Shown: positions 1-64,000 of the stretch, one piece after another
How positions within the stretch are numbered: the first letter of the stretch is position 1
How the letters are laid out: each line of letters begins with the position of its first letter
From: an uncultured Vampirovibrionales bacterium
GTDB lineage: Bacteria; Cyanobacteriota; Vampirovibrionia; Vampirovibrionales; Vampirovibrionaceae
Reading direction: 5' to 3'
DNA length: 64,000 bases
Assembly: GCA_964390635.1 (NCBI GenBank)
Contig: CAYMIG010000004.1
Coordinates: 1,057-65,056 of the forward strand
Notes under the pieces: generated by a model
The model's input: only the letters and a program-made list of their open reading frames with translations
What the model was told of the DNA's origin: nothing
Database searches by the model: none
Translations under genes and position numbers: made by a program

Positions 1-1
1 T

Positions 2-151
2 TCCCGCGCCCAGGGCATTGCCGGGGTGGGCATGGGCACCGTGGCCCGCCAAGCCATCTGGCAGGCGGTAGAAGCCGAAGACGACCCCTTCGCCATTGAA
101 ACCGCGGCTTCGCTGGTGCGTCTGTTCAAGCAGCCCCGTCATCCTTTATAA
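2..151 (+). CDS. 3' end of a probable LdpA-family protein (partial, runs off the window edge)
   Basis: Frame 2 reads ...IAGVGMGTVARQAIWQAVEAEDDPFAIETAASLVRLFKQPRHPL*, resembling the LdpA C-terminus (IAGVAxGSxAR...A..LV..LK). It lies directly upstream of a ycf45-like gene, as ldpA does in cyanobacteria. Confidence 0.5.
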   Translation, partial: SRAQGIAGVGMGTVARQAIWQAVEAEDDPFAIETAASLVRLFKQPRHPL

Positions 152-215
152 TAAAGGAGGGATAGAAGCAAGGGGGAGAGTTATTCTGAAGAAATCAGCC
201 AAGCCTGCCGAAATC

Positions 216-1895
216 ATGCACAACACCCAACCCAGGGCCTCACAGTCGTCACCGTGCACCGAGTTTCCGTTTTTCGAGGATCCTGCAATCGCAACCGACC
301 TGCAACTCTTAATCGACATCCTGCCGGAGCGCATCCAGCGCGCCCTGCAAACCGTGGATCTCGACGATCTGATCGAAATCGTCATGGATCTGGGCCGCAT
401 CCCGGAAGCCCGCTTCTCGGAGGAGGGGTCGTACCTGGAACTGGGCACCCAGCAGGTGACACTGGATGAGATTCACCATGTGGTCAAGCATATGGGCTAT
501 TTTACCAGCGACAACCGGGCGGGCATTCCCCGCACCCTGCACCGCATCAGCGCCCTGCGCAACCGCCAGGGGGATATCGTGGGCCTGACCTGCCGGGTCG
601 GCAAGGTAGTCACCGGCACCGTGGATCCCATCCAGGACATTATCCAGTCCGGCAAAAGCATCCTGCTGCTGGGTCGGCCCGGGGTGGGCAAGACGTCGCG
701 CCTGCGGGAGATCGCCAAGCTGCTGGCCGATGAAAGCAAGAGGCGGGTGGTCATTGTGGATACCTCCAACGAGATTGCCGGCGATGGCGACATCCCCCAC
801 CCGGCGGTGGGCCGCTCCCGGCGCATTCAGGTGGCCCACCGGGATCGCCAGAAAGAGGTCATGATTGAAGCGGTGCAAAACCACACCCCGGAAGTGATCA
901 TCGTGGATGAAATCGGCACCGAGGAAGAAGCCCTGGCCGCCCGCACCATCGCCGAGCGGGGGGTCATCCTGGTGGCCACTGCCCACGGCAACACCCTGGA
1001 AAACGTGGTCAAAAACCCGGTGCTCTCCGACATTGTGGGCGGCATCCAGACCGTCACCCTGGGGGACGAGGAGGCCAAGCGGCGCTCCACCCAGAAAACC
1101 GTGCAGGAACGCGCTAAAAAGCCCACCTTCGACATCTGCATCGAGATCCGGGATCGCCAGACCGTGGCCGTCTACCCGGACGTGGCCGAGGCGGTGGATC
1201 ACCTGCTGCGGGGCTGGACCCTGTTTCCGGAAATCCGCAAGATCGACGCGGAAACCGGGGCCACCAAGGTGCTCAAAACCGATTTCCAGGTCATGCCGGG
1301 CCGGCTCATCGACCGGGAGGCAGGCGAGTTCAACCCCGGGGAATTCACCGAGCATCCCCGGGACGAGGCCCCGGTGCCCGCCGGGGAAGACGAGCTGCGC
1401 CTGTTCCTGTACGGCATCAGCAAGTCGTTCCTGGATCGCATTTTGGAGCGGCTGAACCTGAACAACGTGCGCATTACCAAGAACATCTATGACGCCAACG
1501 CGGTCATTGCCCTCAAAGGCAACGCCCGCCCGGGCTCCAAAATCTTGAAGCTGGCCCAGGACTACGAAGTGCCCGTGTTCTACGCCAAAACCAACACCAT
1601 GCCCCAGATCCAGCGGGCCCTGCGGGAAGCCCTGGACGCCGATGCCGGCACCTTTGCCGAGCAGATTGCCGCGGCCCCCTTCGAGGACGAAACCGAAATC
1701 GCCCTGCGGGAAGCACAAGAGGCCATCGAGGCAGTGCTCAGCGAGGCCACCGCAGTGGAGCTGGCACCCCGGCGCTCTTACATCCGCCGTTTGCAGCATG
1801 AGCTGGTGGAAAAGCACCAGCTTATCAGCGTCAGCATTGGTGATGAGCCCAACCGCCGACTGAAGGTGCTGCCCCCCAAAAAGGGTTCTGGTTAA
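216..1895 (+). CDS. Ycf45 / SpoIIIAA-like AAA ATPase with C-terminal R3H domain
   Basis: Motifs EIVMDLGR, TLHRISA, GLTCRVG, Walker A GRPGVGKT, VDTSNEIAGDGDIPH and Walker B IIVDEIG; C-terminal RRLQH (R3H). Start placed at ATG 216. Confidence 0.9.
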   Translation: MHNTQPRASQSSPCTEFPFFEDPAIATDLQLLIDILPERIQRALQTVDLDDLIEIVMDLGRIPEARFSEEGSYLELGTQQVTLDEIHHVVKHMGYFTSDNRAGIPRTLHRISALRNRQGDIVGLTCRVGKVVTGTVDPIQDIIQSGKSILLLGRPGVGKTSRLREIAKLLADESKRRVVIVDTSNEIAGDGDIPHPAVGRSRRIQVAHRDRQKEVMIEAVQNHTPEVIIVDEIGTEEEALAARTIAERGVILVATAHGNTLENVVKNPVLSDIVGGIQTVTLGDEEAKRRSTQKTVQERAKKPTFDICIEIRDRQTVAVYPDVAEAVDHLLRGWTLFPEIRKIDAETGATKVLKTDFQVMPGRLIDREAGEFNPGEFTEHPRDEAPVPAGEDELRLFLYGISKSFLDRILERLNLNNVRITKNIYDANAVIALKGNARPGSKILKLAQDYEVPVFYAKTNTMPQIQRALREALDADAGTFAEQIAAAPFEDETEIALREAQEAIEAVLSEATAVELAPRRSYIRRLQHELVEKHQLISVSIGDEPNRRLKVLPPKKGSG

Positions 1896-1923
1896 GGCCG
1901 GTTCGGGGTAAACTCAAACTATT

Positions 1924-2583
1924 GTGACGCCATCCGATCCCCACCCCGCATCCGCCCCCCGGTCCGGCTTGTTCGTGACCTTCGAGGGCATGGACGGCTC
2001 CGGCAAGACCACCCAGCTGGAGCTGGCCGCGCGCGCCCTGCAGGCTGCCGGGCACACCGTCACCGTCACCCGCAACCCAGGCGGCACCGAGCTGGGACAA
2101 GAACTGCGACAAATCCTGCTGCACTACGACAAGCCGGTTTATCCCACCTGTGAGCTGCTGCTGTACGTAGCGGACCGGGCCCAGCACATGAACGAAGTGG
2201 TCTTCCCGGCCCTGGCCCGGGGAGAAATCGTGCTGTGCGACCGGCACATCGATTCCTCGGTGGCCTACCAGGGCTACGGGCGCCAGCTGGACCTGGCCGT
2301 CATCCACCAGCTGAACCGCATCGCGGTGCAGGGCCGCATGCCGGACGTGACCCTGCTGTTTGACGCCGACACGGCGGTGCTGGCCCAGCGGGTGAACCGG
2401 CGGGGGCAAGCCGACCGCCTGGAGGGGGAGGCCCGCGAATTTCACGAACGGGTGCGCCAGGGCTACCAGGCGCTGGCCCAGGCTGAACCCGGGCGCATTC
2501 ACGTGCTGGACGCCGCCATGGCCGTCGAACCCCTGCATGCCGAAGTCATGCGGCTATTGAACCACTTCCTGGCCGCCGTTTAA
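1924..2583 (+). CDS. tmk: Thymidylate kinase
   Basis: FVTFEGMDGSGKTTQ, LCDR, SSVAYQG motifs. Confidence 0.95.
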   Translation: MTPSDPHPASAPRSGLFVTFEGMDGSGKTTQLELAARALQAAGHTVTVTRNPGGTELGQELRQILLHYDKPVYPTCELLLYVADRAQHMNEVVFPALARGEIVLCDRHIDSSVAYQGYGRQLDLAVIHQLNRIAVQGRMPDVTLLFDADTAVLAQRVNRRGQADRLEGEAREFHERVRQGYQALAQAEPGRIHVLDAAMAVEPLHAEVMRLLNHFLAAV

Positions 2584-2589
2584 CCCCAC

Positions 2590-4497
2590 CTAGCCGTGAC
2601 CGGGGGCGGCGGCCTCCCCGGACTCCTCGCCGGCGGGCCCTTCGGTTTCCCCGGGCATGCGGAAGGGCACCGGCGATTCCAGCACCACGCTGACGATGCG
2701 GGGACCTTCCACCTCGGAGACCACAAAGCGCAGATCCTCGAAGGTCACCTCGTCGCCGGCCTCGGGTTCCCGGCCCAGGGCCCCGAACACGTAGCCTCCC
2801 ACCGTCTTGAACTCGTCGAAGGGCAGGTTCAGGTCCAGGGCCTCGTTCAGGTCCTCAATGTCGTATTTACCGTTCAGCAGCACCTTGTTGGGCTCCAGCA
2901 CGGTGAGCATGGGCTCGTCATCGTGGTGCTCGTCCCAGATTTCCCCGATGATCTCCTCAATCACGTCCTCTACCGTGACCAGCCCGGCAAAGCCCCCGTG
3001 CTCGTCGGCCACCGCGGCAATGCGGATCTTGTTGCGCTTGAAGTCTTCCAGCAGGTCGCTGATGGGCTTGTTTTCGGGATAGATGTCGATTTCCCTCACG
3101 ATTTCAAACAGGGGGGTGTCCAGTTGCCCGTGGCGAATGCGGTCGAACACGTCCCGGGCATGGGCCAGCCCCACCAGGTCGTCCACGTTTTCCTTGTACA
3201 CCGGCAGCCGGGTGTGGCCGGTTTCGATCATCAGGTCGGCCACCTCGGCGAGCGGGGTTTGCAGCTCCACGCACTCGACGTCGATACGGGGAATCATGAT
3301 GTCCCGCACGGTGGCCTCGGTAAAGTCGTACACGTTCATCAGCAGTTGGGCTTCCCGCTGGTCCAGCACCCCTTCGGTCTTGCCCTGCTCAATGAGAGCC
3401 TCGAACTTTTCGCCCCATTCAATCTCCGACTCATCGGCCAGCACCTCCACGAACACCTTGCTGGCGTTGTGGATGCGGCTTTGGATGCGTTCCTTGATGC
3501 GCTCGGTCAGATCGTCCACGTCCTTCACCAGGGTGTAGGGATCCACCTGCACCTGCAGGTGCACCGTCAGCCCGGCCAGGCCATGATCGATGGTTTTCAG
3601 GTCCAGCACCTCGGACACCCCGTTCATGTTGTGCACCAGGGTGCGAATCTTGCTCTCCACGTTGGGGGAGGCGGCGGTTTGGGTCAGCACCCCCCGGTTG
3701 TGGCGGAAAAGATACACCGCCATGGCAATCAGCATGCCGCCGATGATGATGGAGGCACCCGCATCCGGCACATGGGCGTAAGCCGCCGGCAGCAGCCCCC
3801 AGTCAATGGCCATGTGGGAAAGGGTAATAGCCACCAGGGCCAGCAAGGCACCACTCAGGGCAATGGTGTCCTCGAAAAACACAAACCGGGTGGTGGGCCC
3901 CACCACGTGCCGCACGTTGGAGAAGGCCCGCACATAGGTGTCCCAGAACCCCCGGGCCGGCAGGCCCAGCTCTTCCAGCACCGCCTGGCAGGCCCGGTGC
4001 ACCGCCCACATCTCGATGGCGATGCTGGCCAGCAAGACCACCACCGAAAAGAGATAGCCGTCCATGCCGGGGATGGGGCTGGCCGCCATGACCTGGTGGC
4101 CTTCGGGCACGGTCAGCCGGGTCCAGCCTTCCACAATGGCCCATGCCGACAACACCACCAGGATCACGCAGGCCGGCAGTGTCCAGACGTTGGCCTCCAG
4201 GCCGTAACCAAAGGGGTGGGTGCGATCCGGGGGCTTCTGGCTTAGCCGGTTGCCCACAATGAGGGCCACGCTGTTGACCGCGTCCCCGTAAGAGTGCAGC
4301 GATTCGGAAAAGACGGCGGGACTGCCCGACACCAGCCAGGCCCACAGCTTGATGGTGCCAATCAGCACGTTGGCAAACAAAGCCGCAATGAGCGAGCCGC
4401 CCGCATGGTGCATTTCCGGCTCCCGTGGCCCAATATAGGTCGGAGCCGGTGAAGACCCGATTACGTTCGTACTACCTGGAGGTTCGACTGTGCCCAT
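2590..4497 (-). CDS. Cation diffusion facilitator transporter fused to a CBS pair and CorC/HlyC domain
   Basis: N-terminal CDF part (SESLHSYGD, HPFGYG, FFEDTIAL, dimerisation domain), then VRDIMIPR, GHTRLPVY, DEHGGFAGLVTVEDVIEEIIGEI and TVGGYVF (CBS-CorC). Confidence 0.85.
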   Translation of the reverse strand: MGTVEPPGSTNVIGSSPAPTYIGPREPEMHHAGGSLIAALFANVLIGTIKLWAWLVSGSPAVFSESLHSYGDAVNSVALIVGNRLSQKPPDRTHPFGYGLEANVWTLPACVILVVLSAWAIVEGWTRLTVPEGHQVMAASPIPGMDGYLFSVVVLLASIAIEMWAVHRACQAVLEELGLPARGFWDTYVRAFSNVRHVVGPTTRFVFFEDTIALSGALLALVAITLSHMAIDWGLLPAAYAHVPDAGASIIIGGMLIAMAVYLFRHNRGVLTQTAASPNVESKIRTLVHNMNGVSEVLDLKTIDHGLAGLTVHLQVQVDPYTLVKDVDDLTERIKERIQSRIHNASKVFVEVLADESEIEWGEKFEALIEQGKTEGVLDQREAQLLMNVYDFTEATVRDIMIPRIDVECVELQTPLAEVADLMIETGHTRLPVYKENVDDLVGLAHARDVFDRIRHGQLDTPLFEIVREIDIYPENKPISDLLEDFKRNKIRIAAVADEHGGFAGLVTVEDVIEEIIGEIWDEHHDDEPMLTVLEPNKVLLNGKYDIEDLNEALDLNLPFDEFKTVGGYVFGALGREPEAGDEVTFEDLRFVVSEVEGPRIVSVVLESPVPFRMPGETEGPAGEESGEAAAPGHG

Positions 4498-4550
4498 GGA
4501 CCCTGGTGATTAACTGCAAGACACCGCTTCTGGAAAAACGGATGGGTTTA

Positions 4551-4577
4551 GTATCGAACCGATTGCCCAAACCTTTA
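4551..4577 (-). promoter_or_regulatory. Candidate sigma-28 (FliA) promoter for the CDF-CBS gene
   Basis: Minus strand reads TAAA-N15-TTCGATAC against the consensus TAAA-N15-GCCGATAA. Confidence 0.5.
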
Positions 4578-4657
4578 ACCCGGCTCGGGCCTCCGAATCG
4601 ATCCTGCGTTTCATTATACCAACAATCCGGCCCGGCCCCAAGCCGGAGCAGGGCGAC

Positions 4658-5029
4658 TCAGCGCTCCTCGGCAGGGGCCGCCTCCAGGACGGGCATGGGG
4701 CCGTCGGGACCCTCGGCTTCCGCCCCGGACTCCATCCCGGGCCCGGGCTCCACCGCTGCCGGGGGCGGCCCCTCGGGGGACGATGCCGGTTTGCGTTGCC
4801 CCTTAGGCTTGGAGAGGATATCCCCCATCAGGTAGCCCAGCAGGCCGGCCACCGTGGCCGCGCTCAGGCTCATCACCAGCATCTGGAAAAGATCCGTCCA
4901 CAAGGGCAGCTCCATGCCCACGGCCAGCAGGTCGCCCTCAGGCTTGACATGCTGCCAAAGCGCCACCACCAAGGTCAGCAGGAAAGCCCCGCTGCTGCAC
5001 ACGCCGGCAAATTTAACCGAAAGTCTCAT
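4658..5029 (-). CDS. Hypothetical two-TM membrane protein, translationally coupled to flhA
   Basis: ATG overlaps the flhA stop (ATGA); two hydrophobic segments and a Pro/Glu-rich tail. Confidence 0.7.
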   Translation of the reverse strand: MRLSVKFAGVCSSGAFLLTLVVALWQHVKPEGDLLAVGMELPLWTDLFQMLVMSLSAATVAGLLGYLMGDILSKPKGQRKPASSPEGPPPAAVEPGPGMESGAEAEGPDGPMPVLEAAPAEER

Positions 5030-7149
5030 GAGTCAAGCGCCGCCTGCAAACTGTCAATGCGCACGGAACCCACCGCGGTGGCCCGCACGGTAGGCCCAAT
5101 CTCATTGTAGGACAACACCGCAATTTGGGGGAGCATGCGCTCAATCAGCCGTCGGAACGGCAAGCGCAACCGGGCATTGCAGAGAATCACCGGCTGCACG
5201 CCGGTATTGTGGATGGCTTTCTCGATTTCATGATTCAGCGCCGTAAGCAACTTCTGGGTCAACACCGGGCCCAGGGCCAGGGTCTGGCCGTCCTGGCTGA
5301 GCCCCTGGGCCATCTGCTCCTCGATGGCCGGATCCAGGGTCAGGGCGGGCAGCTCCCCGGTTTCCGGGTTGGCATGCTGCTTACAGATGGAGCGCGAGAG
5401 CGCCATGCGTGCCTGTTCGGTCAGGTAGTCGGGATCTTTATTGACCCGGCAATGGTAGCTGAGGGCTTCCAGGATGGTGACCATATCCCGGATGGACACC
5501 CGCTCCCGCAGCAGGTTTTGCAGGATGACGTGAATCTCGGCCTCGGTCAGGGCATCGGGCACCAGGTCGCCCACCAGGGAGTCGTTGACCTTCTTCACGT
5601 TCTCCAGCAGGCCTTTCACATCAGCCCGGCTCAGGATGTCGGCGGCGTTTTTCTTGATGACCTCGGTAAGATGGGTGGACACCACCGCCGAGGCGCTGAC
5701 CACCGCGTAGCCCGCCACCTCGGCCCGCTCCTTCTGATCGGCCTCAATCCACAGCGCGGGTAGCCCGAAGGCCGGCTCCCGGGTTTCGATGCCCTCCAGG
5801 GGCTCGGTGACATCGGGGTCGGTGCTCATGGCCATCCACAAATCGGCCATCACCTCCCCGCTTTCGATGGTGACGCCCCGCAGCTTGATGTTGTACTGGT
5901 TGGGCGGCAGCTGCAGGTTGTCCCGCACCCGCACGGAGGGCAAGACCATGCCCAGTTCCATGGCCACCTGCCGGCGGATCTGCCCGATGCGCTCCAGCAG
6001 GTCGCCCCCGGATTCGGCCTCCAGCAGGGGTACCAGCCGGTAGCCCATATCCAGCTCCAGGGTTTCCACCTGCAACAAATCCATTACATTATCAGAGCTG
6101 GCCTTTTTCTTCTGCACCGCCTTGGTTTTGATCTCCTCCTGCTGGCGGCGGGCGGCTTCCTCCTTGTTGGTCTGAACCATCAGGTAGCTGGCCCCGGCTG
6201 CCACCAGGCCTATGGTCAGGAAGGGCAGGGTGGGCATGCCCGGCACTACGCCCAGCAGCACCATCAGGCCACCCATAATGCCCAGCACCTTGGGGTTTTG
6301 GAACATCTGCCCGCCGATGTCCTCGCCCAGGGAGTTGTCGGTATCCGACACCCGGGTCACCAGGATACCGGTGGCCACCGAAATGACCAGGGCAGGCATC
6401 TGGGACACCAGGCCGTCGCCCACGGTGAGGGTGGTGAAGGTGGCCGCCGCATCGGCCAGCGGCATGCCCATCTGCACCACCCCGATGATAAGCCCGCCCA
6501 CGATGTTAATGACCGTGATGATAATGGCCGCGATGGCATCGCCTTTCACAAACTTGCTGGCACCATCCATGGTGCCGTAGAAGTCGGCCTCCTTCTGGAT
6601 GGTGGAGCGGCGGCGCTTGGCCTCGCGCTCGTCAATCATGCCGGCGTTCAGCTCGGCATCGATGGCCAGCTGCTTGCCGGGCATGGCGTCCAGGGTGAAG
6701 CGGGCGGCCACTTCGGACACCCGGCCCGCGCCGTTGGTGATGACGATAAAGTTGATGATGATGAGGATCACGAAAATGAGCAAGCCCACCACGTAGTTGC
6801 CGCCAATGACAAAGCTGCCGAAGGCATGCACCACTTGCCCGGCCTCGCCGTGCAGCAGGATGAGCCGGGTGGTGCTCACGTTCAAGCCCAACCGGAACAG
6901 GGTGGACACCAGCAGGATGGTGGGGAAAGTGGAATATTGCAGGGGTTCACGGGTGTACAGGGTGACCAGCAGGATGGTCACCGACAGCGCGATGTTGATG
7001 GTCAGCAAAATATCGAGCAGCAGGGGCGGCAGGGGAATGAGCATCATGGCCACAATGAGGGCCATGCCCACGGCCAGCAACACGTCGTTGTGCTTCAGCA
7101 GCTGCTTCCAGCCAATCTTGGGCAGGGCGTTGGCGGCGGGCTGGCTCAT
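5026..7149 (-). CDS. flhA: Flagellar export gate protein FlhA
   Basis: EVAARFTLDAMPGKQLAIDAELNAG, DFYGTMDGASKFVKGDA and LLRERVSIRD motifs. Confidence 0.97.
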   Translation of the reverse strand: MSQPAANALPKIGWKQLLKHNDVLLAVGMALIVAMMLIPLPPLLLDILLTINIALSVTILLVTLYTREPLQYSTFPTILLVSTLFRLGLNVSTTRLILLHGEAGQVVHAFGSFVIGGNYVVGLLIFVILIIINFIVITNGAGRVSEVAARFTLDAMPGKQLAIDAELNAGMIDEREAKRRRSTIQKEADFYGTMDGASKFVKGDAIAAIIITVINIVGGLIIGVVQMGMPLADAAATFTTLTVGDGLVSQMPALVISVATGILVTRVSDTDNSLGEDIGGQMFQNPKVLGIMGGLMVLLGVVPGMPTLPFLTIGLVAAGASYLMVQTNKEEAARRQQEEIKTKAVQKKKASSDNVMDLLQVETLELDMGYRLVPLLEAESGGDLLERIGQIRRQVAMELGMVLPSVRVRDNLQLPPNQYNIKLRGVTIESGEVMADLWMAMSTDPDVTEPLEGIETREPAFGLPALWIEADQKERAEVAGYAVVSASAVVSTHLTEVIKKNAADILSRADVKGLLENVKKVNDSLVGDLVPDALTEAEIHVILQNLLRERVSIRDMVTILEALSYHCRVNKDPDYLTEQARMALSRSICKQHANPETGELPALTLDPAIEEQMAQGLSQDGQTLALGPVLTQKLLTALNHEIEKAIHNTGVQPVILCNARLRLPFRRLIERMLPQIAVLSYNEIGPTVRATAVGSVRIDSLQAALDS

Positions 7150-8243
7150 CGGTTAACCGGGGCCTTTCCGGACTTGCGGCCAGGCAGCCGCCGTCCCTTG
7201 TTCTTGGAGTATACGTAAGCCAGCACCTCGGCCACCGCCACGAACAGGTCGGGGGGGATCATGGCGTCGGGCTCCACCACCGGGTAGAGGGCCCGGGCCA
7301 GGGGCTTGTTTTCCACCATGGGAATGTTGTGCTCCCGGGCCACCTCCTTGATTTTCAGGGCGAAGTGATCCTTGCCCTTGGCCACCACCACCGGGGCGGG
7401 GGCGATATCCGGGTCGTACTTCAGGGCGATGGCAAAGTGGGTGGGGTTGGTGATGACCACATCGGCGGTGGGCACCGAGGCCAGCTGCTTGTTGCGGGAG
7501 ATCTGCACGCCCATCTGCCGGATGCGGCTTTTGATCATGGGATCCCCTTCCTGGTTCTTGCGCTCGTCTTTGACTTCCTGGCGGGTCATGCGCAGCTGCT
7601 TCTCCAGCTCGTAGGCCTGGTAGCGCCAATCGAGCAGGCCCATCACGAAAAAGAGGGCGCAGCTCCACAGGGCAATTTCGGAAAGCACCGAAAAGACGAA
7701 GTGCCAGGCCAGGGGCATTTCCATCATTCCCAGGCCCATCAGCTCGGGCATGTGTTTTTGAATGATGTTGTAGCCGCAGGCCCCGATGACCGCCATCTTC
7801 ACCAGGGCTTTCACCACCTCCACCACGGCCCGCATGGACCACATGCGCTTGAAGCCGTTGACGGGGTTGATTTTATCCAGCTTGGGCTGCAGGGCCTTCC
7901 AGGCAACCAGGGGCCGCACCTGTACCAGGTTGCTGAGCGCCCCCATCACCATAACGGCCAGCAAAAAGGGCATCAGCAGCCAGATGAGGGCCACGACGGC
8001 ATCGCTCAGCATGGCGTTGAAGGCAGCCATGGTGAGGGGCTTGGCGGAAAGGTGCGAGAAAGTATAGCGCATCATGCCGTACAGGGTGGAAAAGGTATAG
8101 GGGCCTACGAAGGCCATGGCCCCGGTGGCCGCGGTCAGCACGATGGCCCCGTTGAAGTCCTGGCTCTTGGCCACCTGGCCCTGCTCGCGGGCATCCGCGA
8201 TGCGCTTGGGCGTGGGTTTTTCGGTCTTGTTCTCAAACGCCAT
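7146..8243 (-). CDS. flhB: Flagellar export switch protein FlhB
   Basis: KTEKPTPKR N-terminus, KNQEGDP, NPTH autocleavage motif. Confidence 0.97.
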   Translation of the reverse strand: MAFENKTEKPTPKRIADAREQGQVAKSQDFNGAIVLTAATGAMAFVGPYTFSTLYGMMRYTFSHLSAKPLTMAAFNAMLSDAVVALIWLLMPFLLAVMVMGALSNLVQVRPLVAWKALQPKLDKINPVNGFKRMWSMRAVVEVVKALVKMAVIGACGYNIIQKHMPELMGLGMMEMPLAWHFVFSVLSEIALWSCALFFVMGLLDWRYQAYELEKQLRMTRQEVKDERKNQEGDPMIKSRIRQMGVQISRNKQLASVPTADVVITNPTHFAIALKYDPDIAPAPVVVAKGKDHFALKIKEVAREHNIPMVENKPLARALYPVVEPDAMIPPDLFVAVAEVLAYVYSKNKGRRLPGRKSGKAPVNR

Positions 8244-8249
8244 GCGGCA

Positions 8250-9038
8250 TCAACTCCGGTACAGGCCCAGTAACACGCGGTAGAGATCGGCGTACTGCGA
8301 CTTGAGCAGCTCGCCCAGGTAGGGCAGGAACAGCATAATGACCAGCAGGCCCACCGCCACCTTCAGGGGGATGCCCACCATGAACACGTTCATCTGGGGC
8401 ATGACTTTCGCCACGAAGCTCAGGGTGATTTCGGTGACCAGCAGCACCCCCATCACCGGCACCCCGATCATCAAGGCGGTCACGAACATGTGCCCGGTCA
8501 GCTCGATGAAGCGCCCGGCCATCAGGGCCGCCGAGGGGGTCCCTGGGCTGCCGAAAAAGTGGCCCAGCGGCAGCCAGGTAAAGCTCTGATCCACCGCCTT
8601 GAGCAGGGCATGGTGCATGTTCAGGCTGAGAAACAGCAGGGCCGCAAAGTAGAAAAAAAACTGCCCCATCACCGGCACCTGGGTCTGGGTGACCGGATCC
8701 AGCACGTTGGCCACCGACAAGCCCATCTGGAAGCTGATAAACTCCCCGGCCATCTGCAAGGCCACAAAAATCAGGCTGGCCGCAAAGCCGATCATCAGCC
8801 CGATGACCGTTTCCTGCACGGCCAGCAGGGCAAACTGCACCAGATCGGCGGGCACCACCAGCGGGGCCGCATGCAGGGGAAACAACAGCAAGGCCACCGC
8901 AAAGGCCAGCCCCACCTTGGCCTGCATGGGGACGGCGCGCATGTTCAACAGCGGGGCGCTGACCAGCATGCCGGCCATGCGAAACATGACCAGCAGGAAG
9001 GCAATGACGGTATGGGTGGTCAGCAGGCTTAAGTCCAA
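8250..9038 (-). CDS. fliR: Flagellar export protein FliR
   Basis: AGEFISFQMGL and PQMNVF motifs; TTG start with AAGGAG RBS; lies between fliQ and flhB. Confidence 0.93.
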   Translation of the reverse strand: MDLSLLTTHTVIAFLLVMFRMAGMLVSAPLLNMRAVPMQAKVGLAFAVALLLFPLHAAPLVVPADLVQFALLAVQETVIGLMIGFAASLIFVALQMAGEFISFQMGLSVANVLDPVTQTQVPVMGQFFFYFAALLFLSLNMHHALLKAVDQSFTWLPLGHFFGSPGTPSAALMAGRFIELTGHMFVTALMIGVPVMGVLLVTEITLSFVAKVMPQMNVFMVGIPLKVAVGLLVIMLFLPYLGELLKSQYADLYRVLLGLYRS

Positions 9039-9062
9039 ACCGGGCTCCTTGGGTCAGTCGTC

Positions 9063-9341
9063 TTACTTGTGGGCTTGTCCCACCTTGGCCATGCCGGTCA
9101 GCAGGCGTCCGGTGTAGTCCACCACCATCTGGGTCATCCAGGGCCCGGCCAGAATGAGGATGAGAAAGGAGGCCAGGATCTTGGGCACAAAGGTCAGGGT
9201 GGACTCTTGAATCTGGGTCACCGCCTGGAAGATGGAAATGCCCAGGCCCACCACCAGGTTGATGATGAGCAGCGGCGCCGACAGCAGCACGATGAGCCAG
9301 ATGGCGTTCTGCAAGAGATCGATGAACATGGCTTCGGTCAT
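9063..9341 (-). CDS. fliQ: Flagellar export protein FliQ
   Basis: ISIFQAVTQIQESTLTFVPK motif; AGGAG RBS before ATG 9341. Confidence 0.95.
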   Translation of the reverse strand: MTEAMFIDLLQNAIWLIVLLSAPLLIINLVVGLGISIFQAVTQIQESTLTFVPKILASFLILILAGPWMTQMVVDYTGRLLTGMAKVGQAHK

Positions 9342-9351
9342 GGGCAGTCTC

Positions 9352-10137
9352 CTATCCAAACCCGGCCACCAGGGCCCGGGTAATCAGGTGCCAGCCGTCC
9401 ACCAGAACGAACAGCACCAGCTTGAAGGGCAGCGAGATGGTGGTGGGGGGCAAAAACAGCATGCCCATGGACACCAGCACGCTGGAAACCACCACGTCGA
9501 TGATCAGGAAGGGCAAAAAGATGATGAAGCCCAGCTGGAAGGCGGTCTTCAGCTCGCTGATGGTGAAGGCCGGCAGCAACACGTAGGTAGGAATGTCCTT
9601 GCGGGTCTGGGGCTTGGGTAGCTTGGCCATATCCATAAACAGGGCCAGGTCTTTTTGCCCGGTCTGCTTGAACATGAAAGTGCGCAGGGGCTGGACGGCA
9701 TTGCCCAGGGCCAGCTCCTGGCTCATTTTGCCTTTCAGATAGGGTTGCAGGGCCTTCTCGTTGATCTCCCCGAAGGTGGGGGCCATCACGAAAAAGGTCA
9801 GGATGAGGGACAGACCGATGATCACCTGCCCCGGCGGAAGCTGGGGGGTGCCGATTGCCTGGCGAACCAGGGACAGCACGATGACAATGCGGGTGAAGGC
9901 GGTGGCCATCACCAGGATGGCCGGGGCCAGGGTCAACACGGTCAGCAGAATGAGGATTTGCAGGCCCTTGCTAACATCCTGGGGGCTATTGGCCTGTCCC
10001 ACCCGGATGTCCAAAGTGGGCAAGCCCACCTGGGCATGGGCATGGGGCATTGCCGCCCACAACAGGCCCAAAAGCGCCAAGCCCATGGCCATCCAGGCCC
10101 ATGCCCGCTGCCTGCTCATTGTGCCGTTGAAACGCAT
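9352..10137 (-). CDS. fliP: Flagellar export protein FliP
   Basis: TAFTRIVIVLSL, PAFTISELKTAF, SLPFKLVLFVLVDGW; N-terminal signal-like segment; start uncertain (10119-10137). Confidence 0.95.
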   Translation of the reverse strand: MRFNGTMSRQRAWAWMAMGLALLGLLWAAMPHAHAQVGLPTLDIRVGQANSPQDVSKGLQILILLTVLTLAPAILVMATAFTRIVIVLSLVRQAIGTPQLPPGQVIIGLSLILTFFVMAPTFGEINEKALQPYLKGKMSQELALGNAVQPLRTFMFKQTGQKDLALFMDMAKLPKPQTRKDIPTYVLLPAFTISELKTAFQLGFIIFLPFLIIDVVVSSVLVSMGMLFLPPTTISLPFKLVLFVLVDGWHLITRALVAGFG

Positions 10138-10242
10138 ACTGACTCCACACATTGGCCACACCACTTCATCCATATTATGGAATTTCGGCGGCCCGCGTTC
10201 ATCCACCATTGGGTGTAGGCGCAGGGGTTATGGCCCCGGGAA

Positions 10243-11352
10243 TCAGGGGTTGCGGCCCTTTCTGGGCTGGGGCTTTTCCGGGCGCAGGCGGGCCAGTTCC
10301 TGGTACAGCTCCTTTTCGCGGGCGCTCAGGTTTTCGGGGGGCACAATCATCACCGTCACGTAGTGATCGCCCCGCATGGCCCCATTGGCCACCCCGCGCT
10401 CCTTCAGGCGAAATACCTTGCCCGAGGCCGTACCCGGCGGCAGGGTCATTTTGACCGGCCCGCCCAGGGTGGGTACCTCGATTTCCCCGCCCAGCACGGC
10501 ATCCGTCACCGAAATGGGCATTTCCCCGTGCACGTCCAGCCCCTCGATGCGCAGGGAGGGATCGAGCGCAATCTCGATTTGCAGGAACAGATCGCCGTTT
10601 TCGGCCCCACCGGTGCCCCGGCCCCCTTCCCGGGCCACCCGCACCCGGGAGCCGTTCTTGACCCCGGCGGGAATGCGCACGTCGATTTTTTTCAGGCGCA
10701 CCATCACCTTTTCCCCGTGGCAGGTGGGGCAAACCGCCCCGGAAACCTTGCCCGTCCCCGCACAGCGGCGGCAAATTTCGTTGTGCTGGACGTTGACGGT
10801 TTTTACCACCCCTTCCTCGGCCTCCAGGGGAGAAATGGCCGTTTTCACCACCACGTCCTCGCCCCGCTTGGGCTTTTCTTTATCCCCCGGGGCGGCCTGC
10901 TTGCGGAAAACCCCTCCCTCTTTGCCCTTGGGGCCGTCCTGGGGGGTGAAGCCCTTTTTCAGGAAGGTTTCAAACAGCTCGTTGATGGGGGTGCCGCTGG
11001 CGGCCTTGGCGTCCTTGGGGCTGGTAGCCTTGCTGTCCTCCGGCTTGCCAGGCTTGCCGGAAGGCTTTTTGGCCTTTTCGGAAGCGGAAGACTTGGCCTT
11101 GCCCGGCGGCGGCTTGGCAGCACCCGGTTGCAGGGCCTGCAGGGAGGCATCGTACAGGGCCCGCTTCTCCGGGTTGCCCAGCACCTCGTAGGCCTCGTTA
11201 ATCTCCTTGAACTTCTCTTCCGCCGCCCGGTTGCCGGCGTTCAGATCCGGGTGGTACTGCCGGGCCAGCTTGCGGAAGGCCGCCTTCACTGTCTCCGGAT
11301 CGGAAAAGGGGGCCACGCCCAGAACCTGGTAATAGTTTTTGAATGGGGCCAT
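10243..11352 (-). CDS. DnaJ-class co-chaperone with a reduced zinc-finger region
   Basis: J domain with HPD; only two CxxCxG repeats (CRRCAGTG, CPTCHGEK); C-terminal DnaJ_C domains. Confidence 0.9.
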   Translation of the reverse strand: MAPFKNYYQVLGVAPFSDPETVKAAFRKLARQYHPDLNAGNRAAEEKFKEINEAYEVLGNPEKRALYDASLQALQPGAAKPPPGKAKSSASEKAKKPSGKPGKPEDSKATSPKDAKAASGTPINELFETFLKKGFTPQDGPKGKEGGVFRKQAAPGDKEKPKRGEDVVVKTAISPLEAEEGVVKTVNVQHNEICRRCAGTGKVSGAVCPTCHGEKVMVRLKKIDVRIPAGVKNGSRVRVAREGGRGTGGAENGDLFLQIEIALDPSLRIEGLDVHGEMPISVTDAVLGGEIEVPTLGGPVKMTLPPGTASGKVFRLKERGVANGAMRGDHYVTVMIVPPENLSAREKELYQELARLRPEKPQPRKGRNP

Positions 11353-11425
11353 GCCGGAAGCATCCTTGCGCCACGCTTACTTCCATTGTAGTGCAAAACG
11401 GGGCGCCCTCAAACCGCCGAGGTGT

Positions 11426-12556
11426 TCACACGGGGCGGGGACGCAGCTTGAGCAGGGCCATGGCCAGCAACACGGTCAGCACCAGGGGCAGCCAGGCCAC
11501 CAGCCAGGGCACCAGAAGGTTGAGGGAGCCGAAGTTGCTGGTAAAGGGCACCAGGATACTGTAGATGAAAATGACCAGCGCCCCGTAGGTAAGGCCGTAG
11601 GTGCGGTGGGTTCGCACCTGCTCCATGCCCAGCAGGGCCCCCAGCAGGGCAAAAACCATGGTGGCCACCGGCATGGACCACTTCTGCCATAGCCGAACCT
11701 GATAGAAGGGCACCTCTTGCAGCTGCCCGCCTTCCTTCAGCAGCCGGATATACCGCCTGAGCTGGTTCCATGGCATGGTCATGGGGTTGGTGCGGGTGTA
11801 CTCCAGCAGGATGTGGGCATATCGGTTGGTACGCACCTGTTGCAGTTCGAAGGGGCGGATGTCTTTGTACACCCCTTCCTCGTTCAGCACGTATTCAATG
11901 CCTTCCTGCAACTGCCACTGACGGCTTTGGGCCATCCAGCGTCCTGTTTTTGCCCGCAAAATACGGGAGATCCGCATGCCGAACTCCCCGCTGTCCTCGT
12001 AATACAGCACGATAAAGTCGGACAGCTCTGGCTTTTGAATCTGCCCAATCATGAAGAACCGGGCCAGTCGGTCGGCGTGGTCTTTTTCCACAAACAGGAA
12101 GTTGCGATCCTGCATGTCGCGCAACTTCAAATCGGTGTAAGCCTGCTCCAGGCGGTTGGCGGTCTGGGGAATCACCCATTCCTCCACCACGGCCTGGGCC
12201 CCGGCAAACAGAGCCCCCACTATCAGCACCGGCAACAGCACCCGGCGGGGGGATACCCCGCTGGCGAGCATGGCAATCAGCTCGTAATTCTGGCTGAGCC
12301 GCTGGAACAGAAAGATACTGCCCAGCAGGGCGGCCATGGGGATGGTCTGCTCCAGCACGGCGGGAATGTGGTAGGCAAACATCTCCGCGCCCTGGGCGGG
12401 GGTAATGCGGCCCGCAAACACGTACTGGGTCAGCTTGAACAGGGTGTCCGGGGCCAGCCAGATGACGCTAAAGAGCACCACCGCAAACAGCATAATCCAG
12501 AACAACTGCCGCATCAGGTAGCCGTCCAGGATGGTCCAGAATTTCAGCCTTTTCAC
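11426..12556 (-). CDS. LptF/LptG family LPS export permease
   Basis: ILDGYL start, ELIAMLASGVS motif, 3+3 TM layout with periplasmic domain; follows lptB. Confidence 0.9.
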   Translation of the reverse strand: MKRLKFWTILDGYLMRQLFWIMLFAVVLFSVIWLAPDTLFKLTQYVFAGRITPAQGAEMFAYHIPAVLEQTIPMAALLGSIFLFQRLSQNYELIAMLASGVSPRRVLLPVLIVGALFAGAQAVVEEWVIPQTANRLEQAYTDLKLRDMQDRNFLFVEKDHADRLARFFMIGQIQKPELSDFIVLYYEDSGEFGMRISRILRAKTGRWMAQSRQWQLQEGIEYVLNEEGVYKDIRPFELQQVRTNRYAHILLEYTRTNPMTMPWNQLRRYIRLLKEGGQLQEVPFYQVRLWQKWSMPVATMVFALLGALLGMEQVRTHRTYGLTYGALVIFIYSILVPFTSNFGSLNLLVPWLVAWLPLVLTVLLAMALLKLRPRPV

Positions 12557-12568
12557 CCGGCAACACTC

Positions 12569-13291
12569 CTAGGACAAGCTGAAATCTTCGCCCAGGTAGC
12601 TGCGCCGCACCAGTTCGTTGCGGGCCACCTCCTGGTGGGTGCCGGAAAAAATCAGCTTGCCGTCGTGGATGATGTTGGCCCGATCCACCACCGAGAGCGT
12701 GGCCCGCGGGTTGTGGTCGGTCAGCAGGATGCCCAGCCCCCGCTCCTTCAGCAGCACGATGAGCTTCTGGATGTCCTGGATGGCAATGGGATCGATCCCG
12801 GTGAAGGGTTCATCCAACAGCAAAAACTGGGGGTTGGTGGCAATGGCCCGGGCGATTTCCACCCGCCGGCGCTCCCCGCCGGACAGGCTGATGGCCGAGT
12901 GATCGCGCAGCTGCTCGATGCCAAACTCCTGCAGCAGGCTGTCAATACGTTGCTTGCGCTCCTTGGGGCCAATGGGCTGGAATTCCAGCACCAGGGCCAG
13001 GTTCTCTTCCACGGTCAGCTTGCGGAACACCGAGGTTTCCTGGGGCAGATAACCGATACCCGCCCGGGCCCGCTCGTGGATGGGCAGGCCGGAAATGCGC
13101 CGGTCGTTCAGAGTGACGGTGCCACTATCGGGGGTAATAATGCCCACCACGGAGTAGAAGGTGGTGGTTTTTCCGGCCCCGTTGGGCCCCAGCAGGCCCA
13201 CGATTTCCCCCGGCTGAATGTCGAAGGAGATGTGGTTGACCACCGGGCGGCCACCGTAGGATTTGCTCAGGTTTTCAACAGTCAGGGTCAT
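12569..13291 (-). CDS. lptB: LPS export ABC ATPase LptB
   Basis: GPNGAGKTTTF, GYLPQE, LSGGERRRVEIARA, LLDEPF, TDHN. Confidence 0.95.
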   Translation of the reverse strand: MTLTVENLSKSYGGRPVVNHISFDIQPGEIVGLLGPNGAGKTTTFYSVVGIITPDSGTVTLNDRRISGLPIHERARAGIGYLPQETSVFRKLTVEENLALVLEFQPIGPKERKQRIDSLLQEFGIEQLRDHSAISLSGGERRRVEIARAIATNPQFLLLDEPFTGIDPIAIQDIQKLIVLLKERGLGILLTDHNPRATLSVVDRANIIHDGKLIFSGTHQEVARNELVRRSYLGEDFSLS

Positions 13292-13293
13292 GG

Positions 13294-14385
13294 CTAGTAG
13301 TCGCTGGGATCGTCGGGGGGTAACGCCGAACCGCCGCCCGAGGGCTTGCCCCCGGAGGCACCGCCGGAGGCCGGACGGTCCTTGGCCTTGAAGTTCACCT
13401 TCACGTTGCCCACCGCGTCGAAGTTGCGGGGGTTGGTGGTAATGGTAATCTTGTCGGCGGTAATGGTACGGCCCTGCTCGGTAATGGTGGGCCGGCTGGT
13501 CAGGAAAATGCGATCCAGCTCCCCGTTTTTCAGCTTGAAGGTGGCCTTGGGGCCCACGGCCACATAGTCCCCGTAGACAATCTTGACATGCCCGCTGGCG
13601 ATCATGGTGTCGGAGGCCTTGTCGTACTGCTGGTAGTCGGAGCGGATGATCACCTTGGTGGGGTCGGTGGGCTTGGAGGGCTTGAGATCCACGTCGGTTT
13701 TCACGTTGGATTCGGCGATCAGGTTGCCGGAATCCACCATCACGGTAATCTTGTCCCCGTTGATGGTGCTGGTGTCCTTGGTAATGCGGGCCCCACCCGA
13801 GAAAATGACCCGCTCGGCCTTGCCGGCCTCGGTCATGCGCACATTCACCAGGCTGCTGAAAGCCTTGCTGCCCTGGTAATCCACCTGCACGTTGCCGCTG
13901 GCCGAAACCACCTTGTTCTTGTTGTCGAACTGCTGGATGTCGGAGCGGATGGTGAAGGGATCGGCGGCCACGGTGGTGAAGTAAGACTCCACGTTGCCTT
14001 CCGCCCCGAAGCGGTCATCGGTGAGGTACAGGTTGATGACATCCCCAATCACCGTGTCTTCCCCCGCCTGGGCCTTGATCTGCTTGAACATGGGACGGTT
14101 GAAGAACCGGGCCACCTGGGGCTTGCCGGCCACGTCCATATCCATTTCGGCCTTGTTGCCGGTAATGCGGATGTCCTGGTAGGCCACCGTCACATGGCCG
14201 CTCAGGTAGTACTTTTGCTTGTCCACGTTGTAGTTTTGCTTGTCGGCGGTAACCCGCACGGTATTGGGATCCACCGAGGGGGCCGCGGAAATGCCCGCCG
14301 GGGCATGCCACAGGATGCCCACCGCAAGCAGGGCCAGGGCCAGCCGACGATAGGGACGGGAGGGGAGGGTTGAAAGCGGGATCAT
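13294..14385 (-). CDS. LptA/OstA-like beta-jellyroll periplasmic protein with repeated domains
   Basis: Signal peptide and repeated IxxD...AxGNV units; directly upstream of lptB. Confidence 0.85.
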   Translation of the reverse strand: MIPLSTLPSRPYRRLALALLAVGILWHAPAGISAAPSVDPNTVRVTADKQNYNVDKQKYYLSGHVTVAYQDIRITGNKAEMDMDVAGKPQVARFFNRPMFKQIKAQAGEDTVIGDVINLYLTDDRFGAEGNVESYFTTVAADPFTIRSDIQQFDNKNKVVSASGNVQVDYQGSKAFSSLVNVRMTEAGKAERVIFSGGARITKDTSTINGDKITVMVDSGNLIAESNVKTDVDLKPSKPTDPTKVIIRSDYQQYDKASDTMIASGHVKIVYGDYVAVGPKATFKLKNGELDRIFLTSRPTITEQGRTITADKITITTNPRNFDAVGNVKVNFKAKDRPASGGASGGKPSGGGSALPPDDPSDY

Positions 14386-14532
14386 AATCAGCCTGTTTTC
14401 CTTTTGTGTCTATGATAGCTCAAAGGGCGCGTTGAACTCAAAGATGTCGCGGGCGTTTTTTTGTTCAGAGTCCCGGGGCGGGGGTGGGACGCACAAAGCC
14501 AAACAGGCCGGCGGGGGTCCTCTTATGATACA

Positions 14533-15186
14533 ATGGCCGGCATGTTCCACAGTTTGTACCAGCGCCAAAAGTCCGCCGCCCAGGCCACCCCGGAATCCCG
14601 GGCCAAGACCCTGCTGAGCTGGCCGGTCAGCTACACGGAGGGCTTTGTGGACAGCGACCCCGAGCACTGGACGCTGGAGGTTGACGGCCTGGTGGAACGC
14701 CCCCAAAGCTTTAACCTGCGCGATTTGAACGGGTTCACCCGCATCCAGCAGAACCGCCGCCTGGTGTTTGCCGACGGCTGGACTTTCCGGGCCCAGTGGG
14801 AAGGCTTCGTGATTCAAGAGTTGCTGCACCGGGTGGGGTTGAGGCCGGAAGCCCGCTTCCTGCACCAGACCAACGCAGTGGGCCAGGTGGAATGCCTGCC
14901 CGTGCAGGACTTGATTGGCCAACGGGCGCTCTTTTGCATGCGCGTGGACGGCAAGCCCCTGCCCGCCCTGTATGGCGGCCCCCTGCGCCTGATGGTGTTC
15001 GATCGCTTTGCCCACAAGGGGCTCTCCCAGGTGGTGCGCCTGGAGCTCTCCGACCAGGAAATTCCCGGCCACTGGGCCGCCAAGGGCTACGACCCCCTGG
15101 GGCAGATTACCCCTGGCTCCTACTACGCGGCGGATCTGCGCCTGATGCAATCGGTGCGGGCCAGCGGCGAAATTACCCAATGGTAA
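14533..15186 (+). CDS. Sulfite oxidase/MsrP-like molybdopterin-binding domain protein lacking the Mo-ligand Cys
   Basis: WTLEVDGLVE, AQWEG, GKPLPALYGGPLRL and GHWAAKGY match the family; the expected Cys motif reads VFADGW. Confidence 0.8.
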   Translation: MAGMFHSLYQRQKSAAQATPESRAKTLLSWPVSYTEGFVDSDPEHWTLEVDGLVERPQSFNLRDLNGFTRIQQNRRLVFADGWTFRAQWEGFVIQELLHRVGLRPEARFLHQTNAVGQVECLPVQDLIGQRALFCMRVDGKPLPALYGGPLRLMVFDRFAHKGLSQVVRLELSDQEIPGHWAAKGYDPLGQITPGSYYAADLRLMQSVRASGEITQW

Positions 15187-15349
15187 GCCGGGAACCTGAA
15201 CCGATGCACGACGTCACAGCCTGCAGGCATTCTGATGTGGGAGGCTGCTTGTTTGTTAAATTTTCTTACAAAACCCCCGGCCCATCGAAAGCGGCTCCCA
15301 TGAGGGGGTTTTATTGGGTTACCCGAACCGCATCTGGAGACTGGTCTGT

Positions 15350-16570
15350 ATGACTGCCGCGCCCGCCGCATCCCGAGTAAACCCGCCCTGGTCCCGGCGC
15401 CTGCTGGGCTTTTGCCTGGCGGCCACGCTGCTGCTAGGGCATCCCCTGCCCGCCCTGGCCCGCAAGGACAAGGCCCCGGACTGGCCCCAGCGGGAATTCC
15501 TGCCCCCGGTGGCCACCATCAACGGCAAGGTGGATCCCAATGCCGGGCAAGCCACCGGCGAGGACAACGCGCTGGAAGCGGTCAGCCTGGTGGGCGTCAA
15601 CACCCCCACCCTGAACAAGACCCCCCGGGTGGAGCGCCTGAGCGAGTCGATCAAGGCCACCGAGCTGAACCCCGGGCTCAAGACCCTGGCGGATTTGCAG
15701 GGCCAGGTGGATGAGGCGGATCTCAACCGCCTGTGGGAAGCCACCGTGGAGCGCAACCCGGTCATCCGCTTCTCGCTGGAGAAGATTGCCACCCCCACCG
15801 ACCTGCAACCCAAGCAATCCAGCATCTTTTTAAGAAAAACGCTGAGCACCCTCATTTCCGGGGCCGCCATGGCGGCCACCTCCATGCCCGGGGGCGGCGC
15901 CTACCGGGACATGGGTGCCATGGCCGCCAGCAACGCCCTGCAGAACATGGTGGCCGGGCGCACCCAGCCCGCCCCCAACGCCCTCACCCCCACCGAGCAG
16001 ATCCAGCTGGCCGGGCTCATCGATGAGCTGAAGATCAAGCTTATCCGCACCTACCAAGACTACAAACACGCCCTGCAGGCGCTGAGCGAAAGCCACGCCA
16101 TCACCATGAAAAACAACAACCTTTACTCCCAGGCCCTGGCCAGCAAGAACGATCTGGCGGTCATGGCCGCGGGCACCGCTTACTACCAGGCCCTGAGCAA
16201 CGAAACCGCCCTGCGCCAGAAGGCCAAGCTGTATCGCCTGCAACTGGAGCGCCTGGCCGGCCCGGATGCCCTGGACGACCTGCAACTGGCCGTGCTGATC
16301 CCGGAGGGGGCGACGCCCGCCGCAACCACCCCGCCGGCCCGGCCCACCGAAACGGCGGGACTGGCCCCCAGCACCCCGGCTGCCACCGAAACCGCCTTGC
16401 CGGATGAAATTGGCCCGTTGCTGCCGGATGCCGCCATCGGCCCGGAAGCCCCGGTCGGCCCCATGCCGGCCAGTGGCGGCAAGAAACAAACTGCCCGCAA
16501 CCCCCAAAACGCCCGGGATCTGCAACCCATAGCCGACAAGGTAGACGAAGGGGGCCGCCATGACCACTAA
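15350..16570 (+). CDS. Secreted helical protein, single OEP/TolC-like repeat (paralog 1)
   Basis: Signal peptide ending LPALA; LWEATVERNPVIRFSLEK and RLQLERLAGP are shared with the next gene; Pro/Ala-rich tail. Confidence 0.7.
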   Translation: MTAAPAASRVNPPWSRRLLGFCLAATLLLGHPLPALARKDKAPDWPQREFLPPVATINGKVDPNAGQATGEDNALEAVSLVGVNTPTLNKTPRVERLSESIKATELNPGLKTLADLQGQVDEADLNRLWEATVERNPVIRFSLEKIATPTDLQPKQSSIFLRKTLSTLISGAAMAATSMPGGGAYRDMGAMAASNALQNMVAGRTQPAPNALTPTEQIQLAGLIDELKIKLIRTYQDYKHALQALSESHAITMKNNNLYSQALASKNDLAVMAAGTAYYQALSNETALRQKAKLYRLQLERLAGPDALDDLQLAVLIPEGATPAATTPPARPTETAGLAPSTPAATETALPDEIGPLLPDAAIGPEAPVGPMPASGGKKQTARNPQNARDLQPIADKVDEGGRHDH

Positions 16571-17432
16571 GCGCTTCACCGCCCTGGCCCTGGCCCTAGC
16601 CCTTTCGACAGCGCCCCTGCCCGCCCTGGCCAAGGAGGGCAAGCCTGCCGACAAGGCCGATAAGAAGGTTTCCGTGCCGGTCTCCCCGGAGGCCGCCAGC
16701 CAACTGGGCCCGGAGACCGTGGCCGCGGTCAACGCCCTGTCGGAATCCATGCACTGGGAAGATCGTTCCATATACCAGGAACTGCGGGATGAGGACGAGG
16801 CCGCCGTGCAGGATATCGGCATGCTGTGGCAGGCCGCCGTGGAGCGCAGCGGCACCATCCGCTACGCCATCGAGAAGCTCTCCCGCCGGGACGCCACCGG
16901 CCAACCGGTGAAAGGCGACAGCTTCTCCGAGCGCATGCTGCACAGCCTGGTGCGGCTGGGCGGGGTGGCCGGCTCCATGTATACCGGAACACCCGCCGGC
17001 TTGATTGGGGGCAGCATGATCGAGGATCTCATGTCCGGCAACCCCCAGGAATCCGCCCTCATGCGGGTCACCGATGCCGATATGGTCATCCTGGCCAAGG
17101 AGGTAGAAGGCCTGCAATCCAAAGTCATCGAAACCTACTACACCTACCGGCATGCCAAGGAGCGCCTGGAGGTAACCCAGCAGGCCATGGAAACCATCGG
17201 CAAGTATTACGACCATGCCAGCCGCATGCCGGCGGGGGATCCCGCCCAGGCCGCCGCCGCCCAAAGCCTGCAACCCCTGATGCAATCCCTATACGATGCC
17301 GCCCGGCAGGATGAATCCACGGCGGCCCAAGCCGTGGTCAGCGCCCGCAACGAGCTCAGCCTGCTGGTGGGGCCCGATGCGGTAGCCGCCCTGGACGCCT
17401 CGGCCCAAAAGGCCGCGGAAGCCGGCAATTAA
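16560..17432 (+). CDS. Secreted helical protein, single OEP/TolC-like repeat (paralog 2)
   Basis: Signal peptide ending LPALA; LWQAAVERSGTIRYAIEK and RNELSLLVGP; overlaps the previous gene. Confidence 0.7.
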   Translation: MTTKRFTALALALALSTAPLPALAKEGKPADKADKKVSVPVSPEAASQLGPETVAAVNALSESMHWEDRSIYQELRDEDEAAVQDIGMLWQAAVERSGTIRYAIEKLSRRDATGQPVKGDSFSERMLHSLVRLGGVAGSMYTGTPAGLIGGSMIEDLMSGNPQESALMRVTDADMVILAKEVEGLQSKVIETYYTYRHAKERLEVTQQAMETIGKYYDHASRMPAGDPAQAAAAQSLQPLMQSLYDAARQDESTAAQAVVSARNELSLLVGPDAVAALDASAQKAAEAGN

Positions 17433-17442
17433 ACCGCCCAAC

Positions 17443-17474
17443 AAAAAAGGCACGCCGTTGCGGGTGCCTTTTTT
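17443..17474. terminator. Bidirectional intrinsic terminator
   Basis: AAAAAAGGCAC-N10-GTGCCTTTTTT between convergent genes. Confidence 0.85.
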
Positions 17475-17502
17475 GCTTGGGTAAATACGGGCCTGAGGGG
17501 GC

Positions 17503-17928
17503 CTAGGCTTCCGCCGGGGCTTCCTCGGCTTGGGCCGCCGGTTCTTCGGCAACAGGCGCAGCAGCCGGCTCTTCGGCGGGCGGCGGCGGGGGTGCGGCAG
17601 CCGCTTCGGCTTCCGCGGCCTTTTTGGCCTGCTCGGCAGCTTGCGCCTTCTTGGAGAGGCGCTGCTTTTTCACCACTTCCAGCTGCACCAGCTCACCGGT
17701 TTCGCTGGCCTTGTTAATCAGGCGCTGGGCGGCTTCCGAGGGACGGGCCCCCTTGGCAATCCATTCCAGGGCGGCTTGCTTGTCCAGCTTGAGCTGCTTG
17801 GAGATGGGGTTGTAGTAGCCCAGCTCCGAGAGCGGTTCGCCATCACGCCGATTGCGGATATCGGTTACGACGATGCGGTAAAAAGGACGGTGCTTTCGGC
17901 CCAGGCGCTTCAAGCGGATCTTAACCAT
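17503..17928 (-). CDS. rpsP: 30S ribosomal protein S16 with an Ala/Glu/Pro-rich C-terminal extension
   Basis: MVKIRLKRLGRKHRPFYRIVV...RDG...LGYYNP...GARPS. Confidence 0.96.
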   Translation of the reverse strand: MVKIRLKRLGRKHRPFYRIVVTDIRNRRDGEPLSELGYYNPISKQLKLDKQAALEWIAKGARPSEAAQRLINKASETGELVQLEVVKKQRLSKKAQAAEQAKKAAEAEAAAAPPPPPAEEPAAAPVAEEPAAQAEEAPAEA

Positions 17929-17997
17929 AGAAAGGGGAATCTCCACGTTGGTTGCACAGTTTCAAGAGATCTAGTTGTAGCACAAAGCCTTTTGGAT

Positions 17998-18432
17998 TTA
18001 CAAGCGCCTTTTTTTCTCGTCCAGACCGGACTTCCAAAAGAGCCAAACGCCCACAGTAAGGTACATCAGGAAAAGCAGGGCGATCCCGCTGCCCCAGGGC
18101 ATGCCCGTCACATGCCAGGCCTTGCCCTGCTCGGCGGCAATCAGGCTATAGACGGCCAGGAGGATCATGTAGGGCCCCAGCCAGGAGGGGGCAATGAAGG
18201 TGATGGCCAGCGCCGCCAGGTACTCGGCAAACAGCAGCACGCCGTAAGCGGGCCACACCACGTCGGAGGCGGAGAAGGGATTGTGCATCAAACCGGACAG
18301 GGTCAGGGGCAGGGCGCACATGGTGACAAACAGGAAGCCGAACAGGATGAGGGTCCAGAACTCGGCAAAAATCCATTTCATGCGGCCGCCGGGCCGGCTG
18401 ACATCAAAGACCTGGTGGTGGTGATCCGCCAT
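17998..18432 (-). CDS. Hypothetical multi-TM membrane protein, last gene of the respiratory operon
   Basis: AGAGGAG RBS; about four hydrophobic segments. Confidence 0.75.
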   Translation of the reverse strand: MADHHHQVFDVSRPGGRMKWIFAEFWTLILFGFLFVTMCALPLTLSGLMHNPFSASDVVWPAYGVLLFAEYLAALAITFIAPSWLGPYMILLAVYSLIAAEQGKAWHVTGMPWGSGIALLFLMYLTVGVWLFWKSGLDEKKRRL

Positions 18433-18447
18433 ACGACACTCCTCTTT

Positions 18448-18555
18448 CTAGCTCTCGGCGATGATGCCGAAGCTGCAAATCATCATGAGCAGGGCAAAAA
18501 AGAACAGGAAGAACCAGACGTTCTTGATAAACAGGCTGATATCCTTGCGTTCCAT
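18448..18555 (-). CDS. 35-aa single-TM microprotein (not in the ORF track)
   Basis: MERKDISLFIKNVWFFLFFFALLMMICSFGIIAES*; AAGGAG RBS; fills the gap between operon genes. Confidence 0.75.
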   Translation of the reverse strand: MERKDISLFIKNVWFFLFFFALLMMICSFGIIAES

Positions 18556-18570
18556 TGGGTGCTCCTTCCC

Positions 18571-19014
18571 TTAATCCTTGCTGGCCTTGGCCGCAACGGG
18601 CTTGGCGGCGGCAGGGGGTTCCATTTTGCGGCAGCGGGCGGCAAAATCGTCCACCATGTCCTTCAGCTTGTCATACTCCAAGGCAGACAGCCAGTAGGCC
18701 TCCACCCGTTTCTTGTCCACATTGGGCTTCAGCTTGGGCATACGCTTGCCCAGCAGGCGTTCCCGGCAGAACTTGTTGCCTTCGCGGTAGTGGCAGTCCC
18801 CAATGCGGCAACCCAGGGCAAAAGTGCCGTCGGCCCCATTTTTCAGTGCGGTTTCAAGCATAATGGGCTGGATTTGACCGCTGCAAGGCACCTTGATGAT
18901 TTTGACTTCCGGATTGTCGGCCAGATAGCCGTTTTCATCCAGCTTGCCTTCAAAATCCACGCTGCGTTCGCAGACGATGCCAATCAGTTTGACTTTGCGA
19001 TCTTCAGTGGTCAT
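18571..19014 (-). CDS. MvhD/FlpD-type [2Fe-2S] protein (hydrogenase delta subunit family)
   Basis: GIVCE, IKVPCSG, GADG, GCRIGDCHYREGN and WLSALE are MvhD hallmarks. Confidence 0.92.
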   Translation of the reverse strand: MTTEDRKVKLIGIVCERSVDFEGKLDENGYLADNPEVKIIKVPCSGQIQPIMLETALKNGADGTFALGCRIGDCHYREGNKFCRERLLGKRMPKLKPNVDKKRVEAYWLSALEYDKLKDMVDDFAARCRKMEPPAAAKPVAAKASKD

Positions 19015-19026
19015 GGGTTGGTTTCC

Positions 19027-20160
19027 TTATGACGAAGGGGCGAGCAGGGCGGCCTCGATTTCTTCGAGCACCGTGCCGGTTTCCCGCCGAGGGATTTCGA
19101 TGGCCTTGAAGGCGCAGGCGCCGACGCACAGGCCACAGTTGGCGCAACGACCCGCATCCACCACGGCCAGCCGCTTGAAGCGGGTGCCGTCGTTACCCCG
19201 ATCCACCATGGTGATGGCCTCATAGGGGCAATCGTGGTAGCACAAAGAGCAGCCGGTACAGTTTTCACGCACCACTTGGGCGTACTGGCCGCGCAGGGCC
19301 TTTTTCTGGATGTAGGGCAGCGCCAGCAGCAAGGCCGGGATGATGGCAATCACCACCAGGCAGATGAAGGCGGGGTTCATGCCCTCCACCGCCACCAGGT
19401 ACTGGGGCCAGGTGTAGAGCATATCGAAGTCCACCGCGGCGGCGGTCAGGGTCAGGTCAGGCTTTTGGCCCAGTCCCACCGGGTTCATGGCCGAAACTAC
19501 GAACAGGCCGCCGGTCAGCATGGCAATCAGCGGGCCGGGGGGCTCGGAGACCGGGCGGGTGATGCGCAGGTAATGCAGCCACAGCATAAACATCATCAGC
19601 AGCGGAATGCCCAGGTGCAGGAACAGGAACCGGGTGAGCGTGTAATCGGTAATGGTCTCCCCGGCCAGCAGGAACTCGGCCAACCCCTGGCCGACCCAGG
19701 GCATGGCTTTCAGGGAGTTCACGGTAATGTTGGTCAGGGTCACGGCCTCCTGGTCCCAAATCATCAGGTAGCCGCTGAGGCCGATGATGTAGGTGATGCT
19801 CAACAGGATAACCCCGGTAATCCAGGGCAGAATGCGGTATTCGCGGTAGCGATCGGTAAACCACACCCGGGCCATGTGCAGCAGCACGAAAATCATCATG
19901 CCGTCCCCGGCATAGCGGTGCACGGAGCGGAACAGGTTGCCAAAGGGCAGGTCGTAGGTAATGTAGCGCACGGTTTCGTAGGCCGTGGCCAGGGTGGGCT
20001 GGTAGTAGGCAAACAGCAGCAGCCCGGACAGGAACAGGGCCCAGATGAAGAAATTGGGCAGGGCGCCGTGGTAGTAGAAGGGGTTGTACTTCTGGGAGAA
20101 GACCGCGTTGAGGCCTTTTTCAATCCACAAGGTCGCTTTCTGTAACGGTTCGGTATACAC
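19027..20160 (-). CDS. Cytochrome b (bc/b6 type, four His) fused to a C-terminal 2x[4Fe-4S] ferredoxin
   Basis: RSVHRYAGDGMMIFVLLH and TRFLFLHLGIPLLMMFMLWLH; then CTGCSLCYHDCP and CANCGLCVGACA. Confidence 0.92.
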   Translation of the reverse strand: MYTEPLQKATLWIEKGLNAVFSQKYNPFYYHGALPNFFIWALFLSGLLLFAYYQPTLATAYETVRYITYDLPFGNLFRSVHRYAGDGMMIFVLLHMARVWFTDRYREYRILPWITGVILLSITYIIGLSGYLMIWDQEAVTLTNITVNSLKAMPWVGQGLAEFLLAGETITDYTLTRFLFLHLGIPLLMMFMLWLHYLRITRPVSEPPGPLIAMLTGGLFVVSAMNPVGLGQKPDLTLTAAAVDFDMLYTWPQYLVAVEGMNPAFICLVVIAIIPALLLALPYIQKKALRGQYAQVVRENCTGCSLCYHDCPYEAITMVDRGNDGTRFKRLAVVDAGRCANCGLCVGACAFKAIEIPRRETGTVLEEIEAALLAPSS

Positions 20161-20171
20161 GGGTCGGCTCC

Positions 20172-20447
20172 TTACTTCTTGCTTTCCTCATCCCCGGCGG
20201 TCACGAGATCGTTCTCGTAGCCCAGCAGGATGTAGGCGATACTGGCACCCAGCAGGGCCAGGCCCATCGCCCAGGAATAAGACTTGAGACCCACGATCAT
20301 GCGGGTCAGGATGGCGGGATCGCCCTTATCCATCGAGGTCTGGTAGGCATTGCCGACCACGGCGGTCTCGGCGTTGAACATGAAGTACACCCCCCCGGCC
20401 AGGGCCGCCAGGGCAATCAGGACAGCAAGTATCTCGCGGGGTTTCAT
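20172..20447 (-). CDS. Small two-TM membrane protein in the respiratory operon
   Basis: MKPREILAVLIAL...; ATG overlaps the stop of the upstream gene (ATGA). Confidence 0.75.
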   Translation of the reverse strand: MKPREILAVLIALAALAGGVYFMFNAETAVVGNAYQTSMDKGDPAILTRMIVGLKSYSWAMGLALLGASIAYILLGYENDLVTAGDEESKK

Positions 20448-20752
20448 GGCGTTGTCGAACCTCCAGACCGATCTCCGTACTGACGGCGGTATGCCCACTC
20501 AAACAGCCTCACCGGCCGGTGAACCTTGCCGCGCGTCCTCTCCTTGACATAGCTATCATACATTAAAACCGCCATCACCAGAACCAGCAGCACCGTGGCT
20601 CCCAGCCAGGGCAGCAACCGGGCCGGCTCCGGGGCGGCAAAAAAGGCCCGGGAGGCGTCGAACCACAGAGACATGCCATAGGTGGCCCCCAGAAACAGCA
20701 GCCACCATACCGGGGCGCTAAGCGGCTTGATTTGCGTGCCTTCCACCATCAT
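20444..20752 (-). CDS. Small two-TM membrane protein in the respiratory operon
   Basis: Two hydrophobic helices; start overlaps the cytochrome b stop. Confidence 0.75.
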   Translation of the reverse strand: MMVEGTQIKPLSAPVWWLLFLGATYGMSLWFDASRAFFAAPEPARLLPWLGATVLLVLVMAVLMYDSYVKERTRGKVHRPVRLFEWAYRRQYGDRSGGSTTP

Positions 20753-22317
20753 ACCGCCGGAGCTCCCTCAAGCTGGCCGGTGGCTTGGCGTTCTTCCCGC
20801 TCCCGGCGATCCAGCCAGAACAGGAAGCCGGCCACCAGCAACTGCAGTCCGGCATAGGTAAACCACAGCAGGCTCCAGTACCAGTTGGTCCAGTTGATGG
20901 CTTTGACCACCCCATCGGCATCCACCAAGCCGGCAGCGGTCATGGCCGCCTGGTAGTGCTCCGGGTTAAACATCATCTGGAACCAGGCCACCAGGGTGCT
21001 GCCCCCAAAGGCGTAGGCGTTGGTGGTTTCGTTCATCAGGGCCGGGTTTTCCACGATGTGATGCCAGAAGACCAGGTACCAGCCGCTGGTCACCAGGTTA
21101 AACAGCATCCAGAAGGTGAGCGGCAGGCGTTGCTTATACAGCCCCCAGTGCCAGAACTGGCCGATGGTGATCATCAGGATCATGTGGGCGTACCAGTAGG
21201 GGGGATCGGTCTCGATGTTGGCCATGTTGGCGATAATCAGGGCCGAGAACACCACGAACTCGATGGCGGCCATAATGCCGATAGTGGTGAAAATGGGCCG
21301 CCGCCAGGGGCTCTTTTCGGGACCCCAATCCAGGAAGGTCAGGCCGATGGTCACAAACGGGATGCCCAGCGTCCAAATGGTGGCCCAGTAGGGATCCATG
21401 TATTTGAGCAACTGGTACAGGGCCAGGAAGTACCAGTCGGAGAGGATGGGCAGGGGGGTGACTTCCGGGTTGGAACGGCTGCCCGACTCGGCGGGGAAGA
21501 TGATGGCCACGAACGTGAGCATCACCAGCATGGCCACCACGGCGCCCCGTTTCAGGTTCAACCGCTTCAGGCGGTTCTGGTAGAAGTAGATCTCCGACAG
21601 CACCAGCAGGATGAGGGAAAAGGCAAAGTGCAGGGAGTAGAACCGGGTCATGGTGGCCTGCCCGATGGAGCTGCCCCCCATCAGGATCTGGGAGGTGCTG
21701 AAGCCCTGGTGGGTCAGGTTGCCCACCAGCTTGGTCACCGCGCCAATGGCGTTGGGAATCAGCCAGGATCGCTTGTAGTTGGCAAAATCCCACGGCCAGG
21801 CCCAGCTGGCCGGGGTGATATCCAGGTAGGTGGGGAAGGTGGCGAAGACCTTGGTCGCCCAGAAGGCCCGCTGGTTCCAGATGAGCAGGTACCCGGTGAG
21901 GCCGGAGTACATGGCGATGACCAGCAGCAGGATGGCCAGGATAAAGGTCAGCTCGCCCTTGTTCTTGTATTCCGCGGCAAACCACATGCGGTACACCCGC
22001 AGGGTGGCGGCAATAATCATGGCGTCCCCGCTGTACTTGTGCATCCCGCGCAGGACGGAGCCCAGCGGGGTGTGGGAAAGCAGGTTGATGGAGTTATAGG
22101 CCTGGCCGGTGGTCGGCAGGTACAGGGCCACCAGGATGACGCCGCTGATGAGCACCACCATCCAGGCCAGGTAATACATGCCACCCAGCTGGTACCAGGG
22201 CGATTCCGCCTGCTGCTCCACCTTGGTCTCGTCAAAAAGGTCGATTTTCTGGATACGGTCCATCACCCAGGTCTTGGCGTCATTGGCCATGGCCATAGGG
22301 CTGCGAGCAAAAGCCAT
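20749..22317 (-). CDS. Cytochrome b (b6 plus subunit IV fused) retaining only the bL His pair, with extra C-terminal helices
   Basis: LRGMHKY...TLRVYR, GYLLIWNQRAFWA, TRFYSLHF...EIYF, PILSDWYFLALYQLLK, PWRRP. Confidence 0.9.
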   Translation of the reverse strand: MAFARSPMAMANDAKTWVMDRIQKIDLFDETKVEQQAESPWYQLGGMYYLAWMVVLISGVILVALYLPTTGQAYNSINLLSHTPLGSVLRGMHKYSGDAMIIAATLRVYRMWFAAEYKNKGELTFILAILLLVIAMYSGLTGYLLIWNQRAFWATKVFATFPTYLDITPASWAWPWDFANYKRSWLIPNAIGAVTKLVGNLTHQGFSTSQILMGGSSIGQATMTRFYSLHFAFSLILLVLSEIYFYQNRLKRLNLKRGAVVAMLVMLTFVAIIFPAESGSRSNPEVTPLPILSDWYFLALYQLLKYMDPYWATIWTLGIPFVTIGLTFLDWGPEKSPWRRPIFTTIGIMAAIEFVVFSALIIANMANIETDPPYWYAHMILMITIGQFWHWGLYKQRLPLTFWMLFNLVTSGWYLVFWHHIVENPALMNETTNAYAFGGSTLVAWFQMMFNPEHYQAAMTAAGLVDADGVVKAINWTNWYWSLLWFTYAGLQLLVAGFLFWLDRREREERQATGQLEGAPAV

Positions 22318-22973
22318 TACGCGATCCCTCCCGCTTCCAGCTTGGTAATCACCAGGTTGCCGCCCTCGATCTTGGCCTCAAACTGGCGAGGGGGACGAGG
22401 CGCCGGGCCGCTGACCACCTTGCCCCGAATGGGCTTTCCTTCCACCACCTGGGTTTGCAACGGATCATACACGCTCAAGTGGCAGGGACAAGCAAACAGG
22501 GGGTTCTTGGCCCCCGGGTAGTTGTAGGCAGCCGCCTCCGCCGGATCGGGCAGGTAATTAAACACGCAGCCCATGTGCGGACAAATGCGGTTGACGATGA
22601 TGAAGTCCTTGGCCGGGTCCACCGGGGGGCCTTCGGACAGGCGCACCGCAAAGCCGGGAATTTTGGACACCTGGAAGTTGCGGAAGGTGTACTCCTTGCT
22701 GCGTTGGCCAAAGATGAAGGGCTGCGCCGCCCAGCGGGCGGGGAACAGGGACAGGGGGATGATTACGTCCTCCTCCCGCTCCGGCATATCCGGCGGGGAG
22801 AACAGCCCACCCTTGCCCTCCCAGGCGATGGGGGCCTTGGAGGTGTCGATGCGGGTCGTGCTCAAGGGCCCAGAGGAAGGCCGCAGGTAACGGAACAGGG
22901 GCGAAACAAACAGGGCCAGGACGCCCAGCACGGGCAGGCTCACAATCAGTTTCAAAAAGTCGCGTCGGTTCAT
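22317..22973 (-). CDS. Rieske [2Fe-2S] protein of a cytochrome bc complex
   Basis: Tat-like NRRDFLK; CPHMGC and CPCHLSVY boxes; SGPAPRP. Confidence 0.95.
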   Translation of the reverse strand: MNRRDFLKLIVSLPVLGVLALFVSPLFRYLRPSSGPLSTTRIDTSKAPIAWEGKGGLFSPPDMPEREEDVIIPLSLFPARWAAQPFIFGQRSKEYTFRNFQVSKIPGFAVRLSEGPPVDPAKDFIIVNRICPHMGCVFNYLPDPAEAAAYNYPGAKNPLFACPCHLSVYDPLQTQVVEGKPIRGKVVSGPAPRPPRQFEAKIEGGNLVITKLEAGGIA

Positions 22974-22981
22974 AACTGGCT

Positions 22982-24148
22982 TTATCGACCTCCTTGATCG
23001 GCAGGCGTTTGCTTAGAGACCGGCTCCTCGCCCTTGCGGCTCTGGAAGGTCATGCCGCCGGTGACGTCATAGCCTTCCGGCATCTTGGGAGCCACCCAGG
23101 GGCGGCCATCCGGGCGATTGGCTTCCATCATACGGGTCCAGGGCCGGTTGGTCGGTACCAGACCACAAGATTGCAGGGATTGCAATCCGGCAGGCGGGGT
23201 ATCCGGGTTGAAGCCCAGATCCTTGTGTTCGGCGGCCAGCTTTTTCTGGAGATCCTTCAGGTCGTTGACGTAGGAGAAGCCCCGCACGTAACGCACCAGG
23301 TTCCAGATGAGCTTGTGGTCGAAGACGTACTGCACTTCCAGCTGCTGGGTCTTCTCGTTGGGCACGTAGTTCACGTTGCCGTACCAGGCGGGCATGGCCG
23401 AGGGGTAAATGCCTTCGCAGACATACTTGAAGATCTGGGCATCGGTACGGTTGTACATGCGCCGGAAATCATCGAAGCGGGCCGGTGCGGGCAGCAGGTC
23501 GTTGTGCAAGGGGGCGTCATGCAGGTGGTGATCGCCGGTTTTGCCCACATGCAGGGGCCCGTCGGCATGGCCGCGCTTGCCATGGCACACCGCGCAGTTG
23601 CCGCCAAAGATGTTGGCCACTTCCGGCGAGGCATCGTTGGGCTTTTGAATGTCCCCGGCCCCGGCCAGGTAGCGGGTATACATAATGACCGCCCAGCGGT
23701 CGTCACGGCTCATGTTCTGGCGGAAGCGCATAGGCTGGCCGTCTTTGCCCAGGTGGGCCTTGGGGAACACCGCCCGGCGCTGTTCGGTGGGCATCACCAC
23801 CGCCGGGGTCTCGCCCCGGGACAGGAACAGGTAGTAATCGATGGGGGTGGAGTAGGCCATGTCCTCCTTCACCTTTTGCTGTTGCCAGTAGCTGTTGGTG
23901 TGGCACTGGATACAGTTGTTCTGGAAGGCGTGGTAACCCTGGGACAGGGGCAGGGGGTTGGGAGGGAAGGCAAAATCGTCTTCCGCCAGCCGGGCGTCCA
24001 CCACCGGCTCACTGGTCACGTTACCCCGGGGCTGGATGTTCGATTCGGTGCTACAGCCGCCCAGGGCGAGGGCAGACAGCACAAAACCCGCCACCAGCAG
24101 CCGCGGCATCCAGCGAGGGGTCTGTAATGAGGTTTTCGGCAGGTCCAT
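22982..24148 (-). CDS. Lipoprotein diheme cytochrome c
   Basis: Lipobox ALGGC; CIQCH and CAVCH; SAMPAW as a candidate axial Met. Confidence 0.88.
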   Translation of the reverse strand: MDLPKTSLQTPRWMPRLLVAGFVLSALALGGCSTESNIQPRGNVTSEPVVDARLAEDDFAFPPNPLPLSQGYHAFQNNCIQCHTNSYWQQQKVKEDMAYSTPIDYYLFLSRGETPAVVMPTEQRRAVFPKAHLGKDGQPMRFRQNMSRDDRWAVIMYTRYLAGAGDIQKPNDASPEVANIFGGNCAVCHGKRGHADGPLHVGKTGDHHLHDAPLHNDLLPAPARFDDFRRMYNRTDAQIFKYVCEGIYPSAMPAWYGNVNYVPNEKTQQLEVQYVFDHKLIWNLVRYVRGFSYVNDLKDLQKKLAAEHKDLGFNPDTPPAGLQSLQSCGLVPTNRPWTRMMEANRPDGRPWVAPKMPEGYDVTGGMTFQSRKGEEPVSKQTPADQGGR

Positions 24149-24173
24149 TGCTCAATCCATCTTTCTCAAAGCG

Positions 24174-24350
24174 CTAGTATCCAAAGAAGGGGTACCAGGA
24201 AACGGCAGCCCAGGTCACAATCAGTGCAAAGAAAAGCCACAGGAACCAGGGCACCTTGTGCTCGCCCACCTCGAACTCGTCGTAGTCCGCCGTGTGGGGC
24301 GAGCTTTGCTCCGCCGGAACCGCTTCAACAGGTTTGCTTTCATCCGCCAT
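24174..24350 (-). CDS. 58-aa stand-alone CcoP/FixP N-terminal-like membrane peptide (not in the ORF track)
   Basis: MADESKPVEAVPAEQSSPHTADYDEFEVGEHKVPWFLWLFFALIVTWAAVSWYPFFGY*; resembles the H-x-YDGIxExDNPLPxWWLWLF motif. Confidence 0.7.
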   Translation of the reverse strand: MADESKPVEAVPAEQSSPHTADYDEFEVGEHKVPWFLWLFFALIVTWAAVSWYPFFGY

Positions 24351-24361
24351 GGTCGTGCTTC

Positions 24362-24532
24362 CTATTCTTCATCCCGCAGCATGCGGTACTTGGAGTCTTC
24401 CAGATCGGCCAGCTTGCCGGTTTTAGAGGCCCAGAACATCCCGCCAAAGGCGATCAGGAAAAACAGGCCGCAAATGGCGAAGGCTGCGATATAACCGGGG
24501 CCAATCCCTCCGGACAGGCAGGACGGGCACAT
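24362..24532 (-). CDS. ccoS: CcoS/FixS-like cbb3 oxidase maturation protein (56 aa, not in the ORF track)
   Basis: MCPSCLSGGIGPGYIAAFAICGLFFLIAFGGMFWASKTGKLADLEDSKYRMLRDEE*; matches the FWAxxxGxxxDLExxxxRxLxD pattern; start overlaps the ccoO stop. Confidence 0.75.
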   Translation of the reverse strand: MCPSCLSGGIGPGYIAAFAICGLFFLIAFGGMFWASKTGKLADLEDSKYRMLRDEE

Positions 24533-25569
24533 CAGTGGCGCCCTCCGCCGTACACGTAACGGCTGTCACGGTGCAACTGGTCCAGCTCCTCGATTTGGTT
24601 GTAGTTTTCAGACATCATGTCCGGATCATCCAGCTGGCTGTACTTCACTGTTTCAATAGCCGCCGCCGGCTCAATGCCATCGGTGGGCAAGGTTTTCAGG
24701 AAGGCCACCAGGTAGGCCATTTGCTGCTCGCTGAGAGAGCGCTCCCAGCGGGGCATGCGGGTGCCGGCCACCCCTTCCTTGACCCGCCAGTACCACATGG
24801 AATCCTTGTAGGCCTTGTAGAAAGGACGGGTAAAGTTGGCGGGCTTTTTCAGCATGGTGGCGCTCATGGGCCCGTTGCCGCGGCCGGTCACGCCGTGGCA
24901 CACCGCGCAGTTCTGCATGAAGATGCCCCGGCCCGAGTTGGCGATGGCCGCATCGTTCACCGGCACCTTTTCGGAAATGCGGGCCCACTGGTCCCGAAGC
25001 TCTTGAGGGGCCTCAATCCAGGTAATGGGTTCTTTTTCCCATTCGGAGTTTCCGTGGGCGGCCTTTTCACCGGCTTGGCGGCGCACGCCCCGGCGAGCCA
25101 CCAGCTCCCGTTCGCGGCCCAGGGTTTGCAGGTAGGCGATGAGATCACTCATGTCCTCATCGGAGAGATAGCTGAAGGAGGGCATCAGGGAGCCCGGCTT
25201 CACCGCGCGGGGCTGGGTGTGGTGGGCCCAGTGCCAGGCATCGGGGTACTTGCCGCCGATATTGGAGAGATCCGGGCCAGTCCGCTCGGTACCCAGCAGG
25301 TGGGGAGTCTCATGCACGTAGTCACCGGCAGCCACCATCTCGCCCATCTCCCGGTCCTGGTAGCGCACAAACTGGGTATGGCAGTACACGCAGCCCTCCC
25401 GGCGGTAGACTTCGCGCCCCCGCAGCTCCTTGGGGGTATACACCGTGGCCGCGGCGGAGGCTTCCGGCTGGAAGGTGGTGGCGGGCAGGATGGCCGTGAC
25501 AAAGATGATGGTCAAGAAGATCAGGGCCACAAACAAGCCGGCGATGTAGTAGTTGAATCTGTTGTCCAT
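24532..25569 (-). CDS. ccoO: cbb3-type oxidase subunit II (CcoO) fused to a second cytochrome c domain
   Basis: GREVYRREGCVYCHTQFVR, GTERTGPDL and SLMP; second heme site CAVCH with TRMP. Confidence 0.92.
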   Translation of the reverse strand: MDNRFNYYIAGLFVALIFLTIIFVTAILPATTFQPEASAAATVYTPKELRGREVYRREGCVYCHTQFVRYQDREMGEMVAAGDYVHETPHLLGTERTGPDLSNIGGKYPDAWHWAHHTQPRAVKPGSLMPSFSYLSDEDMSDLIAYLQTLGRERELVARRGVRRQAGEKAAHGNSEWEKEPITWIEAPQELRDQWARISEKVPVNDAAIANSGRGIFMQNCAVCHGVTGRGNGPMSATMLKKPANFTRPFYKAYKDSMWYWRVKEGVAGTRMPRWERSLSEQQMAYLVAFLKTLPTDGIEPAAAIETVKYSQLDDPDMMSENYNQIEELDQLHRDSRYVYGGGRH

Positions 25570-25595
25570 AGGCTGAGGCTTCCTGTCATCCTTTC

Positions 25596-27002
25596 TTAAA
25601 CATAGGCGATCCCGGTGGGAGACTCGGGGGCAGGCTCAGCCTGGTCCGAAAACACCGTCTTGTAGATGTTCACCATATAGAGCACCGAGGCGGCCACGAT
25701 CATCACCCCGGAGATCCAGCGGACGATGAAGTAGGGCACCATCTCCATGACCAGCTGGTCGTAAGGCAGCGTGAAGTGCCAGCCCGCCGCCTGGATGAGA
25801 CCGGCAATGGTAAGCGAAATCATCATGATGATCCACCCCAGGAAGGCCAGCCAGAAGTGCCAGATGGCCAGGGCCCGGCTGTAGATTTTGCGCCCGGTGA
25901 TCTTGGGGATGATGTAGTAGGAGGCCGCAAACACAATGAAGGTGAAGGTGGCCAACAGGGCCATGTGGGCGTGGGCCACCACCCAGTTGGAGAAGTGCAG
26001 GTACCAGTTGATGCCCCGGGTGGCCTGGAAGGGCCCCTGGATACAGGTCAACAGGTAGGCCAGGCCGGAGGCCATGGCAAAGCGCATGGGGATATGGTCC
26101 ACCATCAGGTGCCACTTGCCCTTCAGGGTCATAAAGAAGTTGGTCAACACCGTGAGCACCGGAATCAGCAGGAAGACGCTGGAAATGACCGCAATGGCCT
26201 TCAGCCACTCCGGCACCGGCGATTGCAGAATGTGGTGGGTGCCGGTGGGCGCATAGAACATACCAATGGTCCAGAACCCGATCATGGACAAAGTGTGGGA
26301 GTAAAGCGGGTTGCCGGAGAAGCGGGGCAGCAGGTAATACAGGATACCCACCCCGCCCACGGTAAACCACATCCCCAGTATGTTGTGCCCGTAGAACCAG
26401 CCGGCGATGGCGTCATTCAGGCCGGTAAACTGCACAAAGGCCCGGTTGCCAATCAGGTACACGATGGGGAACCAGAACAAAGCCCCCATAAAGTACCACA
26501 GGCTGACGTACCACTTTTTCTCGGTGCCGGTAAAAACGGTCATATACACGTTCAAGCCGGTCATCAGCAGGGCAGCCAGCACCAGCCAGTCGTAGATCCC
26601 GTTCAGCTCGGCATATTCCCGACCCTCGGTAAAGCCGTTCAGGATGCCCCACACCCCGAAAAAGATGGTAAAGTTCCAGGCCACCATGGTGATATTTCCC
26701 AACATCTCGCTCCACATGCCCTTGCGACCGGCCAGGACCGGTACAATATAGAACATGCAGGCCACATACCCCATGGACAACCAGCCAACCAGCACCGTGT
26801 TGGTATGGGCCGGACGCAGCCGCCCAAAGGAGAGCTGGGGAATGCCATGGATGAGATCCGGGCTGGACATGAGCGACGCCGCCAGCAGGCCGAAGCCGGT
26901 GCCCAGCACCAGGTAGAAAATGGCACAAATCAGGAAATTGCGGCTGGCGCTATAGGGCTCATTGCTGAAAACGGCCCGCCAGGCTTGAGTGAGAACTTGC
27001 AT
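25596..27002 (-). CDS. ccoN: C-family (cbb3-type) heme-copper oxygen reductase subunit I
   Basis: GRLRPAHTN, REYAE, WFYGHN, FYAPTGTHH (helix VII Tyr), WVVAHAH, HFWL. Confidence 0.95.
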   Translation of the reverse strand: MQVLTQAWRAVFSNEPYSASRNFLICAIFYLVLGTGFGLLAASLMSSPDLIHGIPQLSFGRLRPAHTNTVLVGWLSMGYVACMFYIVPVLAGRKGMWSEMLGNITMVAWNFTIFFGVWGILNGFTEGREYAELNGIYDWLVLAALLMTGLNVYMTVFTGTEKKWYVSLWYFMGALFWFPIVYLIGNRAFVQFTGLNDAIAGWFYGHNILGMWFTVGGVGILYYLLPRFSGNPLYSHTLSMIGFWTIGMFYAPTGTHHILQSPVPEWLKAIAVISSVFLLIPVLTVLTNFFMTLKGKWHLMVDHIPMRFAMASGLAYLLTCIQGPFQATRGINWYLHFSNWVVAHAHMALLATFTFIVFAASYYIIPKITGRKIYSRALAIWHFWLAFLGWIIMMISLTIAGLIQAAGWHFTLPYDQLVMEMVPYFIVRWISGVMIVAASVLYMVNIYKTVFSDQAEPAPESPTGIAYV

Positions 27003-27041
27003 ATGCGTATCAGTACTCCAGACTCGGAACTTGCGCTTTGG

Positions 27042-27073
27042 GGGTGGATCTGATTACCGGGTAATCTCCACCC
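27042..27073. repeat. Inverted repeat over the predicted ccoN transcription start
   Basis: GGGTGGA-TCT-GATTACC-G-GGTAATC-TCCACCC. Confidence 0.7.
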
Positions 27074-27075
27074 TC

Positions 27076-27117
27076 AGTATAGGGAGCACAGGGATCGGGG
27101 AATATGCGAAATCGCAA
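27076..27117 (-). promoter_or_regulatory. Probable class II activator-dependent promoter of the cco/bc operon with an FNR/CRP-family box
   Basis: Minus strand has -10 TATACT (27076-27081) and the palindrome TTGCG-ATTT-CGCAT (27104-27117), centred at about -41.5. Confidence 0.6.
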
Positions 27118-27150
27118 TTGCTGCTGTGCTCTCTGTGGAAACCCACCATG

Positions 27151-27178
27151 GCAACAATTCCCCTGGATCGGTTTTCAT
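27151..27178 (+). promoter_or_regulatory. Bipartite motif GCAAC-N15-GTTTTCAT, shared with the upstream regions of two other orphan genes
   Basis: Same blocks and spacing as the elements at 56906-56940 and 57467-57501. Confidence 0.5.
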
Positions 27179-27217
27179 CGAATAGCGATGTGATTTTCCC
27201 GATCAGGAGACCCTGCC

Positions 27218-27835
27218 ATGCCCAGCGTCACTTCCCTGCCCGCCTATACCCCGGCCTCCCGCTTTGCCGGAACCCCCACCGCCCGCTTGTCGGTGCGGTT
27301 CGGCGACAACTCGCCGGACAACCCCCAGGCCGAAGCCCACAAGAGCAACAAGCCAGGCAACGGGCTGATTGACACCCTGCGCCAGGCCCTGTCCCAGCAG
27401 GGCATTGTGCGGGGGCTCAAGGACTTTACCGGTACCTTTGGCAGCCTGCTGGCCTGGAACAAGGTACTGGACGAAGCAGACAGCCAAAGCAGCTTTGCAT
27501 CCCGCTTCCTGGCCGTCTTTGACATTGCCAGCGCCCGCTTCCGGGAGGCCCTGCTGGCCAAGGGCCCTGAGGAGCCCGCCGGGGCGGACAAGGTCAACTA
27601 CATCCTGTATGGCAACGTGTTGGCCCGCTTCCCCCGCTTGTTGCTGATGGCGGGCAAAGCCCCGGTAGATATCGCCGAAAGAACCCTGTCTGCCTGCCCA
27701 GACCCGGAGGTGCTTCAAGAAAAACTGGCGTCCATCCGCTCTGCATACACCCCAGAAAGCCAGGTGTCCCTGGATGAACTGAAAGCCCAGGTTTGGGATG
27801 CCTTGAAAGCCGCCGCCGGCAAACCGGAGAGCTAG
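27218..27835 (+). CDS. Hypothetical protein with a low-complexity N-terminus containing RFAG/RFG motifs
   Basis: AGGAG RBS; MPSVTSLPAYTPASRFAGTPTARLSVRFG; helical remainder. Confidence 0.75.
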   Translation: MPSVTSLPAYTPASRFAGTPTARLSVRFGDNSPDNPQAEAHKSNKPGNGLIDTLRQALSQQGIVRGLKDFTGTFGSLLAWNKVLDEADSQSSFASRFLAVFDIASARFREALLAKGPEEPAGADKVNYILYGNVLARFPRLLLMAGKAPVDIAERTLSACPDPEVLQEKLASIRSAYTPESQVSLDELKAQVWDALKAAAGKPES

Positions 27836-27872
27836 CGCGCCCGCCCCGGGGCGAATGGGCTATAATGGCCCT

Positions 27873-28913
27873 ATGAGCCAGAATAGCCCGTTGCTGAGCA
27901 TCCACAACCTGAGCGTGGCCTTTCCGACCGTAGAAGGGCCCGCCTATGCCATCAACCACCTGTCCCTGGACATGCAGCCCGCCGAAGTGCTGGGCCTGGT
28001 AGGGGAATCGGGTTGCGGGAAAAGCATGACCTCCCTGGCCATCCTGCGGCTGGTGCCCCAGCCAGGACACATCGCCAGCGGGCAGATTACCTTCCAGGGG
28101 CAGAACCTGCTAGCGCTTTCCCCGGAAGCCATGCGCCAGATCCGGGGGGCCCGCATCGCCCTGATTCCCCAGGATCCCCTCACTTCCCTCAACCCGGTGT
28201 ACACGGTGGGCGATCAGATTATGGAAGTGCTTACCCTGCACCAGGCGCTGGGGGAGGCGGAGGCCCGCCGGCGCACCATTGAACTGCTGGATTTGGTGCG
28301 CATTCCCAATGCCCGGGAGCGGATTCAGGATTATCCCCACCAGTTTTCAGGTGGCATGCGCCAGCGGGTGATGATTGCCATGGCGCTCAGCTGCACCCCG
28401 GCCCTGCTGATTGCCGATGAGCCCACCACGGCGTTGGATGTGACCGTGCAGGCCCAGATCCTGGACCTGCTGCGGGAAATCCGCAAGGAACACGGCACCG
28501 CCATCCTGCTCATCACCCACGACCTGGGGGTGGTGGCGGAGATTTGTGACCACGTGGCGGTCATGTACGCCGGACGCGTGGTGGAAAAGGCCTCGGTAGG
28601 GGATTTATTCCGCGAGCCCCGCCATCCATATACATGGGGGTTACTCAACTCGCTTCCCACCCTGGAAAAACGCAGCGACGGCGCCACCCTTCGCCGCCGG
28701 CTGCAACCCATCGAGGGACAGCCCCCGGCCCTCACCGCCATGCCCTCGGGTTGCCCGTTCCATCCCCGCTGTAGCAAGCGCATGGATGTCTGCGCTAGCG
28801 AATTTCCCCTGACGGATTGCCTGGATGGCCATGCGGTGTGCTGCTACCTTTACCCGGGCAGCTTCCATCCGCATCAGAGCCAAAGCCCGCCGGAAGCAAG
28901 TCGGCCATCGTGA
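27873..28913 (+). CDS. Oligopeptide/dipeptide ABC transporter ATP-binding protein (OppD/DppD family)
   Basis: [42 protein letters not shown]. Confidence 0.95.
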
Positions 28914-29286
28914 GCAGACGGGGCGCCCCGCTGCCGGCATCGGCCAGCACCACGGCGGCCTGAGGATCCATGAACTCGAAGAGCACCTGGCGACAGGCCC
29001 CGCAGGGCGTCACCGCCCCATGGGGACGCCGGCTGGCGAATACGGCCACGGCCCGGAAACGGCGATGCCCCTGGGCAACCGCGGCGCAAACCGCGGTGCG
29101 CTCGGCGCAGACGGTCAGGCCATAGCTCGCGTTTTCCACGTTGACCCCGGTAATCACCTGCCCGGAATCGGTTAGCAGGGCCGCTCCCACCGGAAAATCG
29201 CTGTAGGGGGCGTAGGCCGCCTGGGTTGCCTGGCGGGCCGCCTCCAGCAGGCGGGCGGCGGTTGGGGCATCCAGCGGCAAAGGCAT
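28795..29286 (-). CDS. cdd: Cytidine deaminase
   Basis: [34 protein letters not shown]. Confidence 0.95.
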
Positions 29287-29299
29287 GGGAGGGGCCGCC

Positions 29300-30565
29300 T
29301 CAGGACAGATGCCGTTGCAGATAAGTGACAGCCCGGTTCAGCTGGGGATCCCGGCGGGCCCGCACGTCGGCCTCGGTAAAGCGCACCTCGATGTCGGGGC
29401 GGATGCCCTTTTTGTTGATGTCCGTGCCCTTGGGGGTCAGGTACTTGGAGATAGTAATGTTCATGCCGGTGCCGTGGGACAGGTTGTTGATCTTCTGCAC
29501 CAGGCCCTTGCCGAAGGACTGGGTGCCTATCAGGGTAGCCCGGTGATTGTCTTGCAGGGCGCCTCCCAGAATTTCGCTGGCGCTGGCGCTGCCCCCGTCA
29601 ATCAGCACCACCATGGGCTTGCTAAACAGGCTGCCCGGGCGGGCAGGGTAGTCTTTCTTGGCATGCTGGCGGTTCACCACCGAGACGATGTTGCCAGCCT
29701 CCAGGAACATGTCGGCGACTTCCACCGAGTTGGTGAAGAGCCCCCCGTAATTGCCCCGCAAATCGATGATAAGGGCCTGCTTATTTTTCATGCGGGGCAT
29801 GATGTCGTACATCTCATACAGCATGGAATCGCTGATAAAGGAGCTAATGCGCACATAACCAATGCGCTTGTCATCCAGCTCCTTGGTAAAGACGGACTTG
29901 ATCTTGATTTCGGCCCGGCGCAGGGCTTTTTCAAACTCGCGTTCCCCCCGGCGCACGGTCAGCACCACGGTGCTGTCCTTGGGCCCCCGGATACGGTCGG
30001 CGGCTTCCTCCACGGAAATGCCCGCCGTCTCATGCCCGTCGATGCGCAGGATCTGATCCTTGGGCTGCAGGCCGGCGGCCTGGGCGGGGGTATCCTCCAG
30101 CACCGACATAACCACCAGCTTGTTGTCCCGCACGGAAATCTGGATGCCCACCCCAAACAGGCGGGAATCGATGCTCATGGTCTGGTCATTCATGTCCCGG
30201 GGGGGCAAAAAGCGGGTATACTCGTCGTTCAGGCTGGCCACCATGGTGCCGATGGCCACGTAGGCGTCATCGTAGTCCTGGATGCGCTCCCGGAAGCGGT
30301 TGCGCCAGCGCACCCAATCCTGGCCGTTGAAGGTGGGATCCACGTACTCATCGCGCACCGTGATCCAGGCCTCATCGTAAAGCGCCAGGGCCTTGGCCTT
30401 TTCACCCAGTTTCCCCGGTTCGGCGGAGGAGGATGGCAGCTGGCTGCAGGCGCTCAACAGCACCAGCCCGGCGGTCATGCACACGGCCAACATCATGGAC
30501 AGGGCCTTCCGGCCCGTTGAGCCGGGGCCCGCCGTCAGGCAGGCTGGAAATCGCAAGGGTCTCAT
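29300..30565 (-). CDS. Carboxyl-terminal processing protease (S41, PDZ), probable lipoprotein
   Basis: LLSAC lipobox, GVGIQI, DLRGNYGG, SASASEI, SFGKG. Confidence 0.92.
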   Translation of the reverse strand: MRPLRFPACLTAGPGSTGRKALSMMLAVCMTAGLVLLSACSQLPSSSAEPGKLGEKAKALALYDEAWITVRDEYVDPTFNGQDWVRWRNRFRERIQDYDDAYVAIGTMVASLNDEYTRFLPPRDMNDQTMSIDSRLFGVGIQISVRDNKLVVMSVLEDTPAQAAGLQPKDQILRIDGHETAGISVEEAADRIRGPKDSTVVLTVRRGEREFEKALRRAEIKIKSVFTKELDDKRIGYVRISSFISDSMLYEMYDIMPRMKNKQALIIDLRGNYGGLFTNSVEVADMFLEAGNIVSVVNRQHAKKDYPARPGSLFSKPMVVLIDGGSASASEILGGALQDNHRATLIGTQSFGKGLVQKINNLSHGTGMNITISKYLTPKGTDINKKGIRPDIEVRFTEADVRARRDPQLNRAVTYLQRHLS

Positions 30566-30590
30566 GGGGAACCGACGGATCCGGGCAGGG

Positions 30591-31418
30591 TTAGGACAAG
30601 TCGTCCGGCATCTTGTTGCCGGAGGTGTTGGAGAGAATGAACAGGTCGATAATCTCGGACAGCTCGTTGGCCTTGCCCTGGTAGTACTTGATGTCGGTTT
30701 CCAGCTTGCGGATGACCGTCTTGTACTCCTCGATCTTCTTGATGTTGGCCCGCACGGCATCCAGCATCTCGCTTTGGGCAGACTGGGCCTCCGACAGCAC
30801 GTCCTCCATGGAAATGCCCATGGCCTCCATGGTCAGCCGGATGATCTGTGCCCCGGTCTGCTTGGTCACGCCTTCGGGCAGCTCGTTAACCAGGCGGATG
30901 AGGGTTTTCACGTTGCCGCTGAACTCGGTGTCCACTTCCTGGCTCAAGGTTTCCGGCTGGAAATGGGCCGGGGGGGCCAGGGACGGGGCCCGGTCAAAGC
31001 CGGTTTCGGCGCCATAGGACACGGTATCCTCGTCCCCGAACGACAGGGGGGCTTTCGATAAATCTTTGTAACCTGACAAGTCAGCCATGCTTCCTCCCGA
31101 AATAACACTTTCCAATTGCTTATGACGATTGTTGACAACAGAAATCCGGTTTGGCAGGGACGAATCCCCGGGGGGATCAAAATCCGCCGGCTGGGCATGC
31201 GCACCGGCCAACGATAGTGTACCACCAAAATCCGAATTTTCATCCACCCCTTCGGGCAAAAGGGGCGGGGACTCCTCCGTCATGACGGTTGACGAGGCCA
31301 CATCCGGCTCGCCCGGGGCGCTTTCCGGCACATCCGACTTCAAGGCCTCCAGCAGCTTTTGTCGCAAACTGGGGGAAGCGTCCTGGGGATGGGTTTCAGG
31401 TATCCCGGAATCGGTCAT
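30591..31418 (-). CDS. Hypothetical acidic coiled-coil protein
   Basis: Disordered N-terminus and C-terminal heptad region; an alternative start at 31088 has a GGAGG RBS. Confidence 0.7.
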   Translation of the reverse strand: MTDSGIPETHPQDASPSLRQKLLEALKSDVPESAPGEPDVASSTVMTEESPPLLPEGVDENSDFGGTLSLAGAHAQPADFDPPGDSSLPNRISVVNNRHKQLESVISGGSMADLSGYKDLSKAPLSFGDEDTVSYGAETGFDRAPSLAPPAHFQPETLSQEVDTEFSGNVKTLIRLVNELPEGVTKQTGAQIIRLTMEAMGISMEDVLSEAQSAQSEMLDAVRANIKKIEEYKTVIRKLETDIKYYQGKANELSEIIDLFILSNTSGNKMPDDLS

Positions 31419-31538
31419 ACAAGTCCTGCACTCTCACGTTTGCCCCCATCTTACCACATTCCGCCCCCGCCCGATCCCGGCGGGCAGCCTTGGGGGCCCT
31501 GCGCCCAAAGCGGCCAAAACCTGTTAGAATAGCCTGGT

Positions 31539-32732
31539 ATGAACAGCGCGGCATTGAAAATCATTACCGGCGCCACCTTGATTCTGCCGCACGGCCAGCA
31601 GCGGGAAGGCACCGTTTTGGTCGAGGGGAACCGGATCCGGGCCATCACAGCCGATCCGCCGGGCGCCCTGCTGTTGCAGGAAAACGTGGAGGTCATCTCC
31701 GGGGAAGGCTGCTACCTGACCCCCGGGCTGATGGAGCTGCATTTCAACGGGGCCTTCGGCTGCAACCTGAACCAAACCGGCATTGCCGACGTGCAGAACC
31801 TGCTGAAAAAGCTGCCCACCTACGGTATCACCTCGGCCCTGTTTACGGTGATTACCGGCCCGCTGACCGATATGCTCTCGGCCATCCACACCATCGATGA
31901 GGTCATCCACCACAAGACCGCCGGTACCTGCCGGCCCCTGGGCTTGCACATTGAAGGCCCCTTCCTGAACCCCCTGTACCGGGGCACCCATCCCCCCGGC
32001 GATATCCTGAAGCCGGACATGGACACCCTGAAGCTGCTGATGTCCCCCAACCTGAAGCTGCTCACCATGGCCCCGGAGCTGGACGAGGACGGACGGTTCA
32101 TCCAATACCTGGCCACGCAAGGGGTGCGGGTTTCGCTGGGGCACAGCAACGCCACGCTGGCCGAGGCCCGCCGGGCCGTGGACAACGGGGCCAGCAGCGT
32201 GACCCACATTTACAACGCCATGCGCCCCTTCCACCACCGGGAGCCCGGCCTCATCGGGGCCGCCTTCTGCGAGGATCGCCTGTACGTGCAGATAATTGGC
32301 GACGGGGCCCACGTGCATCCCGAGGCGGTGCGCATGGTGCTGCGGGCCAAGCGCCCCGTGCATGTGCTGCTAACCAGCGACGCCAGCCCGGCGGTGGGCA
32401 TGGCCGAGGGCACCCGGGTGCGTTTTTCCAACCAGGAGGTGGTCATCCAGGGCAACCGGGCGGTGAATCAGGAAGGCGGGCTGGCCGGCAGCACGGAACT
32501 CATCAGCGACTGCGTGCGCAACCTGGTGCACTGGAACCTGCTGAACTTTGCCGATGCGGTGCAACTGGCCACCATGAACGTGGCCAACTTCCTGAACCAC
32601 CCCGAGCTGGGGCGCATTGAAGCCGGGGCCTTGGCCGACATGGTGCTGTGGGACAAGCAGACGCTCGCCGTGGAAGCCACCTTCATTAACGGCCAACAGG
32701 TTTTTCGGCGCACCCCGGTGCAGGCCGCCTAA
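31539..32732 (+). CDS. nagA: N-acetylglucosamine-6-phosphate deacetylase
   Basis: GLHIEGPF, TMAPE, GHSNA, THIYNAM, HREPG, LAGS. Confidence 0.92.
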   Translation: MNSAALKIITGATLILPHGQQREGTVLVEGNRIRAITADPPGALLLQENVEVISGEGCYLTPGLMELHFNGAFGCNLNQTGIADVQNLLKKLPTYGITSALFTVITGPLTDMLSAIHTIDEVIHHKTAGTCRPLGLHIEGPFLNPLYRGTHPPGDILKPDMDTLKLLMSPNLKLLTMAPELDEDGRFIQYLATQGVRVSLGHSNATLAEARRAVDNGASSVTHIYNAMRPFHHREPGLIGAAFCEDRLYVQIIGDGAHVHPEAVRMVLRAKRPVHVLLTSDASPAVGMAEGTRVRFSNQEVVIQGNRAVNQEGGLAGSTELISDCVRNLVHWNLLNFADAVQLATMNVANFLNHPELGRIEAGALADMVLWDKQTLAVEATFINGQQVFRRTPVQAA

Positions 32733-33409
32733 CCCCCAAAGCGGATCCCCGCGGAAACGGCCATGCGGGCCTGGGCCGCCTTGACCCGCAGGCAGGACGG
32801 ACATTGCCCACACTGGATATCGCCCCCCTCATAACAGCTCCAGATGAGGGCCAGGGGCACCCCCAGGGCCAGGGCCCGGCGGATAATGGCTTCCTTATCC
32901 AGCTGGGCAACCGGGGCCAGCACCTGCACACGGTTCAGGGTGGAATAGGCCAGGGCCTCGTTCAGGCGATCGCGATAAGCCTCGGTATTGTCCGGAAACG
33001 CGGCCCCCTCCTCGGCATTGGCCCCGAACACCACATGAGCCGCCCCATGGGCCTCCGCCACCGCCGCGGCAATATTGAGGAAAACCCCGTTGCGGTTGGG
33101 CACCCACACCCGCTCCACCGCCATCCAATCCGCCGAGCCGGGATCCGCCGAAGGCGGGGCCAGCCGGTTCAAGGCCGCCGGCAGCAGGGCGGACAGCCAG
33201 GGGAGTTCGATGGCCCGGTGGGGCACCCCATAATGCTCCGCCAGCAGGCGGGCCGACTGGATTTCCCGCAAGGCGGCCCGCTGGCCGTAATCGAAGGTCA
33301 GGGTCTGGGCCACGCAAAATCCGCCTGCCAGCACCTCCGCCATGGCCACGGTGGAATCCAGGCCCCCGGAGAGCAGGACGATGGCAGCTTGGGAGGAAGG
33401 GGTCGACAT
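32729..33409 (-). CDS. queC: 7-cyano-7-deazaguanine synthase (QueC family)
   Basis: LLSGGLDS, FDYGQR, VPNRN, WSCY...CGQCPSC. Confidence 0.85.
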   Translation of the reverse strand: MSTPSSQAAIVLLSGGLDSTVAMAEVLAGGFCVAQTLTFDYGQRAALREIQSARLLAEHYGVPHRAIELPWLSALLPAALNRLAPPSADPGSADWMAVERVWVPNRNGVFLNIAAAVAEAHGAAHVVFGANAEEGAAFPDNTEAYRDRLNEALAYSTLNRVQVLAPVAQLDKEAIIRRALALGVPLALIWSCYEGGDIQCGQCPSCLRVKAAQARMAVSAGIRFGG

Positions 33410-33481
33410 GGGGGTTAGGCTCCTTAATTCCCCCAGCATAACACCATGGCCGTCCGGGCCCAAGGGGGATCGGGGCAGGAA

Positions 33482-34489
33482 TCAGGGAATGTAGGATTCC
33501 AGCTCTTCCTTGATGAAAAGCGGCAGGTTGTCATGGGTCAGCAGCTCCCGGATGGCCGGCTCCCCGCCCAGCTGGTACACCGCGTACACCGCCGCCTTGG
33601 CCACGTCGTCGTCCTCATCGAAGACCCGCTTGCTAAGGGTTTCCAGGGCCTCCTCGTCCCCCAGGGCGCCCAGGGCCTCCACCGCGGCCAGCCGGATGGA
33701 GGGGGCGTCATCGTAGAGGGCCCGCACCAGGGTATCGGTCGCCTTGCGATCCGGGTTGCCGATGCGCCCAATGGCTTCGATAATCTGCTCTTTCAGGAAA
33801 TTAAACTTGTCCCGGATTCCCCGCCGGGCCTCAAAGGCTTCGATCAGGGGCTCGATGGCCCGGATATCCCCCAGCATGCCCAGGGCCTTGGCCGCCGACT
33901 CCTTCAGGTACACCGATTTTTCCCGCTCGTCGGACAGGATGTCGATGAGGGGCTTGACGGCGTGATCGTCCCCCAGCTTGCCCAGGGATTCCGCCGCGGC
34001 CAGGCGCAGCCGGTAATTTTCGTTCTTGTCGTTCAGAATGCTCATCAAGGGGATGATGGCCCGGCTGTCCCCAATCTTGCCCAGGGCCGAGGCCGCCGCG
34101 CAACGCAGGCGCAGACTTTCGTCCCCGTGCTTGAAGTCCGGGGAATCGGGCTGCTCGAACAAATCGACGTGGGTGGCCAGCAGCACGTCGATGATCACCG
34201 GGGTGCCCCCGTCGTTACGAATGCGGCTGAGCACGCTGATACAGTGGGTGACCAGCCGGATGTCCCGGTCATGCTGCACGCAGGCCACCAGCGCCGCCAC
34301 CGCCTCGGCGGCCAAAGGGTGGTTGCCGTCCCGGGCCAGCGAATCGCCCAGTACGGAAATGGCGCGCAGGCGCCGATCCTGCGGCTCGGTTTCCCGGCTC
34401 CCGATCAGAACCACCAGTTCGCTGATGTTTTCCGGTATGGCATCCATCTGGGTAAATTCATACGGTCTCTTATCAGACCAATTTACCAT
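33482..34489 (-). CDS. HEAT-repeat (PBS lyase-like) protein
   Basis: Repeated R..AA.ALG.LGD..AI.PL units; start placed at ATG 34489. Confidence 0.9.
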   Translation of the reverse strand: MVNWSDKRPYEFTQMDAIPENISELVVLIGSRETEPQDRRLRAISVLGDSLARDGNHPLAAEAVAALVACVQHDRDIRLVTHCISVLSRIRNDGGTPVIIDVLLATHVDLFEQPDSPDFKHGDESLRLRCAAASALGKIGDSRAIIPLMSILNDKNENYRLRLAAAESLGKLGDDHAVKPLIDILSDEREKSVYLKESAAKALGMLGDIRAIEPLIEAFEARRGIRDKFNFLKEQIIEAIGRIGNPDRKATDTLVRALYDDAPSIRLAAVEALGALGDEEALETLSKRVFDEDDDVAKAAVYAVYQLGGEPAIRELLTHDNLPLFIKEELESYIP

Positions 34490-34936
34490 CTTCTCAACAG
34501 ACAATTGCGTTTTCCCCCCACAAAAATCACCACCGGGTATGCTGGACTCCTCAGGTCTGGCGGCTTTACCCTTGGGTTGCGGACGCCATGCGGATTTGGA
34601 CAGCCCGCCTGTGAATTGATCCGATTGTAACAAAAACAAAACAGACAAAAAGATGCGCTGTAAAGAAATGTGTGCAAAAAGCGAGGCAAGCCCTTGCCCA
34701 TTTTTCAAAACCAGCCCCGCCACCCGCCGGTTTTTCAACTGGCTGCTCATATTTGAAAGCGGGCAGAACAATTATAAAGTTTTGTAAAAACCGCCCAAAG
34801 CATGATCCCATGAGGCTTTGCCTACCAGGGCAAGCCCCCCATGAATTAAATTTTGTAAAAATCAACTTGCCTTTGCCTATAATGACGGGAAACGTGGAAG
34901 GTTCCGTTAATTTGTGGGACGGATAGAGGAGTTAGC

Positions 34937-35164
34937 GTGAGTACGATTGACCCATTCGAGAGCGACAGCATTGTCGTGGGCACATTCAAGCGCTGGAGCG
35001 CTTCGGCGGTGGAGTGTTACACCCGCAAGGCCAAGTGCGAAGGCTGCTATTACCAGAGTTTCTTTGCGGAGCGGCCTTACAGCTGCAAAATGAACCTGGC
35101 CGTGGAGCAACTGCTGGAAACCATCGGCGAGCCCAGCAGCAGCCTGGTTTCCAAGTTCTCCTGA
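34937..35164 (+). CDS. 75-aa protein with four Cys (C-x6-C-x2-C-x12-C), possible metal binder
   Basis: GAGGAG RBS, GTG start, TATAAT at 34878-34883. Confidence 0.75.
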   Translation: MSTIDPFESDSIVVGTFKRWSASAVECYTRKAKCEGCYYQSFFAERPYSCKMNLAVEQLLETIGEPSSSLVSKFS

Positions 35165-35257
35165 CATCACCCGGGGCCACCCTTGCATCCGCCCGGCGCA
35201 TGGGGGACAATCAGGGCTGTCCAAAAACCCACCCCCCGAGCCCGGAAAGGAGCCCCC

Positions 35258-35746
35258 ATGCCCGTGTCCTTGCCTGTCATGCCCGTTGTCTTTGCCCTGC
35301 TGTTGCTGTTGCCGGTGCGGCTGTCACCCCGCCAGCTGAAAGCCCTGGCCTTTTTCCTGTGGCTGACCGGGGGATTCATCCTGGCCGGCCGGGGCATCAC
35401 CTGGTTGCTGGGCGCTCATCCCGCCACCGGGCTGCTTGCGGGCTGTCTCATCGGGGCTCTGGCGGTGGGGTTTGGCAAGGGTCGCTTCGTGCTGTCCAAA
35501 ACCTCGCGCCGCAACATCGAGCGCCTGGACGCCATGCAGGCCGCCCACCCGCCCATCCGGGTGTACAGCGCCCGCAGCTGGGCCATCATCGCAGTGATGG
35601 TGGCCATCAGCGTGGGACTGAACCTGGCCCAGGTGGATCCGCTGTGGCGGGGCACCATCAACCTGGCCATCGGCATGGCCCTGATCATCAGCAGCCTGGC
35701 CTACCTGAAGGCCCTGCGCCCCGGCTTGCCGGCAGCCAACGCCTAG
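35258..35746 (+). CDS. Hypothetical membrane protein
   Basis: AAGGAG RBS; several TM segments. Confidence 0.75.
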   Translation: MPVSLPVMPVVFALLLLLPVRLSPRQLKALAFFLWLTGGFILAGRGITWLLGAHPATGLLAGCLIGALAVGFGKGRFVLSKTSRRNIERLDAMQAAHPPIRVYSARSWAIIAVMVAISVGLNLAQVDPLWRGTINLAIGMALIISSLAYLKALRPGLPAANA

Positions 35747-35760
35747 AACCGGCACCGTTC

Positions 35761-36111
35761 TTAGCCTTTCAGGAAGCGCGGGGTGTGCTTGGGATCGAAG
35801 CCCAGGCTGGCTTGCCCGTCCGGTTTGACGATGACCGGGCGCTTGATGAGGTTGGGATCCGCCAGCATCCAGTCAATCACGGTCTGCTTGGCCGGGATTT
35901 TCTCCCCCAGCCCCTTGTCTTTATAAGCCTTGCTGCGGGTATTCAGGGCCGCCTTGATGTTCTCCGCATCCACCAGCGATTCCAGCAGGGCCCGGGACGG
36001 CGGGGTCTGCTCGATGGGGATTTCCTCAAAGGCCAGCCCCGCCTCCTCCAGGTAGGCTTTGGCCTTCTGGCAGGTAATGCATGTTTTCTTGCCGTAGAAC
36101 TTCAGGGTCAT
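35761..36111 (-). CDS. ArsC/Spx-family thioredoxin-fold protein
   Basis: CITCQKA and PNLIKRP motifs. Confidence 0.9.
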   Translation of the reverse strand: MTLKFYGKKTCITCQKAKAYLEEAGLAFEEIPIEQTPPSRALLESLVDAENIKAALNTRSKAYKDKGLGEKIPAKQTVIDWMLADPNLIKRPVIVKPDGQASLGFDPKHTPRFLKG

Positions 36112-36141
36112 CGCACACCTCTTACGCTGTCATTCAGGGAA

Positions 36142-36831
36142 TTACAAGGGTTTTACCCCGCCCACCAGCAGGGAGCCAATGCGGGTGCGGAAGTCGATGA
36201 CATCCGCCGCCGTCTCATAGCCCCACCCGGGACGAAAGGTGGCCGCATCCACCGGTTCGGGATGCAGCAGCCGGTCACTGAACACCCCGGTCAAGCCCAC
36301 TGCCTGTAGCAGCTCGCGGTAGCGGGCCTCGGGCAAGTAGTGCATGGGCAGGTCAATCAACTCCGCCCAGCAACGGGAGTAGGGGTTTTCCTGGTAAAAA
36401 TCCAGCATGACCCACAGGGATCCCCCCGGCTTCAGCACCCGCACCCACTCGGCCAGGGCGGCCCGGGGATCCGGCAGGTAATAGATGGCCTCCACCGAAA
36501 GCAGGCGGTCGAAAACCCCGTCGTCATAGGGCAGCACATCCGCCGGGGCCACCCGGTAACTGATCTGGGGCGGGTTGGTTTCGGCAATGGCCCGGGCAAT
36601 CATGGCCGGGGAGACATCCACCCCCCGCGCCTGGCCGGCCTCGCCCACCCGGGCCGCCATGGCCCGCACCGCGTACCCGTTGCCGCAACCCACGTCCAGG
36701 CAGGACAGCCCCGGGCCCAGCGCCATGCGATCCAGAATCTGGGACACCAGGGGCCAATGCCCCCGGGCCATGGCTTCCCCCCGCCCGGCCTCGGCCCAGC
36801 GGTCAAACAGCACGGCAGCCTGGCAAGTCAT
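36142..36831 (-). CDS. Class I SAM-dependent methyltransferase
   Basis: LDVGCGNG, GVDVSPAM, RVLKPGG. Confidence 0.9.
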   Translation of the reverse strand: MTCQAAVLFDRWAEAGRGEAMARGHWPLVSQILDRMALGPGLSCLDVGCGNGYAVRAMAARVGEAGQARGVDVSPAMIARAIAETNPPQISYRVAPADVLPYDDGVFDRLLSVEAIYYLPDPRAALAEWVRVLKPGGSLWVMLDFYQENPYSRCWAELIDLPMHYLPEARYRELLQAVGLTGVFSDRLLHPEPVDAATFRPGWGYETAADVIDFRTRIGSLLVGGVKPL

Positions 36832-36834
36832 GGC

Positions 36835-37224
36835 TTACTTGTCGTATTCCAGGGTGGGGTAGGGCTTTTCCTTCCACTGCTTGTAGCCGCCTTGCAGGGA
36901 ATAGACCTCCCGGTAGCCCATCTGTTGCAGCACGTCGGCGGCCATGGCCGAGCGGCCCCCGCCCCCGCAGTAGGCCACGATGGTTCGGCTGCGATCGGGC
37001 ACGGTGTCCTCGATTTCCAGCTCCAGCACCCCCCGGGGGATGTTGGTGGAGTTTTCAATGCGGGAATGGGCATGATCGTTGGCCTCCCGCACATCGATAA
37101 TCACCATGTCCTTGCCTTCGGCAATCCAGCGGCGAAATTCCTCCTGGGTCACCTCGCGGATGCGGGTTTTGGCGTCCGCCACAAAATCCTGCCAGGTCTT
37201 GGCTTGCTGGGTGCTCATGGGCAT
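36835..37224 (-). CDS. Single-domain rhodanese
   Basis: IIDVRE, YCGGGGRS, SLQGGYKQW; start placed at 37224. Confidence 0.9.
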   Translation of the reverse strand: MPMSTQQAKTWQDFVADAKTRIREVTQEEFRRWIAEGKDMVIIDVREANDHAHSRIENSTNIPRGVLELEIEDTVPDRSRTIVAYCGGGGRSAMAADVLQQMGYREVYSLQGGYKQWKEKPYPTLEYDK

Positions 37225-37349
37225 CGTCCTCTCTTTCTTCCAAACACCATGCGATGCCCCGCATTGTACCCCAAGCGGCCCCACCGGCGCCATTGGCAAT
37301 TCGGCTAGGGACGGCGTGTCAGCCCAAAGGCGCCCCCACGCCAGTGGGA

Positions 37350-37781
37350 CTAGCGGATGAACAGTTCCAGGTTGAAATAGCCCAGGTGGGTGTCGCCACT
37401 CCACAGCTCGTATAAAATCTCGATGATGCCGCCGTCCGGGGTGAGGGCATAGTCCAGTTTCTTGGTGAAGTTGCGGCACACCAGGGAGGCCCCCCCGAAA
37501 AAGTACTGGCTGGCATACCACTCGTTGGGGGCAAAGGTCTGGCGGCTGTGCACATCGCCAATTTTCACCACGGACACCGTGTTTTTGGAAACCTTGATGG
37601 TGGTGGTCACCTTTTTTTCCTGCAAATGGGTATCAAAAGCCAGGATGTAGGTGTCCTTGTCCACCTGGTACAGCGAGCCCAGGGCTTCCTCTTCGATCTC
37701 GAAGGGATCATAACCGTTCAGGGACTGGGTGTGGCAGATGTCCACCATCACCATCTTCTTTATCTTTTTCAGCTCGCTCAC
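37350..37781 (-). CDS. DUF1934/YwiB-like beta-barrel protein
   Basis: All-beta pattern, G.LY....YI, TTIK, G.V.S.Q.F, Y.L; GGAG RBS. Confidence 0.7.
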   Translation of the reverse strand: MSELKKIKKMVMVDICHTQSLNGYDPFEIEEEALGSLYQVDKDTYILAFDTHLQEKKVTTTIKVSKNTVSVVKIGDVHSRQTFAPNEWYASQYFFGGASLVCRNFTKKLDYALTPDGGIIEILYELWSGDTHLGYFNLELFIR

Positions 37782-37815
37782 CGGTTTATCTCCACGTTAA
37801 TCTCTCCCGTAAGAC

Positions 37816-37842
37816 CTATCGGCCCGCGGGGGAAAATCTTTA
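37816..37842 (-). promoter_or_regulatory. Sigma-28 (FliA) promoter
   Basis: Minus strand reads TAAA-N15-GCCGATAG, one mismatch from consensus, just upstream of the gene starting at 37781. Confidence 0.8.
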
Positions 37843-37868
37843 GGCAGCCAGGAAAAAATGGATCGGAA

Positions 37869-38381
37869 TTACTTGTGATAAGGTTCGCCGCGGTGGATTT
37901 TGAAGGCCCGGTACAGTTGCTCCAGGACGATCAGTCGCACCATCGGGTGGGGGAAGGTCATTGGAGACAGGGACAACACCCACTGACACGCTTCCAGGAC
38001 CGTCGGCGACAAGCCCAGGGGCCCTCCCACAATCATTATGATAGGCCCCGGATCGGGGGTGGGTAATCCTCCGTTTGACGGGTTTGCCCCCAGGCGCCCA
38101 AACAGGCGAGCGGCGAACTTTTCGGAACCCAGCAGCTCGCCCCGCTCGGACAGGGCTATGGCCAGCGCGGCCCGCTGGATGTGGGGCAGCAGGCGCTCGG
38201 CTTCCCGGGCCATCACCTGCTCCGGGGTGCGGGAGGGGGTGATGGGCTCATCGGGCACCTCGATGACCCGCACCCGGGCATACGGCTGCAGGCGCTTGAG
38301 ATAGTCCTCCACCCCGGCGTTCAGGTAGGCAAAGCCGCCCTTCAGGCGACCCACCGCCACAATGTGGAATTCCAGCGCCAT
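37869..38381 (-). CDS. rlmH: 23S rRNA pseudouridine-1915 N3-methyltransferase
   Basis: IVAVGRLK, VGGPLGL, LSLSPMTFPH, EQLYRAFKI.GEPYHK. Confidence 0.96.
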   Translation of the reverse strand: MALEFHIVAVGRLKGGFAYLNAGVEDYLKRLQPYARVRVIEVPDEPITPSRTPEQVMAREAERLLPHIQRAALAIALSERGELLGSEKFAARLFGRLGANPSNGGLPTPDPGPIIMIVGGPLGLSPTVLEACQWVLSLSPMTFPHPMVRLIVLEQLYRAFKIHRGEPYHK

Positions 38382-38460
38382 GCGGCTCCCGTCCTTTCCG
38401 GGGAAAGATCACCCTCCCATCCTACAGCAGGACGACGGGTTCTGGTACAATAGGCCGGTC

Positions 38461-39813
38461 ATGGTACAGATTTTTCCCTTTCGCGCCCTGCGCTACAACA
38501 CGGGTCGCCTGGCCGCCGACGGCGCCACCCTAGACGACGTCACCACGCCGCCCTACGACGTGATTGACCCGCCCATGCAGGCGGCCTTTTACGATCGCCA
38601 CCCGGCCAACTTCGTGCGGGTGGATCTGAGCCGGGAAGCCGACCCCTTTGTAGCCGCCGACCGGGCCCTGCGCCAGTGGGAGCAGGAAGGCATCCTTGTG
38701 CCCGAAGCCCAACCCGCCCTGTACGCCTATGCCCAAAGCTGGACGGAAGAGGATGGCACCCCGGTGGAACGCAAGGGGCTGCTGGCCTTGTTGCGGCTGG
38801 AGCCCTTCGAGTCGGGCCGGGTGCTGCCCCATGAGCACACCCTGAAAGGGCCCAAGCAGGAGCGCCTGCAACTGATGCGCACCACCCAGGCCAACCTCAG
38901 CCAGGTTTTCCTGATTTACGAGGATCCCGCCCGCACCATGGAACACCTGCTGTACGAAGCCCCCGCCGAAGAAACCCCCTGGCTGCAGGCCACCGACGCC
39001 GACGGCACCGGGCACCGCTTCCGCCCGGTGACGGATGCCCCCACCATCCAGGCCCTGCAAAGCATGTTTGGGCATCAGACCCTGCTTATCGCCGACGGGC
39101 ACCACCGCTACGAAACCGCCCTGACCCTGCAACAGGAGGCCCGGGAGGACATCCGCCGGCAGACCGGGCAAGATCCCCCGCCGGGCAGCCTGCTGACCGA
39201 TTACGCGGTGGTGTTCCTGACCAACATGTGCGATCCGGGCTTAAAAGTCTATCCCACCCACCGCATTCTCTACCAGTGGCCGCAGGGCTGGGATGCGGCC
39301 CGCTTTGAGGCCGCCCTGCATGAGCGGTTTGAGCCGGTAGAGACCCATGAGACTTTTGTGTACCGCCCCGCCGGAAAACCGCTGTCGGAAGCCCGCAAGC
39401 TGAGGGTCAAGCCGCAAGCCGCCCCCGCCCACCTGCCCGAGGGGCTGCGGGGGTTTGACGCGGCCATCCTGGAAGAGACCGTGTTCAAGGGCATCCTGGG
39501 CCAGCCGGGGGAGGCGCTGAAGCAAAGCCACCACCTGGGCTTCTACCGGGACGAGGCCGCCATAGAGGGCCTGTGGGCGCGACAGGAGGCCGTGGCCGGC
39601 TTTTATCTGGCCGCCCCCTCGGTAAAGCTGGTGCATGACATTTGCCGCAGCGGGCACCGCATGCCCCAGAAATCCACCTACTTCTACCCCAAAATCCTGA
39701 GCGGGCTGGTGGTTTATCCCTACCGGGCCTTCCAGGACGGCAGCCATGCCCTCAGCGGGGTGTTGGACGCCCAGCCCATGGGCAGCAGCGCCCCCTTCCA
39801 ACCCCTGGTCTAG
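38461..39813 (+). CDS. DUF1015 family protein
   Basis: PFRALRY, PPYDVI, PHEHT, IADGHHRYET, MPQKSTYFYPK. Confidence 0.92.
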   Translation: MVQIFPFRALRYNTGRLAADGATLDDVTTPPYDVIDPPMQAAFYDRHPANFVRVDLSREADPFVAADRALRQWEQEGILVPEAQPALYAYAQSWTEEDGTPVERKGLLALLRLEPFESGRVLPHEHTLKGPKQERLQLMRTTQANLSQVFLIYEDPARTMEHLLYEAPAEETPWLQATDADGTGHRFRPVTDAPTIQALQSMFGHQTLLIADGHHRYETALTLQQEAREDIRRQTGQDPPPGSLLTDYAVVFLTNMCDPGLKVYPTHRILYQWPQGWDAARFEAALHERFEPVETHETFVYRPAGKPLSEARKLRVKPQAAPAHLPEGLRGFDAAILEETVFKGILGQPGEALKQSHHLGFYRDEAAIEGLWARQEAVAGFYLAAPSVKLVHDICRSGHRMPQKSTYFYPKILSGLVVYPYRAFQDGSHALSGVLDAQPMGSSAPFQPLV

Positions 39814-39890
39814 GCGTCCGCATGGGCTTGCCGCCGGGCCGTCGGTTTCAGTAAGATAGGGGCACCTTCGCCCCGCCCAAGGAGACCCCC

Positions 39891-40136
39891 ATGAGCCACT
39901 CCCCCGATCTCAAGGAACTGAGCCCGCTGGAAAAGCATCGCCGCTCCCAGCTTTATGCCCGCCTGACCTATGTGATGATCATGGGCATCTTTCTGACCAT
40001 CTGCACGGTGGCGGTCACCACCATGATGGCCATGGAGCGGGACAAGCAAGGCTTCCGGGCCATCGAGCTCTCCAAGCCCATCTCCTTCTTTGATTACACC
40101 TACGTGAAAAAACCGCCCAAACCGGAGCAGCCTTAA
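39891..40136 (+). CDS. Small single-TM hypothetical protein
   Basis: AAGGAG RBS; one hydrophobic helix. Confidence 0.7.
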   Translation: MSHSPDLKELSPLEKHRRSQLYARLTYVMIMGIFLTICTVAVTTMMAMERDKQGFRAIELSKPISFFDYTYVKKPPKPEQP

Positions 40137-40241
40137 TCTTTCCTTAAGAAGCCTTAAGAAAAACCAGGCAAAGCCGGGCCGGGGCCGGGACGATGCTACA
40201 GTGAAAAAACGGGAACGGGAGGATCTGGCCAGGGGTGGCGG

Positions 40242-40898
40242 ATGCGGCGCGTTGCCGGATGTGGTGGGGTTAATATCGGGGGGATGCCTATGCTGCCAAT
40301 CGGGGGTGGGAGTTCGTTGAACCGCTTTCAGAATCCGCAAGCCATCAATCAAACCATCCATCAGGACGGTGCCTTTGCCAACGTCATCTCGGGGGCCATG
40401 GGGGCCGCCTTCGGGGCGGATCCCGCCACAGGCCGCACCTTGCCCGGGCCGGTCTCCCAGCTGATGGATCGCCTGCACGCCGATTTTGACCGGGCCGGGC
40501 TGTCCCCCCTGGGTCAGATGCTGCCCCAGGGCACCCCCGCCGGGGGGTTTGGGGATATCCGGGCCTTCGACGCCCTGGCCGCCAACCCGGCCATGGATAC
40601 ATTCGTGCGGCGCACGGCGCAAGGCACCCAGGCCCAGCCGGATATCGGCCTGCTGCCGGGAAGCCGGATGGGCAACCCGTTTGGGGCGGGTTCCCCGGCC
40701 TTTCAGGGGGATGTTGCCACCCAGCCGCCGGTGCAGATCAACCAGTTCAACCAGGTGAACCTGGCCCCGGCGCGGGATACGGAAGCGCCCCGGCAACTGG
40801 CCCAGGCCGCCGACATGCTGAGAATCGCCGCCGGCATGCTGGCCTGCATGCTGGCCGCCACCTGCCAACGCCTTTTCGCGCCCGTCAGGGCGCATTAG
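40242..40898 (+). CDS. Hypothetical Gly/Pro/Gln-rich protein
   Basis: Fills the gap between two genes; start may be about 40283; no recognisable motif. Confidence 0.55.
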   Translation: MRRVAGCGGVNIGGMPMLPIGGGSSLNRFQNPQAINQTIHQDGAFANVISGAMGAAFGADPATGRTLPGPVSQLMDRLHADFDRAGLSPLGQMLPQGTPAGGFGDIRAFDALAANPAMDTFVRRTAQGTQAQPDIGLLPGSRMGNPFGAGSPAFQGDVATQPPVQINQFNQVNLAPARDTEAPRQLAQAADMLRIAAGMLACMLAATCQRLFAPVRAH

Positions 40899-40971
40899 CC
40901 ACTGCTCACTTCGCCTACCAGGGTCCGGCCGGGGGGTGCGGGCCCCTTCTTTTTTTCTTCCGGGCCGACGC

Positions 40972-41871
40972 TTACTTTTTGCCCGGCTTTTGAAACAGCA
41001 TCACGTACTCGTGCTTGAAGATGTAGAAGCCGCCCACCAGGGCCCGGTAGCGCCACAAGTTGTTCATGCGGCCCTTGGCTTTCTCGTTGCCGCTGATGTT
41101 TTTGACGATGATGCTCTTGGTCTTGAAGCCGGCCCGGTTCATGCGCTCCATGCAGTAAAAGCCCAGGGGAATCAGCTCGCCGCCGGCGTATTTATCCCCA
41201 ATCACCAGCCCGGCAAAGCGTCCGGGGGCCAGGTGCTCGTAGCCCACGCGACAGACCTGCTCGAACATGTCCAGAAACGCCTCGGTGGAAGGGGCGTTGG
41301 ACAAATCGTTCTCGGAGTCCGAAAAGCGGATGATATCGGCATAAGGGGGATGCAGGAACAAAAAGTCGGCATGGGGCTTGTCAAACTGCTTCAGGGCCCG
41401 CTGGATGGCCTTGCCCGTCCATGCGGCATTGGCGGAATCGCCGTTGATGATTTCCACCCGGTCCGCCTTGCCTTGCTCGGTGAGTTTTTCCCGCACGTAG
41501 GCGGCCATTTCCGGCTTGATTTCCACCCCGATGGCCCGGCGGCCCAGGTTTCCCGCCTCGATGGCCGAGGTACCCGAGCCCAGGAAGAGATCCAGGATGA
41601 CCTCATCCTGGCGGGTGTAGCGGGTAAGCAGCTGGGTCAGGATCTGGGGCACGCAGTTGCCGTGGTAATCCAGCTGATGGCCGTTTTTACGATCCCGGGA
41701 ATCAAACAGCCAGAGCGATCCGGTTTCCACATGCTCGTAATCCCGCCAACGGCTCACATCGATGTCGCTGTAGGCCAACACCCTGGCTTCAGGGGCCTGC
41801 TCCATCCTCTCCGGCAAACCCGCCCGGACACTTTTGCGCCCGGCCGGTTTTTTCTTCTTCTGGTTGGTCAT
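40972..41871 (-). CDS. Orphan amino-methyltransferase (DNA N4-C/N6-A type)
   Basis: YHGNCVPQI, ILDLFLGSGTS (SAM motif I), FLHPPY (motif IV), HEYVMLFQK; start placed at 41871. Confidence 0.85.
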   Translation of the reverse strand: MTNQKKKKPAGRKSVRAGLPERMEQAPEARVLAYSDIDVSRWRDYEHVETGSLWLFDSRDRKNGHQLDYHGNCVPQILTQLLTRYTRQDEVILDLFLGSGTSAIEAGNLGRRAIGVEIKPEMAAYVREKLTEQGKADRVEIINGDSANAAWTGKAIQRALKQFDKPHADFLFLHPPYADIIRFSDSENDLSNAPSTEAFLDMFEQVCRVGYEHLAPGRFAGLVIGDKYAGGELIPLGFYCMERMNRAGFKTKSIIVKNISGNEKAKGRMNNLWRYRALVGGFYIFKHEYVMLFQKPGKK

Positions 41872-42007
41872 GCCTTGATCGTATCGGCGGCCATGACGGG
41901 CATCTTCCTGTAAACGGATGATCTTGATCGCCCGTGTTTGTGTTAGCCGCCCTTGGCGGGGCCTACCGGGTTGATTTACAATAGAAAAAAAGGATCCCGA
42001 GCCGCCC

Positions 42008-42964
42008 ATGCAGGTGTACCGTACCGTCGAATCCGTCCGACTCCCCGCCTCCGCCGTGGCCATCGGCATGTTTGACGGCGTGCACGTGGGCCATGTGATG
42101 GTGCTGGAAAGCGCCCTGCGCCAGGCCCGCGCCCTGGGGGTGCCCAGCGTGGTGATCAGCTTTGCCAACCATCCCCAAACCTTGACCAGCCAGACCCCCA
42201 CCCAGCTGTTATCCACCCTGGATGAGCGTTTGCGGGCCTTTGAAGCCATGGGCTTTGATGCGGCCCTCATCCTGGATTTCAACGCCTGGCTGAAAAACCT
42301 GCCCGCCCCGGAATTCATCCGCCTCATCCTGCAAGAGCACCTGGGGGTGAAAAGCGTGACCGTGGGCTATGACCACCGCTTTGGGAAAAACCGGGCCGGG
42401 GACGGCGAGATGCTGAAAGCCGCCGGGCAGGCCGCGGGCTTTGCGGTGCAGATTATCGATCCGGTGCGCACCGCCGACGGGGGCCAGATTGTCAGCAGCA
42501 CGCTTATTCGCAAGCTGCTGTCGTTTGGGGACCTGGCCCAGGCCAACCGCCTGCTGGGGCATCCCTACCAGCTTTGCGGCATGGTTGAAGAAGGCCTGCA
42601 ACGGGGACGCCAGCTGGGCTTTCCCACCGCCAACCTGGCCGTGCCCGCCGATCGGCTGATTCCGGCCAACGGCACCTACGGGGGCTACGCCATCCTGAAG
42701 GGGCGGGGCTATCCGGCGGTGTGCAACATCGGGCTTTCCCCCACCTTTGGGGATCAGCCCCGCAAGCGGGTGGAAGTACATCTGCTGGGCTACGAGGGGC
42801 CGGCCTTCTACGGAGAGAGCCTGATGATGGCCTTCCTGGAAAAGCTGCGGGACGAGGAACGGTTTGCCGACGCCGAAGCCCTGGTGGCGCAGATTCGTCG
42901 GGATTGTGAGTATGTCAGAAACCATATGGGCCAGGACGCCACGCCGATTGAAGATCGAGGTTAG
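42008..42964 (+). CDS. ribF: Riboflavin kinase / FAD synthetase
   Basis: GMFDGVHVGH, VSSTLIR, GRQLGFPTAN, NIGLSPTF, EVHLL. Confidence 0.96.
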   Translation: MQVYRTVESVRLPASAVAIGMFDGVHVGHVMVLESALRQARALGVPSVVISFANHPQTLTSQTPTQLLSTLDERLRAFEAMGFDAALILDFNAWLKNLPAPEFIRLILQEHLGVKSVTVGYDHRFGKNRAGDGEMLKAAGQAAGFAVQIIDPVRTADGGQIVSSTLIRKLLSFGDLAQANRLLGHPYQLCGMVEEGLQRGRQLGFPTANLAVPADRLIPANGTYGGYAILKGRGYPAVCNIGLSPTFGDQPRKRVEVHLLGYEGPAFYGESLMMAFLEKLRDEERFADAEALVAQIRRDCEYVRNHMGQDATPIEDRG

Positions 42965-43577
42965 AGAGGAAACCCGGATCCGGCGCGCCTCCGCCCGCAT
43001 GCAGGAGGCCGGGGTCATTTTCGTGAAGGTGCCCCGGCACTGGCCCCGCAAGCTGAAGGACGAAGTGGTGGCCGAGCTGGTGGAACGCATCCGGCGCAAA
43101 GATGCCCAGCAGCGCGACCTGCTGGAAGAGGCCGCCCGGCAGCCACGCATCACCCTGGCCACGGAGGCGGCCCTGAACGACTTCGTGCAACGGGTGAACG
43201 CCGAGACCCTGCAAGCCCCCCTAGGCAAAATCCGCATTGGGCATGCCAAGTACAACCACCTGGCCCAGGTGAACCTGCGCACCGGCACCATGACGGTGTC
43301 GCGCTACTGCCTGCGGGAAGCCCCCGCCAAGGCCCTGCGCTATCTCATCGTGCATGAACTGGCCCATTACTTTGAGGCCGGCCATAACAAGCGGTTCTGG
43401 GCCCTGGTTGGAGAGCATGTGCCGGATTATCGCCTGCAATCCCGCATCATCAAGGCCTTCCATCACCAGGCCGTGGTGAACGAGGCCGGCGGCGAACCGG
43501 CAGTCCCAACGGAAAAACCCGACCTTCCCGCACGGAAGCCCGGGTTTTTCGAACAGTTGCGGTTGTGGGGCCTATAG
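42912..43577 (+). CDS. YgjP/DUF45-like zinc metallopeptidase-fold protein
   Basis: YLIVHELAH...HNKRFW. Confidence 0.85.
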   Translation: MSETIWARTPRRLKIEVREETRIRRASARMQEAGVIFVKVPRHWPRKLKDEVVAELVERIRRKDAQQRDLLEEAARQPRITLATEAALNDFVQRVNAETLQAPLGKIRIGHAKYNHLAQVNLRTGTMTVSRYCLREAPAKALRYLIVHELAHYFEAGHNKRFWALVGEHVPDYRLQSRIIKAFHHQAVVNEAGGEPAVPTEKPDLPARKPGFFEQLRLWGL

Positions 43578-44942
43578 GGCTTTTTCCGGTTTCTTCAGGG
43601 TTTGGCCCTCGACTGCAGGCTTGTCCTGGGCGGACAAGCTGGCCTTGGTGGTATCCGGCTTCTGCTGGCGGGCCATCAGGTGCTGGTTTTGCAGCTCCTT
43701 GATGGTTTTGCCCTGGATCATCTGCTCCAGCATCTCGATGCCGGTGGCCAGCTGGGGATCCTTCTTGGCCTTGGAATCCTCCTCGGTCAGCTTCACCTCG
43801 ATGTCGGGGGCGATGCCCTTTTTGTTAATGTCGGTATCGTTGGGGGTCAGGTACTTCTGGGTGGTAATGTTGATGCCCGCCCCGCCCGGCAGCTGGTTGA
43901 TCTCCTGCACCAGCCCCTTGCCGAAGCTGCGCTCGCCCACCAGCAGGGCTCGGTTGTTGTCTTTCAGCGCCCCGCTGAGAATCTCGCTGGCGCTGGCGCT
44001 GCCACCGTTAATCAGCACCACCAGAGGTTTGTCGGTTTCCACCGAGGGGCTGGAGCGGCGCACTTCCTTGTAGCCGTCCCGATCCACGGTGCTGACGATG
44101 GCCCCTTCCTCCAGGAAAAAGTCGGCAATGTAAATGGCGTTGGAGAGCAGGCCGCCCGGGTTGGAGCGCAAATCCAGGATGTAGCCGTCCTTGTCGCCGT
44201 ACTGCTTCAGGGCGTTCTTCACTTCCTGGGCCGCGTTGTTGCTGATGAAAGTGGAGAGCTTGATGTAGCCGATGTTCTTGGGCACCGGCATCTCGAAGGG
44301 GTTCTTCAGGGAAACCGCCTTCAGCTGGATTTCATCGCGGGTGATCTCGTAGATCTTGGCCGGCTTGTCGGCGCGCTTAATCAGCAGCTTCACCTTGGTG
44401 CCCTTTTCGCCCCGGATGAGATCCGCGGCTTCCTTGTCGGACATGCCCTTGGTGGACTTGCCGTCAATTTCCAGGATCTCGTCCTCGGCCTTCAGGCCGG
44501 CCCGGTCCGCCGGGGTGTCCTCGATGGGGGCGATGACCAGCAGCTTGTTGTCCCGCACCCCGATCTGGATGCCGATGCCACCCAGCACCGCCTTGATGGA
44601 GCGGCCTTCCTCGGCGAATTCATCCTTGTCCAGGAAGCGGGTGTAGCGATCGTTCAGGCTGGAAAGCATGGTTTCGATGGCCACTTCAGCGTCTTCATCA
44701 GTTTGCATCTGCTGATCGTAGCGATGCCGCCAGATGCGCCAGTCCTGGCCGTTTTTGTCCTCCCCCACGAAGCGGGCGTTGACCAGCTTCCAGACATCGT
44801 CGTAAAGCGACTGGGGGGTGTAGGCGCTTGCGGAATCCACCAGCACAAACACGCTGAGCGCAAGTGCCATCAGGGACCCCGTCACTTTGGACATCGTTTT
44901 TTGTTTCATGAACTTTCCATCCAACTTATAGGCAAACAACAC
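43572..44942 (-). CDS. Carboxyl-terminal processing protease (S41, PDZ), second paralog
   Basis: Signal peptide, GIGIQI, DLRSNPGG, SASASEI, SFGKG; start may be 44909. Confidence 0.93.
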   Translation of the reverse strand: MLFAYKLDGKFMKQKTMSKVTGSLMALALSVFVLVDSASAYTPQSLYDDVWKLVNARFVGEDKNGQDWRIWRHRYDQQMQTDEDAEVAIETMLSSLNDRYTRFLDKDEFAEEGRSIKAVLGGIGIQIGVRDNKLLVIAPIEDTPADRAGLKAEDEILEIDGKSTKGMSDKEAADLIRGEKGTKVKLLIKRADKPAKIYEITRDEIQLKAVSLKNPFEMPVPKNIGYIKLSTFISNNAAQEVKNALKQYGDKDGYILDLRSNPGGLLSNAIYIADFFLEEGAIVSTVDRDGYKEVRRSSPSVETDKPLVVLINGGSASASEILSGALKDNNRALLVGERSFGKGLVQEINQLPGGAGINITTQKYLTPNDTDINKKGIAPDIEVKLTEEDSKAKKDPQLATGIEMLEQMIQGKTIKELQNQHLMARQQKPDTTKASLSAQDKPAVEGQTLKKPEKAL

Positions 44943-44986
44943 ACCGTGCGGTAATGTCTTATTATAGCGTAACGCCCAATCCGGCT

Positions 44987-45607
44987 TTACCGCAAGCGCA
45001 GCATCTGGTACAAATGCGCCACCAGCCAGTGGGCGGCATGAAACAGGCTAGAGCCCAAATCCAGCACGAAAAAGGCAAGCAGCAGGATGAGGAACCCCAT
45101 CTGGGTCAGCCATGGGACATAAGGACGCAAGGCGGGCACGAAAGTTTCCAGGATATGAAACCCATCCAGCGGGGGGAGGGGCAGCATGTTCAGGAAAAAC
45201 AACACCCCGTTCAACATGGCGGCCAGGTAGAGAAAATGCAGCAACGCTTGGGGCGCCACGTCGGTCAGCAGGGCCATCAGCACCACAGCCCCGCCCAACA
45301 GCAGCAGATTGGCCAGGGGGCCGGCGGCAGACACCCAGGCATTTCCCCAGGCATGCCGAAACTTGGCCGGGTTCACCGGGGTTTGCCCCCAAGCCACCCC
45401 TACCAGCACCAGCAAGATTATAGCGGCCCATTCCATGTGGGCCAACGGGTTCAGGGTCAGCCGGCCCGCCCGGGCCGGGGTGTCATCCCCCTCCCCGGTG
45501 GCAGCCAGGGCGTGGGAATACTCATGCACCGTAATGGAAGCCACCACGATGACCACCGTGCTGAGGAACTGCACCGGACGGCTGAAGGCGGTTTCCACAA
45601 ACGGCAT
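44987..45607 (-). CDS. Site-2 protease (M50 family)
   Basis: HEYSH, GRLTLNPLAH, AAGPLAN, NMLPLPPLDG. Confidence 0.93.
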   Translation of the reverse strand: MPFVETAFSRPVQFLSTVVIVVASITVHEYSHALAATGEGDDTPARAGRLTLNPLAHMEWAAIILLVLVGVAWGQTPVNPAKFRHAWGNAWVSAAGPLANLLLLGGAVVLMALLTDVAPQALLHFLYLAAMLNGVLFFLNMLPLPPLDGFHILETFVPALRPYVPWLTQMGFLILLLAFFVLDLGSSLFHAAHWLVAHLYQMLRLR

Positions 45608-45609
45608 GG

Positions 45610-45951
45610 CTACAGACTGCCCACCTGCAGCTGGATGGCATCCACCCGGTAGCCGGTCTGGGGCTGGTAACGGTTCAGCGCTTCCAGAAAGACCGGCAAC
45701 TGAAAAGACAGGTCGCTGGCCAGGGCGGCGTTGGCCACCTTCACCAGCAGGGTGAATTTGTCCCCCCGCTTTTTCAGGGCCACCGCCCGGGTGTGGGCGG
45801 CATAGGTAGCCCCCACCAGCTGGGGCCACAGGGCAAGCAGGGCCATCTCCTGCACCTTACGGTCGAGTTGCAGCGCCTCGCTCACCGCGGGCAGGATATC
45901 TACCAGGGAGCGTAGCTCCCCCACCCGGGCCGGCTTTTTCCTACCCGCCAT
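45610..45951 (-). CDS. DUF721/DciA family protein
   Basis: W.QLVG...A.HT, LLVKV.N; follows recF as in dnaN-recF-dciA clusters. Confidence 0.8.
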   Translation of the reverse strand: MAGRKKPARVGELRSLVDILPAVSEALQLDRKVQEMALLALWPQLVGATYAAHTRAVALKKRGDKFTLLVKVANAALASDLSFQLPVFLEALNRYQPQTGYRVDAIQLQVGSL

Positions 45952-47125
45952 GCGTCTGAGCCTCCCCAGTGGTGGCCAGCTGCACGGCGCCATGGCGCAC
46001 CCGAAATACCGACAGTTCATCGCGCAGCAGGGCTTGCCAGCTGTCAGCCGGATGGGTGGTGGTGATCAGCACCTGGCCCCGGGGATCGATATGCTCCACC
46101 AGCAGGCGCTGGCGGGTGGGGTCCAGTTCCGCCATCACGTCATCCAGCAACAATACGGGTGGTTCCTGCAGGCGGACGCTCAAGCACTTTAGCTCGGTCA
46201 GCTTGAGGGCCAGCACGATGGAGCGCTGCTGCCCCTGGCTGCCAAACGCCACGGCCGCCATGCCGTCCAGGCAAAAGCGGAGATCGTCCCGGTGGGGGCC
46301 CACCAGGGCGGATCCCCGCCGGATTTCGTCCGGACGGGAGGCTTCCATGGCGGCCAGCAGCCGCTGCCTTAGGGCTTCGGCGGAATCAGAGGCCGTGGGA
46401 GCAGGCTCCAGGCCCGCAGCCTGGTAGGTCCAGCTAAGGTGCTCCCGACCATCGCTCAACTCCAGGTAAACCGTGGCCGCCAGATCCTCGATCATGGCCA
46501 GGTACTGCAGGCGGGAAGCCAGCACCTGGGCCCCCGCCCCGGCCAGGCGCTCATTCCATACGGTCAGGTGCTCGGGGGCGATGCGCTCGGGGGAGTCTTT
46601 CAACAGGCGGTTTTTCTGCACCCGGATCTTCTGGTAGTCGGAAAGATAGGCCAGATGGCGCTTATCGTATTGCACCACGGCGGCATCCAGCCAGCGGCGG
46701 CGATCCTCCGGGCTGCCCCGCAGGAGCAGGAGATCGGGCAGGAAAAAGGACACCGTGGGCAAATGGCCCAGCAGTTCGGAGCGGCTGCGCAGGGTGGTGC
46801 CGTTGATGCGGAGGGTGGTTTTTTGACGCTCCCCGCCGGCTTCGGTAGGCTCTAGCGTGATGCGGACATCCAGCTGCATGCGGCCCGCGTAGGCATGCGG
46901 GGAAAGCTGGGCGCTGATGGCGGCAAAAGACGCCCCGGTGCGGATCAGCTCCCGGTCGTTGTGGGTGCGGTGGGAGCGGGCATGGCTTAAAAAGTAGACC
47001 GCCTCCAGCAGGTTGGTCTTGCCCTGGCCGTTGGCACCCAGAAAGATGGTCTTGCCGGGGGCCAGATCCAGGGTCAACTGCTCGTAGTTGCGGAAATTCT
47101 TCAGTTCCAGGGATTGAACGCGCAT
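45941..47125 (-). CDS. recF: DNA replication/repair protein RecF
   Basis: NFRNY, GANGQGKTNLLEA, GPHRDD, SQGQQR, LLLDDVMAELD. Confidence 0.96.
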   Translation of the reverse strand: MRVQSLELKNFRNYEQLTLDLAPGKTIFLGANGQGKTNLLEAVYFLSHARSHRTHNDRELIRTGASFAAISAQLSPHAYAGRMQLDVRITLEPTEAGGERQKTTLRINGTTLRSRSELLGHLPTVSFFLPDLLLLRGSPEDRRRWLDAAVVQYDKRHLAYLSDYQKIRVQKNRLLKDSPERIAPEHLTVWNERLAGAGAQVLASRLQYLAMIEDLAATVYLELSDGREHLSWTYQAAGLEPAPTASDSAEALRQRLLAAMEASRPDEIRRGSALVGPHRDDLRFCLDGMAAVAFGSQGQQRSIVLALKLTELKCLSVRLQEPPVLLLDDVMAELDPTRQRLLVEHIDPRGQVLITTTHPADSWQALLRDELSVFRVRHGAVQLATTGEAQTHGG

Positions 47126-47185
47126 CGCCGAATGCCTCCGGGCCAATGGGCCGCTGAGGCCACCAGCCTGACTAGGGTCGCGGGG

Positions 47186-48307
47186 CTACTTCACCTGGAC
47201 GGGCATAACCAGGCAGAGGTAGCCGTTTTCTTCCTTGCCCTTGAAGATGGTGGGCGAAAGCGAGCCATTGGTTTCCATGCGCACGTCCTCAGATTCGATG
47301 ACCTTCAGGGCATCCAGCACGTACTTGTAGTTGAAGGCGATGTTCAGGGGCTCGCCGTCGTACAGGATTTCCATGGTGTCTTTCGAATCCCCCACATCCG
47401 GGGTGTTGGCGGCCAGCGACAGGTTGCCCTTGTCCAGCACCAGCTTCACGATGTTGGTGCGCTCGTTGGCCATAACCGCGGCCCGCTCCAGGGATTCGAT
47501 GAAGGCCTTCTTGTTGGCGTAAGCCACAATCTTGTTTTCCGCCGGGATCAGCTGGTTGTACTTGGGGTACTGCCCGTCCAGCAGACGGCTGAGCACATAG
47601 TAGCGGGCGGTGCGGAAGGAAATCTGCCCGTCCACGATGGCGATGCGCACCGGGGCGTCGCTGTCGGCGCCGGCCATCTTCAGGAATTCCTGCAAGGTCT
47701 TGGCCGGGATGATGGCGGCCACGTCCTGGCCGTTCCACTGCCCCTCGCTCACGTTCTCGATGCGCCGGGCTAGCCGGGAACCGTCGGTGGCGGCCATTTC
47801 CAGACCACTGGCGTTCAGCTGGAAGTACACCCCGCCCAGCACGTTGTTGGCATCGTAACTGGCCGCGGCAAAGGCGGTCTGGTTGATGGCCTTGATGAAG
47901 GCTTTGGCATCCACGTCCATGTAGCCGGTACCGTCAATCTGCTTAATCAGTGGGAATTCGTCGGCGGGCAGGGTGCGCATGTCGAAAACGCTGGTGCCGG
48001 ACTGGATGCGGGCGGTCTGCACAGCTTCCTCGATTTCGAAGGCCACTTCCCGGCTACTGGGCAGCTTGGCAATGATTTCAAACAGCTTGCGGGCCGACAG
48101 GGTGGTGCGGCCCTCTTCCAGCACGGTGGCGGGAATGGTGGTTTCGATGGCGAAGTCCAGGTCGGTGGCGGAGAGTTTCAGGGTGTGGTTACCCACGGTC
48201 TCAATCAGGATGTTGGAAAGGATGGGTTGAATGACCCGGGTGGCGGTGGCCCGCTGGACGGCGGAAACGGCCTGGTGCATGTCATCGCGCTGGACAGAAA
48301 ATTTCAT
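47186..48307 (-). CDS. dnaN: DNA polymerase III beta sliding clamp
   Basis: PILSNILI, ATDLD, ATDGSRL, LDGQYP, FNYKY, LVMPV. Confidence 0.97.
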   Translation of the reverse strand: MKFSVQRDDMHQAVSAVQRATATRVIQPILSNILIETVGNHTLKLSATDLDFAIETTIPATVLEEGRTTLSARKLFEIIAKLPSSREVAFEIEEAVQTARIQSGTSVFDMRTLPADEFPLIKQIDGTGYMDVDAKAFIKAINQTAFAAASYDANNVLGGVYFQLNASGLEMAATDGSRLARRIENVSEGQWNGQDVAAIIPAKTLQEFLKMAGADSDAPVRIAIVDGQISFRTARYYVLSRLLDGQYPKYNQLIPAENKIVAYANKKAFIESLERAAVMANERTNIVKLVLDKGNLSLAANTPDVGDSKDTMEILYDGEPLNIAFNYKYVLDALKVIESEDVRMETNGSLSPTIFKGKEENGYLCLVMPVQVK

Positions 48308-48399
48308 ACTTCCCAAACTCCTTATTCACGTATGAATAGAGTACACAAAACGGGAGGGCTTCCGCAAGCGATCCAGGCGGCTTTGCAACGGGGCCGTTA

Positions 48400-48612
48400 C
48401 GTTCGATCGTTTTTTTAAAAGATCATGCTTCATAATCATGGCGGCCAAAACCTGTAGAAAACTCAGCAGAAGGCTTGCCACGCCTGCAACGGGGGTTGTT
48501 CAAAACCTGTGGAAAGGCTGTGATCGATCCGGGCGGTTCATGACAGATCGGGGTTTCTGCACAGGCGGCCCGTCAGCGACATGACAGGGTTTTGAACAGG
48601 CACATGACAGCC
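48400..48612. other. Probable replication origin (oriC): degenerate DnaA-box cluster plus AT-rich tract
   Basis: Boxes TTTTCTACA (48453-61, -), TTTTGAACA (48497-505, -), CTTTCCACA (48508-16, -), TTCTGCACA (48555-63, +) and TTTTGAACA (48590-98, +); T7A4 tract near 48410; upstream of dnaN. Confidence 0.65.
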
Positions 48613-48619
48613 GGGCGGC

Positions 48620-49465
48620 TCACATGGTTTGCAGGGCCCGGGCGCTGATGTAATCCGGTTCATTGCGCACAATTTCCCTCAGCTGCATGCAGGTTTTCAG
48701 CATGGGTTCCACCCAGTCCAGGGGCAGCATGTTGCTGGCATCGCTCAGGCCCTTTTCCGGGGTGGGGTGGGTTTCGAAAAACAGCCCGCTGCAGCCGGCG
48801 GAGACCGCCGCCTTGGCCAGAAGCGGGGCGTATTCCCGGTTGCCGCCGGTGGTTTTGCCGTCCCCGCCCGGCAGCTGCACGCTGTGGGTGGCGTCAAAAA
48901 TTACCGGCAGGCCCAGCCCCTGGATGATGGGGATGGACCGCATGTCCACCACCAGGTTGTTGTAGCCAAAGGTGCTGCCCCGCTCGGTAATGTAGACCTC
49001 CTGGCAACCCATGCTTTGCACTTTCTCGGCGGCATGGCGAATATCCCTGGGGGCTACGAATTGGCCCTTCTTCACGTTCACCGGGATGCCATGTTCCCGT
49101 GCGGCGCGACCCGCCTCCAGCAGCAAGTCGGTTTGTCGGCACAAAAAGGCCGGAATCTGCATCATGTCCACCACGGCGGCTACTGGGGCAATTTCCGCCT
49201 CGGTATGCACGTCGGTTAGCAGGCGAACCCCCACGCTGTCCTTGATTTCCTTCAGGATGGCCAGCCCCTCAGTCAGGCCCGGCCCTCGGTAGGAATCGAT
49301 GGAGGAGCGGTTGGCCTTGTCGTAGGAGCTTTTGAAGTAGAACTTGATTTCGGGGAATTGGGCGGTGATTTCCTTCAGGGTGCGGGCCACTTCAAAGTTG
49401 ACCGCCCCCCGGTTGGACTCCAGCACGCACGGGCCGGCAATGACAACGAATTCCTGCTTGTTCAT
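48620..49465 (-). CDS. kdsA: KDO-8-phosphate synthase
   Basis: IAGPCVLE, KSSYDKANRSS, QIPAFLCRQT, KKGQF, ERGSTFGY, FDATHSVQ. Confidence 0.97.
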   Translation of the reverse strand: MNKQEFVVIAGPCVLESNRGAVNFEVARTLKEITAQFPEIKFYFKSSYDKANRSSIDSYRGPGLTEGLAILKEIKDSVGVRLLTDVHTEAEIAPVAAVVDMMQIPAFLCRQTDLLLEAGRAAREHGIPVNVKKGQFVAPRDIRHAAEKVQSMGCQEVYITERGSTFGYNNLVVDMRSIPIIQGLGLPVIFDATHSVQLPGGDGKTTGGNREYAPLLAKAAVSAGCSGLFFETHPTPEKGLSDASNMLPLDWVEPMLKTCMQLREIVRNEPDYISARALQTM

Positions 49466-49572
49466 GCGAAAACTTCCTGCTGATAGGGGAATGCCGCCAT
49501 TGTAACAGAAGCGTCCCCAAGTAACGAGTCGTCACAAACCATTGAAAAAGGGGCCGGGCGGGGGGATGATGG

Positions 49573-50769
49573 ATGCCTATGAGAGGCCTTTGCGAAAAAA
49601 CGGTGCCGGAAACCGAAACCCTGATACTCTGGGCCTTTGTGCGCGCTGGCTTTGCCTCCGGGGAGGATGGCCTGGGCAGCCGAACCGTGTACAAGCTGCT
49701 GCAGGCGGCTGGATCCCCTACCGCCTTGTGGGAGGCTTCTTCCAGCTTTCTTAATACCCACCTCAAGCCGGCCCAGAAGGCATGCTTCGAAAAAATCCGA
49801 TCCCGGGGCCTGCCGGCGGCCATGCCCGATGTGTACGAGCGGGCCGGCATTTTGGTGTTGCCCCTGTATGACTCCCGCTATCCGGCCCTGCTGCGGGAAA
49901 CCTACAGCCCGCCCCTGCTGTTGTTCGTGAAGGGGGATCCGGCGGTGCTTGCCGGGAAAACCCTGGCGGTGGTTGGCACCCGGGCCTGTACCGAATATGG
50001 GCGCACGGTGACCGACAAGCTGGTCGGCGAGCTGGTTCCCGCCGGGGTGTCCATCATCAGCGGGTTGGCCGCGGGCATTGATACCTGCGCCCATCGGGCC
50101 GCCCTGCACCATGGCCTGCCCACTGCGGCAGTGTTTGGCTGTGGCCTGGATGTGGTTTTTCCCGCCCGCAACGAGGGGCTGGCCCGGGATATCCTGTCGG
50201 CGGGCGGTGCCCTGGTTAGCGAGTATCCCCTGGGCACCCCGCCCACCCGGTTTACCTTTCCCCAGCGTAACCGCATTGTGGCGGGCCTGTGCCACGGCAC
50301 CCTGGTGGTGGAGGGTAGCCCCAAAAGCGGGGCCCTGATTACCGCTAAATTGGCTCTGGAAGAGGGCCGCACGGTGTATACCGTGCCCGGCAACCTGTTC
50401 AGTCCGGTCAGCGCGGGCCCCCATGCCCTGATCAAAACCGGGGCGGTGCCGGTGACTGAAGGGTCGGAGATCCTTAAAGATCAGCATTGGCTTTTGCACC
50501 CGGCGCCCGCGGGGCCATGCGTGGGAACCCTGCCCGTTCCCCCGGCGTCTGAGCCTGATATTTCCCTGCCAGAGCCGGCCCGTCAGGTGTTAAGGTTGAT
50601 CCCCCATGACCCGGTGGCGGTGGATGCCCTCATCCTGCAAAGCGGGCTGACGGCGGCGGCCCTGGGCGAGCAGCTGACCCTGCTGGAACTGGAAGGCCTG
50701 GTGCGTGCCCTGCCTGGCGCCCTGGTCTGTCGCAGCGCACTTTGGGAACACGGGGAACACGCCGGATGA
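49573..50769 (+). CDS. dprA: DNA processing protein DprA
   Basis: AVVGTR, ISGLAAGID, SEYP, FPQRNRIVAG, SGALITA; C-terminal winged-helix region. Confidence 0.94.
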   Translation: MPMRGLCEKTVPETETLILWAFVRAGFASGEDGLGSRTVYKLLQAAGSPTALWEASSSFLNTHLKPAQKACFEKIRSRGLPAAMPDVYERAGILVLPLYDSRYPALLRETYSPPLLLFVKGDPAVLAGKTLAVVGTRACTEYGRTVTDKLVGELVPAGVSIISGLAAGIDTCAHRAALHHGLPTAAVFGCGLDVVFPARNEGLARDILSAGGALVSEYPLGTPPTRFTFPQRNRIVAGLCHGTLVVEGSPKSGALITAKLALEEGRTVYTVPGNLFSPVSAGPHALIKTGAVPVTEGSEILKDQHWLLHPAPAGPCVGTLPVPPASEPDISLPEPARQVLRLIPHDPVAVDALILQSGLTAAALGEQLTLLELEGLVRALPGALVCRSALWEHGEHAG

Positions 50770-53726
50770 AGACCCTGGTTTTAATCGACGGACATTCGCT
50801 GGCCTATCGCATGCATTTTGCGCTGGAGCGCACCAACATGCGCCTGGGCGACGGCACCCCCAGCTGGGCGGTCTACGGGTTTTTCAACGCCTTGTTTTCG
50901 CTGCTGAAAAAAATGCGCCCGGATGCCATGGCGGTGTCCTTCGACGTGGGGCGAATCACCTTCCGCAACGATCTGTACCCCGAATACAAGGCCCATCGGG
51001 AGGCCATGCCCGAGGAAATGAAGGCCCAGATGGCCCTGATTCGGGAAGGCATCGAAAGGCTGGGCATTCCCATCTACCAGAAGGAGGGCTTCGAGGCGGA
51101 CGACGTCATCGGCACCCTGTCTTGCCAGGCGGCCCGGGAAGGCTATTGGGTGCAGATTTTGACCGGGGATCAGGACGCCTTCCAGCTGGTGGCCGATCTG
51201 CAACCGGGCGACGACGATCCTGCCGGGCGCATCGACGTGCTGATCCCCCCCCGCACCCCCAAAGACGACCTCAAGTGGTACGATCGGGATGAGGTCTATA
51301 AAAAATGGGGCATCTGGCCGGAGCAGGTGACCGATTACAAGGGGTTGAAGGGGGATACCTCCGATAACATCCCCGGGGTGCCCGGGGTGGGCGAAAAAAC
51401 CGCCTGTAAACTGCTTACCGACTACCACAACCTGGAAAACCTCTATGCCCACCTGCATGAGTTGCCCCCCAACAAGTTGCGGGAAAAGCTGGAAACCCAC
51501 CGCGATCAGGCTTTTTTAAGCAAGCGCCTGGCCACCATCGATTGCCAGGTGCCTTTGCACGTGGACTGGGCCGATTGCCGCCTGGCCATCCCGGATGCCG
51601 AGGCCCTGATGGACTACATGCGCAAAATGGAGTTCAACAGCTTCCTGAAGCAGGCCCCCACGCTGCTGGCCCCCTTTATGCAGGGCGATGCCCCTCCCCT
51701 GGAAACCCCCGCCCGGGAAACCGACCGGCATGCCCAGGTGAATGGGGGTATCACGGCCACCGCCCCGCCCGAAACCCGGGTGGCGGATCCCCTGCGGGCC
51801 TTGCAGCCGCCGGAATCCCTGCGGGTGGACCATACCCTGGTGTGCAGCGAGGCCCAGCTGAAAACCCTGCTGGATGCGGTTCGCCGGGCCGGGGCCTTTG
51901 CATTGGACGTGGAAACCACCGGCCTGGACGTGCATACCGCCGAAGTGGCCGGGATTGCCATCACCGTGGGGGAGGGGTTTGAGCGCTACGACCGCCCTGC
52001 CCAGAATATCCTGAAGCTGACCGATTACCCGGCCCGCTTTCCGGCGGTGCGCCTAAAGCCCGGGACTACCGAGGCGGTGCGCAACTACTATATCCCCCTG
52101 CGCCATCCTGATGTGGAGACCGAATTGACCGAGGCCGCCGTGCGGGAAGCGCTGGATGGCGTGTTTGCCGATGCGGGCCTCATCAAGTTCATCCACAACG
52201 TGAAGTTCGAGATCAACCAGTTCCGACGCTGGGGGCTTCGCCTGCAAGGGGTGGTCTTCGATACCATGCTGGCCAGCTACATCCAGGATCCCGATCGCCG
52301 GCATGGCCTGAAAAGCTTGAGCCAGGAGCTGTTTTACCAACCCATGACCGAAATCAAGGAACTGATTGGCACCGGCAAAAAGCAGATTGTTTTTTCCGAG
52401 GTACCGGTGGCCGAGGCCGCGGCTTACGCGGTTTGCGACACTTACACCACCTGGCGGCTGGCCCGGCACTTCCTGGAAACCCTCAGCGAAACGCAGTGGA
52501 CGCTCTTTTACGAGATTGAGCTGCCCCTGGCCGGGGTGCTGGCCGACATGGAATGGATCGGGGTGGCCCTGGACACCGGCTATCTCAAGCGGCTCAGCGC
52601 CGATCTGGCTGGCCGGCTGGCCGTGCTGGAGACCGAGATTCACGGGCTGGCCGGTTGCCAGTTCAACCTCAACTCCCCCAAGCAGGTGGGCGATGTGCTG
52701 TTTGACAAGCTGGGCATTCAGCCCCTGCGCAAGACCAAGGGCAAGACCGGCTACTCCACCGACGTCAAGGTGCTGGAGCAGCTGGCCGGGGATTACGAGA
52801 TTGTGCGCAAGCTGCTGGAATACCGCCAGCTTTTCAAGCTGAAGTCTACCTATATCGACGCACTGCCCGAGCTGATCCATCCCCAGACCGGGCGGCTGCA
52901 CACCAGTTTTAACCAGACGGTGACCGCCACCGGGCGATTGTCCAGCAGCAACCCCAACCTGCAGAACATCCCCATCCGCTCCGAGCTGGGCCGTCAGATT
53001 CGCCAGGCCTTTGTGCCCGGGGAGCGCCCCGGCTGGTCTTTGATTTCGGCGGACTACTCCCAGATTGAGCTGCGCCTGCTGGCCCACTTCTCCGAGGATC
53101 CGCATTTGGTGCAGGCTTTTCAGCAGGGCGAGGATATCCATACCGCCACGGCGGCCCTGGTGTTTGGCATGGCCCCTGCCCAGGTGACCAAGGAGCAGCG
53201 TTATCGGGCCAAGACGGTGAATTTCGGGGTGATTTACGGGCAATCCGCCTTTGGACTGTCCCAGCAGCTCAAGATTCCCCAAAAGGAAGCCGCCGAGTTC
53301 ATCCAGCGCTACTTTTCCCGCTATGCCCACGTGAAACGCTTTATCGACCGCATCAAGGCCGAAGCCCACCGTACCGGCCAGGTGGCCACCTTGTGCGGGC
53401 GGGTACGGGATCTTTCCGATGGGCTGCAAAGCAGCAACCGGGGCATCCGGGAGTTTTCGGAGCGGGCCGCCTTCAACACCCCCCTGCAAGGCTCCGCCGC
53501 CGACCTGATGAAGGTGGCCATGATCCGCCTGCACCGCCGCCTGCTTCAGGAGGGCTTGCAGGCCCGCATCATCCTGCAGGTGCACGACGAGCTGGTGCTG
53601 GAGGTGCCGGATGCCGAGGCCGCGCGGGTTCAGGAACTGGTTATCTGGGCCATGCAGTTGGATCAACCCCTCAAAGTGCCCCTGGTGGTGGATGTGTATA
53701 CCGGCCCGACCTGGATGGAGACCTGA
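50766..53726 (+). CDS. polA: DNA polymerase I
   Basis: LIDG, EADD, GDTSDNIPGV, DVETTG, TGRLSSSNPNLQNIP, ADYSQIELR, QVHDEL. Confidence 0.98.
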   Translation: MKTLVLIDGHSLAYRMHFALERTNMRLGDGTPSWAVYGFFNALFSLLKKMRPDAMAVSFDVGRITFRNDLYPEYKAHREAMPEEMKAQMALIREGIERLGIPIYQKEGFEADDVIGTLSCQAAREGYWVQILTGDQDAFQLVADLQPGDDDPAGRIDVLIPPRTPKDDLKWYDRDEVYKKWGIWPEQVTDYKGLKGDTSDNIPGVPGVGEKTACKLLTDYHNLENLYAHLHELPPNKLREKLETHRDQAFLSKRLATIDCQVPLHVDWADCRLAIPDAEALMDYMRKMEFNSFLKQAPTLLAPFMQGDAPPLETPARETDRHAQVNGGITATAPPETRVADPLRALQPPESLRVDHTLVCSEAQLKTLLDAVRRAGAFALDVETTGLDVHTAEVAGIAITVGEGFERYDRPAQNILKLTDYPARFPAVRLKPGTTEAVRNYYIPLRHPDVETELTEAAVREALDGVFADAGLIKFIHNVKFEINQFRRWGLRLQGVVFDTMLASYIQDPDRRHGLKSLSQELFYQPMTEIKELIGTGKKQIVFSEVPVAEAAAYAVCDTYTTWRLARHFLETLSETQWTLFYEIELPLAGVLADMEWIGVALDTGYLKRLSADLAGRLAVLETEIHGLAGCQFNLNSPKQVGDVLFDKLGIQPLRKTKGKTGYSTDVKVLEQLAGDYEIVRKLLEYRQLFKLKSTYIDALPELIHPQTGRLHTSFNQTVTATGRLSSSNPNLQNIPIRSELGRQIRQAFVPGERPGWSLISADYSQIELRLLAHFSEDPHLVQAFQQGEDIHTATAALVFGMAPAQVTKEQRYRAKTVNFGVIYGQSAFGLSQQLKIPQKEAAEFIQRYFSRYAHVKRFIDRIKAEAHRTGQVATLCGRVRDLSDGLQSSNRGIREFSERAAFNTPLQGSAADLMKVAMIRLHRRLLQEGLQARIILQVHDELVLEVPDAEAARVQELVIWAMQLDQPLKVPLVVDVYTGPTWMET

Positions 53727-54625
53727 TGAGCCATTTGCATCGCATTACGGTGGTTCAGAACACCACCACTGACCCCCAAGACCGTTGCACCCGCCAGGTG
53801 TTGGCGTTCATGCAGGCCCATGGCATCCAGACCACCCTGCTGCAGGTGATGGGCAAGGAATGCCCGGAAGTGACCGAGGCGGCCCGCAACCCGGATCTGG
53901 TCATGATCGTGGGCGGGGACGGCACGTTTTTAAGGGCGGCCCGTCGCTTCGTGCAGGATCGGGTGCCCCTGGTGGGCATCAATACCGGCACCCTGGGCTT
54001 TCTCACCCATATCGACCCGGCCCGCCTGGAAGAATTCCTGGTGATGCTGGTTTCTGGCCAGTACACCCTGGAAGAGCGCATGATGCTCTCTATCAAAAAC
54101 CCGGGTCATGCGGCCAGCCGCGAGGATCTGGCCCTGAATGACGTGGTGATTAAAAACGCCAATCCCAGCCAGCTTTGCACCTTGCGCCTGTTTGTAAACG
54201 ATACCCTGGTGGCTATTTACGACTCCGACGGGCTGATTCTCTCGACCCCCACCGGCACCACCGCCTATACCATGGCTGCCGGGGGCCCGGTCATTTCCCC
54301 GGAGGTGGAGGCCATCTCCATTACCCCCATCTGTCCGCACAGCTTTTCCGCCAAGGCAGTGGTGGTGCCCGCCGACAAAGAGTTCCGGGTGGAATCCGAC
54401 GGGCGCAACGAGGATGTGGTTTATGCCCTAGACGGCCTGGAGTGCGGCACCTTCAAGCGGGGCGAATCGCTGACCGTGGTGCGCTCCAACCTGTCCTTCC
54501 GCATGGTGAATTTCCAGAATTCTGACGACGACTTCTACGTGCTGCTGAAGAAAAAGCTGCATTGGTCCATGAACCCCCGCTGGCAAAACCCGATCGGGGA
54601 AGGCCGGCCCCACACTCCCACTTAA
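53726..54625 (+). CDS. nadK: NAD kinase
   Basis: GGDGT, GINTGTLGFL, LND, DGLILSTPTGTTAY; ATG overlaps the polA stop. Confidence 0.95.
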   Translation: MSHLHRITVVQNTTTDPQDRCTRQVLAFMQAHGIQTTLLQVMGKECPEVTEAARNPDLVMIVGGDGTFLRAARRFVQDRVPLVGINTGTLGFLTHIDPARLEEFLVMLVSGQYTLEERMMLSIKNPGHAASREDLALNDVVIKNANPSQLCTLRLFVNDTLVAIYDSDGLILSTPTGTTAYTMAAGGPVISPEVEAISITPICPHSFSAKAVVVPADKEFRVESDGRNEDVVYALDGLECGTFKRGESLTVVRSNLSFRMVNFQNSDDDFYVLLKKKLHWSMNPRWQNPIGEGRPHTPT

Positions 54626-54651
54626 CCGGCCCGATGGGCTACAATAGACCT

Positions 54652-56424
54652 ATGCTTAGGCAACTGACCGTTTGCAACATCGCCATTGTGGCGCAGCTGG
54701 AAGTGAGTTTCCAACCCGGGCTGACCGTGATCACCGGGGAAAGCGGCTCGGGCAAAAGCATCCTGGTGGATGCCATCGCCCTGGCTTTTGGGGCCAAGGC
54801 CTCTCCCCGGGAAATCCTGCGGGCTGGCTGCGATCGGGGCCTGGTGGAGCTGCTTTTCGATGCCTCCGATCGCCTGGGGCACCCAAATTTTAGCCAATTA
54901 TTGGCCGATGCCGGGGTGGCTTTGGAGCCGGGGGAAACCGAAATCCTCATTTCCCGGGAGTTTACCCCGGCGGGCAGCCGGTGCCGCCTCAACGGGGTGC
55001 CGGTTGCGCGGGAGACCCTGGCCTTGCTGCGTCCCTGGGTGGTGGATTTGCATGGCCAGCATGAGTTGACCAGCCTGTTTCAAAGCGAGCGGCAGCGGGC
55101 CTACTTGGATAGCATGGGCGATGAGGCCTTCCAGCGCCTGAAGCGGGAAACGGCCCAGGCCTACCAGGCCTGGCACACGCTGGCCCTGCGCCGGGATCGC
55201 CTGGCGGCCAACCGGCAGGATTTTTTGCAGCGGCGCGATTTTTTGCGCTTCCAGCTGGAAGAGCTTTCGGCGGCCCGCCTGGAAGATGCCGAGGAAGACC
55301 AGCGCCTGCAACAGGAGCGGGATGTGCTGCGCCATGCCGATAAATTGTTGCAGGCGGCCAGCCATGCCGCCGGCATGCTGGGAGAAGGTGACGGGCAGGT
55401 GCCTGCCCTGCTGGATCAGTTGTCCCGGGTGGCTAAAAAGCTGTCCGAGGGGGCTCCCTATGATGTTCGCCTGGCCCGGCTGCTGGAGACGGTGGAAGGG
55501 GCCCGCACCGAACTGCAGGCGGTCAACCTGGAGCTGGGCGCCTATGCCGAGGGGGTGGATATTCGTCCCGAGCGGCTTTCCGAAGTGACCGAGCGCCTGG
55601 ATGCCCTGGAGAAGCTGAAGCGAAAATACGGCCCCGCCCTGGCGGATGTGCTGGATACCTATGTGCGACTGCAAGCCGATCTGCAGGCCATGGCCCTGGA
55701 TGAGACCGATCTGGAAACCCTGGATGCCCAGGTAGCCGAGGCGGAAGCGACGCTGGATGGCGCATGCCGCCAGCTTTCCGAGCAGCGGCGGGCCCTGGCC
55801 TTGCAGTTGACCGATCGCCTGCTGGAGGAGCTTCGCCAGCTGGCTTTGCCCGCGGTGCAGTTTCAGGTGGCCTTTGAAACCGGGCCCTATGGGCCGGAAG
55901 GCCACGATGCCGTCACCTTCCTGTTTTCGGCCAACCCCGGCGAGCCCTTGCGTCCCCTGGCCAAGGTGGCCAGCGGCGGGGAGCTTTCCCGTTTCCTGCT
56001 GGCCATGAAAGTGTTGCTGGCCCAGGCCGACGGCATCCAGACCCTGGTCTTTGACGAAATCGACAGTGGGGTGAGTGGCCCGACGGCACGGGCGGTGGGC
56101 GAAAAACTGGTGGGCCTGGCCCGCGCGCACCAGGTGCTGGTTATTACCCATCAGCCGCTTATAGCGGCCCTGGGCCAGGATCACTGGCACGTGGAAAAGA
56201 CGGTGGTGGGCACGGGCACCCAGGAAACGGTCAGCGTGCAGGCCCAGCGCTTATTGCATGAGACAAGGCGGCTCAGCATCCTGAGCCGCCTTGTCAGTGG
56301 GACAGATACCAGTGACGAAACGGTGGAGCGGTTCATCCGGCGCCTGCTGGACGAAGCCCGGGCCATCCATGCGGCGGCCCCGCAGCCGGAGCCCGGTGGC
56401 CAAGCCTCGGCCCCGGCCCGCTAG
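54652..56424 (+). CDS. recN: DNA repair protein RecN
   Basis: TGESGSGKSI, LHGQH, KVASGGELSR, FDEIDSGVSG, ITHQP. Confidence 0.96.
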   Translation: MLRQLTVCNIAIVAQLEVSFQPGLTVITGESGSGKSILVDAIALAFGAKASPREILRAGCDRGLVELLFDASDRLGHPNFSQLLADAGVALEPGETEILISREFTPAGSRCRLNGVPVARETLALLRPWVVDLHGQHELTSLFQSERQRAYLDSMGDEAFQRLKRETAQAYQAWHTLALRRDRLAANRQDFLQRRDFLRFQLEELSAARLEDAEEDQRLQQERDVLRHADKLLQAASHAAGMLGEGDGQVPALLDQLSRVAKKLSEGAPYDVRLARLLETVEGARTELQAVNLELGAYAEGVDIRPERLSEVTERLDALEKLKRKYGPALADVLDTYVRLQADLQAMALDETDLETLDAQVAEAEATLDGACRQLSEQRRALALQLTDRLLEELRQLALPAVQFQVAFETGPYGPEGHDAVTFLFSANPGEPLRPLAKVASGGELSRFLLAMKVLLAQADGIQTLVFDEIDSGVSGPTARAVGEKLVGLARAHQVLVITHQPLIAALGQDHWHVEKTVVGTGTQETVSVQAQRLLHETRRLSILSRLVSGTDTSDETVERFIRRLLDEARAIHAAAPQPEPGGQASAPAR

Positions 56425-56431
56425 CGGCAGG

Positions 56432-56845
56432 TTACAGTAGCCCGAAGGTGAGCCCGTGCACCAGGTCGCCGGCGGTGTTGCCAATGCCTTCGAATAGGCC
56501 GCCGACCACGGGGATATTCCCCAATAGCTGGCCGGTGCCTTTCAATAGGCCACTGACGGGCCCGTAGCTTCCATCGCCGCCGCCGCCTTCCCCGCCATGG
56601 CCGGCGTTGGCCGCGGTGGCCATGCCGGCCCGGTAATGTTCCGCCGCCTGACCGGTCACGGGATAAATAAAGTCGTTCAAAAACCCCTGGTTGGCGTTAT
56701 ATCCCCCGTAACCGCCGCCGATGGGTGCAAAGTCCAGCATGTCCTCGGTGGCGTTCTGGTATTCGAACAGGGTGTTCAAATACGGGTTGTTGGTTAGGTT
56801 GTGGTTATGTCGGCCGTCAAAATACGACCCCATCGGATAAACCAT
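56432..56845 (-). CDS. Gly-rich precursor-like protein, copy A (137 aa)
   Basis: GGGGGA RBS; N-terminal block near-identical to copy B; Gly linker and amphipathic C-terminus. Confidence 0.75.
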   Translation of the reverse strand: MVYPMGSYFDGRHNHNLTNNPYLNTLFEYQNATEDMLDFAPIGGGYGGYNANQGFLNDFIYPVTGQAAEHYRAGMATAANAGHGGEGGGGDGSYGPVSGLLKGTGQLLGNIPVVGGLFEGIGNTAGDLVHGLTFGLL

Positions 56846-56905
56846 ATCCGTTGTCCCCCATTGCGTCGGTTGTGCCTGTCCCCCGAGGGAGAATATCCCC
56901 CACAG

Positions 56906-56940
56906 GCATAAAAACAACAATGGGGATTTTGTTGCTAGCC
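56906..56940 (-). promoter_or_regulatory. Conserved upstream element of copy A
   Basis: 28 of 35 positions identical, ungapped, to 57467-57501. Confidence 0.6.
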
Positions 56941-56944
56941 GATT

Positions 56945-57412
56945 TTAGAAGATGCTGCTCAGCAGGTTGCCGGCGCCTTCCACCAGCCCGCCCACCAGGT
57001 TACCGGGGGCTTCCACGATATCGGCCACAAAGCCCAGGCCCAGCATGCGGAACGGGGCTCCCACAATCTGCCCGGGTAGCTTCACGATGCCGCCCAGGGT
57101 ATTGCCGATGAAGCTCAACAAGCCGCCGCCTCCCCCGCCGCCTTCCCCGCCCCCGTGGGCGGTTTCCATGCCGGCCCGGTACTCCCCGGCGGCCCGGTCG
57201 GTGATGGGGTAGAGAAAGTCGTTCAGAAATGCCTGGTTGGCGTTGTAGCCGCCGCCGATGGGCGCAAAGTCCAGCATGTCCTCGGTGGCGTTCTGGTATT
57301 CAAACAAGGTATTCAAATACGGGTTGTTGGTCAGGTTGTGGTTATGTCGACCGTCAAAATACGGACCCGGAAAGCCATTCGCGCCCGGATGCCGTGGCAA
57401 CGGATATGCCAT
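56945..57412 (-). CDS. Gly-rich precursor-like protein, copy B (155 aa)
   Basis: Shares YFDGRHNHNLTNNPYLNTLFEYQNATEDMLDFAPIGGGY with copy A; divergent hydrophobic C-terminus. Confidence 0.75.
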   Translation of the reverse strand: MAYPLPRHPGANGFPGPYFDGRHNHNLTNNPYLNTLFEYQNATEDMLDFAPIGGGYNANQAFLNDFLYPITDRAAGEYRAGMETAHGGGEGGGGGGGLLSFIGNTLGGIVKLPGQIVGAPFRMLGLGFVADIVEAPGNLVGGLVEGAGNLLSSIF

Positions 57413-57466
57413 GCTGCTGTCCCCCATTGCGTCGTTGAAAATGCTCTGCCCAAAAAGCTCTCAAAC

Positions 57467-57501
57467 GCATGAAAACCATGTGGGGGATTTTTTTGCTAGC
57501 C
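57467..57501 (-). promoter_or_regulatory. Conserved upstream element of copy B
   Basis: Duplicate of 56906-56940. Confidence 0.6.
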
Positions 57502-57504
57502 CCC

Positions 57505-57531
57505 TCAAGGAACGTCCATTTCGGTCGATAG
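57505..57531 (+). promoter_or_regulatory. Candidate sigma-28 promoter for the TPR-aspartyl protease gene
   Basis: TCAA-N15-GTCGATAG. Confidence 0.5.
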
Positions 57532-57572
57532 GTAGGCAGAATAGGATGTTCCGAACTGCCGAAAGGAATGGA

Positions 57573-58409
57573 ATGCGTTTGACCGCTGCCGGAAACCGCC
57601 TGTTGTGCGCGGTGCTGACGATGGGACTGTGCACCACCATGGCGCTGCCGGCACGGGCCGAGGCCGACCTGGCCGCCCAGGCGGTGCAAAGCTACAACAA
57701 GGCGGTCAAGGCCTATCGGCAGGGAGACTTTGAGCGGGCCGTCAATTATCTCAAGCGCACCCTGGTGACGGATCCCCAGAACACCAATGCCCGTTATTAC
57801 CTGGCCGTGTGCCTGGACCGGCTGGACCTGGACGGCGAGGCGGTGCCGGAATACCGCTTTGTGGTCAGCCATAGCCGGGATCAGCGCCTGGTCAGTTATG
57901 CCGAAAACCGGCTGAGCCTGTTGCAGCCCTCCTCCCCCAGCATTGAGCCCGCCCCGGCCATGGTGGCCGCCGCCTCCGGCAGCGCCCTGCCCACGGCCAG
58001 CCGCCTTTCCAGCCGCATCGTGGTGCCGCTCAAGAACAACCGCAACGCCCTGATGGTGGACGGCTGGGTGGTGAACGACCGGGCCGGCCAGCGCAGCCAC
58101 GGCACCTTCATCATCGATACCGGGGCCACCTATACCTCCATTTCCCGGGACATGGCCGAAAAACTGGGCCTGGATCTGCAAAATTGCGAACACGTGCGCA
58201 TTACCACCGCCAACGGGCGCATCGATGTGCCCAAGGTGGTGATTGACCGCCTGAGCGTGAATGGCCTGGAGGCCCGCAACGTGGAGGCCACCGTCATTGA
58301 CGTGCGCAAGGGTTCCACCTTCCACGGCCTGCTGGGGCTCAGCTTTATCCGGCAATTCGTGCTGACCATCGATCCGGGCGCCAACCAGCTGATTTTCCAG
58401 AAAAACTAG
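57573..58409 (+). CDS. Secreted TPR protein with a clan AA (retropepsin-like) aspartic protease domain
   Basis: Signal peptide (LPARA), TPR helices, FIIDTGATYT, TANG, GLLGLSF. Confidence 0.9.
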   Translation: MRLTAAGNRLLCAVLTMGLCTTMALPARAEADLAAQAVQSYNKAVKAYRQGDFERAVNYLKRTLVTDPQNTNARYYLAVCLDRLDLDGEAVPEYRFVVSHSRDQRLVSYAENRLSLLQPSSPSIEPAPAMVAAASGSALPTASRLSSRIVVPLKNNRNALMVDGWVVNDRAGQRSHGTFIIDTGATYTSISRDMAEKLGLDLQNCEHVRITTANGRIDVPKVVIDRLSVNGLEARNVEATVIDVRKGSTFHGLLGLSFIRQFVLTIDPGANQLIFQKN

Positions 58410-58496
58410 CGCTGTTTTGCCCGCCCGGGAACCGGGTTGGTGTCTCCCTGCTTTTTCTCTATAATGGGGGCACCCAAAACAGAGGAAGTCTTTGCC

Positions 58497-59723
58497 ATGT
58501 CAGAAGCGGTGTTGGAAAAATCGGATCATGCGGGCGATGCCATGCTCAAGCCCCCGGCCCGGCGCTTAAGCAAACTGCCCACCTATGTGTTTGCCGAACT
58601 GGACGAACTGAAGGAAGCGGCCCGCCAGCGGGGCGCCGATCTCATCGATCTGGGCATGGGCAACCCGGACCGGCCCATCCCGGCCCCCATCGTCAAGGCC
58701 ATCCAGGAAGGCATCGGCAACCCGGCCAACCACGGCTATCCGCTGTTCAAGGGCAAGCAGGCCTTTCGGGAAGCGGTGGTGTCCTGGATGAAGCGCCGTT
58801 ACGGGGTGGATATCAACATTGCCGATGAAATCCAGCCGCTGATTGGCTCCAAAGAGGGCCTGGCCCACCTGACCTTTGCCTACATCGACGAAGGCGACGT
58901 CTCCCTGGTGCCTTCCCCCTACTACCCGGTGCATTCCCGGGCCACCTGGATAGCCAGCGGCCAGGTCCACCACCTGCCCATGACCGCCGAAAACCACTTC
59001 CTGCCCGAGCTGGACAAGATTCCGGACGAGGTGTCCAAGAAGGCCAAGCTGTTTTTCTGCAGCTTTCCCAACAACCCCACCGCGGCCTGCGCCGATCTGG
59101 CCTTTTTCCAAAAGGCCGTGGATTATTGCCGCCAGTGGGGTATCGTGCTGGTCAGCGACCTGGCCTACGGGGAAATCGGCTACGACGGCTACAAGCCCCC
59201 CAGCATCTTCCAGGTGCCCGGGGCCAAGGACGTGGCGGTGGAGTTCCACTCCTTCTCCAAGAGCTTCAACATGGCCGGCTGCCGCATCGGCTTTGCGGTG
59301 GGCAACAAGCAGGTCATCAAGGCCCTCTACTCCCTGAAGACCAACCTGGACTACGGGGTGTCCTCGGCCTTGCAGGACGGGGCCACCTACGCCCTGAACC
59401 ATGCCGAGGAGTTCCTGCCGGAAATCGTGGCCACCTACCAGGCCCGCCGGGATGCGGTGGTGGCGGGCTTCCGCAAGCTGGGCTGGAAAATCGACCAGCC
59501 CCCCAAGGCCACCCTGTACGTGTGGCTGCCCATTCCCAAGCGGTTTGAGGATTCCAAGGCCTGGATCCGCTATGTCATGGATCACGCCGACGTGGTGCTG
59601 ACCCCCGGCATCGCCTTTGGCCAGGAAGGGGATCGCTACTTCCGGGTGTCCCTGGTGTCTCCGGTGGAAACCCTGGAAGCCGCGCTGGCCCGGCTGGAAA
59701 AAGCCGGCATCCGGTACGAATAG
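58497..59723 (+). CDS. dapL: Class I/II PLP aminotransferase, LL-diaminopimelate aminotransferase-like
   Basis: LPTYVFA, IDLGMGNPD, IGSKEG, FPNNPT, DLAY, HSFSKSFNMAGCRIG. Confidence 0.75.
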   Translation: MSEAVLEKSDHAGDAMLKPPARRLSKLPTYVFAELDELKEAARQRGADLIDLGMGNPDRPIPAPIVKAIQEGIGNPANHGYPLFKGKQAFREAVVSWMKRRYGVDINIADEIQPLIGSKEGLAHLTFAYIDEGDVSLVPSPYYPVHSRATWIASGQVHHLPMTAENHFLPELDKIPDEVSKKAKLFFCSFPNNPTAACADLAFFQKAVDYCRQWGIVLVSDLAYGEIGYDGYKPPSIFQVPGAKDVAVEFHSFSKSFNMAGCRIGFAVGNKQVIKALYSLKTNLDYGVSSALQDGATYALNHAEEFLPEIVATYQARRDAVVAGFRKLGWKIDQPPKATLYVWLPIPKRFEDSKAWIRYVMDHADVVLTPGIAFGQEGDRYFRVSLVSPVETLEAALARLEKAGIRYE

Positions 59724-60737
59724 ATGGCAGGCGATTACAGCGGCAAAAGCTACCTGGTGACCGGCGGGGCCGGCTTTATTGGTTCGCACCTGGTGAAGGC
59801 CTTGCTGGACCGGGGGGCCGAGGTAATTGTGGTGGATGAGTTCAACGACTTCTACGATCCGGCCATCAAGGAAGCCAACCTGCAACCCTTTGCCCACCAT
59901 CCCCGCTTCCGGCTGTACCGGCAAGATATCCGGGAATTCATCGGCCTGCGGGACATCTTTGAGGCCCATGGCCATGGCCTGCAGTCGGGGGGCATCGTGC
60001 ATCTGGCGGCCCGGGCCGGGGTGCGGCCCTCCCTGAAGGAGCCCCGCCTGTACCTGGAAACCAACGTGACCGGCACCCTTAACCTGGCCGAGCTGGCCCG
60101 GGAGTTCGGGGTGAAGAAATTCGTGTTTGCCTCCTCCAGCTCGGTGTACGGGGACAGCCCAGAGCGGGTGCCCTTCCGGGAGGATCAGGACATCAGCAAG
60201 CCCATCTCGCCCTATGCCTCCACCAAGGCTATGGGCGAAAGCCTGCTGCACACCTACAGCCACCTGTACGGGCTGCAGGTGGCGGCTCTGCGCTTTTTCA
60301 CGGTGTACGGCCCCGGCCAGCGTCCGGATCTGGCCATCCACAAGTTCACCCGGCTGATCGACGAAGGGCAGCCCATCCCGGTGTTCGGGGACGGCAGCAC
60401 CCGGCGCGATTACACCTACATCGACGACATCATCCAGGGGGTGCTGGGGGCCATCGAGTATGCGGCCACCCCCTACGAGATTTTCAACCTGGGAGAGTCC
60501 CAGACCACCGAATTAAGCACCCTCATCGGCCTGATTGAGCAGGCCTTGGGCAAGCGGGCCCTCATCGATCGCCAGCCCTTGCAGCCGGGCGATGTGTCGG
60601 TGACCTACGCCGACGTTTCCAAGGCCCGCCGCCTGCTGGGGTATAACCCCCAAACCCAGATCCCGGAAGGCATTCCCCGTTTCGTGGAATGGTACCTGCA
60701 CTGGAAAAATTCCGCCCGGGCATTTTCAGCGGTGTAG
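59724..60737 (+). CDS. UDP-glucuronate 4-epimerase-like NAD-dependent epimerase
   Basis: [43 protein letters not shown]. Confidence 0.9.
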
Positions 60738-60796
60738 GTTCCCGGTATGATAGCGGTACTTCAAAGTTTTCCCCCTAAGTCATTGGAGAGCACAGC

Positions 60797-62167
60797 GTGA
60801 AAGTCTGCGTGGTTGGAACCGGATACGTCGGCCTGGTGGCCGGAACCTGTCTTGCCGAGATGGGTAACGACGTGGTTTGCGTCGACAGCAACGAAAGCAA
60901 GATCCAGGCCCTGAGAGCGGGCCAGGTGCCCATTTACGAGCCCGGCCTGGAGGAGCTGATCACCAGCAACATCCAGGAGAACCGGCTGTCGTTTACCACC
61001 GACCTGCGGGGCGCGGTGCGGGATTCGCTGATTTGCATCATTGCGGTGGGCACCCCGGAAGCGGCGGATGGATCGGCGGATCTCTCCGCGGTATTCGGGG
61101 TGGCGGAAGAAATCGCCGCCGCCATGGACGGCTACCGGGTTATTGTCACCAAGAGCACCGTGCCGGTGGGCACCGCCGAAAAGATTCGCGCCGTGGTGGC
61201 CCGCACCACCCCGCATGAGTTTGCCATCGTCTCCAACCCGGAGTTTTTGAAGCAAGGCGCCGCGGTGGACGACTTCCTGAAACCCGACCGGGTGGTGATC
61301 GGGGCCGACAACCAGCGGGCCTTCGACATCATGCGCGAACTCTACGCCCCCTTTCTGCGTACCGGTAACCCCATCATCAACATGGACATCAAGTCCGCGG
61401 AAATGACCAAGTATGCGGCCAACGCCTTTCTGGCCACCAAGATCTCGTTCATCAACGAAATGGCCACCTTGTGCGAAAAAGTGGGCGCCGACATCGCCCA
61501 GGTGCGCACCGGCATTTCCACCGATACCCGCATTGGGCCCCAGTTCCTGTTTCCGGGGTTGGGTTACGGGGGCTCCTGCTTCCCCAAGGACGTGAAGGCC
61601 CTCATCAAGACCGGGCGGGACAACGGCCACCCCATGCACATTCTGGAGGCCGTGGATCAGCGCAACGACGATCAGCGCCGCCTGTTCCTGGACAAGCTGC
61701 TGGCCTACTTCGAGGGCGATGTGCAGGGCCGCACCTTTGCGGTGTGGGGGCTGGCCTTCAAGCCGCGCACCGATGACCTGCGCGAAGCCCCCAGCCAGAC
61801 CATCATCGAAACCCTGCTGGCCAAAGGGGCCCGCATCCAGGCCTTCGATCCCAAGGCCACCGAGGTGGCCCGCCGTATTTTCGGGGATCGCATCACCTAC
61901 TGCAAGAAGTCCTACGAGGCCCTGGAAGGCGCCGATGCCCTGTTGCTGGTCACCGAGTGGAACGAGTTCCGTCGCCCGGATTTCGACAAGATGAAGCGCC
62001 TGATGAAGCGGCCCCTCATCTTTGACGGGCGCAACCAGTACGAGGTGGAGCGCATGGCCCGCCGCGGCTTCGAGTACTACTCCGTGGGCCGGGAAGCCAT
62101 GCCGCCGGAGGACGGCGAGTCGGACTCATCCCCGGCTCCTGAGCTGCGGGAGCGGGCCGAGGTATGA
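60797..62167 (+). CDS. ugd: UDP-glucose 6-dehydrogenase
   Basis: [39 protein letters not shown]. Confidence 0.96.
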
Positions 62168-63132
62168 CAAAGCGGGTGCTGGTCACCGGCGGGGCGGGCT
62201 TTATCGGATCGCACCTGGTGGAACGCCTTCTGGGCCAGGGCTACGAGGTGCTGTGCCTGGACAACTTCTTTACCGGCAGTAAAGACAACATTGTGCACTT
62301 GCTGGATCACAAGTACCTGGAGGTGATCCGGCATGACGTCACCCAGCCCATCCTGCTGGAGGTGGATGAGATCTACAACCTGGCCTGTCCGGCCAGTCCG
62401 GTGCATTACCAGTACAACCCGGTTAAGACGGTCAAAACCAACGTGATGGGCACCATCAACATGCTGGGCATGGCCAAGCGCACCAAGGCCAAAATTTTGC
62501 AGGCCTCCACCTCCGAGGTGTACGGCGATCCCGAGGAGCATCCCCAGACCGAAAGCTATTGGGGGCATGTGAACCCCATCGGCATCCGGTCCTGTTACGA
62601 CGAAGGCAAGCGCCTGGCCGAGACCCTGTGCATGGATTACCACCGGGGCAACGGGGTGCGGGCCAAGATCATCCGCATCTTCAATACCTACGGGCCCCGC
62701 ATGGCCGAAAACGACGGGCGGGTGGTCAGCAATTTCATCGTGCAGGCCCTCCAGGGCCAACCCATCACCGTGTACGGCGACGGCAGCCAAACCCGCTCCT
62801 TCTGCTACGTGGATGACCTGGTGGCGGGGATGATCCGCATGATGGAACGCACCCCGGACGATTACGTGGGCCCGGTGAACCTGGGCAACCCCGGGGAATT
62901 CACCATCCTGGAGCTGGCCCAGAAGGTGATTGGCATGACCGGTTCCGCATCCAAAATTGAGTACAAGCCCCTGCCCTCCGATGATCCCACCCAGCGCCGC
63001 CCGGATATTCGCCTGGCCAAGGAAAAGCTGGATTGGCAACCCGCCGTGGCCCTGGATGAGGGCTTGAAAAAAACCATTGCCTACTTCGAGGAGCGCCTGC
63101 GCCGCGCCGGCACGCTGCCCATCAGGGTTTAG
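62164..63132 (+). CDS. uxs: UDP-glucuronate decarboxylase (UDP-xylose synthase)
   Basis: [39 protein letters not shown]. Confidence 0.95.
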
Positions 63133-63368
63133 ACTACAAATGCTTGAGTCTCCAAATTTGGTAGTAACATTTTCTTAAACTACCGATCTATGTTGTGGAT
63201 TCTCATGGCAAAATCGGATCGCTGTGATAAGCAGTGGTTAAAGTTTGTTTGAATGAGAGAGGTAGAGCCCCCACAAGGAAGGTTGGGAACCTGAAAAGAA
63301 AAAAAGCCGGGCGACAGCCCGACTGAAAATAGTTTAGTTAAAAGAATATTATCATAGGAGGATATGCC

Positions 63369-63647
63369 ATGACTGCATATCAAATTACTTGTATTAAGAA
63401 AAATAATCGGCAGAGTGCCTTCGAACGAATCCAATCAGTTGGCCTAAATGGGGGGAGTCAGAGATATTCGCAGCCTCAAATTGTCCAATGGATTGATAGC
63501 GGTCTCTACCAGTTTTATGTGGTTCAAGGAGGGAGACAAGTGAAAGTTATTACTGCGACCTCCCGGCATGGGCACCGCTATATTAAAACTATGGCTGATG
63601 GAGAAGAACCGAATAACCTTCTCTCTCTACCAGAATGTTATCCTTGA
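63369..63647 (+). CDS. DUF3892-like small protein in an AT-rich insert
   Basis: ITCI.K...ERI, FYV, YIKT.AD...NNLLSLPEC; AGGAGG RBS. Confidence 0.8.
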   Translation: MTAYQITCIKKNNRQSAFERIQSVGLNGGSQRYSQPQIVQWIDSGLYQFYVVQGGRQVKVITATSRHGHRYIKTMADGEEPNNLLSLPECYP

Positions 63648-63664
63648 TAGTTTGAAGGGGGGGG

Positions 63665-64000
63665 CTATAAGCCTCCCCTTGTCCGCCGATCCAGATAATC
63701 TTGCAGGATGCGCACCGCCGAGGCTTGGTCGATAAGCCCCGCCTGGCGATGCCGGGAAGGCTGGATGCCCTGCTCCCGCAAGGTGGCCTCCGCCATCTTG
63801 GACGTCAGCCGCTCGTCGAAATAATCCACCGGCAGCCCCAGGGCGCTTTGCAACTGCTCGCCCAGGGCCCGGGCGGCCATGGCGGCTTCCCCCTCGGTGC
63901 CTTTCAGGTGCAGGGGCAGCCCAATCACCAGGCGGGCCACCCCGTATTGCCGGCAGACCTCGGCGATGGCTGGCACCGGGTCATGCCTGGCATGCGTTTG
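63665..64000 (-). CDS. ruvX: YqgF/RuvX pre-16S rRNA nuclease (partial, 5' end beyond the window)
   Basis: VIGLP, DERLTS, IDQASA..ILQ.YL. Confidence 0.92.
   Translation of the reverse strand, partial: QTHARHDPVPAIAEVCRQYGVARLVIGLPLHLKGTEGEAAMAARALGEQLQSALGLPVDYFDERLTSKMAEATLREQGIQPSRHRQAGLIDQASAVRILQDYLDRRTRGGL

Follow-up and report, generated by a model that had tools for sequence, protein, structure and literature searches.

The operon described here raises the question of what a cytochrome b without the usual ligands for heme bH does in a respiratory complex, and whether a second, unlike cytochrome b encoded nearby supplies the missing sites. It was found in an uncultured Vampirovibrionales bacterium, a non-photosynthetic relative of cyanobacteria. 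The window, meaning the whole stretch of DNA that was analysed, is 64,000 nucleotides long (contig CAYMIG010000004.1). An initial annotation had proposed a heterodimer of the two proteins, cytochromes b#1 and b#2, with quinol oxidation in b#1 and transfer of the low-potential electron to b#2. The coordinates that it gave for both open reading frames were borne out.

Gene content and gene order

All genes of the operon are on the minus strand. The first (25596..27002) encodes a CcoN-like heme-copper oxidase subunit I of the C-family (PF00115, E 3.6e-80). The second (24532..25569) encodes a CcoO/FixO-like monohaem subunit (PF02433 FixO, E 1.2e-35) with a second, fused cytochrome c domain (PF00034/PF13442 at residues 210-294). 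Judging by the COX1 fold of CcoN and the FixO/CcoO monohaem subunit, the oxidase is of the C-family (cbb3-type). A dihaem cytochrome c (22982..24148; PF13442 and PF00034, with two CxxCH in the translation) is a candidate for the cytochrome c subunit of the bc part. The Rieske [2Fe-2S] protein (22317..22973) has a twin-arginine N-terminus (MNRRDFLK). Its PF00355 match (E 0.0015) scores 18.9 bits, under the Pfam cut-off of 20.3 bits. The residues C131, H133, C136, C162, C164, and H165 are kept in 78/78 family members, and box II reads CPCH[LF]SV[YF].

Cytochrome b#1 (20749..22317; 522 aa) is of the fused b6 plus subunit-IV type with a variable C-terminal extension (PF00033, PF13631, and PF00032). 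It is followed by two small membrane proteins without Pfam matches, sm1 (20444..20752; 102 aa) and sm2 (20172..20447). Cytochrome b#2 (19027..20160; 377 aa, GTG start; PF00033, E 1.1e-31) ends in a 2x[4Fe-4S] domain with matches to Fer4 families at residues about 292-354. It is followed by an MvhD/FlpD-type [2Fe-2S] protein (18571..19014; PF02662, E 4.3e-24). A 144-aa membrane protein after MvhD (17998..18432) has no Pfam match and has homologues in some Vampirovibrionales loci only, so that its membership in the complex is uncertain. Several of the genes overlap. The Rieske TAA stop and the b#1 ATG share TAATG, and ATGA joins both the b#1 TGA stop to the sm1 ATG and the sm1 stop to the sm2 ATG. 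The likely start of sm2 is thus ATG 20447; the mechanical open reading frame begins at GTG 20498.

The gene order CcoN, CcoO/P-like, dihaem cytochrome c, Rieske, b#1, two small membrane proteins, b#2-Fer4, and MvhD was found again in Vampirovibrionales, Obscuribacterales, Caenarcaniphilales, and Acidobacteria. Upstream of b#1, 61/61 related loci with at least 6 kb on that side have a CcoN homologue, and the CcoO/FixO-like gene is also kept. In the acidobacterial loci, a second FixO/c-like open reading frame occupies the position of the dihaem cytochrome c. Downstream of b#1, b#2-Fer4 and then MvhD are present in 68 of the 70 loci with at least 3 kb on that side. In the two exceptions the b#2-Fer4 and MvhD pair sits elsewhere in the same genomes; this unlinking of the b#2-MvhD unit from b#1 is an observation that runs against the reading preferred below. 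Homologues of sm1 were found by BLAST between b#1 and b#2 in Vampirovibrionales loci. In other lineages, a hydrophobic open reading frame of 91-144 aa stands at the sm1 position in 6/6 loci examined, with a similar EEK-containing stretch when read by eye. A second small hydrophobic open reading frame fills the sm2 position in the same 6/6 loci. No conserved gene was found downstream of MvhD in 6 loci examined. The operon encodes no acceptor for MvhD, and neither an HdrA-like flavoprotein nor an Mvh hydrogenase.

Cytochrome b#1

The initial annotation had stated that b#1 keeps only the first histidine of helices B and D. These are H93 and H230, and both are kept in 80/80 sequences of the b#1 family (the window and 79 loci). 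Their partners are R107 (codon 21997-21999) and Y244 (codon 21586-21588), as calculated from the residue positions and in agreement with that annotation. In a HMMER alignment with a solved cytochrome b6 (1vf5_A, E 4.1e-24), R107 and Y244 face the second histidines of helices B and D. The loss at the bH positions is no chance pattern but family-wide, which answers the question of orthologs that had been raised: histidine is found at neither site in 80/80. Position 107 is R in 59/80 and K in 21/80, and position 244 is Y in 58/80 and R in 22/80. Both positions are Arg in 13/80 sequences, and Lys is combined with Arg in 9/80. Arg is not normally a heme ligand. Among 72 aligned sequences, H93 and H230 are the only invariant histidines. 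Of the four-His bL/bH set, b#1 has the bL pair only, and the set is complete only when both proteins are taken together.

The Qo-like motif PILSDWYF of the initial annotation lies at residues 290-297. LSDWYF is kept in 80/80 sequences, as is E242, and the cd1 stretch W147-K156 is nearly all invariant in 72 sequences. By sequence, both a PEWY-type motif and a conserved cd1 helix are present in the putative Qo site of b#1. The protein is a single polypeptide that carries both PF00033 and PF00032.

Cytochrome b#2 and its iron-sulfur arm

Cytochrome b#2 possesses all four histidines at the same spacing, as had been claimed (H81, H95, H182, and H196). Each stands opposite a histidine of b6 (HMMER, 1q90_B, E 1.5e-29), and all are kept in 74/74 family members, together with H31. 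The helix-D histidines are 14 residues apart in both b#1 and b#2, and the HMMER alignment of b#2 with b6 needs a one-residue gap. Where PEWY is expected, b#2 has DFDMLYTW (244-251), so the description of a degenerate Qo motif holds. A profile-profile alignment sets F245-D246-M247-L248 opposite S293-D294-W295-Y296 of b#1. Within the b#2 subfamily, the P-side motif decays from xDWFY to FD[LM]LY, and in the cd1 region W135 and D136 alone are invariant.

Neither protein has the heme ci/cn cysteine (Cys35 of b6), again as annotated. That position is taken by Gln43 of b#1 and by Tyr30 of b#2, in which the next residue, at the N-side pocket, is His31. Being invariant and specific to b#2, it could mark a site of quinone reduction, which is contrary to the reading preferred below. 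Qi residues of bc1 include a His five residues after the second helix-D His and an Asp that starts helix E. Neither corresponds to an invariant column of b#2.

The C-terminal 2x[4Fe-4S] domain and the adjoining MvhD gene were absent from the initial annotation. There are eight invariant Cys in 72 sequences of b#2. The AF2 model of b#2 has a mean pLDDT of 83.3 and six long membrane helices, with low confidence in the Fer4 part. The N-terminus of cytochrome b is on the cytoplasmic side, and six membrane helices would put the Fer4 domain on that same side. In the Mvh-Hdr complex, MvhD is a [2Fe-2S] electron connector. Here C15, C44, C69, and C74 of MvhD are kept in 72/72 sequences and, after the Mvh-Hdr structures, are presumably the cluster ligands. 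In a large related family, a b#2-like protein and MvhD form one polypeptide, which argues that MvhD docks on the Fer4 domain. Given the Fer4 fusion and MvhD, a Qi site of b#2 is most likely not the simple end point of the electron chain, and the initial proposal has to be corrected on this point.

Origin of cytochrome b#2

A second correction concerns descent. In a phylogenetic tree, b#1 clusters with ordinary Rieske-linked cytochromes b and b#2 with cytochrome b-Fer4-MvhD fusions, with a support of 0.978 for the split between the two groups. The idea that b#2 is a duplicate of b#1 was rejected on this basis; the two are not sister paralogues. Together, b#2 and MvhD are a split form of the fusion, which has the layout of a four-His cytochrome b core, two membrane helices, a 2x[4Fe-4S] domain, and FlpD. 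PF02662 was found behind Fer4 in 8/10 fusion representatives scanned, out of 150 listed. These uncharacterised proteins are named 'hydrogenase iron-sulfur subunit' in NCBI and come from MAGs of Deltaproteobacteria, Nitrospirota, and Nitrospinota. No paper on them was found.

Over residues 6-372 of b#2, the fusion proteins show 30-36% identity to it. They share its Fer4 domain, to which MvhD is fused, and they keep the four histidines and the Asp of the P-side motif, each in 86/87 sequences. They differ from b#2 in that the P-side motif, xDW[FYW][YF]L, is intact and in that position 31 is Leu in 81/87. The genes of the b#2 subfamily and of the fusion family always share an operon with a heme-copper oxidase. 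The neighbours of the fusion genes are COX2-like, COX1-like, and SCO1 genes, with SCO1 in 57/80 loci and COX1-like in 47/80. In one representative, P0182, SCO1 is itself fused to cytochrome b-Fer4. Across 80 metagenome loci, neither a Rieske nor a b#1 gene was found within up to 8 kb of the fusion genes. A unit of the b#2-MvhD kind is thus able to stand alone, an observation at odds with the preferred reading.

Co-occurrence and genome content

A survey of 301 genomes of the class found b#1 together with b#2 in 155, b#1 only in 5, and b#2 only in 4; neither was found in 137. The nine genomes with only one of the two are fragmented assemblies. In 4/4 of the b#2-only genomes, the contig breaks off 0.4-1.3 kb from b#2, in the direction in which b#1 would be expected. 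No complete genome with only one of them was found among the 301. In the genome analysed here, which is 95% complete, both cytochrome b genes sit in the operon and no further cytochrome b was found. The single FlpD match is the MvhD of the operon. NuoH is present in this genome, and neither a NuoF match nor SCO1 was found in it.

Predicted heterodimer

Modelling of the heterodimer had been suggested as a check. Residues 1-410 of b#1 were combined with b#2 and three hemes for complex prediction. The b#1:b#2 pair reached ipSAE values of 0.70, 0.73, and 0.70, against 0.00 for the best of three controls. The ipSAE mark applied was reached by 58/80 solved complexes and by 2/110 mismatched pairs. 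The runs share at least 95% of contacts, and partner pLDDT is at least 76. The predicted interface sets residues 56-72 and 220-249 of b#1 against 43-63 and 166-205 of b#2, which are helices A and D reciprocally. This canonical interface matches that of solved cytochrome b dimers. The prediction may pass because structures of cytochrome b homodimers are known.

Proposed electron path and alternatives

The idea of a b#1/b#2 heterodimer is favoured by the complementary loss of ligands, the synteny, the co-occurrence, and the predicted interface. The initial proposal is supported in part, since besides the two corrections given above it needs a third: relatives of b#2 without b#1 or Rieske keep alive the alternative of two separate complexes, and binding itself is a prediction. 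Four things are observed in the sequences: cofactor sites that complement each other, the fusion, the synteny, and the co-occurrence. We infer the heterodimerisation and the step from bL to bL'. The best reading, regarded as reasonably probable, is that the operon encodes a combined complex III-IV module in which b#1 and b#2 are an obligate heterodimer with a path from Qo through bL, bL', and bH' to an iron-sulfur arm.

In this module, b#1 and the single Rieske protein would provide the sole working Qo site and heme bL. The high-potential electron would pass from Rieske through the cytochromes c to the cbb3-type oxidase and O2. Without heme bH, b#1 would have no outlet of its own for the low-potential electron. 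Cytochrome b#2 would contribute bL' and bH', so that this electron could pass from bL of b#1 to bL' and across the membrane to bH'. A chain formed by the two [4Fe-4S] clusters of b#2 and the [2Fe-2S] cluster of MvhD would connect to bH' on the cytoplasmic side. We prefer the reading that the arm is an exit, by which the low-potential electron reaches a soluble one-electron acceptor (ferredoxin, for example) in place of, or in addition to, being recycled at a Qi site. Such an exit would be a quinol-based bifurcation pulled by the oxidase. An oxidase that supplies the pull on the high-potential side would fit the oxidase linkage of the b#2 and fusion families. Which way electrons flow in the arm, and what accepts them, is speculative.

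The same evidence for a heterodimer applies if the complex runs an ordinary Q cycle, with Qo in b#1 and Qi in b#2. The arm could then be an entry port for a cytoplasmic reductant, possibly reduced ferredoxin, into bH'/Qi, a route like the one postulated from stromal ferredoxin to heme cn in b6f. The His31 that replaces the Leu of the fused relatives would mean that the b#1-paired subfamily gained an N-side His, and the presence of NuoH with no NuoF match in this genome suggests that ferredoxin may be a main carrier. The potentials of ordinary [4Fe-4S] clusters often lie below that of heme bH, so flow from the arm into bH' would be thermodynamically downhill and favoured over outward flow. However, the known bc1 Qi residues are unmatched in b#2, and a sufficient Qi site leaves the invariance of the arm and the oxidase linkage unexplained, including in relatives without b#1. 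This version is considered unlikely. It is also rather improbable that Rieske and b#1 form one complex, with b#1 as a homodimer that oxidises quinol but has no working low-potential chain, and that b#2-MvhD is a second complex, which acts like the fused relatives, for example by carrying electrons between cytoplasm and periplasm for the oxidase or its copper/heme assembly. Those relatives do stand with COX2-like, COX1-like, and SCO1 genes, P0182 even being fused to SCO1, and without Rieske or b#1. The grouping of b#2 with them, away from b#1, and the two genomes in which b#2-MvhD is unlinked from b#1 point the same way. But SCO1 was not found in this genome, and no complete genome was found with only one of the two cytochromes b. 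A b#1 homodimer would bring together two bL hemes but offer the electron no way out, and going by the established mechanism of bc1, its Qo turnover should stall or proceed through bypass reactions only; the bL ligands and the Qo motif of b#1 are nonetheless invariant. Decay of the P-side motif of b#2 is what would be expected if b#1 took over quinol oxidation.

Tyr and Lys are able to ligate heme in other proteins, and Tyr at 244 and Lys at 107 are common enough in the b#1 family for one more alternative to be weighed. Atypical ligands, such as Lys/Arg107 or Tyr244, might let b#1 bind a second heme, which would make it a complete cytochrome b and leave b#2 without a part in its function. The Arg/Arg and Lys/Arg pairs in the family speak against this, as does the limitation of invariant His to H93 and H230, and it is very hard to credit.

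To return to the preferred reading, its furthest extension is an oxidase-pulled bifurcation of quinol, in which the Rieske/cytochrome c/O2 branch would drive an electron through bL, bL', bH', and three clusters onto ferredoxin. This is doubtful. If true, the ferredoxin could re-enter through NDH-1, a complex I without the NADH module, and the Q cycle would thereby be extended. Likewise, the fused relatives without Rieske, in oxidase operons of Nitrospirota, Nitrospinota, and Deltaproteobacteria, could drive the same reaction with their own oxidase. Aerobic or microaerobic bacteria in need of reduced ferredoxin, as for the reductive TCA cycle, would then have a way to make it.

Comparison with known systems

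Dihaem membrane cytochromes b coupled to cytoplasmic iron-sulfur proteins are found in QmoC and in HdrE/NarI-type systems. The cytochromes b of the QmoABC and HdrDE modules are of the NarI/HdrE type, not bc1/b6, and these modules have no Rieske protein or Qo site. No description in print of a two-cytochrome-b module with an iron-sulfur arm was found.

The operon resembles canonical bc1/b6f complexes in its Rieske [2Fe-2S] protein, its b6-like fold (Foldseek and HMMER), its PEWY-type motif (SDWY), its c-type cytochromes, and the predicted b#1:b#2 dimer interface on helices A and D. Known bc1/b6f complexes are homodimers in which each cytochrome b has bL, bH, Qo, and Qi, according to the part of a review available here (Chem Rev 2021, PMC7908018). 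In the operon, the sites are divided between two unlike proteins, three b hemes rather than four are expected per dimer, and an iron-sulfur arm is predicted on the N side. It differs from b6f and Firmicute b6c complexes in the absence of the heme ci/cn Cys, in an unsplit b#1, and in having no extra helix-D residue between the histidines; this spacing of 14 residues is of the bc1 type.

In anammox Rieske/cytochrome b complexes of Kuenenia, there is an NAD(P) oxidoreductase subunit on the cytoplasmic side, and the low-potential electron is proposed to reach a cytoplasmic acceptor, not the Qn site (bioRxiv 10.1101/2025.06.25.661457, in the text available). Those complexes have a flavin/NAD(P) subunit and multihaem cytochromes c, and the same portion of text reports no bH-less or second cytochrome b. 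The present operon has instead a ferredoxin-like domain and MvhD, no flavoprotein, and a cbb3-type oxidase on the high-potential side.

An engineered parallel to the proposed path also exists. From the available portions of the sources, the bL-bL bridge of bc1 sustains catalysis in cross-inactivated enzymes, and cross-inactivated or fused b-b bc1 of Rhodobacter, in which electrons are forced from Qo across bL-bL to bH and Qi of the other monomer, still turns over (Chem Rev 2021, PMC7908018; for the constructs, also Czapla et al., 2013, PMC4330944). The path is the same as the one proposed here. The Rhodobacter constructs are laboratory mutants of a symmetric enzyme, whereas here the proposed asymmetry is natural, is conserved in at least two phyla, and involves two cytochrome b lineages. 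With the quinol-oxidising half left in one and the membrane-crossing half plus the iron-sulfur arm in the other, the two unlike cytochromes b are probably an asymmetric pair, unlike the symmetric complexes known so far.

Organization of the gene row

A single tight gene row occupies 27002 to 17998 of the minus strand, and rpsP comes after it. The row contains a CcoN-like heme-copper oxidase subunit I (25596-27002; PF00115, E 3.6e-80), a FixO/CcoO-like subunit with a fused second cytochrome c domain (24532-25569), a dihaem cytochrome c (22982-24148), and a Rieske protein with a twin-arginine leader (22317-22973). Cytochrome b#1 (20749-22317, 522 aa) has PF00033 and PF00032 in a single chain. 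Two small hydrophobic ORFs, sm1 (20444-20752) and sm2 (20172-20447 or 20172-20498), are followed by cytochrome b#2 (19027-20160, 377 aa), a FlpD/MvhD protein (18571-19014; PF02662, E 4.3e-24), and a membrane ORF of 144 aa, the last before rpsP, within the row ending at 17998. All are on the minus strand. The Rieske stop and the b#1 start overlap in TAATG, and ATGA overlaps join the b#1 stop to the sm1 start and the sm1 stop to one ATG of sm2. The C-terminus of b#2 is a 2x[4Fe-4S] ferredoxin domain (Fer4 families, residues about 292-354). This domain and the MvhD gene, which together are called the arm here, were both absent from the initial annotation.

Heme ligands and Qo motif

The initial annotation held that b#1 had exchanged two heme-ligand His for Arg and Tyr and that b#2 had kept all four. 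The residues at these positions were found to be as claimed. They are H93, R107, H230, and Y244 in b#1, as read from the translation, and H81, H95, H182, and H196 in b#2, all of which align with the His of cytochrome b6 (HMMER). When b#1 was aligned to the solved cytochrome b6, a check proposed at that time, R107 and Y244 lined up with the second His in helix B and in helix D, respectively (HMMER). The second His of these helices are the ligands of heme bH/bn. The Cys of heme ci/cn is missing from both proteins, also as proposed; b#1 has Gln and b#2 has Tyr at the position of b6 Cys35. The Qo motif of b#2 is degenerate as well, with FDML opposite the SDWY of b#1 in a profile-profile alignment.

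The suggested ortholog check bears out both replacements, as His is kept at neither position in 80 b#1 sequences from a scan with one genome per species. Position 107 is R in 59/80 and K in 21/80, and position 244 is Y in 58/80 and R in 22/80. Among b#1 from relatives' genomes (57-82% identity), position 107 is R in 27/30 and K in 3/30, and position 244 is Y in 30/30. Because these residues are Arg or Lys and Tyr or Arg, with Arg at both positions in 13 of the 80, the sequences make a second heme bound in b#1 via residues 107 and 244 very unlikely. H93, H230, E242, and LSDWYF were each found in 80/80 in the b#1 family scan. That b#1 is decayed or non-functional was ruled out, since these residues and the cd1 helix are invariant (72-80 sequences, 39-82% identity).

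The four His and His31 of b#2 occur in 74/74 sequences, the eight Cys of its two cluster motifs are invariant in 72 aligned sequences, the four Cys of MvhD are kept in 72/72, and the six cluster ligands of the Rieske protein in 78/78. These counts leave out stop-to-stop ORFs below 400 aa for b#1, 330 aa for b#2, 120 aa for MvhD, and 180 aa for the Rieske protein, all of them contig-end fragments.

His31 (window 20068-20070) is present throughout b#2, but is Leu in 81/87 members of a family of fused relatives described below. Aligned to b6, it falls one residue past the heme-cn Cys position, in the N-side pocket. It may bind a quinone, serve as an additional heme ligand, or touch the Fer4 domain. 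The P-side motif of the b#2 subfamily goes from an xDWFY-like form in Obscuribacterales and Caenarcaniphilales to a decayed FD[LM]LY in Vampirovibrionales. The part of b#1 after helix H (C-terminal 120 aa, window 20749-21100) is poorly conserved and very variable in length across lineages. Whole b#1 is 441-640 aa (for example at loci L044, L097, and L133), and in Obscuribacterales-type loci the C-terminal part is about 100-150 aa longer.

Distribution and synteny

Homologue names place the window in Vampirovibrionales/Melainabacteria. No cytochrome b besides b#1 and b#2 was found in the source genome, which is 95% complete, and the module is the sole cytochrome bc complex of this genome at that completeness. 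A pattern scan of genome contigs matched 276 b#1 relatives. The best 80 of these came from Vampirovibrionales, Obscuribacterales, Caenarcaniphilales, Holophagaceae/Solibacteraceae/other Acidobacteria, and two MAGs labelled Gammaproteobacteria. Among the Vampirovibrionales, the operon is present in the cultured Vampirovibrio chlorellavorus NCIMB 11383 (locus L056). The module is widespread in aerobic non-photosynthetic relatives of cyanobacteria and is present in Acidobacteria.

Synteny was counted at 79 loci with full b#1. CcoN is present in 61/61 loci having at least 6 kb upstream of b#1, a Rieske ORF in 75/75 having at least 0.9 kb upstream, and b#2-Fer4 with MvhD in 68/70 having at least 3 kb downstream. 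At the two exceptions, L073 and L074, the b#2-Fer4 and MvhD pair is on another contig of the same genomes. The stretch between b#1 and b#2 holds two small hydrophobic ORFs in 6/6 examined loci of other lineages, and no conserved partner gene was seen after MvhD in six loci examined.

The two cytochromes b also occur together across genomes. Of 301 genomes drawn from the class, 160 gave a match for b#1 and 159 for the C-terminal half of b#2. Cross-tabulated by hand, 155 genomes have both, five b#1 only, four b#2 only, and 137 neither. The nine discordant genomes are all fragmented assemblies of 80-770 contigs, and where b#2 alone was found (four genomes), it is 0.4-1.3 kb from a contig end, on the side where b#1 is expected.

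Relatives without the module possess an ordinary cytochrome b of about 370 aa. Of ten such loci examined, eight have an adjoining ordinary Rieske gene, and no Rieske ORF was found at L035 or L053. Stand-alone b#2-like genes in relatives lacking b#1 were considered and ruled out, as these proteins of about 370 aa are ordinary cytochromes b without Fer4. A third type of cytochrome b, 634-640 aa long, occurs in some relatives (L040:426-2327, L041:8454-10373), with an N-terminal part resembling ordinary cytochrome b and a long C-terminal extension. A Rieske ORF adjoins it at L040; none was detected at L041.

In the Holophagaceae/Solibacteraceae loci (L084-L131), a second FixO/c-like ORF replaces the dihaem cytochrome c, b#2 is longer (410-425 aa), and position 244 of b#1 is Arg, not Tyr. 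Thus, the whole module diverged after crossing between phyla.

Origin of cytochrome b#2

Searched with b#2, 1.84 billion cluster representatives yielded 298 matches with E up to 1e-30. Apart from b#2 orthologues, these are for the most part 490-790 aa long, with 30-36% identity over b#2 residues 6-372. Ten were scanned from the 150 listed. FlpD/MvhD is fused behind the Fer4 domain in eight of them; the other two are an SCO1-cytochrome b-Fer4 fusion and a b#2-like protein. This fusion in relatives argues that b#2 and MvhD act as one electron-transfer unit. By their source names, the fused proteins come from Deltaproteobacteria, Nitrospira/Nitrospirota, and Nitrospinae/Nitrospinota MAGs and are named 'hydrogenase iron-sulfur subunit'. 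The four His are present in 86/87, the lone exception being cut by a contig end, and the xDW[FYW][YF]L motif is intact. Many have a further C-terminal stretch of about 200 aa with no Pfam match.

At 80 metagenome loci of the fused family, no Rieske or b#1 gene was found within up to 8 kb. A recurring same-strand order was seen instead: COX2-like, COX1-like, SCO1, the fused gene, and often then hemerythrin. SCO1 occurs at 57/80 loci, COX1-like at 47/80, COX2-like at 29/80, and hemerythrin at 24/80. No SCO1 (PF02630) match was found in the source genome. In the fused-family operon (L144-L223, for example L171:4731-10400), the COX1-like protein is divergent, and CtaA and Crp-type regulators are nearby. 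At several of these loci the fused gene is in two tandem copies. These single-chain cytochrome b-2x[4Fe-4S]-MvhD proteins are apparently a large, undescribed family. It is unmentioned in the available parts of a Nitrospira paper (PMC6606698) and a NOR-diversity paper (PMC11214002).

A FastTree phylogeny of the four-helix core (90 sequences, 181 columns) included evenly spaced samples of 24/80 b#1, 24/74 b#2, and 30/87 fused sequences, plus 12 canonical ones. The unrooted tree separates b#2 and the fused family from b#1 and the ordinary cytochromes b of relatives with a support of 0.978. A recent duplication giving b#1 and b#2 is ruled out by this split. Thus, the pair arose when a Rieske/cytochrome b complex recruited a cytochrome b-FeS-MvhD module.

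Predicted pairing and electron path

Co-folding of b#1 (1-410), b#2, and three hemes with 72-row alignments gave ipSAE values of 0.70, 0.73, and 0.70, versus 0.00 for each of three controls. The ipSAE mark is reached by 58/80 solved complexes and 2/110 mismatched pairs. The runs agreed in at least 95% of contacts, with a partner pLDDT of at least 76. The predicted interface brings b#1 56-72 and 220-249 against b#2 43-63 and 166-205. As in solved cytochrome b dimers, helices A/D of each chain would face helices D/A of its partner. Since cytochrome b homodimers are solved, the pass may be a memory of the family. The model is compatible with a heterodimer, and its formation is itself a prediction.

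When quinol is oxidised at Qo, its two electrons part, one going to the Rieske cluster and the other to bL. In a cytochrome b without bH, there is no onward route for the electron of bL. In bc1 dimers, the bL-bL distance allows catalytically relevant transfer, according to cross-inactivated enzymes in the available part of PMC7908018. We infer, as did the initial annotation, a b#1/b#2 heterodimer, because b#1 keeps Qo and bL, is without bH, and is tied to b#2, which offers its own hemes bL' and bH'. The path would be Qo to bL to bL' to bH'. With six membrane helices in its AF2 model, b#2 would have the Fer4 domain on the side of the N-terminus, the cytoplasm, next to bH'. MvhD would be docked on the Fer4 domain, and bH' likely exchanges electrons with the resulting three-cluster arm.

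The direction of flow through the arm can be read in two ways. Electrons could leave through it to a soluble acceptor such as ferredoxin, in a bifurcation. In favor of this, b#1 needs to be drained in the P-to-N direction, and the arm is always tied to an oxidase able to supply the pull, even in Rieske-less relatives. This exit by the iron-sulfur arm is less certain than the pairing. Alternatively, reduced ferredoxin may feed bH' or a Qi-like site via the arm. The potentials of iron-sulfur clusters are usually low, and the N-side His31 is peculiar to the b#2 subfamily, both of which would suit entry. Taking the best reading jointly with its first rival, an ordinary Q cycle with the arm as entry port, we hold the heterodimer core to be quite probable.

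The genomic context fits either exit or entry. Two PF02621 (MqnA/MqnD-family) matches and no MenD above the cut-off in the source genome suggest that menaquinone is made by the futalosine route. NuoH is present (C7:37572-38615) and no NuoF (PF01512) match was found in this 95% complete genome, which suggests a complex I without the NADH module. The Rieske box II is CPCHLSVY (window 22476-22487). In the operon Rieske proteins, the residue at +2 from the cluster His is Ser in 78/78, and that at +4 is Tyr in 62 and Phe in 16. In eight ordinary Rieske genes of relatives, +2 is Gly in seven and Ser in one (L038). Ser at this position raises the cluster potential. A higher-potential Rieske centre may then stand beside a menaquinone pool, which is suggestive only.

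Comparison with known systems

A Melainabacteria 'complex III-IV operon' with 'two cytochrome bc oxydases' is mentioned, citing reference 6, in the available part of a preprint (10.1101/531145). In the full texts covered, supplements aside, we found no bH-less cytochrome b paired with a cytochrome b-Fer4/MvhD protein, no Fer4/MvhD arm on a bc-type cytochrome b, and no fused family. Reference 6 of that preprint is presumably Soo et al. 2017.

If confirmed, the complex, with three b hemes to the dimer, would let the bL-bL bridge be tested in a natural enzyme, and it would exemplify assembly from two distinct lineages of cytochrome b. It may also reveal how the low-potential electron of a Q-cycle enzyme can reach cytoplasmic iron-sulfur carriers. 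The spread of the module in relatives of cyanobacteria and in Acidobacteria bears on how aerobic respiration was acquired in the lineage of non-photosynthetic cyanobacterial relatives.

Judged by its parts, the module is a Rieske/cytochrome b complex. To our knowledge, the bc1/b6f complexes described so far are all symmetric homodimers. Unlike the rule in this family, b#1 has only two of the four His ligands, and the proposed dimer is asymmetric. The need for bL-bL crossing has been argued for decades on engineered mutants. Here, the crossing appears to have been made obligatory by nature, because the quinol-oxidising b#1 is without bH and the bH-bearing b#2 has a degraded Qo. Functionally, the module comes closest to the engineered cross-inactivated bc1 enzymes and to the anammox complexes, for which the available part of 10.1101/2025.06.25.661457 proposes that the low-potential electron passes to an N-side NAD(P) oxidoreductase.
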